Assembly (NCBI GenBank): GCA_964471755.1 | Contig: CAYYJM010000097.1 | Coordinates: 1 to 14,565 of the forward strand | Direction: 5' to 3' | Source of the DNA: an uncultured Alcaligenaceae bacterium | Lineage (GTDB): Bacteria > Planctomycetota > Planctomycetia > Gemmatales > Gemmataceae | DNA: 14,565 bases | Shown: in pieces, positions 1 through 14,565 of the stretch | Layout: each line of letters starts with the position of its first letter | Numbering within the stretch: the first letter of the stretch is position 1 | Program-made: the position numbers and the translations under genes | The notes under the pieces: model-generated | Databases searched by the model: none | Told to the model about the DNA's origin: nothing | The model's input: only the letters and a program-made list of their open reading frames with translations

Positions 1-18
1 CGATGAAGAAGTCAGCGA

Positions 19-3000
19 TCAGGGCTCGCTGAGGATCGACGCGAAATCGATGTCCGTCCGAGAGTGCGGCGTGAATTGATCGGTGGCCGTCATCTGGCGG
101 TAGGCGTCCTTGCTGGCACTGCTGAGGTACTCCAACTGCGTCAGGAGGAGGTGAACTCGTTCGTGGTAGAAGATCACGTCCTCACCGCCTGGATGGCTGA
201 GGATCTCCTGACCTTCGAGGGCCTCCTCGGCCAGTTGCTGGAGTGCCTCACCCGCAGAGCTGTTCGGCCGCTCCAGAACGACCAGTTCCTGGACCGCGAC
301 GACACCACTGGACTGGTTCGCCGGCCGGCGCGGAGTGGCCTGCAGGTCTGGTTCGGCCTTCTGAAGGCAGACTTCCACCTCGCCCAGGCGGAGGCTGTTC
401 GAGGTCGTCTGCTGCAAGAACAGGTCGGCGACGCTGGTCTCGGCCAGGTGACCGTTCGCGAAGCGACTGGCCACCTCTAGCAAGCTGTCCTGCACTCCGC
501 GCAGGGGCGTGTTGGAGAGACAGACATTCACCAGGGCCTGGTATTTCTCGCGGATCATGGCCTCGATCTGGTGGTCCAGTTCGAGCAACTGGTCGGGGCC
601 GATCTCAGCGACGATCTTCTCCAGGGCCTCGCTCAGACTCTTGCAGCCTCCGGGCAGGAGGATGCGACCCGCTTCCGGACGCAGGCCGGTCCCCTGGGCG
701 CTGAAGTTGGCCGCGACCCGGCCGGGATGGCTGCTACTGATCACCGGCGTGCCCAGCGCTTCGAGGCTGCGCAGCAGCTCTCCGAGGCGGACTCGACAGA
801 AGTTGACCTCACGGAGTTCGTCGGAAAGATGGCCGCGCAGGGCCAGGAACGTCTGGGAGATCCGGTGCAAGATCAGGCTCTGCAAGCGCACCTTGGGATA
901 GGCACGCAGGATGGTGATCAGCTGATCGGGAGTGTAGTTGAGCTGCTTGCCACGACCGGCCAGGATCTCCTGGAGGGTGTTGTAGCCGTTCTTCGCCTGG
1001 AGGTCAAAATCCTTGCCGAGCGGTTCGTGGTGTTGCAGGATCTGTTCCAGCTGTGCCAGCAGTTGCCGGATGGCTTCCTCGGCCCCGGCCAGGCGGAACT
1101 CCGGCTCCTCCAGCAGGCGGACGGCGATCTCGGTCAGTTTCTGGCTCCACTCGTTCATCAACGACTCGGCCACCGTACGCAGGTAGGTGTCGAAGAGACT
1201 CGACTGGACGTGGAGAGTCTCCTCGCTCGGTTTGCCGAGCAGGCGTTCGAGTTCCTCGACCACCGGCTGCAGTTCGTCGGGCGGGATGTCTGCGGCCGTC
1301 ACCTGGCCCCAGCGTTTGGCCGGGACCGAAGACGCGGCGCGCAGCTGGCGAACCAGGGGCTCGACCACGGCCAGGAGTGCCGTTTCCGGGTCCTTGCCGA
1401 CCTGCTCACGCAACCGATCCTGAAGGCGTTCGAGGAAGGACTCGACCCCGAGATCGCGACGCTGCCATTGTTCCTTGACGACGCTCGTGACGGCTCCGAG
1501 GATCGGCTTGCTATCCTTGCTCATCCAGCGCACGACCAGTTGCATGCACAGGTGGCGAGCGGCCTCGCGGAGCAGTTCACGGCGCGGCCAGGAAAGCCGG
1601 TGCAGGCCGAAGGTCTGAGCGTAGAGTCCGCGTTCGTTCCAGGGCGGACCCGGCAAGCCGGCCCGGCCCAGATCGGCGACCCGACCCAGCGGCGTGCCCA
1701 GATCGCGGAACAGCATCTGGCCGGTCATGTCCTGCAGCTCGCGCGTGCGGACTTCCTCACTCTCGTCCGGCAACGGTAAGAGGATGGTCCGGACGAAGGG
1801 CGGTTCGCCATCGGAGAGGGGAGTTTCGCGTTCGTGGTAGCGGCCGGTGAAGACCGTTCCCGGTGTGGCGAAGTAGCGCAATTCCGTGAGGGCGGCAAAG
1901 GTGTTGCTCCGACGCAGGCGCTCGTCCCAGTTCTCGGGTCCGGGCCGGCCGCGCCGGGAATCGGGAACGAGGAGAACGGCGACGATGTCGGGTTGCTCAA
2001 ACCCGCGCTGTCGGATCAAGGAGCGAAGGACGTAGGCCAGATCGAGAAACATGCCCGAGCCGGTTCCGCCGGCCAGGTTGGCGATCAGGTAGACGCGGGG
2101 CCGATTGGTGCGCAGCCCACAGCCGGTTTCGCTCGCGGCTCGTTGCAGGGCGGCCGGGTCCAGGATGGCGTCCAGCTCGGCGGCCAGGCGGTGAAGGATG
2201 AGCCGGTAATTGTCGCAGAAGGCGAGCCGGCCCAGGGCACGGACGCCGGTGGTCACCTGCGAGCGCGGGATGCGATAGAGCATCTGCTGCGGAATCCACG
2301 TCTCCAGGCTCGGCCGACCTTCGCGCGGTTTGAGGTAGTGGCTGGGCCGATTGAGCGGAGCCAGGAGGACCTCGTTGCTGGACAGGGCCGGCCCGGACTT
2401 GCCCTGGGTCGCCGTCCGGGTGACATCCGGATCGGTGTCGAGCAGAAGAAGCTTCAAGCTGGGGAGGGCGTCGAGGCCACCGAACGACTCGACGAGCCGC
2501 TCACGCAGGCGGCGCAGGATGCCCAGTCCGCTCTGACCCAGACCGATGACCAGGCCGGGGAACAGACAGCCGTCGCCCTTGATCTCTGGCACGGGCTTGC
2601 GCGGTTGATTCCCCGCGCTGCCCGTCAGGGGGGCAGATCGGTGAGCGGCGGTCGCCTGCGCCTCGACGCTCCGCAGTGGGTGGGTGGTCCCCGGGCCGGA
2701 GTCGGGCGGAGAGGACGGACGGTTCGCGCCTGCGATTCGTGTCGAGTCGCTCGGCACGATGGCTGCGGGCTCCGGTCGTGATTCCGCCAGTGTGCCCGTG
2801 GTGGGGACTTCCGAACGAAGCGAGGCCGACGGCTCTCCTTCCTTCAGAAGCTGGACCATTTCCATGCAGGTAGGGAAACGATCCGCTGGCGTCTTGGCGA
2901 GTGCCCGCAGGATGATCGGTTGCTCCCACGAAGGCAGCGTCGCGACGTTCGGCTGACCCTGGAGGTGTTGCAGGATCAACTGGCGGATGTTCGAGCCGGA

Positions 3001-3648
3001 GAAAGGACGCTGGCCGGTGAGCAGTTCCTGGTAGCAGATCGCCAGGCTGTACTGATCGCTGTGTCGGCTGACGATGCCGTCGAACGTTTCGGGAGCGGCG
3101 TAGACGGGCGTGATGCCGCCGGTGACCTTGGTTTCGAGCCCTTCGAGATCCTTGACCAGGCCGAAGTCCGCCACCTTGACGTGGTTGTGGACGAGGAAGA
3201 GATTCTGTGGCTTGATGTCCAGGTGCTGCAACTGGTACAGGCCGTTCATCAGATCGAGGGCCTCGGCCGTCTCCGCCAGATAGCCGAGCAGTTCGTCGCG
3301 GGGGATGCCGGGCAGTCCCTGAGCGCGGCACTCCTTGAAGCGGTCCCAGAGGTTGCGATCGGCCAACTCCATGACGATGAGGAGCTGGCCGTTGATGATG
3401 TCGTAGCGTTCCAGCGACAGGATGTAGGGATGGCGAACGGTCTTGACGCGCGCGAGGGCCTTGAGTTCCTGCTCGGCGCGTTCACCGTCGTCGGTACTCT
3501 GGAGGTCGCCGTAGACGAACTTGATGGCCTTGTGCAGACCGCCGGGGGCCTCGCACTTCCAGACCTCGCCAAAGCCGCCGCCGCCCAGTCGCTCGATGAG
3601 GCGATAGCCAGGAAGCGGTTCGGCGTTGAATTCCAGGCGGGCCGTCAT
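19..3648 (-). CDS. Multidomain protein: N-terminal Hanks-type Ser/Thr protein kinase, Pro/Ser-rich linker, tubulin/FtsZ-superfamily GTPase-like domain, ~500-aa alpha-helical C-terminal region
   Basis: 1209-aa ORF, ATG start at 3648-3646 preceded by GGAGAG SD 8 nt upstream. Kinase motifs: GGGGFGEV (G-loop), AIKF (VAIK Lys), HLDIKPQN (catalytic loop), DFG, AAPE. Tubulin/FtsZ motifs: VIGLGQSGLGIL (T1-like Gly loop, aa ~366-378) and LIANLAGGTGSGMFLDLAYVLR (tubulin signature GGGTGSG plus H4-like helix, aa ~521-542). No internal stops; codon usage consistent with neighbours. Confidence 0.85.
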   Translation of the reverse strand: MTARLEFNAEPLPGYRLIERLGGGGFGEVWKCEAPGGLHKAIKFVYGDLQSTDDGERAEQELKALARVKTVRHPYILSLERYDIINGQLLIVMELADRNLWDRFKECRAQGLPGIPRDELLGYLAETAEALDLMNGLYQLQHLDIKPQNLFLVHNHVKVADFGLVKDLEGLETKVTGGITPVYAAPETFDGIVSRHSDQYSLAICYQELLTGQRPFSGSNIRQLILQHLQGQPNVATLPSWEQPIILRALAKTPADRFPTCMEMVQLLKEGEPSASLRSEVPTTGTLAESRPEPAAIVPSDSTRIAGANRPSSPPDSGPGTTHPLRSVEAQATAAHRSAPLTGSAGNQPRKPVPEIKGDGCLFPGLVIGLGQSGLGILRRLRERLVESFGGLDALPSLKLLLLDTDPDVTRTATQGKSGPALSSNEVLLAPLNRPSHYLKPREGRPSLETWIPQQMLYRIPRSQVTTGVRALGRLAFCDNYRLILHRLAAELDAILDPAALQRAASETGCGLRTNRPRVYLIANLAGGTGSGMFLDLAYVLRSLIRQRGFEQPDIVAVLLVPDSRRGRPGPENWDERLRRSNTFAALTELRYFATPGTVFTGRYHERETPLSDGEPPFVRTILLPLPDESEEVRTRELQDMTGQMLFRDLGTPLGRVADLGRAGLPGPPWNERGLYAQTFGLHRLSWPRRELLREAARHLCMQLVVRWMSKDSKPILGAVTSVVKEQWQRRDLGVESFLERLQDRLREQVGKDPETALLAVVEPLVRQLRAASSVPAKRWGQVTAADIPPDELQPVVEELERLLGKPSEETLHVQSSLFDTYLRTVAESLMNEWSQKLTEIAVRLLEEPEFRLAGAEEAIRQLLAQLEQILQHHEPLGKDFDLQAKNGYNTLQEILAGRGKQLNYTPDQLITILRAYPKVRLQSLILHRISQTFLALRGHLSDELREVNFCRVRLGELLRSLEALGTPVISSSHPGRVAANFSAQGTGLRPEAGRILLPGGCKSLSEALEKIVAEIGPDQLLELDHQIEAMIREKYQALVNVCLSNTPLRGVQDSLLEVASRFANGHLAETSVADLFLQQTTSNSLRLGEVEVCLQKAEPDLQATPRRPANQSSGVVAVQELVVLERPNSSAGEALQQLAEEALEGQEILSHPGGEDVIFYHERVHLLLTQLEYLSSASKDAYRQMTATDQFTPHSRTDIDFASILSEP
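1549..2565 (-). other. Tubulin/FtsZ-like GTPase domain (aa ~362-700 of the 19..3648 protein)
   Basis: T1-like GLGQSG loop and exact tubulin signature motif AGGTGSGM followed by a helix resembling tubulin H4; domain boundaries approximate. Confidence 0.65.
2839..3606 (-). other. Ser/Thr protein kinase catalytic domain (aa ~15-270 of the 19..3648 protein)
   Basis: All Hanks subdomain motifs present in order (GxGxxG, K of AIK, HxDxKPxN, DFG, APE). Confidence 0.85.
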
Positions 3649-3656
3649 GAGGCCGG

Positions 3657-3662
3657 CTCTCC
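3657..3662 (-). promoter_or_regulatory. Shine-Dalgarno-like GGAGAG for kinase/tubulin-like gene
   Basis: Reverse complement of ctctcc at 3657-3662 gives GGAGAG 8 nt upstream of ATG (3648). Confidence 0.4.
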
Positions 3663-3796
3663 AGGTTCAGGTAGCACGACTAGCCCGGGACGACGGACCG
3701 GGGGCGTGAAAGACTCGCGCAACTATAGGTCGCGGTTGAGACGGCCGCAAATTCAGGCCAGCGAGAAAGTCCCCCGGCGAGCGACAGACAGATACA

Positions 3797-4954
3797 ATGG
3801 CAGCAATCCGGAGGGACCGTGTCGTGACTCTGTACGCGCTGTCGATCAAGCAACCGTGGGCCGCCCTGCTCGTGCAGGGCCGCAAGACGATCGAGGTGCG
3901 CCGCTGGACCACGCGCCGGCGGGGGCTGGTCCTGATCCACGCCGCCCGGGTGCCGGACGCGCGGCCGGAAGGCTGGCGGCACGTCGGCCCGGACCTGGAG
4001 TCGGTCGCGCGCCTCAACGGCGGCATCCTCGGCGTGGCCGTCCTTCGCGACGTACTGACCTACCGCACGTCGGCCGGGTTCGTGGCGGACCAGGCGAAGC
4101 ACTTCAACGAACCGGGCTGGTTCGAGGAATCGGGCCTGTACGGACTGGTGTTCGCGCAGGCGGCACGGGTGCCGTTCTATCCGTTCACGGCACAGGTGCG
4201 GTTCTGCCGGGTCGAGGGATTTCCGATGGCGAGCCTGCCGACTGAGTTCCGCGCCCTGGCCGCCGTCGCGGATCGCAGGACGGGGAGCCGGCTGCTGGTG
4301 AGCGTTCGCTCGGCGGCCGAGGCGCGCGCGGCGATCGCCGGCGGCTGTGATCTGCTCGACGCCAAGGAGCCGACTGCCGGGCCGCTGGGTGCCGTCACGC
4401 CGGCGGTCCTGGCGGACATCCTGGCCGAGGCCGGTGGCGTGCCCGTCAGCGCCGCCCTGGGGGAATTGCCATCGTCCGGCCCGCTGCTGGGCGTGCCGAC
4501 CGGGGTGACGTACGTCAAGATCGGCCTGGCCGGCTGGGGCCAGCGCGACTGGCGACGCCGCCTGGCCGAGGTGCGGTCGCCGCGTCTGGTGGTCGCCGCG
4601 TATGCCGATCATGTGCGAGCCGGTTCGCCGACGCCGGAAGCGCTGCTGGAGGCGGCCATCGACCTGCAGGCGGCCGCGTTTCTGATCGACACCTGGACGA
4701 AGGATGGTGGCGACCTGCTCGGAGCCGTGGGCCGGGGTCGGCTGGCGGCCCTCGTCGCACGGGCGCGATCCGGCGCGATGCCGATCGCGCTGGCCGGATC
4801 GCTGACCGCCCCGACGATCGCGGCCCTGGGCTTCCTGGCACCGGACTGGTTCGCCGTGCGCGGCGCGGCGTGCGAGGGTGGACGGGGCGGCGTGGTTTCC
4901 GCCGAGCGGGTGCGCGATCTGACCCGGTTGCTGCACGGCGACACGGAGACGTAG
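3797..4954 (+). CDS. Fusion protein: N-terminal ASCH (PUA-like) domain + C-terminal MfnB-like (DUF556/COG1891, (5-formylfuran-3-yl)methyl phosphate synthase family) TIM-barrel aldolase domain
   Basis: ASCH-like N-terminus: LYALSIKQPWAALLVQGRKTIEVRRW. C-terminal half aligns motif-by-motif to archaeal MfnB: LLVSVRSAAEARAAIAGGCDLLDAKEPTAGPLGA (Schiff-base Lys region DxK), YVKIGLAG, VVAAYADHVRAG, ALAGSL, VRGAACEGGRG. Alternative start GTG at 3824 is in frame and has a GGAGG SD 8 nt upstream; the ATG at 3797 lacks an SD. Confidence 0.8.
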   Translation: MAAIRRDRVVTLYALSIKQPWAALLVQGRKTIEVRRWTTRRRGLVLIHAARVPDARPEGWRHVGPDLESVARLNGGILGVAVLRDVLTYRTSAGFVADQAKHFNEPGWFEESGLYGLVFAQAARVPFYPFTAQVRFCRVEGFPMASLPTEFRALAAVADRRTGSRLLVSVRSAAEARAAIAGGCDLLDAKEPTAGPLGAVTPAVLADILAEAGGVPVSAALGELPSSGPLLGVPTGVTYVKIGLAGWGQRDWRRRLAEVRSPRLVVAAYADHVRAGSPTPEALLEAAIDLQAAAFLIDTWTKDGGDLLGAVGRGRLAALVARARSGAMPIALAGSLTAPTIAALGFLAPDWFAVRGAACEGGRGGVVSAERVRDLTRLLHGDTET

Positions 4955-4972
4955 CCCCTCCGCACCGCTCGC

Positions 4973-6061
4973 TCAGGCCGTCGCCGGGGTCTTCCATCGG
5001 AGCCGATACTGTGCCGGCAGGACGTAGAGCCAGAGCAGGAGGACGGCTCCGGCCGCGAACATCAGGACGCTGCCGTACGCCTCGAAGCCGACCGGCCGGA
5101 CGTCGGCCCGGAGCAACTCGTTGAGCGAGCGATGGATGGCGTAGCCCATCATCATCACCGCCATCACCTGGCCGTCGCGTGTCTTGAACGGCGAGTAGGC
5201 CAGCAGCAGCAGGAACAGCAGGAACATGCTGACCGTCTCGTACAGCTGCGTCGGATGCAGGCCGAGGCTGCCGGGAACGCAGACGACCGGAGCCGGCTGA
5301 CCACGCACCGTCAGTGTCAGCGTCCGCTGATCGCGCGGCCAGAGACGCGGATCGAACAGGGCTCGGGTCAGTTCGTCCACGCTGCGGACGTCGCGGTCGC
5401 CGACCTTCTCGATGATCTGCCCGGAACGCAGACCGGCGGCCTGATCGATGCGGACGCCGCCGGTCACTTGCTGTTCTGGCGGAGCGACCGTGAAGCCGGC
5501 CGCGGTCTGGATGCCGGTGCCGATGAGTTCCTGCGTGGCCGGGGCTCCGAGCGGAAACGACACGGCCAGGACGGGAGCCTCGACGGCGGGCACCTGGCCA
5601 TAGCAGCAGCCGTTGCAGAAGCAGCCGATCCGGCCCAGAGCGATGCCCAGGACCAGGGCGGGAGCGAGAACGTCGGCCACCTTGCCCGTGGTGATGCCGT
5701 GCTTGCGCAGCACGAACACGTAGTGGACCAGGTAGCCGAGGAAGCCGCCGATCAGCGAGCCGTAGAGGATGATGCCGCCGTCCCAGATACGCGGCAGCTT
5801 GTAGAGGAAGTCCCAGACGTCGGCGACGTGATCCTGCATGAGCAGGTAGGAGATCCGCGCCCCGAGCAGACCGCCGATGAACAGGTAGATGGTCAGATCC
5901 TGGATGAATTCCTTCTTGATGCCGGCCTTCTCGGCCCGCCGACCGGCCAGCCAGGAACAGAGGAGAAAGGCGATGAAGAGCATGACCCCGAAGCCGTAGA
6001 TCGGGACGCCATCGGGGAACGTCTCGCTCTTGATCGGGATGCGGAAGAGGACCGGGTACAT
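4973..6061 (-). CDS. lgt: Prolipoprotein diacylglyceryl transferase (Lgt) with extended periplasmic insertion
   Basis: 362 aa. N-terminal Lgt pattern (YGFGVMLFIAF...GARISYLL), signature GRIGCFCNGCCYG (Lgt G-x-GN-x-NGE-like loop), HPTQLYE signature, C-terminal TM helices. ~110 aa between the glycine loop and HPTQLYE versus ~45 aa in E. coli Lgt. Confidence 0.85.
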   Translation of the reverse strand: MYPVLFRIPIKSETFPDGVPIYGFGVMLFIAFLLCSWLAGRRAEKAGIKKEFIQDLTIYLFIGGLLGARISYLLMQDHVADVWDFLYKLPRIWDGGIILYGSLIGGFLGYLVHYVFVLRKHGITTGKVADVLAPALVLGIALGRIGCFCNGCCYGQVPAVEAPVLAVSFPLGAPATQELIGTGIQTAAGFTVAPPEQQVTGGVRIDQAAGLRSGQIIEKVGDRDVRSVDELTRALFDPRLWPRDQRTLTLTVRGQPAPVVCVPGSLGLHPTQLYETVSMFLLFLLLLAYSPFKTRDGQVMAVMMMGYAIHRSLNELLRADVRPVGFEAYGSVLMFAAGAVLLLWLYVLPAQYRLRWKTPATA

Positions 6062-6127
6062 GGCATGTTATCCGTTTGTCCCGGCGCTCACGCCCCGGGC
6101 AATTTTCTGTCGCCCCAGCGGGGCATG

Positions 6128-6260
6128 TGTAGGGTGGGCCGAGCGCCAGCGAGAGCCCACCGAGCCCGCTGTGACAAACGATCAGGGGACGTTCCGGCTT
6201 GATTCATCGTTCATCGTTTCCGCCACGGTGGGCTCTCGCTGACGCTCGGCCCACCCTACA
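6128..6260. repeat. 35-bp near-perfect inverted repeat pair (arms 6128-6162 and 6226-6260, 1 mismatch) flanking a 63-bp spacer; each arm itself contains a gtgggc...gcccac mini-hairpin
   Basis: tgtagggtgggccgagcgccagcgagagcccaccg vs cggtgggctctcgctgacgctcggcccaccctaca (reverse complement differs only g/a). Spacer contains tandem catcgtt catcgtt. Lies between the stop of the enolase gene (6301) and the lgt start (6061), both minus strand. Confidence 0.6.
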
Positions 6261-6300
6261 ATTCTGTCCCTGATTACATTGTATGGGCAACGCCACGGCG

Positions 6301-7404
6301 TCACCCGATCTCGACCACCGCCTTGCCCAGGACCTCCCATCGTGGCGTGACACCCAGGCCGGGAGACGTACTCGCGGCCAGCCGACCATTCTGTCTCCGG
6401 GGCGCGCCCTCGGCGTTGGAGACGGTAACGTAACTGTTGAAGTCCGTCGAGGTGAACAGGAACTCCGGCGGCGTGCTGTGAGCCAGGTGCGCGATCGCTG
6501 CCGTGACGATGTCACCGCCCCAGCTGTCCTCCAGCGTCATGGCCAGGCCGAGCGAGACGCACAGATCGCGAGCCTGTCGTGCCTTCGTCAGCCCGCCGAA
6601 CTTGCTGATCTTGATGTTGACCACGTCCATCGCCCGGTCGGCATGGCCGCGCAGCAGCACGTCCACCGAATCGATGTTCTCGTCGAGGACGAATGGATGA
6701 TCCGTGTGACGCCGTACGGTCAGGCACTCCTCGTACGTCCGGCACGGCTGCTCGATGTACACGTCCACGTCGCGCACCGCTCGGACGACTCGCAGGGCCT
6801 CGTGCATCAGCCAGCCGGTGTTGGCGTCGGCGACGAGCCGATCACCGGGCTGTAACTTCGCGGCCACCTGGTGAATGCGCTGGACATCCACGTCCGGGTC
6901 GCCGCCGACCTTGAGCTGAAAGCGGCGGTAGCCCTCGGCCCGGTAGCCAGCGACACGCTCGGCCATCGCCTCGGGAGCCTCCTGCGAGATGGCTCGATAG
7001 AGACCGAAATCCTCGCCGTAGCGGCCGCCGAGCAGGACACAGACCGGCTGACCGGTCGCCTGGCCGAGCAGATCCCAGCAGGCCATGTCGAGGCCGGACT
7101 TGACGTAGGCATGCCCCTGGAGGGCGGCGTCCATCCGGCGATTGAGTTTGCCGAGCTGGGTGGGATCTTCGCCGAGCAGGTGCGGCCCGAGTTCGCGCAG
7201 ACCGGCCCGCACCCCGGCGGCGTAGGCCGGCAGGTAGAACGGGCCAAGCGGACAGACCTCGCCATGACCGACGAGGCCGGTGTCCGTCTCGACGGCGATG
7301 ACGGTGCTGTCGAAGACGGTGATGGCCTTGCCGCCGGACCACTTGTAGCTCCCCTCGGCCAGGGGCAACTCGACACGGTAGGCACGGATACGGCTGATCT
7401 TCAT
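6301..7404 (-). CDS. Enolase-superfamily enzyme, mandelate racemase/muconate lactonizing enzyme (MR/MLE) family (racemase/epimerase/dehydratase; exact substrate unknown)
   Basis: 368 aa by the ORF track (GTG at 7407, then ATG at 7404). Metal ligands in canonical MR/MLE spacing: DANTGW, IEQPC, LDENI. Conserved [13 protein letters not shown] motif (catalytic Lys at end of 6th strand). Second-strand motif FQLKVGG. Start overlaps hflK stop (GTGATG). Confidence 0.85.
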
Positions 7405-8348
7405 CACGGCTTCTCCATCCTCGGCAGCAGATCGTCGATCAGGCCGAGTTGGCCCGTCTCCTGCAACTGGCGTAGCACACGCGTGCGCTCCTCACGCCAG
7501 AGTTGCTCCAGGTAATTCGGATTCTTCACGATCGCCTCGACCAGCACGGCGACGCGGGCCGCAAACCGCTCGGCGTTCCGGCGAGCCAGTTCACGCTGCG
7601 TGTAAGCGTAGCTCGCGGCCGATTTCTCGATCCGCTGGGCCTCCGCGTGGGCGGCCTCGACCTGAGAGAACTGCTCCTGCCGCGCTCGCGTCTCCTGCGT
7701 GTGGATGTTCGCCTGGGCGCGCGAGACGCTGTCGAACGCCTGCTTGACCTGCTCCGGCGGAGCCAGGTGGACGACGCGCACATCGATCACCGCAATCCCC
7801 AGTCGATACGGATCGAGCCGACTGGCCAGATCGCCGACGAGGAAGGTCGGCAGCGTGACCTTGCCATCAAGCAGAACGTCATCGACGTTCCGCCCCGCGA
7901 CCCATCCGGCCAGGCTCGACTCGGTAACCCGACCCAGAAGCGGCTCGACCCGCTGGCGTGCGAGGACGTAGTCCTCCAGGCCGTCCTCTGGCACCTTGAA
8001 CGAGACGACGACGCGGACATCGATCAGGTTGTGATCACCGGTGAGCAGCTGTCCCGGTGGATTCGCCGACTCGCCGCGACGCCGGGCGGCCTCCCGGGCC
8101 TCCTCGGTGTTCAGGTCTGGATCGAAGCCGACAGCGAGGGTCTGGATGCGATCGACCGGCACGCGATCGACCTGATCGATGCCCCACGGCCAGCCGATGC
8201 GGAGGCCCGGTCCCGGCTTGAACGGCAGGAACGCACCGAATCGGCGAACGACGGCCCGCTCGCCCGGCCGCACCTCGACGATGCCGGTCAGCAGCCAGCC
8301 GACCAGGACGACGCCGAGCAGGAGGAGGAAGATTCGGCGCACGCTCAC
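7404..8348 (-). CDS. hflK: HflK-like SPFH/band-7 membrane protein
   Basis: 314 aa. N-terminal TM helix ([15 protein letters not shown]) then [16 protein letters not shown]...[13 protein letters not shown] and [39 protein letters not shown], matching E. coli HflK core (ERGVVTRFGK...; LLDVNFQAARPPEEVKAAFDDAIAARENEQQYIREAE). GTG start at 8348 overlaps hflC stop by 4 nt. Confidence 0.85.
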
Positions 8349-9322
8349 GACCCGCCTTTCTTGATCGGCTCCGGCGCGGGCGGCGTCGGCGGCTCGGTCA
8401 GCGTCTTGAAGCGTTTGGTCGAGAGCAGCAGGACCGACTTGCCGGTCGAGAGGAGGCTCTTGAGGTCTTCGAGTTCCTTGAGGAAGGCGTAGAACTCGGG
8501 TCGGCGGAGCTGCGTCTCGTTGAGGATACGGTCGGCGGTGGCATCGGCCTTGCCGCGAGCGGCGATGGCCTGGCCCTCGGCGTCGGCCTTGAGCTTGCCG
8601 ACTTCCAGTTCGGTCTCGCTGCGGATGTTCGCGGCCAGGCGTTCGCCGCGGCTCTCGTACTCGGCCGCCTTGCGATCGCGTTCGCTGATGATCCGCTCGA
8701 AGATGGCCGGCCGAACCGCGGGCGGATGGTTCGACCGCCGGAGCCGGACATCGACGACCTCGATGCCGTACTCGGTCCTGGCTCGCTCGCGCAGTCCGGG
8801 GCCGCCGGCCGATGGCTGATCGAGCAGCGTCTGGCGAAGGCGATCGCGTTCGCGATCGACCTTGCCGGGTTCGGTGCTGATGAGGTCGGCGAGTTCCATC
8901 CGGCCGATGGCGGCACCGAGTGCGTTGTTGATGTCACGATCGAGCAGGGCCTGGGCTCCGGTGACGGTGCCGACCTTGCGGATAAAGCGATCGACGTCGT
9001 CGCGGGTGGCGATCCGCCAGCAGACGTAGGCGTCGATGGTGAGGGTCTGATCGATGGTGCCGCGCTCCCGATCACGGGTGAGCAGCTCGGCTCCGGGCAG
9101 GTCGAGGTACTGCAGTCGGCGGTCGATGCGCTGGACGCTCTCGATGGGCCAGGGCCATTTCAGGTGGAGGCCGGCGTCGCTGGACTCGCTCCCGTCGTAG
9201 GTCGCGACGTGAGCGCCGAACTGTGTGCGATAGACGAACTCGCCGGCGTCCACGGTGAACAGCGACGAGCGCACCAGGGCGATGAGGAGAATGAGGCCGA
9301 AGATTCCGAGTAGCGTTCGCAT
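8345..9322 (-). CDS. hflC: HflC-like SPFH/band-7 membrane protein
   Basis: 325 aa. TM helix (LLGIFGLILLIALV) then FTVDAGEFVYRTQFGA...GLHLKWPWPIESV, GIEVVDVRLRRSNHPPAV, and C-terminal RPEFYAFLKELE, matching E. coli HflC (FVVKEGERGITLRFGK; GIEVVDVRIKQINLP; DPDFYAFIRSL). GAGGG SD 8 nt upstream of ATG. Confidence 0.85.
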   Translation of the reverse strand: MRTLLGIFGLILLIALVRSSLFTVDAGEFVYRTQFGAHVATYDGSESSDAGLHLKWPWPIESVQRIDRRLQYLDLPGAELLTRDRERGTIDQTLTIDAYVCWRIATRDDVDRFIRKVGTVTGAQALLDRDINNALGAAIGRMELADLISTEPGKVDRERDRLRQTLLDQPSAGGPGLRERARTEYGIEVVDVRLRRSNHPPAVRPAIFERIISERDRKAAEYESRGERLAANIRSETELEVGKLKADAEGQAIAARGKADATADRILNETQLRRPEFYAFLKELEDLKSLLSTGKSVLLLSTKRFKTLTEPPTPPAPEPIKKGGS

Positions 9323-9334
9323 GGACAGATTCCC

Positions 9335-10039
9335 TCACGCGATCCACAAATCGCTGCACGCCTGCTCGCAGCTCTGCTCCAGATTCAACGGCACAACCTG
9401 ATCCTCGCTCAACCACAGCGGCAGCGTCGGCAGCGGTTGACCGACGTTCAGGGCGTGCGACCAGGCTTCCAGCAGTGTCCGCTTGCCGCGCCGGACCCAT
9501 CGACACGACGCGGCGTAAATATCCGGGGGCGGATCGCCGTGCGACGGGTCAGCGTGCCCGAGGAAGGCGAGCAACTCGACGTACAGGTTGAACTGCCGCA
9601 CGGTCACCAGATCGACGATGCTCACGGCGACGCCCTTCTGGAGCAGAGCGGCACACTTGGCGACGAAGACGTTGCGATGCTCGGGTCGGTCCAGGTTCGC
9701 GGGGCTGACGATCTCGATGGCGGCGACCAGAAGCCGGCTGCGGGTAGCGTCGAACACACGCACGCCATACTCGTCGTAGATGGGCAGCGTCGTCTCGACG
9801 CACAGACTGGGGGGCGTCGGTGCCCAGTCTGCCGCGCTGGTGTCGGTCTCATCGACCGGCTCGACCTGCGAGATGGCGTTCTCCCGGTGGAACCCGGAAT
9901 GCACCCGTGGCTCCGCGACGTGGCCAGACGGAAGTCGTTTCCGCAACTGCTGGACGATGACCGCAGGCCAGCCTCCAAAGAAGCCCTCCCACGAAGCGAT
10001 CGTGTCCACCGGCGGTCGGAAGTGATCGCGTAGCGGCAT
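9335..10039 (-). CDS. DUF4058 / Uma2-like (PD-(D/E)XK-fold) family protein
   Basis: 234 aa. Core block LLVAAIEIVSPANLDRPEHRNVFVAKCAALLQKGVAVSIVDLVTV resembles the DUF4058/Uma2 consensus (D...IEVLSP.NK...gR..Y..K......g..L.EIDLL). Strong GGAGGAG SD 9 nt upstream of ATG, located inside the 3' end of the ATPase gene; ATG lies 3 nt after the ATPase stop. Confidence 0.6.
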   Translation of the reverse strand: MPLRDHFRPPVDTIASWEGFFGGWPAVIVQQLRKRLPSGHVAEPRVHSGFHRENAISQVEPVDETDTSAADWAPTPPSLCVETTLPIYDEYGVRVFDATRSRLLVAAIEIVSPANLDRPEHRNVFVAKCAALLQKGVAVSIVDLVTVRQFNLYVELLAFLGHADPSHGDPPPDIYAASCRWVRRGKRTLLEAWSHALNVGQPLPTLPLWLSEDQVVPLNLEQSCEQACSDLWIA

Positions 10040-10042
10040 GGC

Positions 10043-13000
10043 TCACGGCTCCTCCGGCCGACGCGGCAACGACGGCATCACCGGCCGACGATCGAACGAG
10101 TCACCGCCCGGCAGCAGGCCCTTGCGCTGCTCGCCCAGGATCATCCAGAGTTGCAGCCAGCCCGGCAGGGCCACGTCGTCGATCAGAAACTTCTCGCGCA
10201 AGGCCAGGGCCGACGCGATCGCCTCGGACGCCAGTCGGAACTCCGTCAGGTACGCCTGCTGCTCCAGTCGATGCCGACGAGCCTCCTGCAACCACGACCA
10301 CGCCGCCTCCGGCTTCTCTCCGCCATCGACTCGAGCCCCGGCGGCCAGGAACAGGCCAACCTCGCTCGTCCACGATAGTGTCGATCGACTGTCATCGCGA
10401 CCGAAAAAGACCGTCTGCCGAGCCCGGGCCAGTCGCTCCTTCTCGTAGCTCTGCACCACGGCCTCGCTCACCCGCCGCAGCGAGCGGCCAAACTGGTCGG
10501 CCAGGTTGCGCGTCCGGGCGGCCTCCGCCTCGTTCTTCCGACGGTCGGCCCGCTCCATCGCCACGGCCACTCGATGGTACGCGCCAACCACCTCCGGCGG
10601 CGGATGCAGATCGTGCAGCGCCAGCCCCGTCACCTCCAGGCCAAGACCCGGCGAGCCAAACTCCGCCAGCCGGCCCTGAAGCCGGGTCAGGGCTTCGCCC
10701 TGGAACTCGCGACGATCCTGTGTCAGCAGACTCTCGAACGACCGACCAGCAACCAGCTCGCGGAAGACCGCCTCGGCACTGCCACGAACGACCGCCTCCG
10801 GATCGCCCACGTCGAACAGGTAGACACGCGGCTCCGTGATCCGGTAACGGATGGCCGCCTGGACCTCGATCAGGTTGCCGTCGCCCGTGATCATGACGGC
10901 CTCGTCCGGCAGCAGACGAATGCCCTCGCCGGAATGACCACTACTCCACGAACGGCCGTCGGCCAGGCCCCCCTCGGGGCGATCGACCCGGTAGCCGATC
11001 GCCACCGAGCGGATGCGATCGGGCTGCACCCGACGAACCGTCTCGATCGGCCAGGGCCAGCGCCAGTGCAGGCCCGGCGACAGGTCGGCGACCGGCTTGC
11101 CGAAACGCTGCACGATGCCGACCTCGTCGGACTGGATCGCGGTCAGACCCCAGAGCGGATAGATGACCAGCAGAAGCAGACCCAGCGTCGCCAGGATCGG
11201 CCGCCAGTGGTGCGTCACCCAGTGCAGGCCCTCTTCGAGGTTGAGGTACTTCTCCGTCCAGTCATTGACACCGGTCAGCCAGTGGCGGAAGCCGGCGTAC
11301 GTCCGGCTCTCCGGCTTCTCGAACCAGAGCAGCCGCATCGCGTTGAGCAGCACCGCGAGCGAGCCGAGTTGGTGGTAGAGGACGGCGGCCAGCGGCGACT
11401 GCTCGTACCAGGCCGCCGGAGCGAACAGCGGCCAGAGCCAGGAGGTCAGGACGACGCCGACGACGTTGACGACGATCGCGAACCAGAAGATGTTCTGGCC
11501 GATGATGGCGACCGTCTGCCGGGACAGCCGCACGAGCAGCGGCAGGTGACGGAGCGGATCACCCATGCAGACGACATCGCCGGTCTCGGCGGCGATGTCA
11601 GTGCCGGTGCCGCCGATGGCCAGGCCGACCGTGGCACGGGCCAGGGCCGGGGCGTCGTTGATGCCATCGCCGACCATCGCGACGCGCTTGCCCTCGGCCT
11701 CCCACGCCGCGACGAACTCGGCCTTCTGCGTGGGGAGAAGTTCGGCATGAACCTCGGCCAGGCCGAGCTGATCGGCGACGTTCCGGGCGACGGCAGCGCG
11801 GTCGCCGGTTAGCATGGCGACGCGGCCGATGCCCAGGCCGCGCAGTTCGGAGAGAACGTCGCTCGCCTCGTCGCGGACCCGGTCGCGGACGCCGAGGACG
11901 GCGATGACGTGCAGATCGCCAGGAATGCCAGGAGCCGGCTCACTCGTGGAGGCACCGCCGGGCTGGGCCTGGATCTGGGCCGACGTGGTCGGCTCGGCGA
12001 TGCTGCCCCGTGCCAGGAGCAGGGCCGTCTGACCGGCGGCGTCGAGTTCCCCCAGGGTCTTCAGGACCGCCTCGGGAAGAGCGACACCGAGTTCCTCCAG
12101 GAGCCGACGATTGCCGACGAGCAGGGTCGCCTCGCCAGCGACGGCCAGGATGCCGAGACCGGGATACGCCTGGAAGCGTTCGACCGTCGGCAGATCGAGG
12201 CCGCGCTTGCGCGCCTCGCCGACGAGCAGTTCGGCGAGAAGATGCTCGCTGCGCTGCTCGGCCGTCGCCGCCCAGGCGAGGAGTTCGGTTTCGGAATGCC
12301 CGCCCACCGGGACGATGCGGGCGAGTTCGAGCCGGCCCGCCGTCAGGGTGCCGGTCTTGTCGAAGGCGAAGGCATCGACCGTGGCGAGGCGTTCGAGGGC
12401 GGCCCCGCTCTTGATCAGGATGCCGGTGCCGGCGAGCCGTCCCAGCGCGGCGATGACGGCCGCTGGCGTCGCCAGGATCAGGGCACACGGGCAGGCGACG
12501 ACCAGGACCGACAGGGCCGGATAGGCGGCGATGCGGATCGCCTGCATCAGGGTGAAGCGCAGGCCCTCGCCGGGTCGGGTCCAGCCGCTCCAGACGGCGT
12601 AGACGCCGACGAGAAACGTCACCAGGGCCAGGCCGAGAACGATCGGCAGGAACCAGCGTGCGAGCCGGTCGGCGGTGCGTTCCAGTGGGGCCTTGTTCTG
12701 CAAGGCCCGGGCGGTCCACTCGACGACCTGGCCGGCGACGGTATGCTCGGCGACCCGGCGGGCCTCGATCGTCAGGGCACCGGTCTGGTTGAGGCAACCG
12801 GCCAGGATCTCGTCGCCGGGACCGCGATCGACCGGCAGACTCTCGCCGGTCAGGGCGCTGGTATCGACGGACGATCGACCGTCACGGACGACGCCATCGC
12901 AGGGAATCCGACCGCCCGGCTTGACGACGACCACGTCGCCGACCTGAAGCTCGGCAATGAGGATGCGCTCCTCCTGCCCGTCGCGCAGACGCCAGCAGCG

Positions 13001-13501
13001 GCGCGGGAAGACCTCGGCGAGCTGGCGGATCGCATGCTGGGTTCGCTCGAAGGTGACACTCTCCAGACACTCACCGAGCATGCCGATGAAGACGATCTCG
13101 GCGGCGACGAGCGGTTCTTGCAGCAGGATGGCGGCGATGCAGGCGAGGGCCAGGGCGAGATCGGCTCCGAGTCGGCCCTGCAAGAGCGAGTCGATGGAGC
13201 CATAGAGGGCGCGAGCGCCGCCGAGGATGGCGGCGAGCAGAGCGAGACGGTAGCCGGCGTAGGTGTTGGGCCAGCTCGGCAGACCCAGGCCGAAGCCGTT
13301 GAACCTGGCGGCGACGTAGACCCACAGGTCGGCGACGATGAGCAGACCGATGAGGGCCGTCAGCAGGTAGAGCGTAAGACGGCTCTCCTGCTCCAACCGC
13401 GAATCAGCGTAGGAAATCTCGCGGTGCATGACAGATCGACCAGGAGGGAGAATCGGATCGGGCTCGACTGTCAGGCTACGGGCGATGGCGAAGTCAGTCA
13501 A
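10043..13501 (-). CDS. P1B-type (heavy-metal, CPC-motif) P-type ATPase fused in frame to an extra TM helix and a C-terminal HflK-like SPFH/band-7 domain
   Basis: 1152-aa uninterrupted ORF. ATPase motifs: TGES (A-domain), ACPCAL (TM6 CPC), DKTGTLT (phosphorylation site), SEHLLA (HP-like), MLTGD, MVGDGINDAPAL, final TM pair ending LLNAMRLL (aa ~670-725). Then linker, TM helix HWRPILATLGLLLLVIYPLW (aa ~765-784) and SPFH domain: EVGIVQRFGKPVADLSPGLHWRWPWPIETV ... GLEVTGLALHDLHPPPEVVGAYHRVAVAMERADRRKNEAEAAR (HflK-like). No N-terminal CxxC metal-binding domain. Start is TTG per the ORF track; an alternative ATG sits at aa 25 (nt 13429). Confidence 0.85.
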   Translation of the reverse strand: MTDFAIARSLTVEPDPILPPGRSVMHREISYADSRLEQESRLTLYLLTALIGLLIVADLWVYVAARFNGFGLGLPSWPNTYAGYRLALLAAILGGARALYGSIDSLLQGRLGADLALALACIAAILLQEPLVAAEIVFIGMLGECLESVTFERTQHAIRQLAEVFPRRCWRLRDGQEERILIAELQVGDVVVVKPGGRIPCDGVVRDGRSSVDTSALTGESLPVDRGPGDEILAGCLNQTGALTIEARRVAEHTVAGQVVEWTARALQNKAPLERTADRLARWFLPIVLGLALVTFLVGVYAVWSGWTRPGEGLRFTLMQAIRIAAYPALSVLVVACPCALILATPAAVIAALGRLAGTGILIKSGAALERLATVDAFAFDKTGTLTAGRLELARIVPVGGHSETELLAWAATAEQRSEHLLAELLVGEARKRGLDLPTVERFQAYPGLGILAVAGEATLLVGNRRLLEELGVALPEAVLKTLGELDAAGQTALLLARGSIAEPTTSAQIQAQPGGASTSEPAPGIPGDLHVIAVLGVRDRVRDEASDVLSELRGLGIGRVAMLTGDRAAVARNVADQLGLAEVHAELLPTQKAEFVAAWEAEGKRVAMVGDGINDAPALARATVGLAIGGTGTDIAAETGDVVCMGDPLRHLPLLVRLSRQTVAIIGQNIFWFAIVVNVVGVVLTSWLWPLFAPAAWYEQSPLAAVLYHQLGSLAVLLNAMRLLWFEKPESRTYAGFRHWLTGVNDWTEKYLNLEEGLHWVTHHWRPILATLGLLLLVIYPLWGLTAIQSDEVGIVQRFGKPVADLSPGLHWRWPWPIETVRRVQPDRIRSVAIGYRVDRPEGGLADGRSWSSGHSGEGIRLLPDEAVMITGDGNLIEVQAAIRYRITEPRVYLFDVGDPEAVVRGSAEAVFRELVAGRSFESLLTQDRREFQGEALTRLQGRLAEFGSPGLGLEVTGLALHDLHPPPEVVGAYHRVAVAMERADRRKNEAEAARTRNLADQFGRSLRRVSEAVVQSYEKERLARARQTVFFGRDDSRSTLSWTSEVGLFLAAGARVDGGEKPEAAWSWLQEARRHRLEQQAYLTEFRLASEAIASALALREKFLIDDVALPGWLQLWMILGEQRKGLLPGGDSFDRRPVMPSLPRRPEEP
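10046..11224 (-). other. C-terminal TM helix + SPFH/band-7 (HflK-like) domain (aa ~760-1152) of the fusion protein
   Basis: Shares the WPWPIE(S/T)V block with the adjacent HflC-like protein and the PPE(E/Q)V..A(F/Y) block with HflK. Confidence 0.75.
11312..13501 (-). other. P1B-ATPase core (aa 1-~730) of the fusion protein
   Basis: Complete set of P-type ATPase motifs; see the CDS entry. Confidence 0.8.
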
Positions 13502-13676
13502 GCCAGTGACACTCCGCAGGTGCGTGACCGTGACCTTGCGAATCGTGTGAACGCAAACAGCATTGGTGGGCCTGCGCTGTTCCGGCCTTCCGGGACGATT
13601 GGGCGTCGGTGGCGTTCCGCCGCTCCCGCCCGCCCTACATTCACTCGTGGCCTCGTCGGCGTCAAAATCGGCAAAA

Positions 13677-13713
13677 TCTTCCCAATCGCTCCATTTTTAC
13701 TATAATTCCCAGA
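13677..13713 (+). promoter_or_regulatory. Candidate sigma70-type promoter: TTCCCA (-35-like, 13679-13684), 16-nt spacer, perfect TATAAT (-10, 13701-13706)
   Basis: AT-rich island (caaaatcggcaaaatcttcccaatcgctccatttttactataattccc) in an otherwise ~70% GC context, in the intergenic region upstream of ATPase (opposite strand) and the small + ORF. The predicted TSS is ~13713, immediately at the ATG at 13715 (leaderless) or 130 nt upstream of the ATG at 13844. Confidence 0.3.
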
Positions 13714-13843
13714 GATGCGTTTCGTCGCCTTGAAACGGCGAACGGGTGAACTTGCGGATCGAGTCTGCGGCTCACTCCAGATGGTCGGAAGTCCCGGCCT
13801 CCCGGATCGGTGGTTGGAACGCGCACAGACCGGAGTCCGTGTC

Positions 13844-14011
13844 ATGGTGGAGAACCTGCGCGAATTGAAGGATCTGGACCTGGAAACGGTGGCGAGCGGC
13901 AAGTCGGCCGTGGGAGCCTACGCGGGCTCGATGTTGACCGATGGTTCGCCAGTGGGTGCGGCCGTCGGTGCGGTCGGCGGCAAGGTGGGAGGCAAACTCC
14001 TGGGATTCTGA
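13844..14011 (+). CDS. Possible small (55-aa; or 98-aa from ATG 13715) protein with Gly-zipper C-terminus ([22 protein letters not shown])
   Basis: ORF 13715..14011. The internal ATG at 13844 has GGAG 8 nt upstream (13832-13835). C-terminal GxxxG-rich segment typical of glycine-zipper small membrane/outer-membrane proteins. No homolog recognisable by eye. Confidence 0.3.
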
Positions 14012-14163
14012 GCAGGTTCAGCCAGCGACACCCGCGTTCGCCGACGGCCCGCGGGACCGCAATCAGCCGGCACAATGGCCGAATACTCGCTGGGCTCGCC
14101 TTTCGCCCCGGGCTTCCGCTACACTACTGGAAAGCCTGTCTGCCCTGGAAGTGCGAGGAAGCC

Positions 14164-14565
14164 GTGGCCATCAGTCCCGATAAAGTGTTGGCCGAGTTCA
14201 ACCAGAAACGCCAGGAGATGACCCGCCAACTCCGCGAGGTTATCGTCGGCCAGAACGAGGTCATCGAGCAGATCCTGGCCGCCATCTTTACACGCGGTCA
14301 CTGCCTGCTCATCGGCGTGCCCGGCCTGGCCAAGACGCTCATGGTCTCGTCGATCAGCCGCATTCTCGATGTCGCCTTCAAGCGCGTCCAGTTCACGCCG
14401 GACCTGATGCCCTCGGACATCACCGGCACGACGGTCCTGGAAGAACACGAGAGCGGCCGGCGCGAGTTCCGCTTCGTTCGCGGCCCGATCTTCGCCAACA
14501 TCATCCTGGCCGACGAGATCAACCGGACGCCGCCCAAGACGCAGGCCGCCCTGTTGCAGGCGATG
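14164..14565 (+). CDS. MoxR-family AAA+ ATPase (5' part; continues beyond window)
   Basis: Translation from GTG 14164 (GAGGAA SD at 14155-14160): (M)[57 protein letters not shown] (Walker A) ... [16 protein letters not shown] ... [28 protein letters not shown] (Walker B + MoxR signature). Not in the ORF track because there is no stop within the window. Confidence 0.85.

Follow-up and report, generated by a model that had tools for sequence, protein, structure and literature searches.

The gene at the left end of this DNA raises a question of identity and of function: is the long polypeptide that appears to join a Ser/Thr protein kinase to a tubulin/FtsZ-type domain a real protein, does it belong to a described family, and how could its parts work together? 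The window, that is the whole stretch of 14,565 nucleotides that was analysed, carries at positions 19..3648 (-) a complete coding sequence of 1209 aa, supported by the ORF list and its translation, by Pfam and by homologues. It starts with ATG, its stop codon lies at positions 19-21 and its frame is uninterrupted. The original prediction was right about these coordinates and about a single polypeptide of this length, encoded by one unbroken ORF; the strand, though, is the minus one, a plus-strand reading of 19-3648 being ruled out by stops throughout. The start codon is correct, since homologues align with the protein right from its first residue. Full-length homologues, more than 100 of them, are 44-59% identical and share its architecture; the closest ones come from Gemmataceae/Gemmatales/Fimbriiglobus, in agreement with the planctomycete origin proposed earlier. 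The order in the coding sequence is Ser/Thr kinase, linker, FtsZl1 (Tubulin_2) domain, helical stalk and C-terminal domain, and the motifs VIGLGQSGLG (aa 367), GGTGSGM (aa 527) and NTFAALTE (aa 582) sit where they had been placed. Judging by its sequence the protein is cytoplasmic: Kyte-Doolittle analysis in 19-residue windows gave no transmembrane segment in the 1209 aa, and the maximum (1.54) corresponds to strand S1/loop T1. Scans of positions 1-5200 gave no promoter-like site and one terminator-like hairpin, at the stop codon, which carries no information because 2.1 are expected by chance.

One alternative is that adjacent kinase and FtsZl1 genes were merged by an assembly or frameshift error, and consistently split orthologues had been named in advance as evidence for such a merger. 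Some database entries, 780-930 aa long, do have Tubulin_2 alone, and at loci L005 and L006 a Tubulin_2-only gene lies behind a separate gene for a kinase. In all 83 related loci, however, the kinase was directly upstream of the tubulin part, and in 78 of the 83, drawn from many independent assemblies, the two shared one frame. The five out-of-frame loci all belonged to 'MFD…/contig_' MAGs, and other MAGs of the MFD series showed frame changes elsewhere in the gene, between the tubulin domain and the tail; moreover, the split between kinase and tubulin parts fell every time inside the low-complexity linker. The fusion was present in 103 of the 150 best representatives, and the ORF of the window is unbroken. 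The fusion is thus no assembly artefact, and the two-gene reading, which we consider extremely improbable, is effectively refuted. Contig names of the 'contig_' type are typical of long-read assemblers.

The gene product is almost certainly a planctomycete (Gemmataceae-type) member of the FtsZl1/Tubulin_2 family with the N-terminal Hanks Ser/Thr kinase typical of this lineage. The original prediction had not recognised the architecture as a described family; it is in fact FtsZl1, defined by Makarova and Koonin in 2010, who already noted the N-terminal kinase of planctomycete members (PMC2875224), and the combination of kinase and Tubulin_2 is also noted in PMC9871819 and PMC11032199. In the last of these, the tubulin-like domain is the commonest accessory domain of purely cytoplasmic planctomycete Ser/Thr kinases. 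At NCBI the homologues are named 'tubulin-like doman-containing protein', and in the literature searched we found no experiments on FtsZl1, on Tubulin_2 or on the kinase fusion of planctomycetes. Like FtsZl1, the protein has an N-terminal FtsZ-like nucleotide-binding domain with a GGTGSG T4 loop and family-specific inserts between T1 and T4, a long coiled-coil/helical region followed by a helical C-terminal domain, and the kinase domain at its N-terminus; it also resembles FtsZl1, whose T6-H7/T7 is missing or unrecognisable (PMC2875224), in having neither a recognisable T6-H7/T7 nor the FtsZ/tubulin C-terminal domain. It differs in that the usual operon partners (vWA protein, divergent P-loop GTPase, OmpA-like protein) were found neither in the window nor in seven annotated relatives, and in that the kinase forms part of the protein itself and is not the product of an adjacent gene. 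The vWA/GTPase/OmpA/kinase operon is a frequent but not universal feature of FtsZl1, and only the kinase association is seen here, by fusion.

We then looked at the tubulin-like part, for which a profile comparison had been proposed. Aa 366-705 (1534..2553 (-)) gave a full-length match to Pfam PF13809 (E 3.4e-41, 142.1 bits for a cutoff of 27, profile positions 1-355 of 356). The region has the N-terminal nucleotide-binding fold of tubulin/FtsZ followed by helices, and aligns structurally with members of the superfamily at 11-20% identity. The T1 loop GLGQSG (aa 369-374, 2527..2544 (-), family consensus GxGQxG) keeps its glycines G369, G371 and G374 in 95-100% of 107 homologues. A T2-like DTD (aa 404-406, 2431..2439 (-)), comparable to the 'NTD' of FtsZ, is invariant in the alignments. 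The model has an insert of about 40 residues after strand S3, family-specific and absent from canonical FtsZ, tubulin, CetZ and TubZ, at the end of which lies the segment TTGVRALGRLA (aa 466-476, 2221..2253 (-)); its location after S3 makes it a putative T3, and we call it T3-like. R470 and G473-R474-L475 of this segment are kept by at least 97% of 120 representatives, and the loop before it is modelled with low pLDDT. The T4 signature GGTGSGM (aa 527-533, 2050..2070 (-)), assigned by conservation and hhalign, retains G527, G530 and G532 in at least 99% of homologues, so that both nucleotide-binding loops by which FtsZl1 members are recognised, T1 and a T4 of the GGGTG(S/T)G kind, are present. 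Among the 120 representatives, which are more divergent, strict conservation centred on T1, the T3-like segment, T4 and the Asn of helix H5, with almost none after strand S6, a pattern that fits selection for nucleotide binding.

The T7 loop was a different matter. NTFAALTE (aa 582-589, 1882..1905 (-)), whose residues N582, A585, L587 and E589 are invariant in the alignment, had been put forward as the nearest T7 candidate, but the model places it in H5, the helix after strand S5 (model residues 220-240). The failure to find a T7 loop was itself borne out: the model consists of strands S1-S6 and then helices only, with no C-terminal beta domain, and the 120 representatives have no conserved acidic motif or loop after S6. 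On the model, aa 366-705 have a tubulin/FtsZ fold lacking the activation domain and the T7 loop, and the structural prerequisites of canonical polymer-type GTPase activation are missing from this region. In Pfam the 1209-aa protein matched neither FtsZ_C nor Tubulin_C, and PF00091 remained below threshold (12.3 bits for a cutoff of 33). By hhalign, sequence-level likeness to tubulin/FtsZ was restricted to T1-T2 and T4: human beta-tubulin gave a short local match at T4-H4 (GGGTGSGM, probability 51%) and E. coli FtsZ one at S1-T2 (VIGVGGGG and NTDAQAL, probability 5%), and these matches were insufficient to place H6, H7 or T7. Against PDB sequences, neither phmmer with aa 361-1209 nor a profile built from 16 tubulin-domain sequences reached the solved tubulins; both gave only spurious matches, of BurrH repeats to the part GGTGSG...QPDIV.

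These data bear on the reading as a canonical cytoskeletal polymer, in which GTP-hydrolysing, FtsZ/tubulin-like protofilaments would replace FtsZ in division while the kinase reports the state of the polymer; the original prediction had proposed polymer-state-coupled phosphorylation, or the reverse. The fold is that of the superfamily, FtsZ is missing from Planctomycetota (PMC11032199), and Makarova and Koonin judged a novel filament-forming mode likelier for FtsZl1 than no filaments at all (PMC2875224). We nevertheless consider a canonical polymer improbable: besides the missing beta domain, T7 loop and acidic motif and the profiles that stayed undetected at threshold, Tubulin_2 proteins have been given a separate evolutionary history (Santana-Molina 2023, PMC9871819). 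Compared with canonical FtsZ, tubulin, CetZ and TubZ, the protein lacks both the C-terminal (S7-S10) domain and the NxDxxD/E loop, and a 500-aa helical tail takes the place of their short C-terminal peptide. This tail, described earlier as helical, proved to be mostly but not purely so. Aa 700-1209 are modelled confidently by AF2 (pLDDT 88) as long helices followed by a small alpha/beta subdomain: a stalk (aa 706-965, 754..1533 (-)) with three helices of 30, 45 and 58 residues and the invariant motif FRLAGAEEA, then a C-terminal helical domain (aa ~1005-1098) with the alpha/beta subdomain (aa ~1120-1188), together at 22..636 (-). The C-terminal domain has a mean identity of 38.6% to homologues, and we found no solved relative for it.

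At the other end of the protein, the Hanks-type Ser/Thr kinase domain occupies aa 15-257 (2878..3606 (-); Pfam Pkinase, E 2.3e-30). All the hallmarks of such kinases are present: the G-loop GGGGFGEV, the VAIK Lys (K43), the alphaC Glu (E61), the catalytic-loop Asp and Asn in HLDIKPQN (aa 142-149), DFG (aa 161-163) and APE (aa 185-187). Since these catalytic motifs are invariant in the alignment of 107 homologues, the kinase, as originally proposed, is apparently active. Its catalytic loop reads HLD, which makes it a non-RD kinase; such kinases are often not regulated via activation-loop phosphorylation. When identity to homologues was averaged by domain, the kinase came first (80%), ahead of the tubulin domain (60%), the stalk (45%), the C-terminal domain (39%) and the linker (29%), and by this comparison no other part of the protein is under stronger constraint. 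The linker (aa 270-355, 2584..2841 (-)) is disordered, of low complexity and rich in P, A, S, G and T; its length in homologues ranges from 74 to 125 aa, and the alignment reveals one semi-conserved motif in it, DSxxGxTxx[LI]R (aa 316-326, 2671-2703 (-)).

How could these modules act together? The explanation that we favour joins the family identity given above to a mechanism, and taken as a whole we hold it to be probable: in this cytoplasmic kinase, activity or location would depend on whether the FtsZl1 and stalk module self-associates in a GTP-dependent manner. Being the most strongly conserved part, the kinase would probably be the output; the input, regulatory or localising, would probably come from the GTP-binding and stalk module. 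We infer GTP binding, oligomerisation and kinase activity alike from sequence and predicted structure, and the chain of steps from GTP binding through non-canonical self-association to kinase gating is proposed more tentatively, at somewhat short of an even chance. In this scheme the FtsZl1 module would most likely bind GTP, because the T1, T2, T3-like and T4 loops are kept; a canonical head-to-tail, self-activating FtsZ/tubulin polymer would be precluded, because the module has neither a T7 loop nor a C-terminal activation domain. Self-association of the FtsZl1 domain and the long stalk, dependent on GTP, would instead gather or localise the flexibly tethered kinase domains, and trans-autophosphorylation, a step weakened by the non-RD nature of the kinase, would thereby be gated together with the phosphorylation of local substrates. 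The likely arena would be membrane or cell-cycle organisation in bacteria that have no FtsZ. ROCO/LRRK2 proteins are fusions of a Roc GTPase, a COR domain and a kinase. By functional analogy, they too hold a GTP-binding, oligomerising module and a Ser/Thr kinase in one polypeptide, so that the output of the kinase could depend on nucleotide state and self-association; there is no homology, however, the GTPase there being of the Ras-like P-loop fold and here of the tubulin/FtsZ type, with the domain order reversed.

The coupling might also run in the opposite direction, the kinase controlling assembly by autophosphorylation of the linker or the FtsZl1 module, or by phosphorylation of adjacent molecules; the FtsZl1 and stalk assembly, as the output, would then serve membrane remodelling or division as a scaffold. 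Actinobacterial kinases of the PknA/PknB type phosphorylate FtsZ, kinase and canonical FtsZ being separate proteins. The likeness, an analogy indirectly drawn in PMC2875224, is that there, too, a Hanks kinase is linked in function to a GTPase of the tubulin superfamily; here, in contrast, the kinase is fused and the GTPase module is of the divergent FtsZl1 type. What led to FtsZl1 in the first place was its link to kinases 'implicated in FtsZ phosphorylation', and its operons often include a kinase gene (PMC2875224). The linker is rich in S and T, its DSxxGxTxx[LI]R motif could be a phospho-acceptor, and a PP2C phosphatase adjoins one homologue. Yet the kinase, at 80% identity, far exceeds in conservation the module that would be the output (39-60%), which has no recognisable polymerisation interface, neither T7 nor C-terminal domain, and we regard this direction as rather unlikely. 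It and a GTP-gated kinase are not mutually exclusive. A conserved and abundant kinase-FtsZl1 fusion is an obvious candidate for division or cell organisation in planctomycetes, which have no FtsZ. The architecture remains one known from papers since 2010, and to this the present analysis adds model-based support for a tubulin/FtsZ fold without activation domain and T7 loop, the kinase as the most constrained part, and a possible genomic link to ScpA.

The gene neighbourhood speaks to a last alternative, in which the protein is part of an NTP-dependent biological-conflict system directed against phages, with the kinase as sensor or effector. Tubulin-coiled-coil proteins, which it would resemble, occur in GAP1-N2/vWA conflict systems (Kaur et al. 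2020, PMC7159879), and the PADLOC kinase models mad6, PD-T4-6 and MkoA match the kinase domain. These matches cover only the generic kinase domain, however, from aa 14 to about 355 and mostly ending by about aa 300, and the other genes of the window have no PADLOC match; neither is there a vWA, GAP1-type GTPase, HSP70 or FNIII partner in the six annotated loci with DNA (L001, L003-L006, L086) or in the gene list of P0004. Membership of MADS (MAD6), PD-T4-6 or Mokosh (MkoA) was rejected, with no full-length match and no PADLOC-matching neighbour. The gene seems to have passed vertically through Gemmatales, at 1-2 copies per genome, in contrast to a mobile defence island, and its neighbours in relatives are housekeeping genes in stable synteny. 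An anti-phage role is thus very improbable.

In the window the divergent neighbour encodes an ASCH and a 4-HFC-P synthase domain (3797..4954 (+), Pfam). This gene occupied the same place in 42 of the 64 related loci with visible upstream sequence, which is conserved synteny and not a demonstrated functional partnership. On the other side, scpA, the gene for the SMC kleisin, was found within 1 kb downstream in 12 of 53 relatives, counts that refer to the relatives only. The literature that we found on FtsZl1 makes no mention of ScpA, and the link is one possibly new lead. That the kinase-FtsZl1 gene and scpA formed an ancestral Gemmataceae transcription unit, the protein being a GTP-gated kinase that joins chromosome condensation or segregation to budding division, is a long shot; if true, the kinase would tie these processes together in cells that bud without FtsZ. 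In most of the 12 relatives scpA lay on the same strand at 30-180 nt downstream, and in the closest relative, which is among them, the distance was 48 nt.

The PK-FtsZl1 gene (positions 19-3648, minus strand) is a single unbroken ORF of 1209 codons that begins with ATG and terminates at 19-21. The plus-strand reading of the same interval was rejected, its translation being full of stops; the numerous overlapping plus-strand 'ORFs' are ordinary since the G+C content is 64-68%. A motif lookup located VIGLGQSGLG, GGTGSGM and NTFAALTE at aa 367, 527 and 582, respectively, exactly as in the original prediction. No stretch of the protein reaches the level of a transmembrane segment, and a cytoplasmic location is predicted. 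One terminator-like hairpin (12-32, minus strand), overlapping the stop codon, occurs in 5.2 kb, compared with 2.1 expected by chance, and we give it no weight.

With aa 360-1209 as the query, over 100 proteins, 1100-1240 aa long, were matched at 44-59% identity across the entire query. Almost all of them were already annotated Pkinase + Tubulin_2, and several bear the NCBI name 'tubulin-like doman-containing protein [Gemmataceae bacterium]'. Scanning a single genome for each species revealed 431 loci that encode relatives. The 80 best belong to Gemmatales, Gemmataceae or Fimbriiglobus, apart from a few records under other taxon labels; two copies are present in several genomes. In each of the 83 non-redundant loci the tubulin-like domain is immediately preceded by the kinase, which shares its frame in 78 of them. 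The five out-of-frame loci all come from 'MFD…/contig_' MAGs, with the frame shift within the low-complexity linker; contig names of the 'contig_' style are typical of long-read assemblers, and we take these frame changes to be indel errors. They explain the apparently separate kinase and Tubulin_2 entries found in databases. Loci of such MAGs with frame changes in the linker or at the tubulin/tail junction are L005, L006, L008, L031 and L075 (also L011, L021, L027, L030, L039 and L043). Among the 150 best cluster representatives of a library of 1.84 billion proteins, 103 contain the kinase, the remainder being mostly fragments. The orthologues are not consistently split, and an assembly artefact joining two genes is excluded.

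The kinase domain (aa 15-257; Pfam, E-value 2.3e-30) is by far the best-conserved part of the protein, with 80% mean identity among homologues. Across 107 full-length homologues there is no variation in the G-loop GGGGFGEV, K43, E61, HLDIKPQN, DFG or APE; the domain is intact and strongly constrained. The catalytic loop HLDIKPQN (aa 142-149, positions 3202-3225, minus strand) reads HLD instead of HRD in 107/107 homologues, and the enzyme is therefore a non-RD kinase. The linker (aa 270-355), rich in P/A/S/G/T, shows 29% identity and varies from 74 to 125 aa across homologues; it is a flexible tether joining the kinase to the GTP-binding module. Within this otherwise variable and disordered stretch, a semi-conserved motif DSxxGxTxx[LI]R (aa 316-326, positions 2671-2703, minus strand), often preceded by TAxxR, could be a phospho-acceptor or docking site.

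The GTP-binding module matches PF13809 'Tubulin_2 / Tubulin like' over aa 366-705 (142 bits for a cutoff of 27, E-value 3.4e-41, profile positions 1-355/356), the classical Tubulin/FtsZ profile PF00091 giving only a sub-threshold local match of 12.3 bits at T4-H4-S5. For aa 355-720, AlphaFold2 gave a confident model from 120 sequences (pLDDT 86, pTM 0.83): six strands (S1-S6) and their helices make up a Rossmann-like sheet, some 40 residues inserted after S3 are poorly ordered, and beyond S6 there are only helices. When this model was submitted to Foldseek, the top 50 matches were all FtsZ, tubulin or TubZ with a probability of 1.00, and another GxGxxG Rossmann fold was thus rejected. The aligned part covers about 200-230 residues only (query-normalised TM-score 0.33-0.44), which fits an N-terminal nucleotide-binding domain lacking the C-terminal activation domain. 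The conserved loops are T1 (GxGQxG), T2-like DTD, T3-like G..LGR and T4 (GGTGSG). The segment LYRIPRSQVTTGVRALGRLAF (aa 457-477, positions 2218-2280, minus strand) is near-invariant in the family, and its first part has the lowest confidence of the model (pLDDT <50); it is probably a mobile T3-like nucleotide-sensing loop.

NTFAALTE, the nearest T7 candidate, was rejected: this motif, with its invariant N, A, L and E, sits in the model in the helix following S5, that is H5. Tubulin H5 carries a '(P)YN(A/S)xL' motif. Beyond S6 there is almost no conservation among 120 more divergent representatives, and therefore no T7-like acidic loop. The domain is of the tubulin/FtsZ-fold, nucleotide-binding type, with the phosphate-binding loops kept and the activation domain and the T7 loop absent, and the tail is modelled as a long helical stalk. 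A canonical self-activating polymer, to which the fold itself might point, is unlikely because the required structural elements are missing.

These features are those of the FtsZ-like 1 family of Makarova and Koonin (2010, PMC2875224), to which PK-FtsZl1 belongs. In that family T6-H7 were not confidently identifiable, H5 being the last alignable element; its description also includes an extended coiled coil and, at the C-terminus, a helical domain, and notes an N-terminal kinase in planctomycete members (PMC2875224). Santana-Molina et al. (2023, PMC9871819) likewise note this architecture. The original prediction, which took the architecture for an undescribed one, was right about the domains and, on the absent T7 loop, had independently arrived at the published conclusion; the architecture itself had been described in 2010. 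Planctomycete Ser/Thr kinases were surveyed in 2024, and the tubulin-like domain was reported as the commonest accessory domain of the purely cytoplasmic ones (PMC11032199). The architecture of PK-FtsZl1 is thus a known one, and our literature search found no experimental work on any member of the family. To this family, of interest for planctomycete cell biology, the window adds just another member.

As the most likely scheme, we infer a GTP-gated signalling kinase: GTP bound by the FtsZl1 and stalk module would promote its self-association, which in turn would cluster or localise the kinase and thereby set its output. Such a scheme would resemble ROCO/LRRK2 in logic, without homology. The reverse coupling, in which the kinase would control assembly, is a serious rival and may coexist with GTP gating.

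Tubulin-coiled-coil proteins of Firmicutes and Actinobacteria occur in GTPase/vWA conflict systems (Kaur et al. 2020, PMC7159879), and a similar role here finds little support in the genomic context. Partners of the vWA, OmpA or P-loop GTPase type were absent from six annotated loci of relatives (L001, L003-L006 and L086, the closest relative) and from the gene list of the close homologue P0004, and none of the neighbour genes in the window matched defence models. The gene lies in chromosomal synteny conserved across Gemmatales, without defence-type partners. At the P0004 locus (genes 1118-4810 and 4972-5733), a convergent PP2C Ser/Thr phosphatase gene lies just downstream; in this single case it is possibly the cognate phosphatase.

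The recurrent adjacency of the SMC kleisin gene scpA may be the sole new lead. Counted in relatives, since the window itself stops 18 nt past the PK-FtsZl1 stop codon, scpA lies on the same strand within 1 kb downstream in 11/52 loci, or 12/53 with L086, where the gap is 48 nt (scpA at 11649-12389). The gap is mostly 30-180 nt and no scpB lies beside scpA. The other loci are L001 (13695-14459), L004 (9666-10457), L013, L015, L030, L033, L037, L040, L041, L043 and L059. This adjacency could be merely retained synteny, because the presumably unrelated divergent ASCH/4HFCP gene is kept even more often (42/64 loci).

In the window, this ASCH + 4-HFC-P-synthase (MfnB-like) gene (3797-4954, plus strand) is one 385-aa ORF upstream of PK-FtsZl1; it is also one ORF in L086 (378 aa, 6708-7844) and two overlapping genes in L001 (8678-9810) and L005. 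Farther along, on the minus strand, are lgt, a gene of the enolase superfamily and a run of genes at 7404-13501, in which a P-type ATPase gene (10043-13501) precedes, all in one orientation, a DUF4058 gene (9335-10039) and two SPFH paralogues (8345-9322 and 7404-8348, with a 4-nt mutual overlap). The ATPase (1152 aa, E1-E2 + HAD) ends in a C-terminal SPFH/Band 7 domain, an unusual joining of an ion pump to SPFH in one protein.

What the first reader, a model, noticed from the sequence alone, without database searches (positions are those of the whole stretch)
3797..4954. ASCH domain fused to an MfnB/DUF556-type furan-phosphate synthase
The C-terminal 220 aa match the archaeal methanofuran-biosynthesis aldolase MfnB at all conserved blocks, including the DxK Schiff-base region and VRGAACxGG. 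This is consistent with methylofuran/methanofuran cofactor synthesis for the H4MPT/Fhc C1 pathway known in Planctomycetes. The N-terminal 130 aa are an ASCH (PUA-like, usually nucleic-acid/nucleotide-binding) domain, an unexpected partner for a sugar-phosphate aldolase. It may bind a nucleotide-derived moiety or substrate. The real start may be GTG 3824 (good SD) rather than ATG 3797.
Basis: partly seen in the sequence, partly recalled or inferred. Interest (0 to 1): 0.6.

Follow-up and report, generated by a model that had tools for sequence, protein, structure and literature searches.

The report
ASCH domain fused to furan-cofactor synthase MfnB
This gene from a Gemmata-group planctomycete joins an intact ASCH (PUA-like, amidohydrolase-type) domain to the MfnB enzyme that builds the furan ring of the C1 cofactor methylofuran; in most relatives the two are separate overlapping genes, which makes the ASCH protein a candidate, still unproven, partner of cofactor synthesis.

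Summary

The four catalytic positions I recall for MfnB (Lys27 confirmed from a paper) are kept in 184/184 relatives. The ASCH GxKxxExR Lys/Glu/Arg motif is kept in 183/184. GTG 3824 is the likely start.

New here:
- The fusion is one state of a gene pair seen so far only in Gemmatales. 117 of the top 120 full-length homologues are fused.
- Of 75 neighbouring-gene (tblastn) loci holding both parts, 70 carry separate asch and mfnB genes, 51 with a 4-nt ATGA/GTGA overlap.
- Fused and split forms interleave on a crude tree.
- The window's junction is 2 nt shorter than a split relative's, which removes both stop and start.
- mfnE and mfnF homologues lie just downstream in 21/54 loci, but not in the window.

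The MfnB role is well supported. The role of the ASCH domain is inferred only. Its next-closest relatives are standalone archaeal proteins with no mfnB nearby, and 8 Gemmatales loci keep asch without mfnB. No paper found mentions the pairing. It is a new variant of a known kind, of moderate interest.

The parts
3824..4954 (+). Coding sequence of the ASCH::MfnB fusion protein (376 aa from GTG 3824; the longest ORF starts at ATG 3797, 385 aa). Residue numbers in this report use the 385-aa numbering.
   Evidence: ORF list and translation. NCBI protein P0001 is 100% identical and 376 aa. Homologue N-termini align at GTG 3824.
3811..3816 (+). Shine-Dalgarno-like GGAGGG, 7 nt upstream of GTG 3824
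   Evidence: Read directly from the sequence. It fits the start supported by homologues.
3824..4225 (+). ASCH (PUA-like beta-barrel) domain, aa 10-143, of the TRIP4/EOLA1/TthASCH 'GKER' type
3878..3901 (+). ASCH octapeptide G28-R-K30-T-I-E33-V-R35 (GxKxxExR), the predicted Lys/Glu/Arg catalytic centre. W21 (nt 3857-3859) aligns with TthASCH Tyr14.
   Evidence: Invariant in alignments A1 and A2. K/E/R are kept in 183 of 184 fused and split homologues. The positions map to TthASCH K23/E26/R28 through the alignment offset. These residues are essential for ac4C deacetylation in TthASCH, EOLA1 and TRIP4 ASCH (bioRxiv 10.64898/2026.02.27.708502).
4226..4288 (+). Inter-domain linker, aa 144-164, with a predicted helix at aa 149-160. 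It corresponds to the C-terminal tail of the standalone ASCH proteins of the closest split relatives. Its length varies (by up to about 60 residues) among fused homologues.
   Evidence: Alignments A1 and A2; secondary structure of the model.
4280..4291 (+). Fusion junction ACG GGG AGC CGG (T-G-S-R). In the split relative L087 the homologous stretch reads ACG GAA TGA overlapping ATG AGC CGG (stop and start sharing ATGA). The fused form is 2 nt shorter, which removes both stop and start and joins the frames.
   Evidence: DNA alignment of the window, L088 (fused) and L087 (split), with translations.
4289..4930 (+). MfnB-type 4-HFC-P synthase domain ((5-formylfuran-3-yl)methyl phosphate synthase; class I aldolase TIM barrel), aa 165-378
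   Evidence: Pfam PF04476 E 4.3e-50, full profile length. phmmer to MJ1099 4rc1 E 1.5e-21. Foldseek top hits 4rc1/4u9p. NCBIfam MfnB models are the best hits but score below their equivalog cutoffs.
4358..4366 (+). D188-A-K190, equivalent to MJ1099 Asp25 and Lys27 (the Schiff-base lysine)
   Evidence: Alignment to 4rc1. Kept in 184/184 homologues. Lys27 forms the Schiff base, and two Lys plus two Asp are essential (PMC6604932).
4517..4519 (+). K241, equivalent to MJ1099 Lys85
   Evidence: Alignment; 184/184 conserved.
4688..4702 (+). D298-T-W-T-K302, equivalent to MJ1099 Asp151...Lys155
   Evidence: Alignment; D298 and K302 are kept in 184/184.
4856..4882 (+). V354-RGAACEGG-362 block, equivalent to MJ1099 VRGAACKGG and including Arg215
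   Evidence: Alignment; R355 kept in 184/184.
19..3648 (-). Context: divergently transcribed Ser/Thr kinase + FtsZ-like (Tubulin_2) gene, a conserved neighbour of the ASCH gene
   Evidence: Pfam. Found divergent and within 1.5 kb upstream of asch in 71 of 81 Gemmatales loci.
3721..3752 (-). Context: conserved intergenic element. On the minus strand it reads TTGCGG-N17-TATAGT, a likely promoter of the kinase gene.
   Evidence: AACCATAGCT-N15-17-CGCAAAT recurs in about 40 loci at the same place. The consensus scan tool did not call it.

Best explanation
The gene encodes a two-domain protein made by in-frame fusion of two genes. In most Gemmatales these genes are separate but translationally coupled, in the order asch then mfnB with an ATGA overlap. 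The C-terminal domain is a bona fide MfnB-type enzyme. It should condense two glyceraldehyde-3-phosphate molecules, through a Lys190 Schiff base, into 4-(hydroxymethyl)-2-furancarboxaldehyde phosphate. That compound is the furan building block of methylofuran, the formyl carrier of the H4MPT-linked formaldehyde-oxidation pathway. The N-terminal domain is a catalytically intact 'GKER' ASCH domain, which by homology is a Lys/Glu-dependent amidohydrolase-type pocket for a planar acylated ring. In this order it has become a stoichiometric partner of MfnB, either co-translated or covalently joined. Shown: domain identities, intact active-site residues in both halves, and the conserved pair, coupling, recurrent fusion and cluster with mfnE/mfnF homologues. 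Inferred: that MfnB activity feeds methylofuran synthesis in this organism. Also inferred: that the ASCH domain acts in or on that pathway, for instance by binding or handing over the reactive formyl-furan product, or by deacylating an N-acylated aminomethylfuran intermediate, rather than only on RNA or nucleosides.
For: Domain identity. Active sites: MfnB D188/K190/K241/D298 kept in 184/184 and ASCH K30/E33/R35 in 183/184 fused and split homologues, so both halves are under purifying selection. Pairing: mfnB lies directly downstream of this ASCH subfamily in 65 of 73 loci with enough sequence. Of 70 split pairs, 51 share a 4-nt ATGA/GTGA overlap and 10 more have gaps of 30 nt or less. Fusion: 117 of the top 120 full-length hits are fused. 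Fused and split forms interleave on an NJ tree with at least 12 parsimony changes, and the window's clade is sister to a split pair. The junction differs from a split relative by a 2-nt indel at the ATGA. 4HFCP_synth is the only recurrent fusion partner seen in this ASCH subfamily. Pathway context: MfnE-like and MfnF-like (TIGR03123 above cutoff) genes lie convergent just downstream in 21 of 54 loci. In M. extorquens the MfnB/E/F homologues Orf22/21/9 are likewise clustered (PMC8141765). ASCH proteins of the GKER type, including TRIP4 ASCH, are active amidohydrolases that need the same Lys and Glu. A pTM of 0.77 for a two-domain chain hints at a defined mutual orientation.
Against: No experiment or co-occurrence profile ties ASCH to methylofuran. 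Eight Gemmatales loci keep asch, with the divergent kinase gene, but have no mfnB within 10 kb. The next-closest ASCH relatives (30-40% identity) are standalone proteins of DPANN archaea and Thaumarchaeota, and the two contexts examined have no mfnB. The family's ancestral role is therefore independent of this pathway. An ATGA overlap makes fusion mutationally easy, so recurrent fusion may be neutral. The linker length is very variable, which argues against a rigid interface. No known step of methanofuran or methylofuran synthesis needs an amidohydrolase. The MfnB domain scores well below NCBIfam equivalog cutoffs (116 against 304 bits). The window itself lacks mfnE, mfnF and any C1 gene. The tree is a crude NJ without support values.
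Confidence: 0.5

Rival explanations
1. Hitchhiking. The ASCH protein is an ordinary RNA or nucleoside N4-acetylcytidine deacetylase, like its TRIP4, EOLA1 and TthASCH relatives, with no role in cofactor synthesis. It merely shares an operon with mfnB in Gemmatales. Because the genes overlap by ATGA, small indels repeatedly fuse them, and the fusions are tolerated because both domains fold independently.
For: All 19 ASCH proteins tested, including GKER types, deacetylate ac4C in tRNA. The catalytic motif is intact here. The closest non-Gemmatales relatives are standalone in organisms without the pathway, with unrelated neighbours. Eight loci have asch without mfnB. A 2-nt indel is enough for fusion. 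The linker is variable.
Against: Adjacency of 89% holds across sequences only 45-60% identical. 73% of split pairs are translationally coupled. Large, old fused clades of up to 32 sequences persist. 4HFCP_synth is the only fusion partner seen. Together these suggest selection for equimolar co-production.
Confidence: 0.33
2. The ASCH protein works with the divergently transcribed Ser/Thr kinase + FtsZ-like (Tubulin_2) protein, for example as its substrate, regulator or co-regulated partner. On this view mfnB is the incidental neighbour.
For: The divergent kinase-Tubulin_2 gene lies within 1.5 kb upstream of asch in 71 of 81 loci, as often as mfnB lies downstream. It is still there in 7 of the 8 loci that lack mfnB.
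Against: The two genes are never fused or co-oriented. The conserved intergenic element reads as a promoter for the kinase gene alone. No known functional link exists. Ten loci lack the kinase gene but most of them keep asch-mfnB.
Confidence: 0.1
3. The C-terminal domain belongs to the PF04476 fold but has a different activity in Gemmatales (another aldolase or phospho-sugar reaction), so the protein has nothing to do with methylofuran.
For: NCBIfam MfnB equivalog models score 95-116 bits against cutoffs of 297-341. Identity to MJ1099 is only about 30%. MJ1099 was also crystallised with PRPP and is described as a methanofuran/methanopterin enzyme.
Against: All recalled essential residues are invariant in 184/184 homologues. 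The Pfam match covers the full profile at E 4e-50. MJ1099 is the best structural match. MfnE- and MfnF-like genes are adjacent in many relatives.
Confidence: 0.05
4. Artefact: the fusion is a frameshift error in the assembly that joined two overlapping genes.
For: The junction lies in a short G run (ACGGGGAGCC), and the split relative differs by only 2 nt.
Against: The identical protein occurs in a Logan assembly of run SRR36080964; it is not established that this is a dataset independent of the window's NCBI assembly. The same junction is present in a 71%-identical homologue from another sample. 117 distinct fused proteins exist in public data.
Confidence: 0.02

Closest known systems
MfnB / MJ1099 of Methanocaldococcus jannaschii (4-HFC-P synthase; PDB 4RC1, 4U9P) and its bacterial homologue Orf22 of Methylorubrum extorquens
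   Same: Same Pfam family over its full length and the same TIM-barrel fold. Conserved Asp25/Lys27/Lys85/Asp151 equivalents and the VRGAACxGG block. Clustered with MfnE and MfnF homologues in relatives, as Orf22/21/9 are in M. extorquens.
   Different: About 30% identity and below NCBIfam equivalog cutoffs. Carries, or is translationally coupled to, an N-terminal ASCH domain. That domain is absent from MJ1099 and is not mentioned for Orf22 in the papers I could read.
'GKER'-type ASCH domains: human TRIP4/ASC-1 ASCH (8YEW, 9KYK), EOLA1/CXorf40A (6KIR, 5Y7D) and Thermus TTHA0113 (2DP9)
   Different: Only 19-24% identity overall. Extra invariant residues (H48, D54, H102, N104) are shared with prokaryotic relatives but H48 is not in TRIP4. 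Here the domain is attached or coupled to a sugar-phosphate aldolase rather than to RNA/DNA machinery. Neither its substrate nor its nucleic-acid binding has been tested.
E. coli YqfB (N4-acetylcytidine amidohydrolase, 9KYF), a 'GKTR'-type ASCH
   Different: YqfB has Thr where this domain has Glu33, is smaller, and is more distant. It is a free-standing nucleoside-salvage enzyme.
Standalone archaeal ASCH proteins (DPANN, Thaumarchaeota), the nearest sequence relatives outside Gemmatales
   Same: 30-40% identity with the same invariant S, P, G, K, E, R and H positions.
   Different: They are always standalone at 120-150 aa, and the two contexts examined have no mfnB nearby. These organisms are not known to use methanofuran (my own knowledge).

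Membership tests
MfnB / 4-HFC-P synthase (Pfam PF04476, UPF0264) | Sequence match to the family profile above the curated threshold, over its full length | tested here: met
   171 bits against a cutoff of 22.4, profile positions 1-227 of 228.
MfnB / 4-HFC-P synthase (Pfam PF04476, UPF0264) | Schiff-base lysine (MJ1099 Lys27) plus the second essential Lys and two essential Asp | tested here: met
   K190, D188, K241 and D298 align to K27, D25, K85 and D151 and are kept in 184/184 homologues. The Lys27 role and 'two Lys, two Asp essential' come from PMC6604932. The identity of D25/K85/D151 is from my memory of Wang et al. 2015.
MfnB / 4-HFC-P synthase (Pfam PF04476, UPF0264) | TIM-barrel fold closest to MJ1099 | tested here: met
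   Foldseek ranks 4rc1/4u9p first, E 7e-17 to 1e-15, target TM 0.75-0.78.
MfnB / 4-HFC-P synthase (Pfam PF04476, UPF0264) | NCBIfam equivalog-level score (NF002575, NF002573) | tested here: not met
   116 and 95 bits against cutoffs of 304 and 341. The protein is a divergent member, so orthology-level naming is not guaranteed.
MfnB / 4-HFC-P synthase (Pfam PF04476, UPF0264) | Genomic association with other methanofuran/methylofuran genes (mfnE, mfnF) | tested here: inconclusive
   Absent from the window. Present directly downstream in 21 of 54 related loci, with NCBIfam MfnE, MfnF and TIGR03123 hits.
MfnB / 4-HFC-P synthase (Pfam PF04476, UPF0264) | Formation of 4-HFC-P from two GA-3-P | not testable with these tools
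   Needs an enzyme assay.
ASCH superfamily (Pfam PF04266), GKER subgroup | Profile match above threshold | tested here: met
   29.1 bits against a cutoff of 21.2, although only profile positions 1-57 of 103 are matched. The subfamily profile hits TRIP4 ASCH at E 4e-11.
ASCH superfamily (Pfam PF04266), GKER subgroup | PUA-like beta-barrel fold | tested here: met
ASCH superfamily (Pfam PF04266), GKER subgroup | GxKxxExR octapeptide with catalytic Lys and Glu | tested here: met
   G28-R-K30-T-I-E33-V-R35, kept in 183/184 homologues. Essentiality is shown in homologues.
ASCH superfamily (Pfam PF04266), GKER subgroup | N4-acetylcytidine (or other amide) hydrolase activity, or nucleic-acid binding | not testable with these tools
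   Needs biochemical assays.

The most novel reading that the evidence does not exclude
The ASCH module is a previously unrecognised component of methylofuran biosynthesis or maintenance in Gemmatales. It would be a small-molecule enzyme or carrier that uses the Lys/Glu/Arg pocket on a planar furan intermediate. Examples are capturing or handing over the reactive 5-formylfuran product of MfnB, or deacylating N-formyl or N-acetyl aminomethylfuran species. This would extend the ASCH fold from nucleic-acid and nucleoside chemistry to cofactor metabolism. It could also fill one of the still unassigned steps of the bacterial pathway; the MfnC and MfnD equivalents are unknown.
Probability: 0.25. Interest if true: 0.75.

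Novelty: new variant of a known kind. Interest (0 to 1): 0.5.

Why it matters
Methylofuran and methanofuran synthesis in bacteria still has unassigned steps. The transaminase is unidentified and most strains lack the Tyr-Glu ligase homologue MfnD (PMC8141765, PMC5020050). The cofactor has never been characterised in Planctomycetes, whose H4MPT genes are central to arguments about the origin of methylotrophy and methanogenesis. A conserved, translationally coupled and repeatedly fused partner of MfnB is a concrete, testable candidate for a new pathway component. It could also be a new, non-RNA role for the ASCH fold, which is only now being recognised as an amidohydrolase family. If instead the link is neutral, the locus is a clean natural example of how ATGA-overlapping genes flip between split and fused states.

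Tried and rejected
- Window neighbours: no C1 or cofactor genes were found, only kinase-FtsZ-like, Lgt, an enolase-superfamily gene, SPFH genes and a P-type ATPase.
- Literature: no paper links ASCH with methanofuran, MfnB or DUF556. The 'ASCH' hits were author names or unrelated, and the 'DUF556' hits were DUF5565 and similar. Kalyuzhnaya 2005 (PMC1151760) is not held.
- Foldseek against AFDB50, intended to find fused architectures with organism names, could not run because the library is not installed.
- The listing of cluster members gave no organism names.
- The promoter/terminator scan of 3550-5150 found nothing. The conserved intergenic element was found by k-mer counting instead, and it reads as the kinase gene's promoter, not a shared operator.
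- The first tree attempt with Biopython timed out and was replaced by a numpy NJ.
- Other fusion partners of this ASCH subfamily: only 4HFCP_synth recurs. Longer 'ASCH-only' proteins have no second domain and are probably over-extended start calls. One has a sub-threshold AAA_15 hit.
- My recollection that the M. extorquens MfnB homologue is 'orf19' was wrong. Hemmann 2021 gives Orf22.
- The genome-contig scan used exact peptide patterns (KQPWAALL, KTIEVRRW), so its all-Gemmatales result is biased towards close relatives. I could not test other planctomycete orders or proteobacterial methylotrophs directly.

Full report

**Start codon.** The identical NCBI protein (P0001) has 376 aa and starts at GTG 3824. 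The three nearest homologues, fused or split, start M/V-TLY(A/G)LS at the same place, and more distant ones start 2-5 residues before YALS. A GGAGGG lies 7 nt upstream. GTG 3824 is the likely start.

**Active sites.**
- Aligned to MJ1099, D188/K190 correspond to Asp25/Lys27, K241 to Lys85, D298 to Asp151 and R355 to Arg215.
- Lys27 forms the Schiff base, and two Lys plus two Asp are essential (PMC6604932). The specific residue numbers other than Lys27 come from my memory of Wang et al. 2015.
- In the ASCH half, the octapeptide G28-R-K30-T-I-E33-V-R35 is the canonical GxKxxExR.
- Using the alignment offset to TTHA0113, K30, E33, R35 and W21 fall on TthASCH Lys23, Glu26, Arg28 and Tyr14.
- A 2026 preprint shows that the Lys and Glu are essential for N4-acetylcytidine deacetylation in TthASCH, EOLA1 and TRIP4 ASCH, and that all 19 ASCH proteins tested have this activity (bioRxiv 10.64898/2026.02.27.708502).
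- Across 184 homologous units (122 fused, 62 split), the MfnB residues are kept in 184/184 and the ASCH K/E/R in 183/184.

Neither half is degenerate.

**The fusion is one state of a gene pair.**
- A search with the whole protein returned 1,969 hits, and 117 of the top 120 contain both domains in one chain of 359-446 aa. Where named, they come from Gemmataceae.
- A search with the N-domain alone returned at least 120 standalone ASCH proteins of 133-175 aa at 54-69% identity.
- On their contigs, each of these genes examined is followed immediately by a standalone 237-241-aa 4HFCP_synth gene.
- A pattern scan of GTDB species genomes gave 80 loci, almost all labelled Gemmatales, Gemmataceae or unclassified Planctomycetota; those named to genus are Fimbriiglobus, Gemmata and Zavarzinella. 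A few labels (Alcaligenaceae, Singulisphaera) look like mislabels.
- Over 85 non-redundant loci, mfnB lies directly downstream of asch in 65 of 73 with enough sequence.
- Of the 75 loci holding both parts, 70 are split. Among the split pairs, 51 share a 4-nt ATGA/GTGA overlap, 10 have gaps of 30 nt or less, and 5 loci are fused.
- On a crude NJ tree of concatenated domains, fused and split forms interleave with at least 12 parsimony changes. The window's small fused clade (window, P0001, P0002) is sister to a split pair, P0123/P0026.
- At the DNA level, the split relative L087 reads ...ACG GAA TGA overlapping ATG AGC CGG CTG. The window and the 71%-identical L088 read ...ACG GGG AGC CGG CTG. 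This is 2 nt shorter, which removes stop and start and joins the frames.

The same junction in an independent sample, and more than 100 other fused sequences, exclude an assembly artefact.

**Pathway context.** The window has no C1 or cofactor gene. Its neighbours are a divergent kinase-FtsZ-like gene, Lgt, an enolase-superfamily gene, SPFH genes and a P-type ATPase. In 21 of 54 related loci, however, the pair is followed by a convergent AA_kinase gene and a Hydantoinase_A gene. The only NCBIfam hit of the first is MfnE (E 1e-14). The second passes the cutoff of TIGR03123, 'probable H4MPT-linked C1 transfer pathway protein', and hits MfnF at E 4.5e-48. In M. extorquens the MfnB, MfnE and MfnF homologues (Orf22, Orf21, Orf9) are likewise clustered (PMC8141765). 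Planctomycetes are established carriers of H4MPT/MF-linked genes (PMC5020050). The assignment of the C-terminal domain to methylofuran furan-ring synthesis is therefore well supported, though not shown for this organism.

**What the ASCH half does is open.**
For a functional link with MfnB:
- 89% adjacency holds at 45-60% sequence identity.
- Translational coupling is predominant.
- Fused clades are large and persistent.
- 4HFCP_synth is the only recurrent fusion partner in this ASCH subfamily.
- The catalytic residues are intact.

Against a link:
- Eight loci keep asch but have no mfnB within 10 kb; seven of them also keep the kinase neighbour.
- The divergent kinase-Tubulin_2 gene is linked to asch as often (71/81) as mfnB is.
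- The next-closest ASCH relatives (30-40% identity) are standalone proteins of Nanoarchaeota, Woesearchaeota, Altiarchaeota and Nitrosopelagicus, and the two contexts examined have unrelated neighbours.
- The linker varies by up to about 60 residues.
- An ATGA overlap makes fusion mutationally cheap.
- No known methanofuran step needs an amidohydrolase.

My best reading (about 0.5) is that ASCH has been recruited in Gemmatales as a stoichiometric partner of MfnB. It may handle the reactive planar formyl-furan product or an acylated aminomethylfuran. The main rival (about 0.33) is that it is an ordinary ac4C deacetylase sharing an operon, with neutral fusions.

**Comparison with what is known.** The C-terminal half is a divergent member of the MfnB family. 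It meets the fold, the catalytic residues and the Pfam threshold, but not the NCBIfam equivalog scores. The N-terminal half is a member of the GKER subgroup of ASCH, meeting the fold, the motif and the Pfam threshold. Public annotations simply call the fusion 'UPF0264' or '(5-formylfuran-3-yl)methyl phosphate synthase'. I found no paper that mentions the ASCH partner. I classify it as a new variant of a known kind.

**Limits.**
- The genome scan used exact peptide patterns, so absence outside Gemmatales is not established.
- AFDB50 was unavailable.
- Whole-genome co-occurrence could not be computed.
- The tree has no support values.
- Domain-interface geometry could not be inspected.

Noticed in passing
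window 19..3648 (-); also L002, L004, L006, L087, L088 and about 70 other loci: A 1209-aa Ser/Thr kinase fused to an FtsZ-like Tubulin_2 (PF13809) domain is transcribed divergently from the ASCH gene. The arrangement is kept in 71 of 81 Gemmatales loci, at 36-64% identity for nearly all full-length matches. It also holds in 7 of the 8 loci where mfnB is absent. PMC9871819 notes that planctomycete Tubulin_2 proteins carry an N-terminal kinase. The reason for the conserved divergent pairing with asch is unknown.
   Followed up: partly
window 3721..3752 (intergenic); the same position in about 40 related loci: A conserved bipartite element, AACCATAGCT-N15-17-CGCAAAT, appears in the window as AACTATAGGT...CCGCAAAT. 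On the minus strand it reads TTGCGG-N17-TATAGT, a sigma-70-like promoter for the kinase gene. Fimbriiglobus-like loci carry a different motif (TTGGCAAA). The consensus scan tool did not call it.
   Followed up: partly
window 10043..13501 (-), 8345..9322 (-), 7404..8348 (-), 9335..10039 (-): A P-type ATPase (E1-E2_ATPase plus HAD hydrolase) carries a C-terminal SPFH/Band_7 domain (aa 789-994). On the same strand it is followed by a DUF4058 gene and two further SPFH/Band_7 genes. This is an unusual transporter-SPFH fusion and cluster.
   Followed up: no
window aa 48, 54, 102, 104 of the ORF (nt 3938-3940, 3956-3958, 4100-4102, 4106-4108): Beyond the GKER motif, H48, D54, H102 and N104 are kept in at least 182 of 184 Gemmatales sequences. 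H48 is invariant and H102 nearly so in the archaeal relatives, whereas TRIP4 lacks H48. These residues could form a second, possibly metal-binding, site. Their spatial proximity was not checked.
   Followed up: no
L056 (between asch at 9212-9604 and mfnB at 10717-11415); L009, L027, L033, L045: In L056 about 1 kb is inserted between asch and mfnB. In L009, L027, L033 and L045 the mfnB match is split across two frames, which may mean frameshifted or pseudogenised mfnB, or sequencing errors.
   Followed up: no
The N-domain search listed only standalone ASCH proteins. It did not list the fused homologues, although one of them (P0002) is 71% identical overall. The word-index search seems to favour candidates of similar length, so counts of fused versus split proteins from these lists are not comparable.
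   Followed up: no

Follow-up and report, generated by a model that had tools for sequence, protein, structure and literature searches.

What is the large palindrome that separates lgt from the gene upstream of it, and does it serve this locus or does it belong to something more widely distributed? Across the window, by which we mean the whole stretch of 14,565 nucleotides analyzed here, the arms of this palindrome are by far the longest inverted repeat. The preliminary description placed the feature between the enolase gene and lgt, and offered a terminator or attenuator, a protein-binding palindrome, a MITE-like element or a small structured RNA as explanations. The identity of lgt was confirmed. 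The upstream gene, which is read from the same strand, is better named otherwise: we rejected the glycolytic enolase in favor of an enolase-superfamily (MR/MLE) enzyme, because it matches the cis-3-hydroxy-L-proline dehydratase model above the NCBIfam cut-off (Table 1). The palindrome begins 40 nt past the stop codon of this dehydratase gene and ends 66 nt ahead of the lgt start codon, filling 133 of the 239 nt of the intergenic space (6062-6300).

An exact recount agrees with the two 35-nt arms, the single mismatch and the 63-nt gap that had been described. The arms are reverse complements of each other at every position but one, where C6146 stands opposite A6242; the right unit thus differs from the left by one transition, carrying T instead of C in its loop. 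The local gtgggc/gcccac hairpin reported for each arm is present in both as GGTGGGC...GCCCACC, and the tandem catcgtt repeat was located within the spacer. The window is G+C rich. When up to three mismatches are allowed, the arm 34-mer is found at only two sites in the window, and 200 shuffles gave an expectation of 0. Weaker complementarity runs on from the arms into the spacer, so that the inverted repeat can be drawn with 55-nt arms at 82%.

Table 1. Positions of the palindrome, of its neighbors in the window and of related features on other contigs.
Feature	Contig	Position	Strand	Remarks
lgt (downstream gene)	window	4973-6061	-	start codon ATG at 6061
Two-hairpin motif	window	6080-6125	+	full-length match to RF01687 (Acido-Lenti-1), below threshold: it scores 31.6 bits where the gathering score is 37
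Probable REP head-head (HH) homodimer, REPIN-like, whole	window	6128-6260	.	133 nt, GTAG tags outward; HH as defined in PMC3733652
Left putative REP unit	window	6128-6162	+	T, GTAG tag (6129-6132) and hairpin GGTGGGC(C)-GAGCGCCAGCGAG-(A)GCCCACC; fits the family consensus in the alignment
Spacer	window	6163-6225	.	63 nt; ends partly complementary, 6163-6182 with 6206-6225
Tandem CATCGTT, two copies	window	6205-6218		inside the spacer
Right putative REP unit	window	6226-6260	-	inverted; CTAC at 6256-6259 on the + strand
cis-3-hydroxy-L-proline dehydratase-like MR/MLE enzyme (upstream gene)	window	6301-7407	-	NF043002, 607 bits against a cut-off of 500
RAYT gene region	L018 (same in L019)	9808-10721		Gemmataceae MAG; eight GTAGCCGAAGTCGCCAGACTTCGG-type REP copies around the gene
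RAYT gene region	L021	~9850-10665		outward-facing doublet, TGTAGCTGGATTCGCAAGAATTCAG...CTACA, on each side, for example TGTAGCTGGATTCGCAAGAATTCAG...CTGAATTCTTGCGAATCCAGCTACA
RAYT gene region	L022	~9700-10610		GTAGCTGAAGTCGCCAGACTTTGG arrays
Core in a different repeat	L007	7025-7045		
Core in a different repeat	L012	50-70		
Core in a different repeat	L010	1311-1331	-	
Core in a different repeat	L011	92-112	-	

Folding predictions show how strongly the region can pair with itself. As RNA, positions 6110-6280 fold to -108 kcal/mol on the minus strand (shuffle mean about -65) and to -100.5 kcal/mol on the plus strand (shuffle mean about -62), with z = -8.7 in both cases and 0 of 200 shuffles folding as well. 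On the gene-sense (minus) RNA the arm mismatch turns into a G-U wobble, which leaves all 35 bp of the stem paired; since a single transition has even odds of giving a G-U pair on either strand, we draw no inference from the wobble. Folded alone as single-stranded DNA, one arm leaves TGTAG unpaired next to a G+C-rich stem of 7-8 bp and a loop of 13-15 nt (-8.8 kcal/mol), within which a small inner GC/GC pairing forms. A copy of the same unit from contig L002 reaches -11.7 kcal/mol.

Repetitive extragenic palindromes (REPs), a known kind of small hairpin repeat, are defined by a layout in which an unpaired GTAG tag precedes a stem-loop, and for this reason we read each 35-nt arm as one REP. The whole feature is then probably a head-head homodimer of a GTAG-tagged REP, that is, a REPIN-like doublet. 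Judged by its sequence and predicted folds, it fits every structural property of REPs and REPINs that we considered. The arm is a short stem-loop unit of the expected size (35 nt, where 20-40 nt is usual) and has an unpaired GTAG at one end. Inverted dimers occur, with four HH doublets having spacers of 18-63 nt against a typical 20-100 nt, and two inverted REPs fold together with the spacer into a single hairpin.

The GTAG super-family of REPs is known from eight phyla, Planctomycetes (R. baltica) included, and its members are commonly HH dimers with spacers of 20-100 nt whose ends are sometimes complementary (Di Nocera et al. 2013, PMC3733652). They favor gaps between unidirectional or convergent ORFs and sites downstream of coding regions, and are occasionally intragenic, tRNA synthetase genes being among the hosts (PMC3733652). 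REPINs are defined as pairs of inverted REPs that fold into hairpins, and these pairs are regarded as the unit that moves (Bertels and Rainey 2011, PMC3116915). The nearest published sequences, the RAYT-associated REPs of Cronobacter (E.) sakazakii, GTAGGGtGGGTAAGCGcAGCGCACCCaCC, and H. influenzae, GTAGGGTGGGCTTcAGCCCACC (Nunvar et al. 2010, PMC2817692), share with the window REP an unpaired 5' GTAG followed by a GGTGGG.../...CCCACC stem, an AGCG-N-AGCG-type loop flanked by unpaired bases and a length of 32-35 nt. Unlike them, the window REP has a loop that is longer (13-15 nt) and shows a conserved sequence peculiar to it, GAGCGYCAGCGAG, and its hosts are Planctomycetota instead of Gammaproteobacteria. 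Like GTAG REPs generally, the window type is mainly extragenic and forms outward (HH) dimers whose spacers fall in or close to the 20-100 nt range. Like REPINs, it joins two inverted REPs and a spacer into one long hairpin in single-stranded DNA or mRNA, with arms that differ at 1 of 35 nt. Pseudomonas REPINs differ from it in that the doublet together with its spacer is conserved within a genome as the replicating unit and has a cognate RAYT nearby, whereas the doublet spacers compared here, each taken from another genome, bear no relation to one another.

The sequence type of the doublet was not found in the searchable literature, where a full-text search with REP sub-strings returned unrelated primer matches alone; the kind of element is well known, and no new mechanism is involved. 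TnpA-REP has been shown to act on folded single-stranded REPs and to require a conserved tag motif (Corneloup et al. 2021, PMC8266576). By analogy, the REPs described here would be recognized as folded single strands, through tag and hairpin, by a REP-associated HUH tyrosine transposase (RAYT, or TnpA-REP), and such an enzyme would cut and rejoin REP units without target-site duplication, allowing them to spread through intergenic space.

If the arms are REPs, the same unit could be expected at other sites, and the preliminary description had likewise reasoned that a MITE would recur. It does recur: no fewer than six other contigs, from Planctomycetota MAGs or metagenomes, carry the arm, singly or in outward-facing doublets, at unrelated and mostly intergenic sites. 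The family consensus is GTAGGGTGGGCCGAGCGYCAGCGAGGCCCACC, or, in full as aligned, (C/T)GTAGGGTGGGCCGAGCG(C/T)CAGCGAGGCCCACC. Among 185,579 species genomes, the arm 25-mer was found in three Planctomycetota MAG contigs, as one full arm beside a truncated inverted partner (L001), as a single arm (L002) and as an inverted doublet with an 18-nt spacer (L003); the exact 25-mer occurs just 1-2 times per representative genome. A 21-mer probe, GGTGGGCCGAGCGYCAGCGAG, from which the tag and the 3' stem half were left off so that the tag is not built into it, matches 10 metagenome loci. In L008, L009 and L013 this 21-mer is followed by a ...CCCACC-type closing half, and it is preceded by GTAG in L008 and L009 and by GGGG in L013. 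Taking all aligned REP copies together, 15 of 17 carry the GTAG tag.

A Hamming scan that allowed up to 7 mismatches over about 148 kb of sequence found about 15 family copies, against 0 expected from shuffles. Contig L002 has four of them within 8 kb, L009 has three within 10.5 kb, L013 has a cluster, and the window has one doublet plus one doubtful relic in its 14.5 kb. All four sequenced doublets have their tags outward, and their spacers measure 63 nt (window), 18 nt (L003), 21 nt (L009) and 46 nt (L002). These spacers are unrelated in sequence, one doublet having been compared per genome, and nothing is conserved outside the REP arms. The copies stand in both orientations relative to the flanking genes. 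Covariation in the stem is nearly absent among the 17 copies, 7 of 10 pairs being invariant; with so little variation in the stem, the alignment speaks neither for nor against selection on structure. When a synthetic protein query made from the ORFs of the REP was compared with 5.8 billion proteins, the two weak matches (E = 1-5) were both spurious ORFs running through outward-facing doublets. Neither a blastn search of 6100-6290 against 72,556 plasmids nor a search of viral contigs with the 17-mer GTAGGGTGGGCCGAGCG gave a match.

Some of these copies deserve description in their own right. One is the clear exception to the intergenic placement: in L002, a diverged doublet of the same family (3016-3123) lies in frame inside the ORF of leucyl-tRNA synthetase (2059-5001), where it corresponds to 36 extra residues, 'VGWAERSEAHQATDAASRAAATSTSVVGRAALDPPY', right after the WIGRS..F motif and ahead of the editing domain. 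Positions 423-585 of L013 hold four REPs arranged as two hybrid head-head dimers, in each of which one member has the GAGCGYCAGCGAG loop and the other is of a type with a short loop, GTAGGGTGGGTCGCAAGACCCACC; this second type resembles the H. parasuis REP. Within the window, positions 13566-13640, just upstream of the start of an ATPase gene, may contain a decayed REP that reads TGTAGGGCGGGCGGGAGCG...CAGCGCAGGCCCACC on the minus strand. It shares TGTAGGGCGGGC and the GGTGGGCC end with the family, but with z = -0.64 against shuffles we did not count it as a second copy.

Could the palindrome nevertheless have evolved in place, as a hairpin that terminates or attenuates transcription of the upstream operon before lgt? 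Its position 40 nt past a stop codon and between genes on the same strand would suit such a role, as would the very stable RNA stem of -108 kcal/mol. However, the same 32-35 nt unit recurs in unrelated contexts elsewhere, even within the LeuRS gene, and REP anatomy accounts for the nested hairpins without any local function. The terminator or attenuator that had been proposed finds no support in the surrounding sequence either: between 5800 and 6600 there are no terminator-like sites (a G+C-rich hairpin with a U-tract) on either strand and no sigma-70-like promoter consensus, and the stem of the doublet is followed by CAUGCCCCGCUGG. We consider a hairpin of local regulatory origin very unlikely, and the dispersed REP copies largely refute it.

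The comparison with a syntenic relative bears on the same question. Contig L014, from the closest relative whose DNA was available, has the gene order Band7-Band7-MR_MLE-LGT seen in the window, with an Lgt that is 76% identical, yet the gap between its MR/MLE gene and lgt measures 94 nt and contains no REP of the window's type. The window gap of 239 nt is longer by 145 nt, close to the 133 nt of the doublet; the flanks of the two contigs are too diverged in alignment for exact insertion boundaries. The absence of the doublet from this gap in L014 argues against a hairpin that evolved in place. Four short-read assemblies of relatives, L015, L016, L017 and L026 (each at position 1), all break 54-59 nt upstream of lgt, and these breaks in independent assemblies suggest that repeated sequence is present there too.

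A mobile origin of another kind also has to be weighed. In a classical MITE, the arms would be the terminal inverted repeats of a DDE-type IS, the element would be mobilised in trans, and a target-site duplication would surround it. The length of 133 nt, the near-perfect terminal inverted repeats, the intergenic position and the recurrence elsewhere are all consistent with a MITE. However, the sequences flanking 6128-6260 read ...GCATG and ATTCT..., with no direct repeat, and there is no IS-related gene in the window. Lone arms exist in L002 and L008, and in L001 a full arm is accompanied by a truncated partner; the spacers differ entirely between doublets, and each arm is itself a GTAG-tagged hairpin like the substrates of RAYT. 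We therefore give a classical MITE very little chance. Of the four explanations first offered, the MITE-like element nevertheless comes nearest. What stands of it is the dispersed repeat, with copies in other Planctomycetota contigs and none in the corresponding gap of L014; what does not stand is the type, which is that of a REP or REPIN rather than of an element with terminal inverted repeats and target-site duplications.

The sub-terminal hairpins of IS200/IS605 elements are recognised as single-stranded DNA by a Y1 HUH transposase, without target-site duplication. The doublet resembles these elements and their MITE-like derivatives in its hairpin anatomy and in the lack of a target-site duplication. 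It differs from IS200/IS605 in that no tnpA or tnpB lies between or near the arms, and in that the arms are identical inverted copies instead of distinct left and right ends.

The remaining option that had been raised at the RNA level is a small structured RNA, which would be either an RNA gene or a cis-regulatory element, such as an sRNA or a riboswitch. The very stable fold predicted for both strands is what such an RNA would show, but no Rfam family matches anywhere in the window at its gathering threshold, and over the doublet itself the search gave just spurious matches to long-hairpin microRNA-precursor models, far below threshold. Nothing is conserved beyond the REP arms, with spacers wholly different between copies, and copies occur in both orientations relative to the flanking genes. 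This leaves the structured RNA without support, and we hold it to be extremely improbable.

The one Rfam match with E < 1 lies beside the doublet and not over it. The Acido-Lenti-1-like motif (Table 1), with E = 6e-4 over the whole window, stops 2 nt short of the doublet on its left side, is antisense to lgt and is not part of the REP family. The same motif occurs at the same place upstream of lgt in L015 (1-27, minus strand; Lgt 77% identical), where it is cut by the contig end. A search at a permissive threshold found no such motif beside the REPs of L001, L002, L003, L008, L009 and L013, and we take its adjacency to a REP as local to the window site, since these other REP loci do not have it. 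Arrays of many copies make up the RF01687 seed in Lentisphaera, Koribacter and R. baltica, and this 'sRNA' family could itself be a REP-like DNA repeat, not an RNA gene. We also asked whether Acido-Lenti-1, taken as its reverse complement, is a GTAG REP. In that orientation just 5 of the 87 seeds read GTAG, whereas 54 of 87 read xTAG; the likeness is loose, and because GTAG is so rare among the seeds we do not equate the family with GTAG REPs.

If the doublet is a REPIN-like element, which transposase is its partner? Searches for a RAYT or Y1 gene in the window and at the REP-bearing loci (phmmer and tblastn, seven Y1 transposases) found none. We used R. baltica rba11751, with the sequence taken from the paper supplement, as a RAYT query, and obtained 863 matches, about 60% identical across planctomycete orders. 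This rba11751-type clade scores 25-31 bits on the NCBIfam model REP_Tyr_transpos NF047646, which has a cut-off of 80, and has no precomputed Pfam domain. RAYT genes flanked by REPs are called REPtrons (PMC3733652), and three of the four RAYT protein loci that we examined are clear REPtrons with GTAG REPs on both sides: L018/L019, L021 and L022, where the flanking REPs are of the types GTAGCCGAAGTCGCCAGACTTCGG, GTAGCTGGATTCGCAAGAATTCAG and GTAGCTGAAGTCGCCAGACTTTGG, respectively. Given these three loci, a REP-RAYT system of the same architecture is present in the phylum. The window doublet shares with these REPtrons the phylum, the tag-plus-hairpin layout and the outward-facing doublets (L021); it differs from them in stem and loop sequence (GTAGCCGAAGTCGCCAGACTTCGG and others), and the GTAGGGTGGGCC-type REP was found at none of the planctomycete REPtrons examined. 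None of the predicted RAYT proteins extended into translations of the window-type REP.

Further features were seen at two of these contigs. In L021, another outward-facing doublet, of type GTAGGGGCCGTGMCTCYGTGCCGGCCC and with a spacer of about 110 nt, lies at 12900-13062, 2.3 kb from the RAYT gene. The fourth locus, on the 12.7-Mb contig L020, has a RAYT gene (10001-10561) at whose flanks no REPs can be recognised. Directly after this gene comes a group II intron that contains an ORF for a reverse transcriptase (10742-12632), and a second copy of the 5' domain of this intron lies 5 kb upstream (5384-5607).

The search for a partner bears on another reading, in which the unit is a dispersed palindrome with a structural role or one that binds a protein, such as gyrase or a nucleoid protein, and in which it is kept by selection and has spread by recombination or gene conversion, perhaps as a fossil population that has lost its transposase. 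Different genomes share a strongly conserved 13-nt loop core, GAGCG-Y-CAGCGAG, which also turns up within a repeat family of an unrelated kind; the REP-bearing loci and the REPtrons examined yielded no cognate RAYT, and many E. coli strains have lost their REPtrons by deletion (PMC3733652). Roles of REPs in DNA supercoiling, transcription termination and mRNA stabilisation have been hypothesised (PMC3733652). However, such a palindrome is compatible with a REP origin and concerns present function, and the tag-plus-hairpin unit with its outward-facing dimers is the anatomy of a RAYT substrate. We regard the selected palindrome as unlikely, and continue with the REPIN-like doublet; DNA-level roles of the doublet, such as protein binding or cruciform formation, are possible.

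The unrelated repeat that shares the core comes from other metagenomic bacteria and has the form CCCTCTCC...GGGTGAGGG. At four metagenome loci (Table 1), the 21-mer core GGTGGGCCGAGCGYCAGCGAG lies within it, in the arrangement CCCTCTCC-loop-GGGAGAGG, core and CCGGGTGAGGG, and this repeat has neither the GTAG tag nor the closing CCCACC half. One may speculate that the window REP marks a REPIN-RAYT system, so far undescribed, of a poorly sampled Planctomycetota lineage, with the divergent rba11751-type RAYT clade as its partner and GAGCG-Y-CAGCGAG as a module that is shared between the repeats and recognized by a protein of the host or by a transposase, but we think this quite unlikely.

What might the doublet do where it now stands? 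We read it best as a passenger insertion in the gap between the dehydratase gene and lgt. Were these two genes co-transcribed, or were the upstream transcript to enter the doublet, the resulting RNA would carry an unbroken 35-bp stem. To judge by work on E. coli REPs, the likeliest effects at our locus would be that the upstream mRNA is shielded from 3' exonucleases, or that the doublet acts as a point of processing or partial termination. It would then be a 3'-end barrier or processing site that may stabilise the upstream mRNA, partly uncouple lgt from it, or both. Such a role would be more likely than that of a canonical intrinsic terminator.

Reading the nested palindrome as a REP doublet, and not as a dedicated regulator of lgt, mainly aids annotation. 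It also adds a defined REP consensus for Planctomycetota, for which published REP data are essentially those from Rhodopirellula baltica. Post-transcriptional control in this phylum is poorly known, and a perfect 35-bp RNA duplex between co-oriented genes is a testable candidate for a site where mRNA is stabilised or processed by an RNase III-type enzyme. Should the family turn out to be abundant and to have a RAYT as its partner, the REPIN-RAYT system would extend to another deep-branching lineage, and REPs inserted in frame in an essential gene, as in LeuRS of L002, would be natural examples to go with it.

Three other genes in the window have unusual domain combinations. The minus-strand gene at 19-3648 encodes an unusual protein of 1209 aa in which a Ser/Thr protein kinase is fused to a tubulin-like (Tubulin_2) domain. 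At 3797-4954 on the plus strand lies an ASCH and 4-HFC-P synthase fusion, also unusual; this ORF supersedes an overlapping minus-strand ORF (3680-4936) that has no Pfam match. Finally, a P-type ATPase with a C-terminal SPFH/Band 7 fusion (10043-13501, minus strand, 1152 aa) stands beside two stand-alone Band 7 genes.

Follow-up and report, generated by a model that had tools for sequence, protein, structure and literature searches.

A P1B-type metal ATPase with an HflK-type SPFH tail and its conserved gene association with HflC and HflK types in Gemmataceae

Genes and junctions of the locus

The window, by which we mean the whole stretch of 14,565 nt that was analyzed, carries on its minus strand between positions 6301 and 13501 a block of genes assigned by Pfam and NCBIfam to a P1B-type ATPase fused to an SPFH domain, a DUF4058 protein, an SPFH protein of the HflC type, another of the HflK type, and an enzyme of the MR/MLE superfamily (Table 1). 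The five packed reading frames that the preliminary description had recognized here are all present at their coordinates, and the junctions between them read as it had described: the fusion and DUF4058 genes lie 3 nt apart (TGAgccATG), DUF4058 and hflC are separated by the 12 nt between a TGA and an ATG, hflC and hflK share a 4-nt overlap (GTGA), and hflK overlaps the MR/MLE gene by 4 nt or 1 nt (GTGATG). On the 5' side of the fusion, ~740 nt of non-coding DNA are followed by a divergent MoxR-type AAA+ gene on the plus strand. At the opposite end a long inverted repeat, with an RNA fold energy of -103.9 kcal/mol (z = -11), probably marks the 3' boundary of the transcription unit.

Table 1. Features of the minus-strand block and of the proteins that it encodes (window coordinates)
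Feature	Position	Strand	Details
Fusion gene, P1B metal-translocating ATPase with HflK-type SPFH tail	10043..13429	-	1128 aa from the ATG at 13429
ATPase core	11315..13429	-	Residues 1-705 from M25; helices MA, MB and M1-M6, with A, P and N domains
Cytoplasmic linker, ~36 aa, from M6 to the HflK TM helix	11207..11314	-	VNDW..L..EEGLHW..HHWR
Ninth TM helix, as HflK N-terminal anchor	11129..11206	-	Hydropathy segment, residues 742-767
HflK-type body, presumably periplasmic	10046..11128	-	SPFH1/2, 68-aa wall helix CC1, CC2, C-terminal motif
SPFH1 loop with W828-x3-H832	10910..10987	-	WSSGH at 10934..10948; inside the fused tail
DUF4058 gene, at the fusion/hflC junction	9335..10039	-	PF13267, 30.6 bits, above the cutoff of 25
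HflC-type SPFH gene, conserved partner of the fusion	8345..9322	-	TIGR01932, 140.9, above the cutoff of 134.4
Free HflK-type SPFH gene, without N-terminal extension	7404..8348	-	Third conserved member of the module
cis-3-Hydroxy-L-proline dehydratase, MR/MLE (enolase) superfamily	6301..7407	-	NF043002, 607.3, above the cutoff of 500, residues 2-367
Long inverted repeat/hairpin	6128..6260	-	Between the dehydratase gene and lgt; arms of 55 nt, 82% complementary

The three SPFH paralogs that had been noted to sit together were resolved by domain typing and by their positions in the tree into one fused protein of the HflK type, one HflC type and one free HflK type. The sequence blocks that had been said to connect them are likewise in place, WPWPIE(T/S)V being common to the fused tail and HflC, and PPxEV to the fused tail and HflK. 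The HflC type clusters with E. coli HflC in the tree, its alignment includes the C-terminal FYAF...L(L/V)LS motif, and its predicted wall helix of 70 aa matches the 68-aa CC1 of the fused tail in length. The free HflK type falls with HflK in the tree and scores 122.1 bits against TIGR01933, under the cutoff of 159.4. K types from Gemmataceae have diverged from E. coli HflK (~27-28% identity), and fused tail and free HflK type are also very divergent from each other (61 bits).

The fused ATPase and its HflK-type tail

A single open reading frame (10043..13501) holds the Pfam domains E1-E2_ATPase, HAD hydrolase and Band_7, and the fusion is intact as one uninterrupted frame in ~60 other genomes. 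The open frame reaches upstream as far as a TTG at 13501, but the true start is most likely the ATG at 13429 (MHREI...), since MHRE opens the homologues, whose alignments start at residue 25 or slightly upstream of it. With 535.3 bits against TIGR01525 (cutoff 346.25) the protein belongs to the P1B heavy-metal ATPases, and the closest sequence relatives of its core in the PDB are CopA, sCoaT and ZntA. In common with CopA, ZntA and the P1B-4 pumps sCoaT and CzcP it has the full core of eight helices together with the motifs TGES (residue 194), CPC (313), DKTGT (357), MLTGD, GDGINDAP (GDGxNDxP) and SEH. The first three of these are at least 98% conserved among 60 fusions, all catalytic motifs are conserved across the fusions compared, and the pump looks catalytically competent as judged from these residues.

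The fused ATPase departs from the known P1B families at its N-terminus, where the HMA domain is lacking, and in its metal ligands, which form the non-canonical signature CPC / VN / YHQLGS. The CPC is that of P1B-1 and P1B-2 ATPases, yet it is combined with VN in place of YN, and YHQxGS stands where CopA has AMALSS and P1B-4 ATPases have HEGST. Alignment to LpCopA and sCoaT shows that all three Cu+ ligands (Y, M and S) are substituted, with V standing for Y, H for M717 and G for S720 of LpCopA, and that a His resembling that of P1B-4 is present. A Cu+ pump would not have the ligand set CPC / N / HQxxS, which points to a divalent transition metal as substrate. The label of P1B-1 Cu+ ATPase (CopA type), under which homologues appear in JGI records, was considered and rejected, as the score against TIGR01511 (372.8) falls below the cutoff of 397 and the YN and MxxSS ligands are missing. 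No riboswitch was found at the module, and neither a metallochaperone nor a regulator was found to be conserved beside the ATPase in the related loci.

P1B ATPases have eight helices and both termini in the cytoplasm, and because of this topology the SPFH part, which follows a ninth helix, would be placed in the periplasm. The intervening linker contains an invariant W48 and a nearly invariant H60 in the alignment, and is modelled as two short helices (pLDDT ~54-67). The ninth helix corresponds to the predicted helix 66-83 of the tail model and aligns to the TM helix of E. coli HflK. Beyond it the tail runs through SPFH1/2, CC1 (68 aa), an insertion of ~35 aa, CC2 and a C-terminal YLxEF...K.LID motif; the insertion is typical of the closer (Gemmataceae) relatives, and tails without it equal E. 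coli HflK in length. Sequence matches of the tail in the PDB were only to E. coli HflK (7vhq, 7vhp and 9paw, with 7wi3 having the same sequence as 7vhp), and the best Foldseek match of the tail model was 7vhq_E, an HflK chain by sequence search (E 3e-16), followed by other chains of HflK/C cages. The alignment to E. coli HflK spans all HflK elements, identity averages 28% with E. coli HflK and 19% with E. coli HflC, and the tail lies on the K side of the tree, although its score against the hflK model TIGR01933 (119.5 bits on residues 788-1030), as with the free HflK type, remains below the equivalog cutoff of 159.4. By sequence, predicted fold and presumed topology the fused tail is a complete HflK. 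The predicted structures are those of monomers (pLDDT ~71-74), and interfaces lie outside their scope.

Conservation of the module and a parallel with CDF exporters

That ATPase::SPFH genes travel with hflC and hflK, as the preliminary description had supposed, is mostly borne out, and from both directions. Counted from the fusion over 61 informative loci of species-representative genomes, the next gene downstream on the same strand is of the HflC type in 48, and both the HflC type and the free HflK type are present in 43, with median spacings of ~28 nt between fusion and hflC and ~-4 nt between hflC and hflK. When the search was begun from relatives of the HflC type, a fusion was found upstream in 38 of 44 loci (in 4 of 5 for distant relatives of 32-37% identity) and HflK downstream in 47 of 48. 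The linkage between fusion and partners reaches across the deepest branches in the tree of tails, and its losses are grouped in ~5 lineages. In four loci (three of Limnoglobus and one of Fimbriiglobus) only the fusion and the HflC type are found, in the canonical K-then-C order, making the fusion the sole locally encoded K-type partner there. The association is frequent without being obligatory, in that a close relative (locus L084) has DUF4058, hflC and hflK in series with no fusion; 13 of the 61 fusion loci, belonging mainly to a Gemmata-like clade, lack any SPFH gene within 10 kb. A survey of the neighbourhoods revealed no other gene family conserved around the module. Our data show that the three-gene arrangement is conserved in Gemmataceae, and that the conserved unit consists of three genes only: the fusion, then the HflC type, then the free HflK type. 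Searches of the full-text literature found no paper describing a fused pump-HflK module, and no report of a P1B ATPase with an extra C-terminal helix and an SPFH domain.

The five-gene operon of the preliminary description is real as regards its tight packing, but it is not supported as a functional unit. The neighbourhood comparison covered 80 species-genome loci and the window, 81 in all, and DUF4058 lies between fusion and hflC in the window alone; it is absent from this junction in 80/80 species-genome loci and in the closest relative (locus L087), and in other genomes the junction holds an IS transposase or an unrelated gene. The MR/MLE gene, which has the Pfam domains MR_MLE_N/C, adjoins the module in 0/80 loci, and in L087 the dehydratase gene follows hflK at a distance of ~500 nt, with an ORF of the opposite strand in between, its overlap with hflK being specific to the window genome. 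That all five coupled genes constitute one system is thus highly improbable: the reading draws on the 3-nt and 12-nt gaps and 4-nt overlaps of the window, and on a DUF4058 orthologue (69% identity; 43.7 bits) that again sits immediately 5' of hflC in L084, where no fusion gene lies upstream, but it is already contradicted by synteny, and the dehydratase is a well-defined catabolic enzyme. Both genes are lineage-specific passengers of the operon, outside the system.

A second module was found in other bacteria (e.g. Candidatus Eisenbacteria), where an exporter of the CDF class is fused to HflK and is followed by HflC and usually then by a free HflK; one locus has the alternative order in which HflC is followed by an MntR/DtxR-like regulator and then FeoB. 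As in the ATPase version, the exporter would end in the cytoplasm and lead into the HflK anchor. The CDF fusions differ in being secondary transporters, with a Cation_efflux transmembrane domain that has HxxxD/HxxxD sites and has lost its cytoplasmic ZT_dimer domain, and in having tails nearer to canonical HflK, which at 222.6 and 259.1 bits exceed the TIGR01933 cutoff; their HflC partner likewise passes its equivalog cutoff. The recurrence of the module with an unrelated exporter class counts against a chance fusion. In NCBI records the CDF fusions are labelled 'FtsH protease activity modulator HflK'.

Both kinds of fusion have in common the W-x3-H loop of SPFH1, which was found in 77/80 ATPase-fused tails and at least 35/45 CDF-fused tails, as against 0/45 free HflKs (that of E. 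coli and 44 of the compared loci). Its W and H are each at least 98% conserved in 60 fusions, and the loop is modelled at low pLDDT. The W-x3-H loop is a hallmark of exporter-fused HflK tails.

Possible assembly of the module and competing explanations

On balance it is probable that the three genes encode a module in which the fused HflK and the HflC type, usually with the free HflK type, co-assemble and tether pumps, and we regard this as the best overall explanation. The ATPase would end in the cytoplasm after helix eight, the ~36-residue linker would lead to helix nine as the HflK anchor, and the whole of the HflK body, from SPFH1/2 through the wall and cap helices to the C-terminal motif, would then lie in the periplasm, so that the pump would stand where HflK of E. 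coli has an N-terminal cytoplasmic tail of ~75 residues. In E. coli, HflK and HflC alternate in an obligate hetero-oligomer. The proteins of the module may build a similar ring or cage of alternating subunits on the periplasmic side of the membrane, which would tether several copies of the pump to a delimited membrane microdomain, and the free HflK might take some of the K positions, diluting the bulky fused subunits; FtsH is perhaps an additional client, perhaps not. By our own estimate twelve pumps of eight helices each, as there would be if each K position bore one, are probably too many to fit inside a ring of ~20 nm, and a 'caged' pump may therefore be the wrong picture.

The module resembles E. 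coli HflK/HflC, as seen around FtsH (7VHP, 7WI3, 9CZ2), in its adjoining K-type and C-type genes of K-then-C order, in the single N-terminal anchor helix with a body that would be periplasmic, and in the succession of SPFH1/2, long wall helix, cap helix and C-terminal motif; E. coli HflK is also the best match of the fused tail in sequence, and the 7vhq HflK chain in fold. It differs in carrying a complete eight-helix P1B ATPase where E. coli HflK has its short cytoplasmic tail, in having a second, free K-type gene after hflC, and in an SPFH1 insertion of its K types, which in the fused one bears the W-x3-H loop.

The preliminary description had proposed a stricter arrangement, in which a heteromeric K/C cage encloses the pump instead of FtsH; metal would then be released into the lumen. 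The description had pointed to the missing ftsH, and indeed no ftsH was found in the window, nor within 10 kb in any of 89 related loci. The argument from this absence does not hold, since E. coli hflK-hflC, which belong to an hfq-hflX-hflK-hflC cluster, are ~1 Mb from ftsH; by the same token an ftsH gene immediately upstream, proposed as the sign of an ordinary hflKC context, would not be diagnostic. The self-contained nature of the module, with nothing else conserved nearby, the covalent attachment of the client and the exporter-specific W-x3-H loop in the membrane-proximal SPFH1 domain all agree with enclosure, as does the precedent of stomatin cages that enclose transport proteins without a protease (PMC12407830). 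However, nothing shows the pump to lie within the ring and not outside it, and metal exported into a sealed lumen would be trapped unless the structure were open, like the nautilus form of HflK/C, which is an open assembly (PMC12048511). We consider a strict cage of this kind unlikely. It is also rather unlikely that the complex is still an FtsH-HflK/C holoenzyme, with the fusion delivering the exporter to FtsH or shielding it from the protease, which if true would mean regulated turnover or quality control of a metal pump. To the best of our knowledge, no direct partner of HflK/C other than FtsH has been established. MgtA, a P-type ATPase, is mentioned as one of the known substrates of FtsH in E. 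coli (PMC13220708), the HflC type scores above the NCBIfam equivalog cutoff for 'protease modulator HflC', and the tail and partner of the CDF version exceed the cutoffs for HflK and HflC. If these are the only hflK and hflC genes of their genomes, they may simply be housekeeping FtsH modulators. Against coupling to FtsH stand the divergence of the Gemmataceae K types from E. coli HflK, and the effects that HflK/C has on proteins by routes not involving known FtsH substrates (PMC12005517).

Co-assembly itself could also be doubted. The tail might be autonomous, for instance as a homo-oligomer of fused proteins or a periplasmic lid, with hflC-hflK being an ordinary housekeeping pair whose place beside the pump is a relic of the gene fusion. 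Such independence would fit the loci in which the fusion stands alone, whose tails are 42% identical as compared with 38-41% for linked ones at equal ATPase identity, the solitary hflC-hflK pair of L084, and the wide divergence between free HflK and tail. It would fit poorly with a linkage that is reciprocal, tight to the point of overlapping stops and starts, and kept across deep branches, and with the same three-gene order having arisen or persisted with a different exporter; moreover, it would leave HflC with no other local K partner in the loci that have only fusion and hflC, whereas its E. coli counterpart is bound to HflK in an obligate complex. We judge it quite improbable, and continue to favour co-assembly of the fused HflK with its HflC and HflK partners.

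Although doubtful, it is worth considering a broader proposal, namely that HflK/C assemblies are client-dedicated scaffolds, and that an exporter built into the K subunit yields an FtsH-independent efflux nanodomain with the W-x3-H loop at the point of exit or handover. Were this true, the Gemmataceae and a second group including Candidatus Eisenbacteria would have built a metal exporter covalently into the K subunit, the client could be drawn from either of two unrelated exporter classes, the nanodomain would face the periplasm, and the W-x3-H loop of SPFH1 would contact the exporter exit or help to hand the metal on. [quoted passage not shown] Stomatin is, however, a homo-oligomer of the cytoplasmic face with non-covalent clients, whereas the scaffold of the module would be an HflK/C-type hetero-oligomer on the periplasmic face, and its client, covalently fused, is a primary-active metal pump.

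A P1B ATPase joined to an HflK-type tail

ORF calling in the window returned five consecutive minus-strand ORFs between positions 6301 and 13501 (see the table below), and on re-reading the sequence their junctions matched exactly those given in the preliminary description. The fusion gene combines a heavy-metal ATPase (TIGR01525, 535 bits versus a cutoff of 346) with 240 C-terminal residues that resemble HflK (TIGR01933, 119.5 bits; cutoff 159.4), and alignment confirmed as real the WPWPIE(T/S)V and PPxEV blocks that this tail had been said to share with the HflC-type and HflK-type proteins. As homologues begin with MHRE, the ATG at 13429 is most likely the start of the gene. We also considered the fusion as an artefact, given that no protein among the first homologues was longer than about 800 aa. 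These short homologues proved to be contig-end fragments and frameshifted long-read assemblies, and intact fusions of 1000-1150 aa are common, so this explanation was rejected.

Features of the window and of the related loci compared with it
Locus	Position	Strand	Feature	Evidence or remark
Window	10043..13501	-	P1B heavy-metal ATPase::HflK fusion	E1-E2_ATPase, HAD hydrolase and Band_7/SPFH in a single ORF
Window	11315-13429		ATPase region of the fusion	Without HMA domain; conserved MHRE N-terminus
Window	10910-10987		SPFH1 loop insertion with W-x3-H	WSSGH at 10934-10948; AlphaFold confidence low
Window	9335..10039	-	DUF4058 gene	Domain assignment
Window	8345..9322	-	HflC type	TIGR01932, 140.9 bits (cutoff 134.4)
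Window	7404..8348	-	Free HflK-like gene	TIGR01933, 122.1 bits (below cutoff of 159.4)
Window	6301..7407	-	cis-3-hydroxy-L-proline dehydratase, MR/MLE superfamily	NF043002, 607 bits (cutoff 500)
Window	6128-6260		Inverted repeat/hairpin between dehydratase gene and lgt	55-nt arms, 82% complementary
Window	14170-14565	+	MoxR-type AAA+ ATPase gene	Divergent from fusion; continues past window end
Window	19-3648	-	1209-aa ORF	N-terminal Ser/Thr protein kinase domain and Tubulin_2 (tubulin-like) domain
Window	3797-4954	+	385-aa ORF	ASCH domain and 4-HFC-P synthase (MfnB-like) domain
L084	9254-11919		Locus without fusion	
L008	11581-12966		Fusion/hflC junction	
L013	11800-12600		Fusion/hflC junction	
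L172	133-3714		CDF fusion locus	
L174	8001-13120		CDF fusion locus	
L175	6001-9607		CDF fusion locus	Also L176-L178

The ATPase motifs TGES, CPC, DKTGT, SEH, MLTGD and GDGINDAP are all present and at least 98% conserved among 60 full-length relatives; with its catalytic motifs thus complete and conserved, the protein is expected to be an active pump. An unusual feature is its metal-ligand signature, with CPC in M4, VN in M5 (YN in CopA) and, by alignment, YHQLGS in M6 as against AMALSS in LpCopA and VHEGST in the P1B-4 pump sCoaT. Because these ligand residues differ and the fusion ATPase stays below the cutoff of the Cu+ family model, the 'Cu+-exporting ATPase' label that JGI attaches to homologues is not supported, and a divalent transition metal appears the more likely substrate. 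We could place no described P1B subgroup matching the signature (CPC, VN, YHQxGS, and SEHL versus SEHP).

M6 is followed by a conserved linker (about 36 residues), which leads into a ninth hydrophobic helix. The eight helices of P1B ATPases leave the N- and C-termini in the cytoplasm, as established from the structures of CopA and ZntA, so that everything after a ninth helix should lie in the periplasm, in the topology of HflK. Judged from sequence and model, the remainder after the linker is a complete HflK. It can be aligned to E. coli HflK from the anchor helix through the C-terminal motif, its sole PDB sequence relatives are E. coli HflK entries, and the best structural match of its AlphaFold model (pLDDT 74) is an HflK chain of cage entry 7vhq, further matches being chains from other HflK/C cage entries. 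Compared with the E. coli protein, the ATPase takes exactly the place of the cytoplasmic, glycine-rich tail (about 75 residues). The wall helix, CC1, is predicted to span 68 residues in the fused tail as against 70 in the HflC type, and in relatives without a Gemmataceae-specific insertion of about 35 residues the length from SPFH2 to the C-terminal motif equals that of E. coli. A neighbour-joining tree placed the fused tail as sister of the Gemmataceae free HflK, but by pairwise scores the tail is closer to the CDF-fused tails described below and to another lineage's free HflK, and the free HflK of Gemmataceae is simply fast-evolving. We therefore leave the date of the duplication unclaimed.

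Conserved gene order and a parallel fusion in CDF exporters

A scan of one genome per species gave 295 stretches that encode a protein related to the tail; of these, the 80 best carry mostly the labels Gemmataceae or Gemmatales. ORFs were called in these 80 loci and assigned to the window's proteins, and 61 had at least 2.3 kb downstream of the fusion. An HflC-type and then an HflK-type gene lie directly 3' of the fusion, on the same strand, in 43 of these 61. In five, from three Limnoglobus, one Fimbriiglobus and a frameshifted assembly, the HflC-type gene alone is present, and the other 13 lack any SPFH gene within 10 kb. The median spacing is about 28 nt between fusion and hflC and about -4 nt between hflC and hflK. 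Linkage occurs on every deep branch of the tail tree, with the absences clustered in about five lineages, the largest being a Gemmata-like clade. When metagenome relatives of the window's HflC were taken as the starting point, a fusion tail was found upstream of hflC in 38 of 44 loci, including four of five distant relatives at 32-37% identity, and an HflK type downstream in 47 of 48. The check proposed earlier, whether ATPase::SPFH genes travel with hflC and hflK paralogues, thus has a mostly positive outcome.

Fused HflK followed by HflC reproduces the canonical K-then-C order, and four loci that carry just the fusion and hflC resemble a normal hflKC pair in which the K subunit has gained a pump. 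No other conserved gene family, metallochaperones and regulators included, was found near the module in the related loci. Some loci bear labels such as 'Acidiferrum', 'Alcaligenaceae' or 'Kuenenia'; since their sequences fall inside Gemmataceae clades, mis-binning or mislabelling of the MAG contigs is the most likely cause.

The reading of all five genes as one coupled system did not survive this comparison. DUF4058 lies between fusion and hflC in this window only, and the dehydratase gene accompanies the module in none of the best 80 of the 295 loci. Since neither is conserved at the locus, only three genes make up the conserved unit, and the coupling of five is peculiar to this genome. L087, whose HflC is 88% identical, is the closest relative; it shows the order fusion-hflC-hflK and no DUF4058, and about 500 nt with an ORF on the opposite strand lie between hflK and its dehydratase gene. 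In a close relative (L084, also L085; HflC 83% identical) a DUF4058 orthologue (69% identity in L084) precedes hflC-hflK with no fusion upstream, and an opposite-strand SulP transporter gene lies in its place. A conserved opposite-strand ORF of 72 aa lies 3' of hflK in L084 and L087 and is missing from the window. At L008 and L013 the fusion/hflC junction holds an IS (DDE) transposase in one genome and an unrelated gene in the other. This junction is a recurrent insertion point, in parallel with the DUF4058 insertion in the window.

An exhaustive search with the tail against 1.84 billion cluster representatives returned 205 proteins at E <= 1e-30, many of them full-length ATPase fusions (990-1150 aa, identity down to about 31%). 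It also revealed a second architecture of 560-610 aa, in which a CDF (Cation_efflux) transmembrane domain is followed by a linker, the anchor helix and the HflK body. CDF-fused tails score 223 and 259 bits, above the HflK equivalog cutoff, and the genes 3' of them 210 and 228 bits, above the HflC cutoff. Where the contig is long enough a free HflK follows hflC, in two distinct neighbourhoods: L172 and L175-L178, the latter being four contigs with one identical protein, of which L178 stops inside the second gene. In L174 the place of free HflK is taken by an MntR/DtxR-like regulator and FeoB. About 45 CDF fusion clusters were found, including Candidatus Eisenbacteria, and NCBI names them only 'FtsH protease activity modulator HflK'. 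Relative to unfused proteins their CDF part has lost the cytoplasmic ZT_dimer domain; it carries HxxxD motifs that we assigned, reading from the sequences, to TM2 and TM5.

Among the ATPase tails 77 of 80 carry the W-x3-H motif of the SPFH1 loop, as do at least 35 of 45 CDF tails, and it is absent from all 45 free HflKs, that of E. coli among them. Because two unrelated exporters share the same kind of HflK, the same gene order and this fusion-specific loop, it is very unlikely that the fusion arose by chance or is neutral.

Possible assemblies and the place of FtsH

Beyond the architecture, inferred topology, K/C/K typing, conserved reciprocal linkage and CDF parallel established here, we propose that fused HflK and the HflC type, usually with the free HflK type, would assemble at the periplasmic face into a ring or cage with alternating subunits, like that of HflK/C, which would tether the pumps to a delimited membrane patch. 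Published HflK/C cages are built of 24 subunits; they either enclose four FtsH hexamers or have an open, nautilus-like form (PMC12048511). By rough estimate, a ring of this size would be too small to hold twelve eight-helix pumps inside. Although speculative, the pumps could lie outside the ring, or free HflK could fill most K positions, which would be why a second K-type gene is retained.

The module may be a pump scaffold without FtsH, as the preliminary description envisaged, and an SPFH assembly that surrounds transport proteins has a precedent in the stomatin cages enclosing AQP1 and UT-B (PMC12407830). That description had also pointed to the absence of ftsH, and the gene is indeed absent from the window and from 1.3 Mb of related loci. 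As an argument for an FtsH-free cage, however, this is uninformative: in E. coli K-12 ftsH maps to 3.33 Mb and hflK-hflC belongs to the hfq-hflX-hflK-hflC cluster at 4.40 Mb. This is the normal state, and a missing neighbour therefore says nothing about FtsH as a client. The module may instead be an FtsH-containing complex that controls pump turnover, a view favoured by MgtA, a P-type ATPase that is cited as an FtsH substrate in PMC13220708, or the tail may function independently.

Now that cage structures are available, the roles of bacterial HflK/C and other SPFH cages apart from FtsH modulation, and the basis of their client choice, have become an active question. By hard-wiring a metal pump to a cage subunit, in two unrelated exporter families, the fusions name a client by genetics alone and fix the membrane side of each part. 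They further predict a stoichiometry problem, which the free HflK paralogue may solve, and render ideas of client specificity and 'microdomains' directly testable. The component families are already known, and the action proposed for the ring or cage extends known HflK/C biology; no publication describing fusions of the ATPase::SPFH or CDF::SPFH kind turned up in full-text searches, and databases annotate these proteins generically. The mis-annotation is systematic, with ATPase fusions called Cu+ exporters without Cu+ ligands and CDF fusions called just HflK.

Flanking features of the window

About 740 nt 5' of the fusion contain no recognisable gene and are followed by the MoxR-type gene, which was not recovered as a conserved neighbour among the other loci. 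Neither riboswitches nor other RNAs were found in the window, its upstream region or seven related loci. The hairpin downstream of the dehydratase gene (-104 kcal/mol, z = -11 by RNA folding) might serve as a terminator or represent a REP/MITE-like element. Farther along, the window encodes a kinase/tubulin-like protein and a single ASCH/4-HFC-P synthase ORF. The counterpart of the latter in L087 consists of two overlapping genes (155 and 219 aa), and the single ORF may represent a gene fusion or a frame difference.

Follow-up and report, generated by a model that had tools for sequence, protein, structure and literature searches.

A heavy-metal P1B-type ATPase fused in frame to an HflK-like SPFH domain is conserved across at least three phyla

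How the cages of SPFH proteins (HflK/C, prohibitin, stomatin, flotillin, erlin) serve the proteins inside them is unsettled, and their clients were mostly identified indirectly. In E. coli, HflK and HflC form an assembly of 24 alternating subunits around a membrane patch, and HflK/C was shown to modulate, in either direction, the breakdown of membrane proteins by FtsH (PMC12048511). A membrane scaffold for metal pumps was described in Mycobacterium tuberculosis, where the P1B pumps of the PacL-Ctp 'effluxosomes' rely on a small single-transmembrane scaffold encoded in the same operon; PacL stabilises the pumps and gathers them in discrete membrane domains (PMC13460109). P1B-5 ATPases carry a C-terminal hemerythrin-like domain; hemerythrin is also mentioned in the effluxosome work (PMC13460109). 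To our knowledge, no P1B subgroup has a ninth transmembrane (TM) helix and a periplasmic domain, and literature searches likewise turned up none.

The window, i.e., the whole stretch of 14,565 nucleotides that was analysed, encodes such a protein on its minus strand. The gene and its parts are:

10043 to 13429, minus strand: fusion gene, 1128 aa plus stop codon, encoding P1B ATPase, linker, ninth TM helix (TM9) and HflK-like SPFH tail
11324 to 13429, minus strand: P1B-type ATPase core, aa 1-702, with eight TM helices and the A, P and N domains
11207 to 11323, minus strand: cytoplasmic linker, aa 703-741 (~40 aa), with an AF2-predicted helix at aa 709-728
11141 to 11206, minus strand: TM9, about aa 742-763, inferred to take the chain to the periplasmic side
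10520 to 11137, minus strand: SPFH/Band_7 domain, aa 765-970 (Pfam PF01145, E 2e-22)
10046 to 10519, minus strand: coiled-coil helices and C-terminal region of the tail, aa 971-1128
13473 to 13501, minus strand: promoter-like element TTGACT-N17-TAGCCT, ending 43 nt upstream of the ATG

The open reading frame 10043 to 13501 runs without a stop or interruption along its whole length, and Pfam finds E1-E2_ATPase (E 1e-51), Hydrolase (E 1e-23) and Band_7/SPFH (E 2e-22) together in the one polypeptide. The start codon is assigned to the ATG at 13429, i.e., M25 of the originally called frame, giving 1128 instead of 1152 aa. This is favoured by the N-terminus MHRE..., which is that of all homologues, and a database protein (P0001) that is 100% identical to the window's fusion is likewise 1128 aa long. 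The TTG at 13501 was considered as start codon and rejected; it constitutes the first three bases of the -35 hexamer of the conserved upstream element. The exact pattern TTGACN-N17-TAGCCT occurs 30 times in the window and about 1.0 Mb of related loci taken together, in all 30 cases just upstream of the fusion gene and on the same strand, and nowhere else; a generic sigma-70 scan missed the element at 13473 to 13501. The first-pass annotation, made from the sequence alone, had proposed a P1B-type pump that continues in frame through a linker of ~35 aa and an extra TM helix into an HflK-like SPFH domain. This architecture held, as did the class of the pump and, by PDB sequence and Foldseek matches, the HflK-likeness of the tail, though the latter scores below the HflK equivalog cut-off. 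Its gene extent, 10043 to 13501, held only in part, the start being moved as described.

The pump half belongs to the P1B (heavy-metal) subfamily of P-type ATPases: the NCBIfam heavy-metal P1B model TIGR01525 matches aa 114-724 with 535 bits (cut-off 346), and the solved structures nearest to the core are CopA, sCoaT and ZntA. Its membrane domain comprises eight helices (MA, MB, M1-M6), as counted from the AF2 model and hydropathy, and no N-terminal HMA domain was found in the fusion by Pfam. The motifs TGES, DKTGT, TGD, GDGxND and CPC show no variation in 55 family members, from which it is concluded that the pump is a catalytically competent heavy-metal exporter. A periplasmic loop of the pump, WYEQSP, is invariant across the family as well.

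The ion site is a hybrid that combines CPC in TM4 with H-Q/E-x-x-S in TM6, the latter matching the HEGxT of P1B-4 enzymes. The TM4 segment ACPCALILATP is invariant and CPC is present in 58/62 full-length fused representatives, while the TM6 sequence H-Q-L-G-S (H-Q-x-x-S) lines up residue for residue with H-E-G-S-T of sCoaT; H[QE]xxS was found in 45 of the 50 fused representatives in which the motif could be detected. Assignment to P1B-1 (CopA, Cu+) was rejected: TM5 has V/A-N rather than YN, TM6 has YHQLGS with His at the CopA Met position, Pfam finds no HMA domain with CxxC, and TIGR01511 reaches 373 bits, below its cut-off of 397. P1B-2 (ZntA/CadA, Zn2+/Cd2+/Pb2+) was also rejected, as TM5 (QNIFWFAIVVNVVGVVLTSWLW) lacks the Lys and a His replaces the Asp of DxG in TM6; the broader model TIGR01512 is nevertheless above its cut-off despite the missing P1B-2 signatures (418 versus 313.5 bits). 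For P1B-4 (CoaT/CzcP/PfeT, Co2+/Zn2+/Fe2+) the signals are mixed: TM6 is HEGxT-like and no HMA domain is present, but TM4 has CPC and not SPC. Due to this hybrid ion site the substrate remains unassigned, with a divalent metal of the Co/Ni/Zn/Fe type being inferred as more probable than Cu+; the specificity is unproven. In favour of a divalent metal, CbiQ-CbiO or CbiMNQO genes lie directly upstream of the fusion in two distant relatives. Three observations weigh against a firm assignment: Cu+/Zn2+ pumps typically have CPC in TM4, JGI labels the family 'Cu+-exporting ATPase', and the surroundings of the gene showed neither a metal-sensing riboswitch nor a regulator gene.

The junction is conserved like the domains it connects. 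In the 1128-aa numbering, the conserved linker residues are W724, E726, H736, W737 and H740, and TM9 shows a Kyte-Doolittle peak of 2.07 at aa 745-763 and an AF2 helix at aa 731-759. The dN/dS ratios are 0.24 for the pump core, 0.25 for linker plus TM9 and 0.27 for the SPFH domain, i.e., purifying selection acts on the junction as it does on the remainder of the gene. As one more TM helix follows the eight of the pump, the tail is inferred to lie outside the cytoplasm, in the periplasm.

By sequence and fold the tail is HflK-like, and not HflC-, stomatin- or flotillin-like, and of a cage-forming kind. E. coli HflK is its sole sequence match in the PDB, and Foldseek ranks HflK chains of FtsH-HflK/C structures first (E 3e-15), with alignments of about 295 columns covering SPFH domain and coiled coil; the lower ranks are taken by stomatin, prohibitin, HflC, QmcA, erlin and flotillin. 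The layout is also that of HflK, with a single TM helix, an SPFH domain (inferred to be periplasmic), a long coiled coil (AF2 helices at aa 949-1016, 1020-1035 and 1040-1076) and a C-terminal region. On the hflK equivalog model TIGR01933 the window's tail reaches 119.5 bits (aa 788-1030), under the cut-off of 159.4. Within the SPFH domain a loop of ~25 aa is inserted, in which W828, S830, H832 and G836 are invariant and which has low pLDDT in the AF2 model. Some fused homologues (P0157, P0294) are named 'FtsH protease activity modulator HflK' by NCBI; this name and 'cation-translocating P-type ATPase' each conceal one half of the protein.

The fusion gene is real and widely conserved, in at least three phyla. 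All three Pfam domains are common to 120/120 best protein clusters at 95-98% coverage; 89 of the 150 best 50%-identity cluster representatives are fused, 62 of these with at least 950 aa, and distant fused members with 35-42% identity show the same architecture. The taxa are Planctomycetota (mainly Gemmataceae), Elusimicrobiota and Abditibacteriales. One open frame passes through both halves in 72/80 loci of GTDB species representatives, and a clean split at the pump/SPFH junction was found in none of the 80. An artefact or pseudogene, i.e., a mis-assembly, a sequencing frameshift joining two genes or a decaying gene, can be all but excluded. In its favour, the window's fusion comes from a contig of about 21 kb and was seen once (P0001), and the frame is broken in 8/80 related loci. 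Against it, the same fusion is shared by hundreds of independent assemblies from varied sources, and the stops and frameshifts of the eight broken loci lie within domains and never at the junction, six of the eight being 'MFD' MAGs, which we take to be long-read assemblies; the linker conservation, the purifying selection and the invariant catalytic motifs argue in the same direction.

Downstream of the fusion gene follow three genes on the same strand:

9335 to 10039, minus strand: DUF4058 gene (Pfam PF13267, E 3e-07), between the fusion and the HflC-like gene
8345 to 9322, minus strand: HflC-like SPFH gene, 325 aa, with N-terminal TM anchor and a cytoplasmic tail of 3 aa
7404 to 8348, minus strand: stand-alone HflK-like SPFH gene, 314 aa, with N-terminal TM anchor

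The HflC-like protein passes TIGR01932 (hflC) with 140.9 bits (cut-off 134.4). The start of the HflK-like gene overlaps the hflC-like stop by 4 nt; its product is 26% identical to the fused tail and scores 122 bits on TIGR01933, under the cut-off of 159.4, which orthologues in distant lineages exceed with 216-226 bits. Both partners have N-terminal anchors with cytoplasmic tails of 3-5 aa. The order fusion, hflC-like, hflK-like is found in 67/80 species loci with gaps of -3 to 362 nt, and the trio is present in about 90% of assessable loci, the other flanking genes being unrelated; it is also found in L086 (38% identity) and in L085 (Elusimicrobiota), where the partners pass the NCBIfam HflC and HflK cut-offs. 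The fusion, HflC-like and pump-less HflK-like genes are taken to be transcribed together. The DUF4058 gene lies 3 nt past the fusion stop and 12 nt ahead of the hflC-like start and was found at this position in no other locus examined; it is a lineage-specific insertion that is probably not part of the system.

The reading we favour, with a probability of roughly 0.6, is that the pump is tethered to a periplasm-facing ring of the HflK/C type; this is inferred, as no complex was modelled or observed. The three SPFH modules (fusion tail, HflC-like, HflK-like) would all face the periplasm and co-assemble into an alternating HflK/C-type ring or cage, for which fusion tail and partners have compatible membrane topology; formation and stoichiometry of the ring are inferred. 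By this co-assembly the pump would be permanently held in, or at the rim of, the ring-enclosed membrane patch, where it would export cytoplasmic metal to the periplasmic side, and the ring may govern which lipids and proteins surround the pump, how stable it is or where the metal is released. The pump-less HflK paralogue probably occupies HflK positions, so that the bulky pump would be present at only some of them. By a rough size estimate, twelve pump headpieces exceed the space under a closed ring of ~20 nm, and the geometry would therefore differ from that of a fully occupied E. coli-type cage. A further point against an HflK/C-type ring is that neither the window's tail nor the adjacent HflK-like protein reaches the NCBIfam HflK cut-off.

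Alternatively, the tail could act autonomously, as homo-oligomer or as monomeric periplasmic regulatory or metal-accepting domain, with hflC/hflK as an unrelated housekeeping pair kept by descent. In about 10% of assessable loci no adjacent hflC/hflK is present; with at least 1.9 kb of downstream sequence this applies to L010, L016, L035, L059, L071-L073 and to the close relatives P0002 (L002), whose fusion is 80% identical to the window's, and P0006. Because of these relatives, which also count against the tethered ring, it is possible that the tail acts without the pair, or with partners encoded elsewhere. Moreover, the invariant W/S/H/G residues of the inserted loop could touch the WYEQSP loop of the pump intramolecularly, and stomatin and QmcA, both among the fold matches, form homo-oligomeric cages. 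This alternative is nonetheless unlikely: the trio persists in relatives of only 38% identity and in a second phylum, the other flanking genes being unrelated, its genes are closely packed and in several loci overlap (-3 nt), and the tail is specifically similar to HflK, a protein known solely as HflC's alternating partner (PMC12048511).

A second alternative is a turnover adaptor, in which the tail docks the pump to FtsH via the canonical FtsH-HflK/C complex and proteolysis sets pump abundance. It overlaps with the tethered ring and differs in purpose, degradation control rather than spatial organisation. HflK/C is a known partner and modulator of FtsH (PMC12048511), the partners in distant lineages may be the ordinary cellular HflK/C as they pass the HflC and HflK equivalog cut-offs, and the NCBI pipeline itself applies the FtsH-modulator name to some fusions. 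Against this, no FtsH gene was found in any neighbourhood with called genes, a covalent tether is a costly way to mark a single substrate, and selection on the pump core equals that on the tail, which suits a working machine and not a constantly degraded protein; this reading is also regarded as improbable.

Returning to the tethered ring, the remaining first-pass claims can be judged. A frameshift or stop between core and SPFH segment is not supported, the junction having a dN/dS like that of the pump core; the search for fused versus split orthologues found fused forms to be widespread and none cleanly split at the junction, and did not refute the proposal. The suspected adjacent HflC and HflK genes both exist, separated from the fusion by the DUF4058 gene in the window only. 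Obligate residence of the pump in an SPFH assembly became more likely through the conserved hflC-hflK partner genes and the matching membrane topology, although it is still an inference without an observed or modelled assembly. The claim that no P-type ATPase::SPFH fusion had been described held, no paper on such an architecture being found in the literature searched, and the fusion of a P1B pump to an HflK-type SPFH domain is thus likely undescribed.

The fusion represents a natural case in which one client, a primary metal pump, is peptide-bonded to an SPFH scaffold, and this bond and the matched HflC/HflK partners are kept over at least three phyla. This gives SPFH biology a client of known identity, whose position and copies per ring are directly measurable by cryo-EM. 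For metal transport it marks an uncharacterised P1B lineage with CPC in TM4, H-Q/E-x-x-S in TM6, a conserved Met-His N-terminus and no HMA domain. A bolder reading, which is improbable though still compatible with the data, sees the HflK/C-type cage as a dedicated metal-handling compartment: the tethered pumps would release divalent metal into a semi-enclosed periplasmic chamber under the SPFH dome, where membrane or periplasmic proteins could be metallated under protection or the metal be kept from re-entering, and the pump-less HflK paralogue would fix the pump number per cage. If true, it would make this the first SPFH cage whose client and chemistry are both defined and genetically hard-wired.

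Compared with known systems, the locus resembles E. coli HflK/HflC-FtsH (PDB 7VHP, 7WI3, 9CZ2) in its HflK-type tail encoded with HflC-like and HflK-like genes. However, the ~79-aa cytoplasmic N-terminus of E. coli HflK is replaced by a whole metal pump of 700 aa, three SPFH genes (fused-K, C, K) are present instead of two (K, C), no FtsH gene is nearby, and the tail has the family-specific inserted loop and, like the HflK-like neighbour, stays below the equivalog cut-off in the window. With P1B-4 (sCoaT, PDB 7QBZ) the pump shares the catalytic motifs, the eight TM helices, the lack of an HMA domain and the TM6 alignment to HEGST, whereas P1B-4 enzymes have SPC in TM4 in place of CPC; it lacks YN in TM5 and MxxSS in TM6 of CopA as well as the TM5 Lys and TM6 DxG of ZntA. 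P1B-5 is likewise a P1B lineage with an additional functional C-terminal domain, but its hemerythrin-like domain is soluble and cytoplasmic and adds no TM helix, periplasmic domain or scaffold family. In the human stomatin-aquaporin 1 complex (PDB 9ZD2), itself one of the tail's fold matches, an SPFH oligomer also engages a membrane transport protein, although non-covalently, in a eukaryote, at the cytoplasmic face and with a channel rather than a primary pump. PacL, finally, is a cytoplasm-facing DUF1490 protein bound non-covalently to the N-terminal metal-binding domain of its pump, and the operon proteins showed no DUF1490, Pfam giving Band_7, DUF4058 and ATPase domains only; the scaffold of the fusion is instead of the SPFH type, inferred to be periplasmic, and covalently joined. 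Pump activity is likely tied to membrane organisation, as in the mycobacterial effluxosomes, via an unrelated scaffold.

The minus-strand reading frame 10043..13501 runs without interruption, and by Pfam its product carries an E1-E2_ATPase domain (E 1e-51), a HAD-type Hydrolase domain (E 1e-23) and a Band_7/SPFH domain (E 2e-22) on a single polypeptide. The NCBIfam model for heavy-metal P1B ATPases, TIGR01525, covers aa 114-724 with 535 bits (cut-off 346), and the NCBIfam hflK model TIGR01933 matches aa 788-1030 with 119.5 bits, below its cut-off of 159.4. The last pump helix is separated from the SPFH domain by a linker of ~40 aa and one strongly hydrophobic helix. The first-pass annotation had described a pump, a linker, an extra TM helix and an HflK-like SPFH domain in one frame, and this is borne out by the frame and the profile matches. 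The start it had placed at 13501 did not hold: TTG 13501 belongs to the -35 hexamer of a conserved promoter-like element, every homologue compared begins at an ATG with the N-terminus MHRE, and the identical database protein (P0001) has a length of 1128 aa. The start codon is therefore ATG 13429, which yields a protein of 1128 aa, and positions in the fusion given from here on are numbered on this protein. The features surrounding the fusion gene are as follows.

Features of the fusion locus
13473-13501, minus strand: promoter-like element TTGACT-N17-TAGCCT, with TTG 13501 as its first three bases
9335..10039, minus strand: DUF4058 gene, set between the fusion stop (3 nt away) and the HflC-like start (12 nt away)
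8345..9322, minus strand: HflC-like gene (TIGR01932, 140.9 bits, above the cut-off of 134.4)
7404..8348, minus strand: stand-alone HflK-like gene, 4-nt overlap with the HflC-like stop
6301..7407 (longest possible ORF), minus strand: unrelated MR/MLE enolase-family gene, 4-nt overlap with the HflK-like stop (7404-7407)

A search of ~1.0 Mb of related loci and the window for TTGACN-N17-TAGCCT gave 30 exact matches (in 29 related loci and the window itself). Each of them is found immediately upstream of the fusion gene and on its strand, with none elsewhere. In the loci measured, 38-111 nt separate the end of the element, TTGACN-N17-TAGCCT(GA), from the fusion ATG. As every exact match sits upstream of the fusion family only, the element probably constitutes a gene-specific promoter, as inferred from sequence alone. 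It is conceivable that a dedicated sigma factor reads it. No wider operator-like dyad is conserved around it.

An assembly or frameshift artefact is all but excluded as an explanation of the fusion; it was rejected on the basis of conservation, open frames across species and dN/dS. The best 120 clusters at 90% identity (55-100% identity, 95-98% coverage, mostly 1068-1150 aa, one of 960 aa) all possess the same three Pfam domains, and wherever their sources name an organism it is a member of the Gemmataceae. With each GTDB species represented by one genome, a scan recovered 211 genomes that encode a relative of the tail. The best 80 are by title all Gemmataceae, Gemmatales or Planctomycetota MAGs except for a few bins labelled Alcaligenaceae or Kuenenia, which we take to be mislabelled. 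The frame leading from pump into tail is open and single in 72 of these 80 species loci. The remaining eight, six of which are 'MFD' MAGs that we take to be long-read assemblies, show stops or frameshifts within domains. The check for split versions proposed in the first-pass annotation came out in favour of the fusion, as a clean split at the junction was found in none of the 80. Compared with an 80%-identical relative, the pump has a dN/dS of 0.24, linker and TM9 one of 0.25, the SPFH domain one of 0.27 and the C-terminal region one of 0.39, and the linker residues W724, E726, H736, W737 and H740 are invariant or near-invariant. When 1.84 billion representatives clustered at 50% identity were searched, both parts were present in 89 of the best 150 matches, and 62 of these 89 have at least 950 aa. 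All nine distant representatives at 35-42% identity keep the three domains, and named members extend the fused architecture to Elusimicrobiota and Abditibacteriales. The fused arrangement is ancient and under purifying selection. Two ATPases, P0199 and P0205, were considered as unfused closest relatives and rejected, since contig ends truncate both. The only genuine unfused relative examined, P0232 (locus L089), has no hflK directly after it; cbiM-N-Q-O (L089 2261-4820) lies directly upstream of its pump gene and a Band_7+NfeD pair further upstream. There is no cultured host among the named clusters and the best 80 of the 211 GTDB matches, all of which are MAGs.

The fusion is co-encoded with HflC-like and pump-less HflK-like proteins, which in the window are two of the four same-strand genes downstream of it. 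Two Band_7 genes also directly follow the fusion in the loci L001 and L003 and at the homologue P0004, where the flanks are otherwise unrelated. Of the 80 species loci, 67 have an HflC-like gene whose start lies -3 to 362 nt past the fusion stop, and about 58 have an HflK-like gene ~1 kb further on. The trio was found also at 38% identity (locus L086), and in the Elusimicrobiota locus L085 an hflC-hflK pair is located upstream of the fusion; the partners in both loci reach 194-226 bits, above the NCBIfam HflC and HflK equivalog cut-offs. Both partners are absent in seven species loci whose downstream sequence extends for 1.9 kb or more, and likewise at the homologues P0002 and P0006. The DUF4058 gene was rejected as a system component because it occupies that position in this window only, being missing there in all other loci including that of a 76%-identical relative; it appears to represent a lineage-specific insertion of a multi-copy gene. 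Locus L009 has a DUF4058 homologue upstream, on the other strand. As the adjacency of the MR/MLE gene to the HflK-like gene is not kept in other loci, co-transcription of the two is probably incidental. No conserved regulator or chaperone gene was found in the loci examined, the flanks of which vary. Elsewhere in the window, ORF 19-3648 (minus strand, 1209 aa) encodes a Ser/Thr protein kinase domain (aa 15-257) together with a tubulin-like Tubulin_2 domain (PF13809, aa 366-705), an unusual fusion, and ORF 3797-4954 (plus strand) joins an ASCH domain to a 4-HFC-P synthase domain (MfnB-like, PF04476), an enzyme of methanofuran biosynthesis here in an apparent planctomycete.

By sequence, E. coli HflK is the sole match of the tail in the PDB. 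The tail shares 26% identity with the stand-alone HflK-like neighbour and essentially only the WPWPIE motif with the HflC-like one. The best fold matches of its AF2 model (pLDDT 74) are the HflK chains of FtsH-HflK/C structures (E 3e-15, ~295 aligned columns), followed by stomatin, prohibitin, HflC, QmcA, erlin and flotillin, all of which are cage formers. In the full-length AF2 model (pLDDT 76) a linker helix (aa 709-728), TM9, the SPFH domain and a 68-residue coiled-coil helix are predicted. Both termini of P1B pumps are cytoplasmic, and with a ninth helix the SPFH tail is therefore likely to be periplasmic, an inference from helix count and known topology; E. coli HflK and HflC reside on this same side. 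Since the HflC-like and HflK-like partners have N-terminal anchors with cytoplasmic tails of only 3-5 aa, the three SPFH modules can be inferred to share one side of the membrane, a requirement for co-assembly that is compatible with the arrangement here. An inserted SPFH loop (aa 815-839, window 10913-10987, minus strand) is predicted to be disordered (pLDDT < 50) and contains the invariant residues W828, S830, H832 and G836, and the periplasmic TM5-TM6 loop of the pump bears an invariant WYEQSP (aa 675-680, window 11390-11407, minus strand). These two periplasmic loops might touch each other within one molecule or make up a site at which metal is handed over.

Across 55 sequences neither the catalytic motifs nor the TM4 CPC show any variation, and the pump is therefore a working enzyme rather than a mere anchor; its competence is inferred from sequence alone, without experimental data. 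The nearest solved structures are roughly equidistant (CopA 336 bits, sCoaT 307, ZntA 265), and at sequence level the ion-site signature is a hybrid of known P1B subgroups. TM5 has V/A-N in place of the YN of CopA and lacks the Lys of ZntA. TM6 reads Y-H-Q-L-G-S, the His of which aligns with the Met of CopA and also, by our own alignment with the ZntA motif, with the Asp of ZntA; the full motif matches H-E-G-S-T of sCoaT position by position. TM4 CPC is found in 58 of 62 fused representatives, and among the 50 with a detected TM6 motif 45 have H[QE]xxS. The Elusimicrobiota locus L085 has cbiQ-cbiO (4243-5909) directly upstream of the pump, and these genes, as well as those in L089, encode a cobalt/nickel-type ECF transporter. 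Because of the TM5/TM6 signature and the ECF genes beside these two distant relatives, a divalent metal is favoured over Cu+, at low confidence. The signature residues lend no support to the JGI label 'Cu+-exporting ATPase'. No Rfam RNA element or riboswitch pointing to a metal was matched upstream of the fusion or anywhere in the window.

By Pfam the fusion has no HMA domain. A Met-His N-terminus (MHRE... or MHY[VIT]P[ED]S...) is present in 38 of 62 full-length fused representatives (P0121-P0270; window 13424-13429, minus strand), and M1, H2 and R3 do not vary among 55 Gemmataceae sequences of the family. The N-terminus MHIPDG of CbiM/NikM binds metal and resembles this start; by analogy, the Met-His N-terminus could possibly stand in for the absent HMA domain. 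A ~33-aa low-complexity insert (AEPTTSAQIQAQPGGASTSEPAPGIPG...) in the nucleotide-binding domain (about aa 476-508, window 11906-12004, minus strand), disordered in AF2, is limited to the window protein and a few relatives (P0002, P0005, P0063).

A P1B pump is covalently continuous with an HflK-type module, the activity of the former and the periplasmic position of the latter being inferred. The E. coli HflK/C complex consists of 24 alternating subunits around a membrane patch (PMC12048511). The fusion, the HflC-like and the HflK-like protein would form an alternating ring of this type, as inferred without a multimer model, and from such a patch-enclosing ring it follows that the pump would be tethered in or at the enclosed membrane patch. 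By our rough estimate, a single closed ring ~20 nm in diameter would probably be too small to hold twelve pump headpieces beneath it. It may be that the second HflK paralogue serves as a spacer without a pump, or that the ring is not closed and resembles the nautilus form reported in PMC12048511. The tether may keep the pump among particular lipids and proteins, couple it to FtsH-dependent turnover or let metal out into a semi-enclosed periplasmic chamber.

No description of a fusion of a P-type ATPase to SPFH, HflK or Band_7 was found in the full-text literature searched, and neither a recent P-type ATPase review nor a prokaryotic SPFH survey mentions the architecture. In public databases the fusion proteins are named 'cation-translocating P-type ATPase family protein' or 'FtsH protease activity modulator HflK', both of which are only half correct. 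The fusion is a new, conserved combination of two well-known families rather than a categorically new system. Functionally it comes closest to the PacL-Ctp effluxosome of M. tuberculosis, in which PacL, a cytoplasm-facing DUF1490 scaffold unrelated to SPFH, clusters P1B pumps non-covalently.
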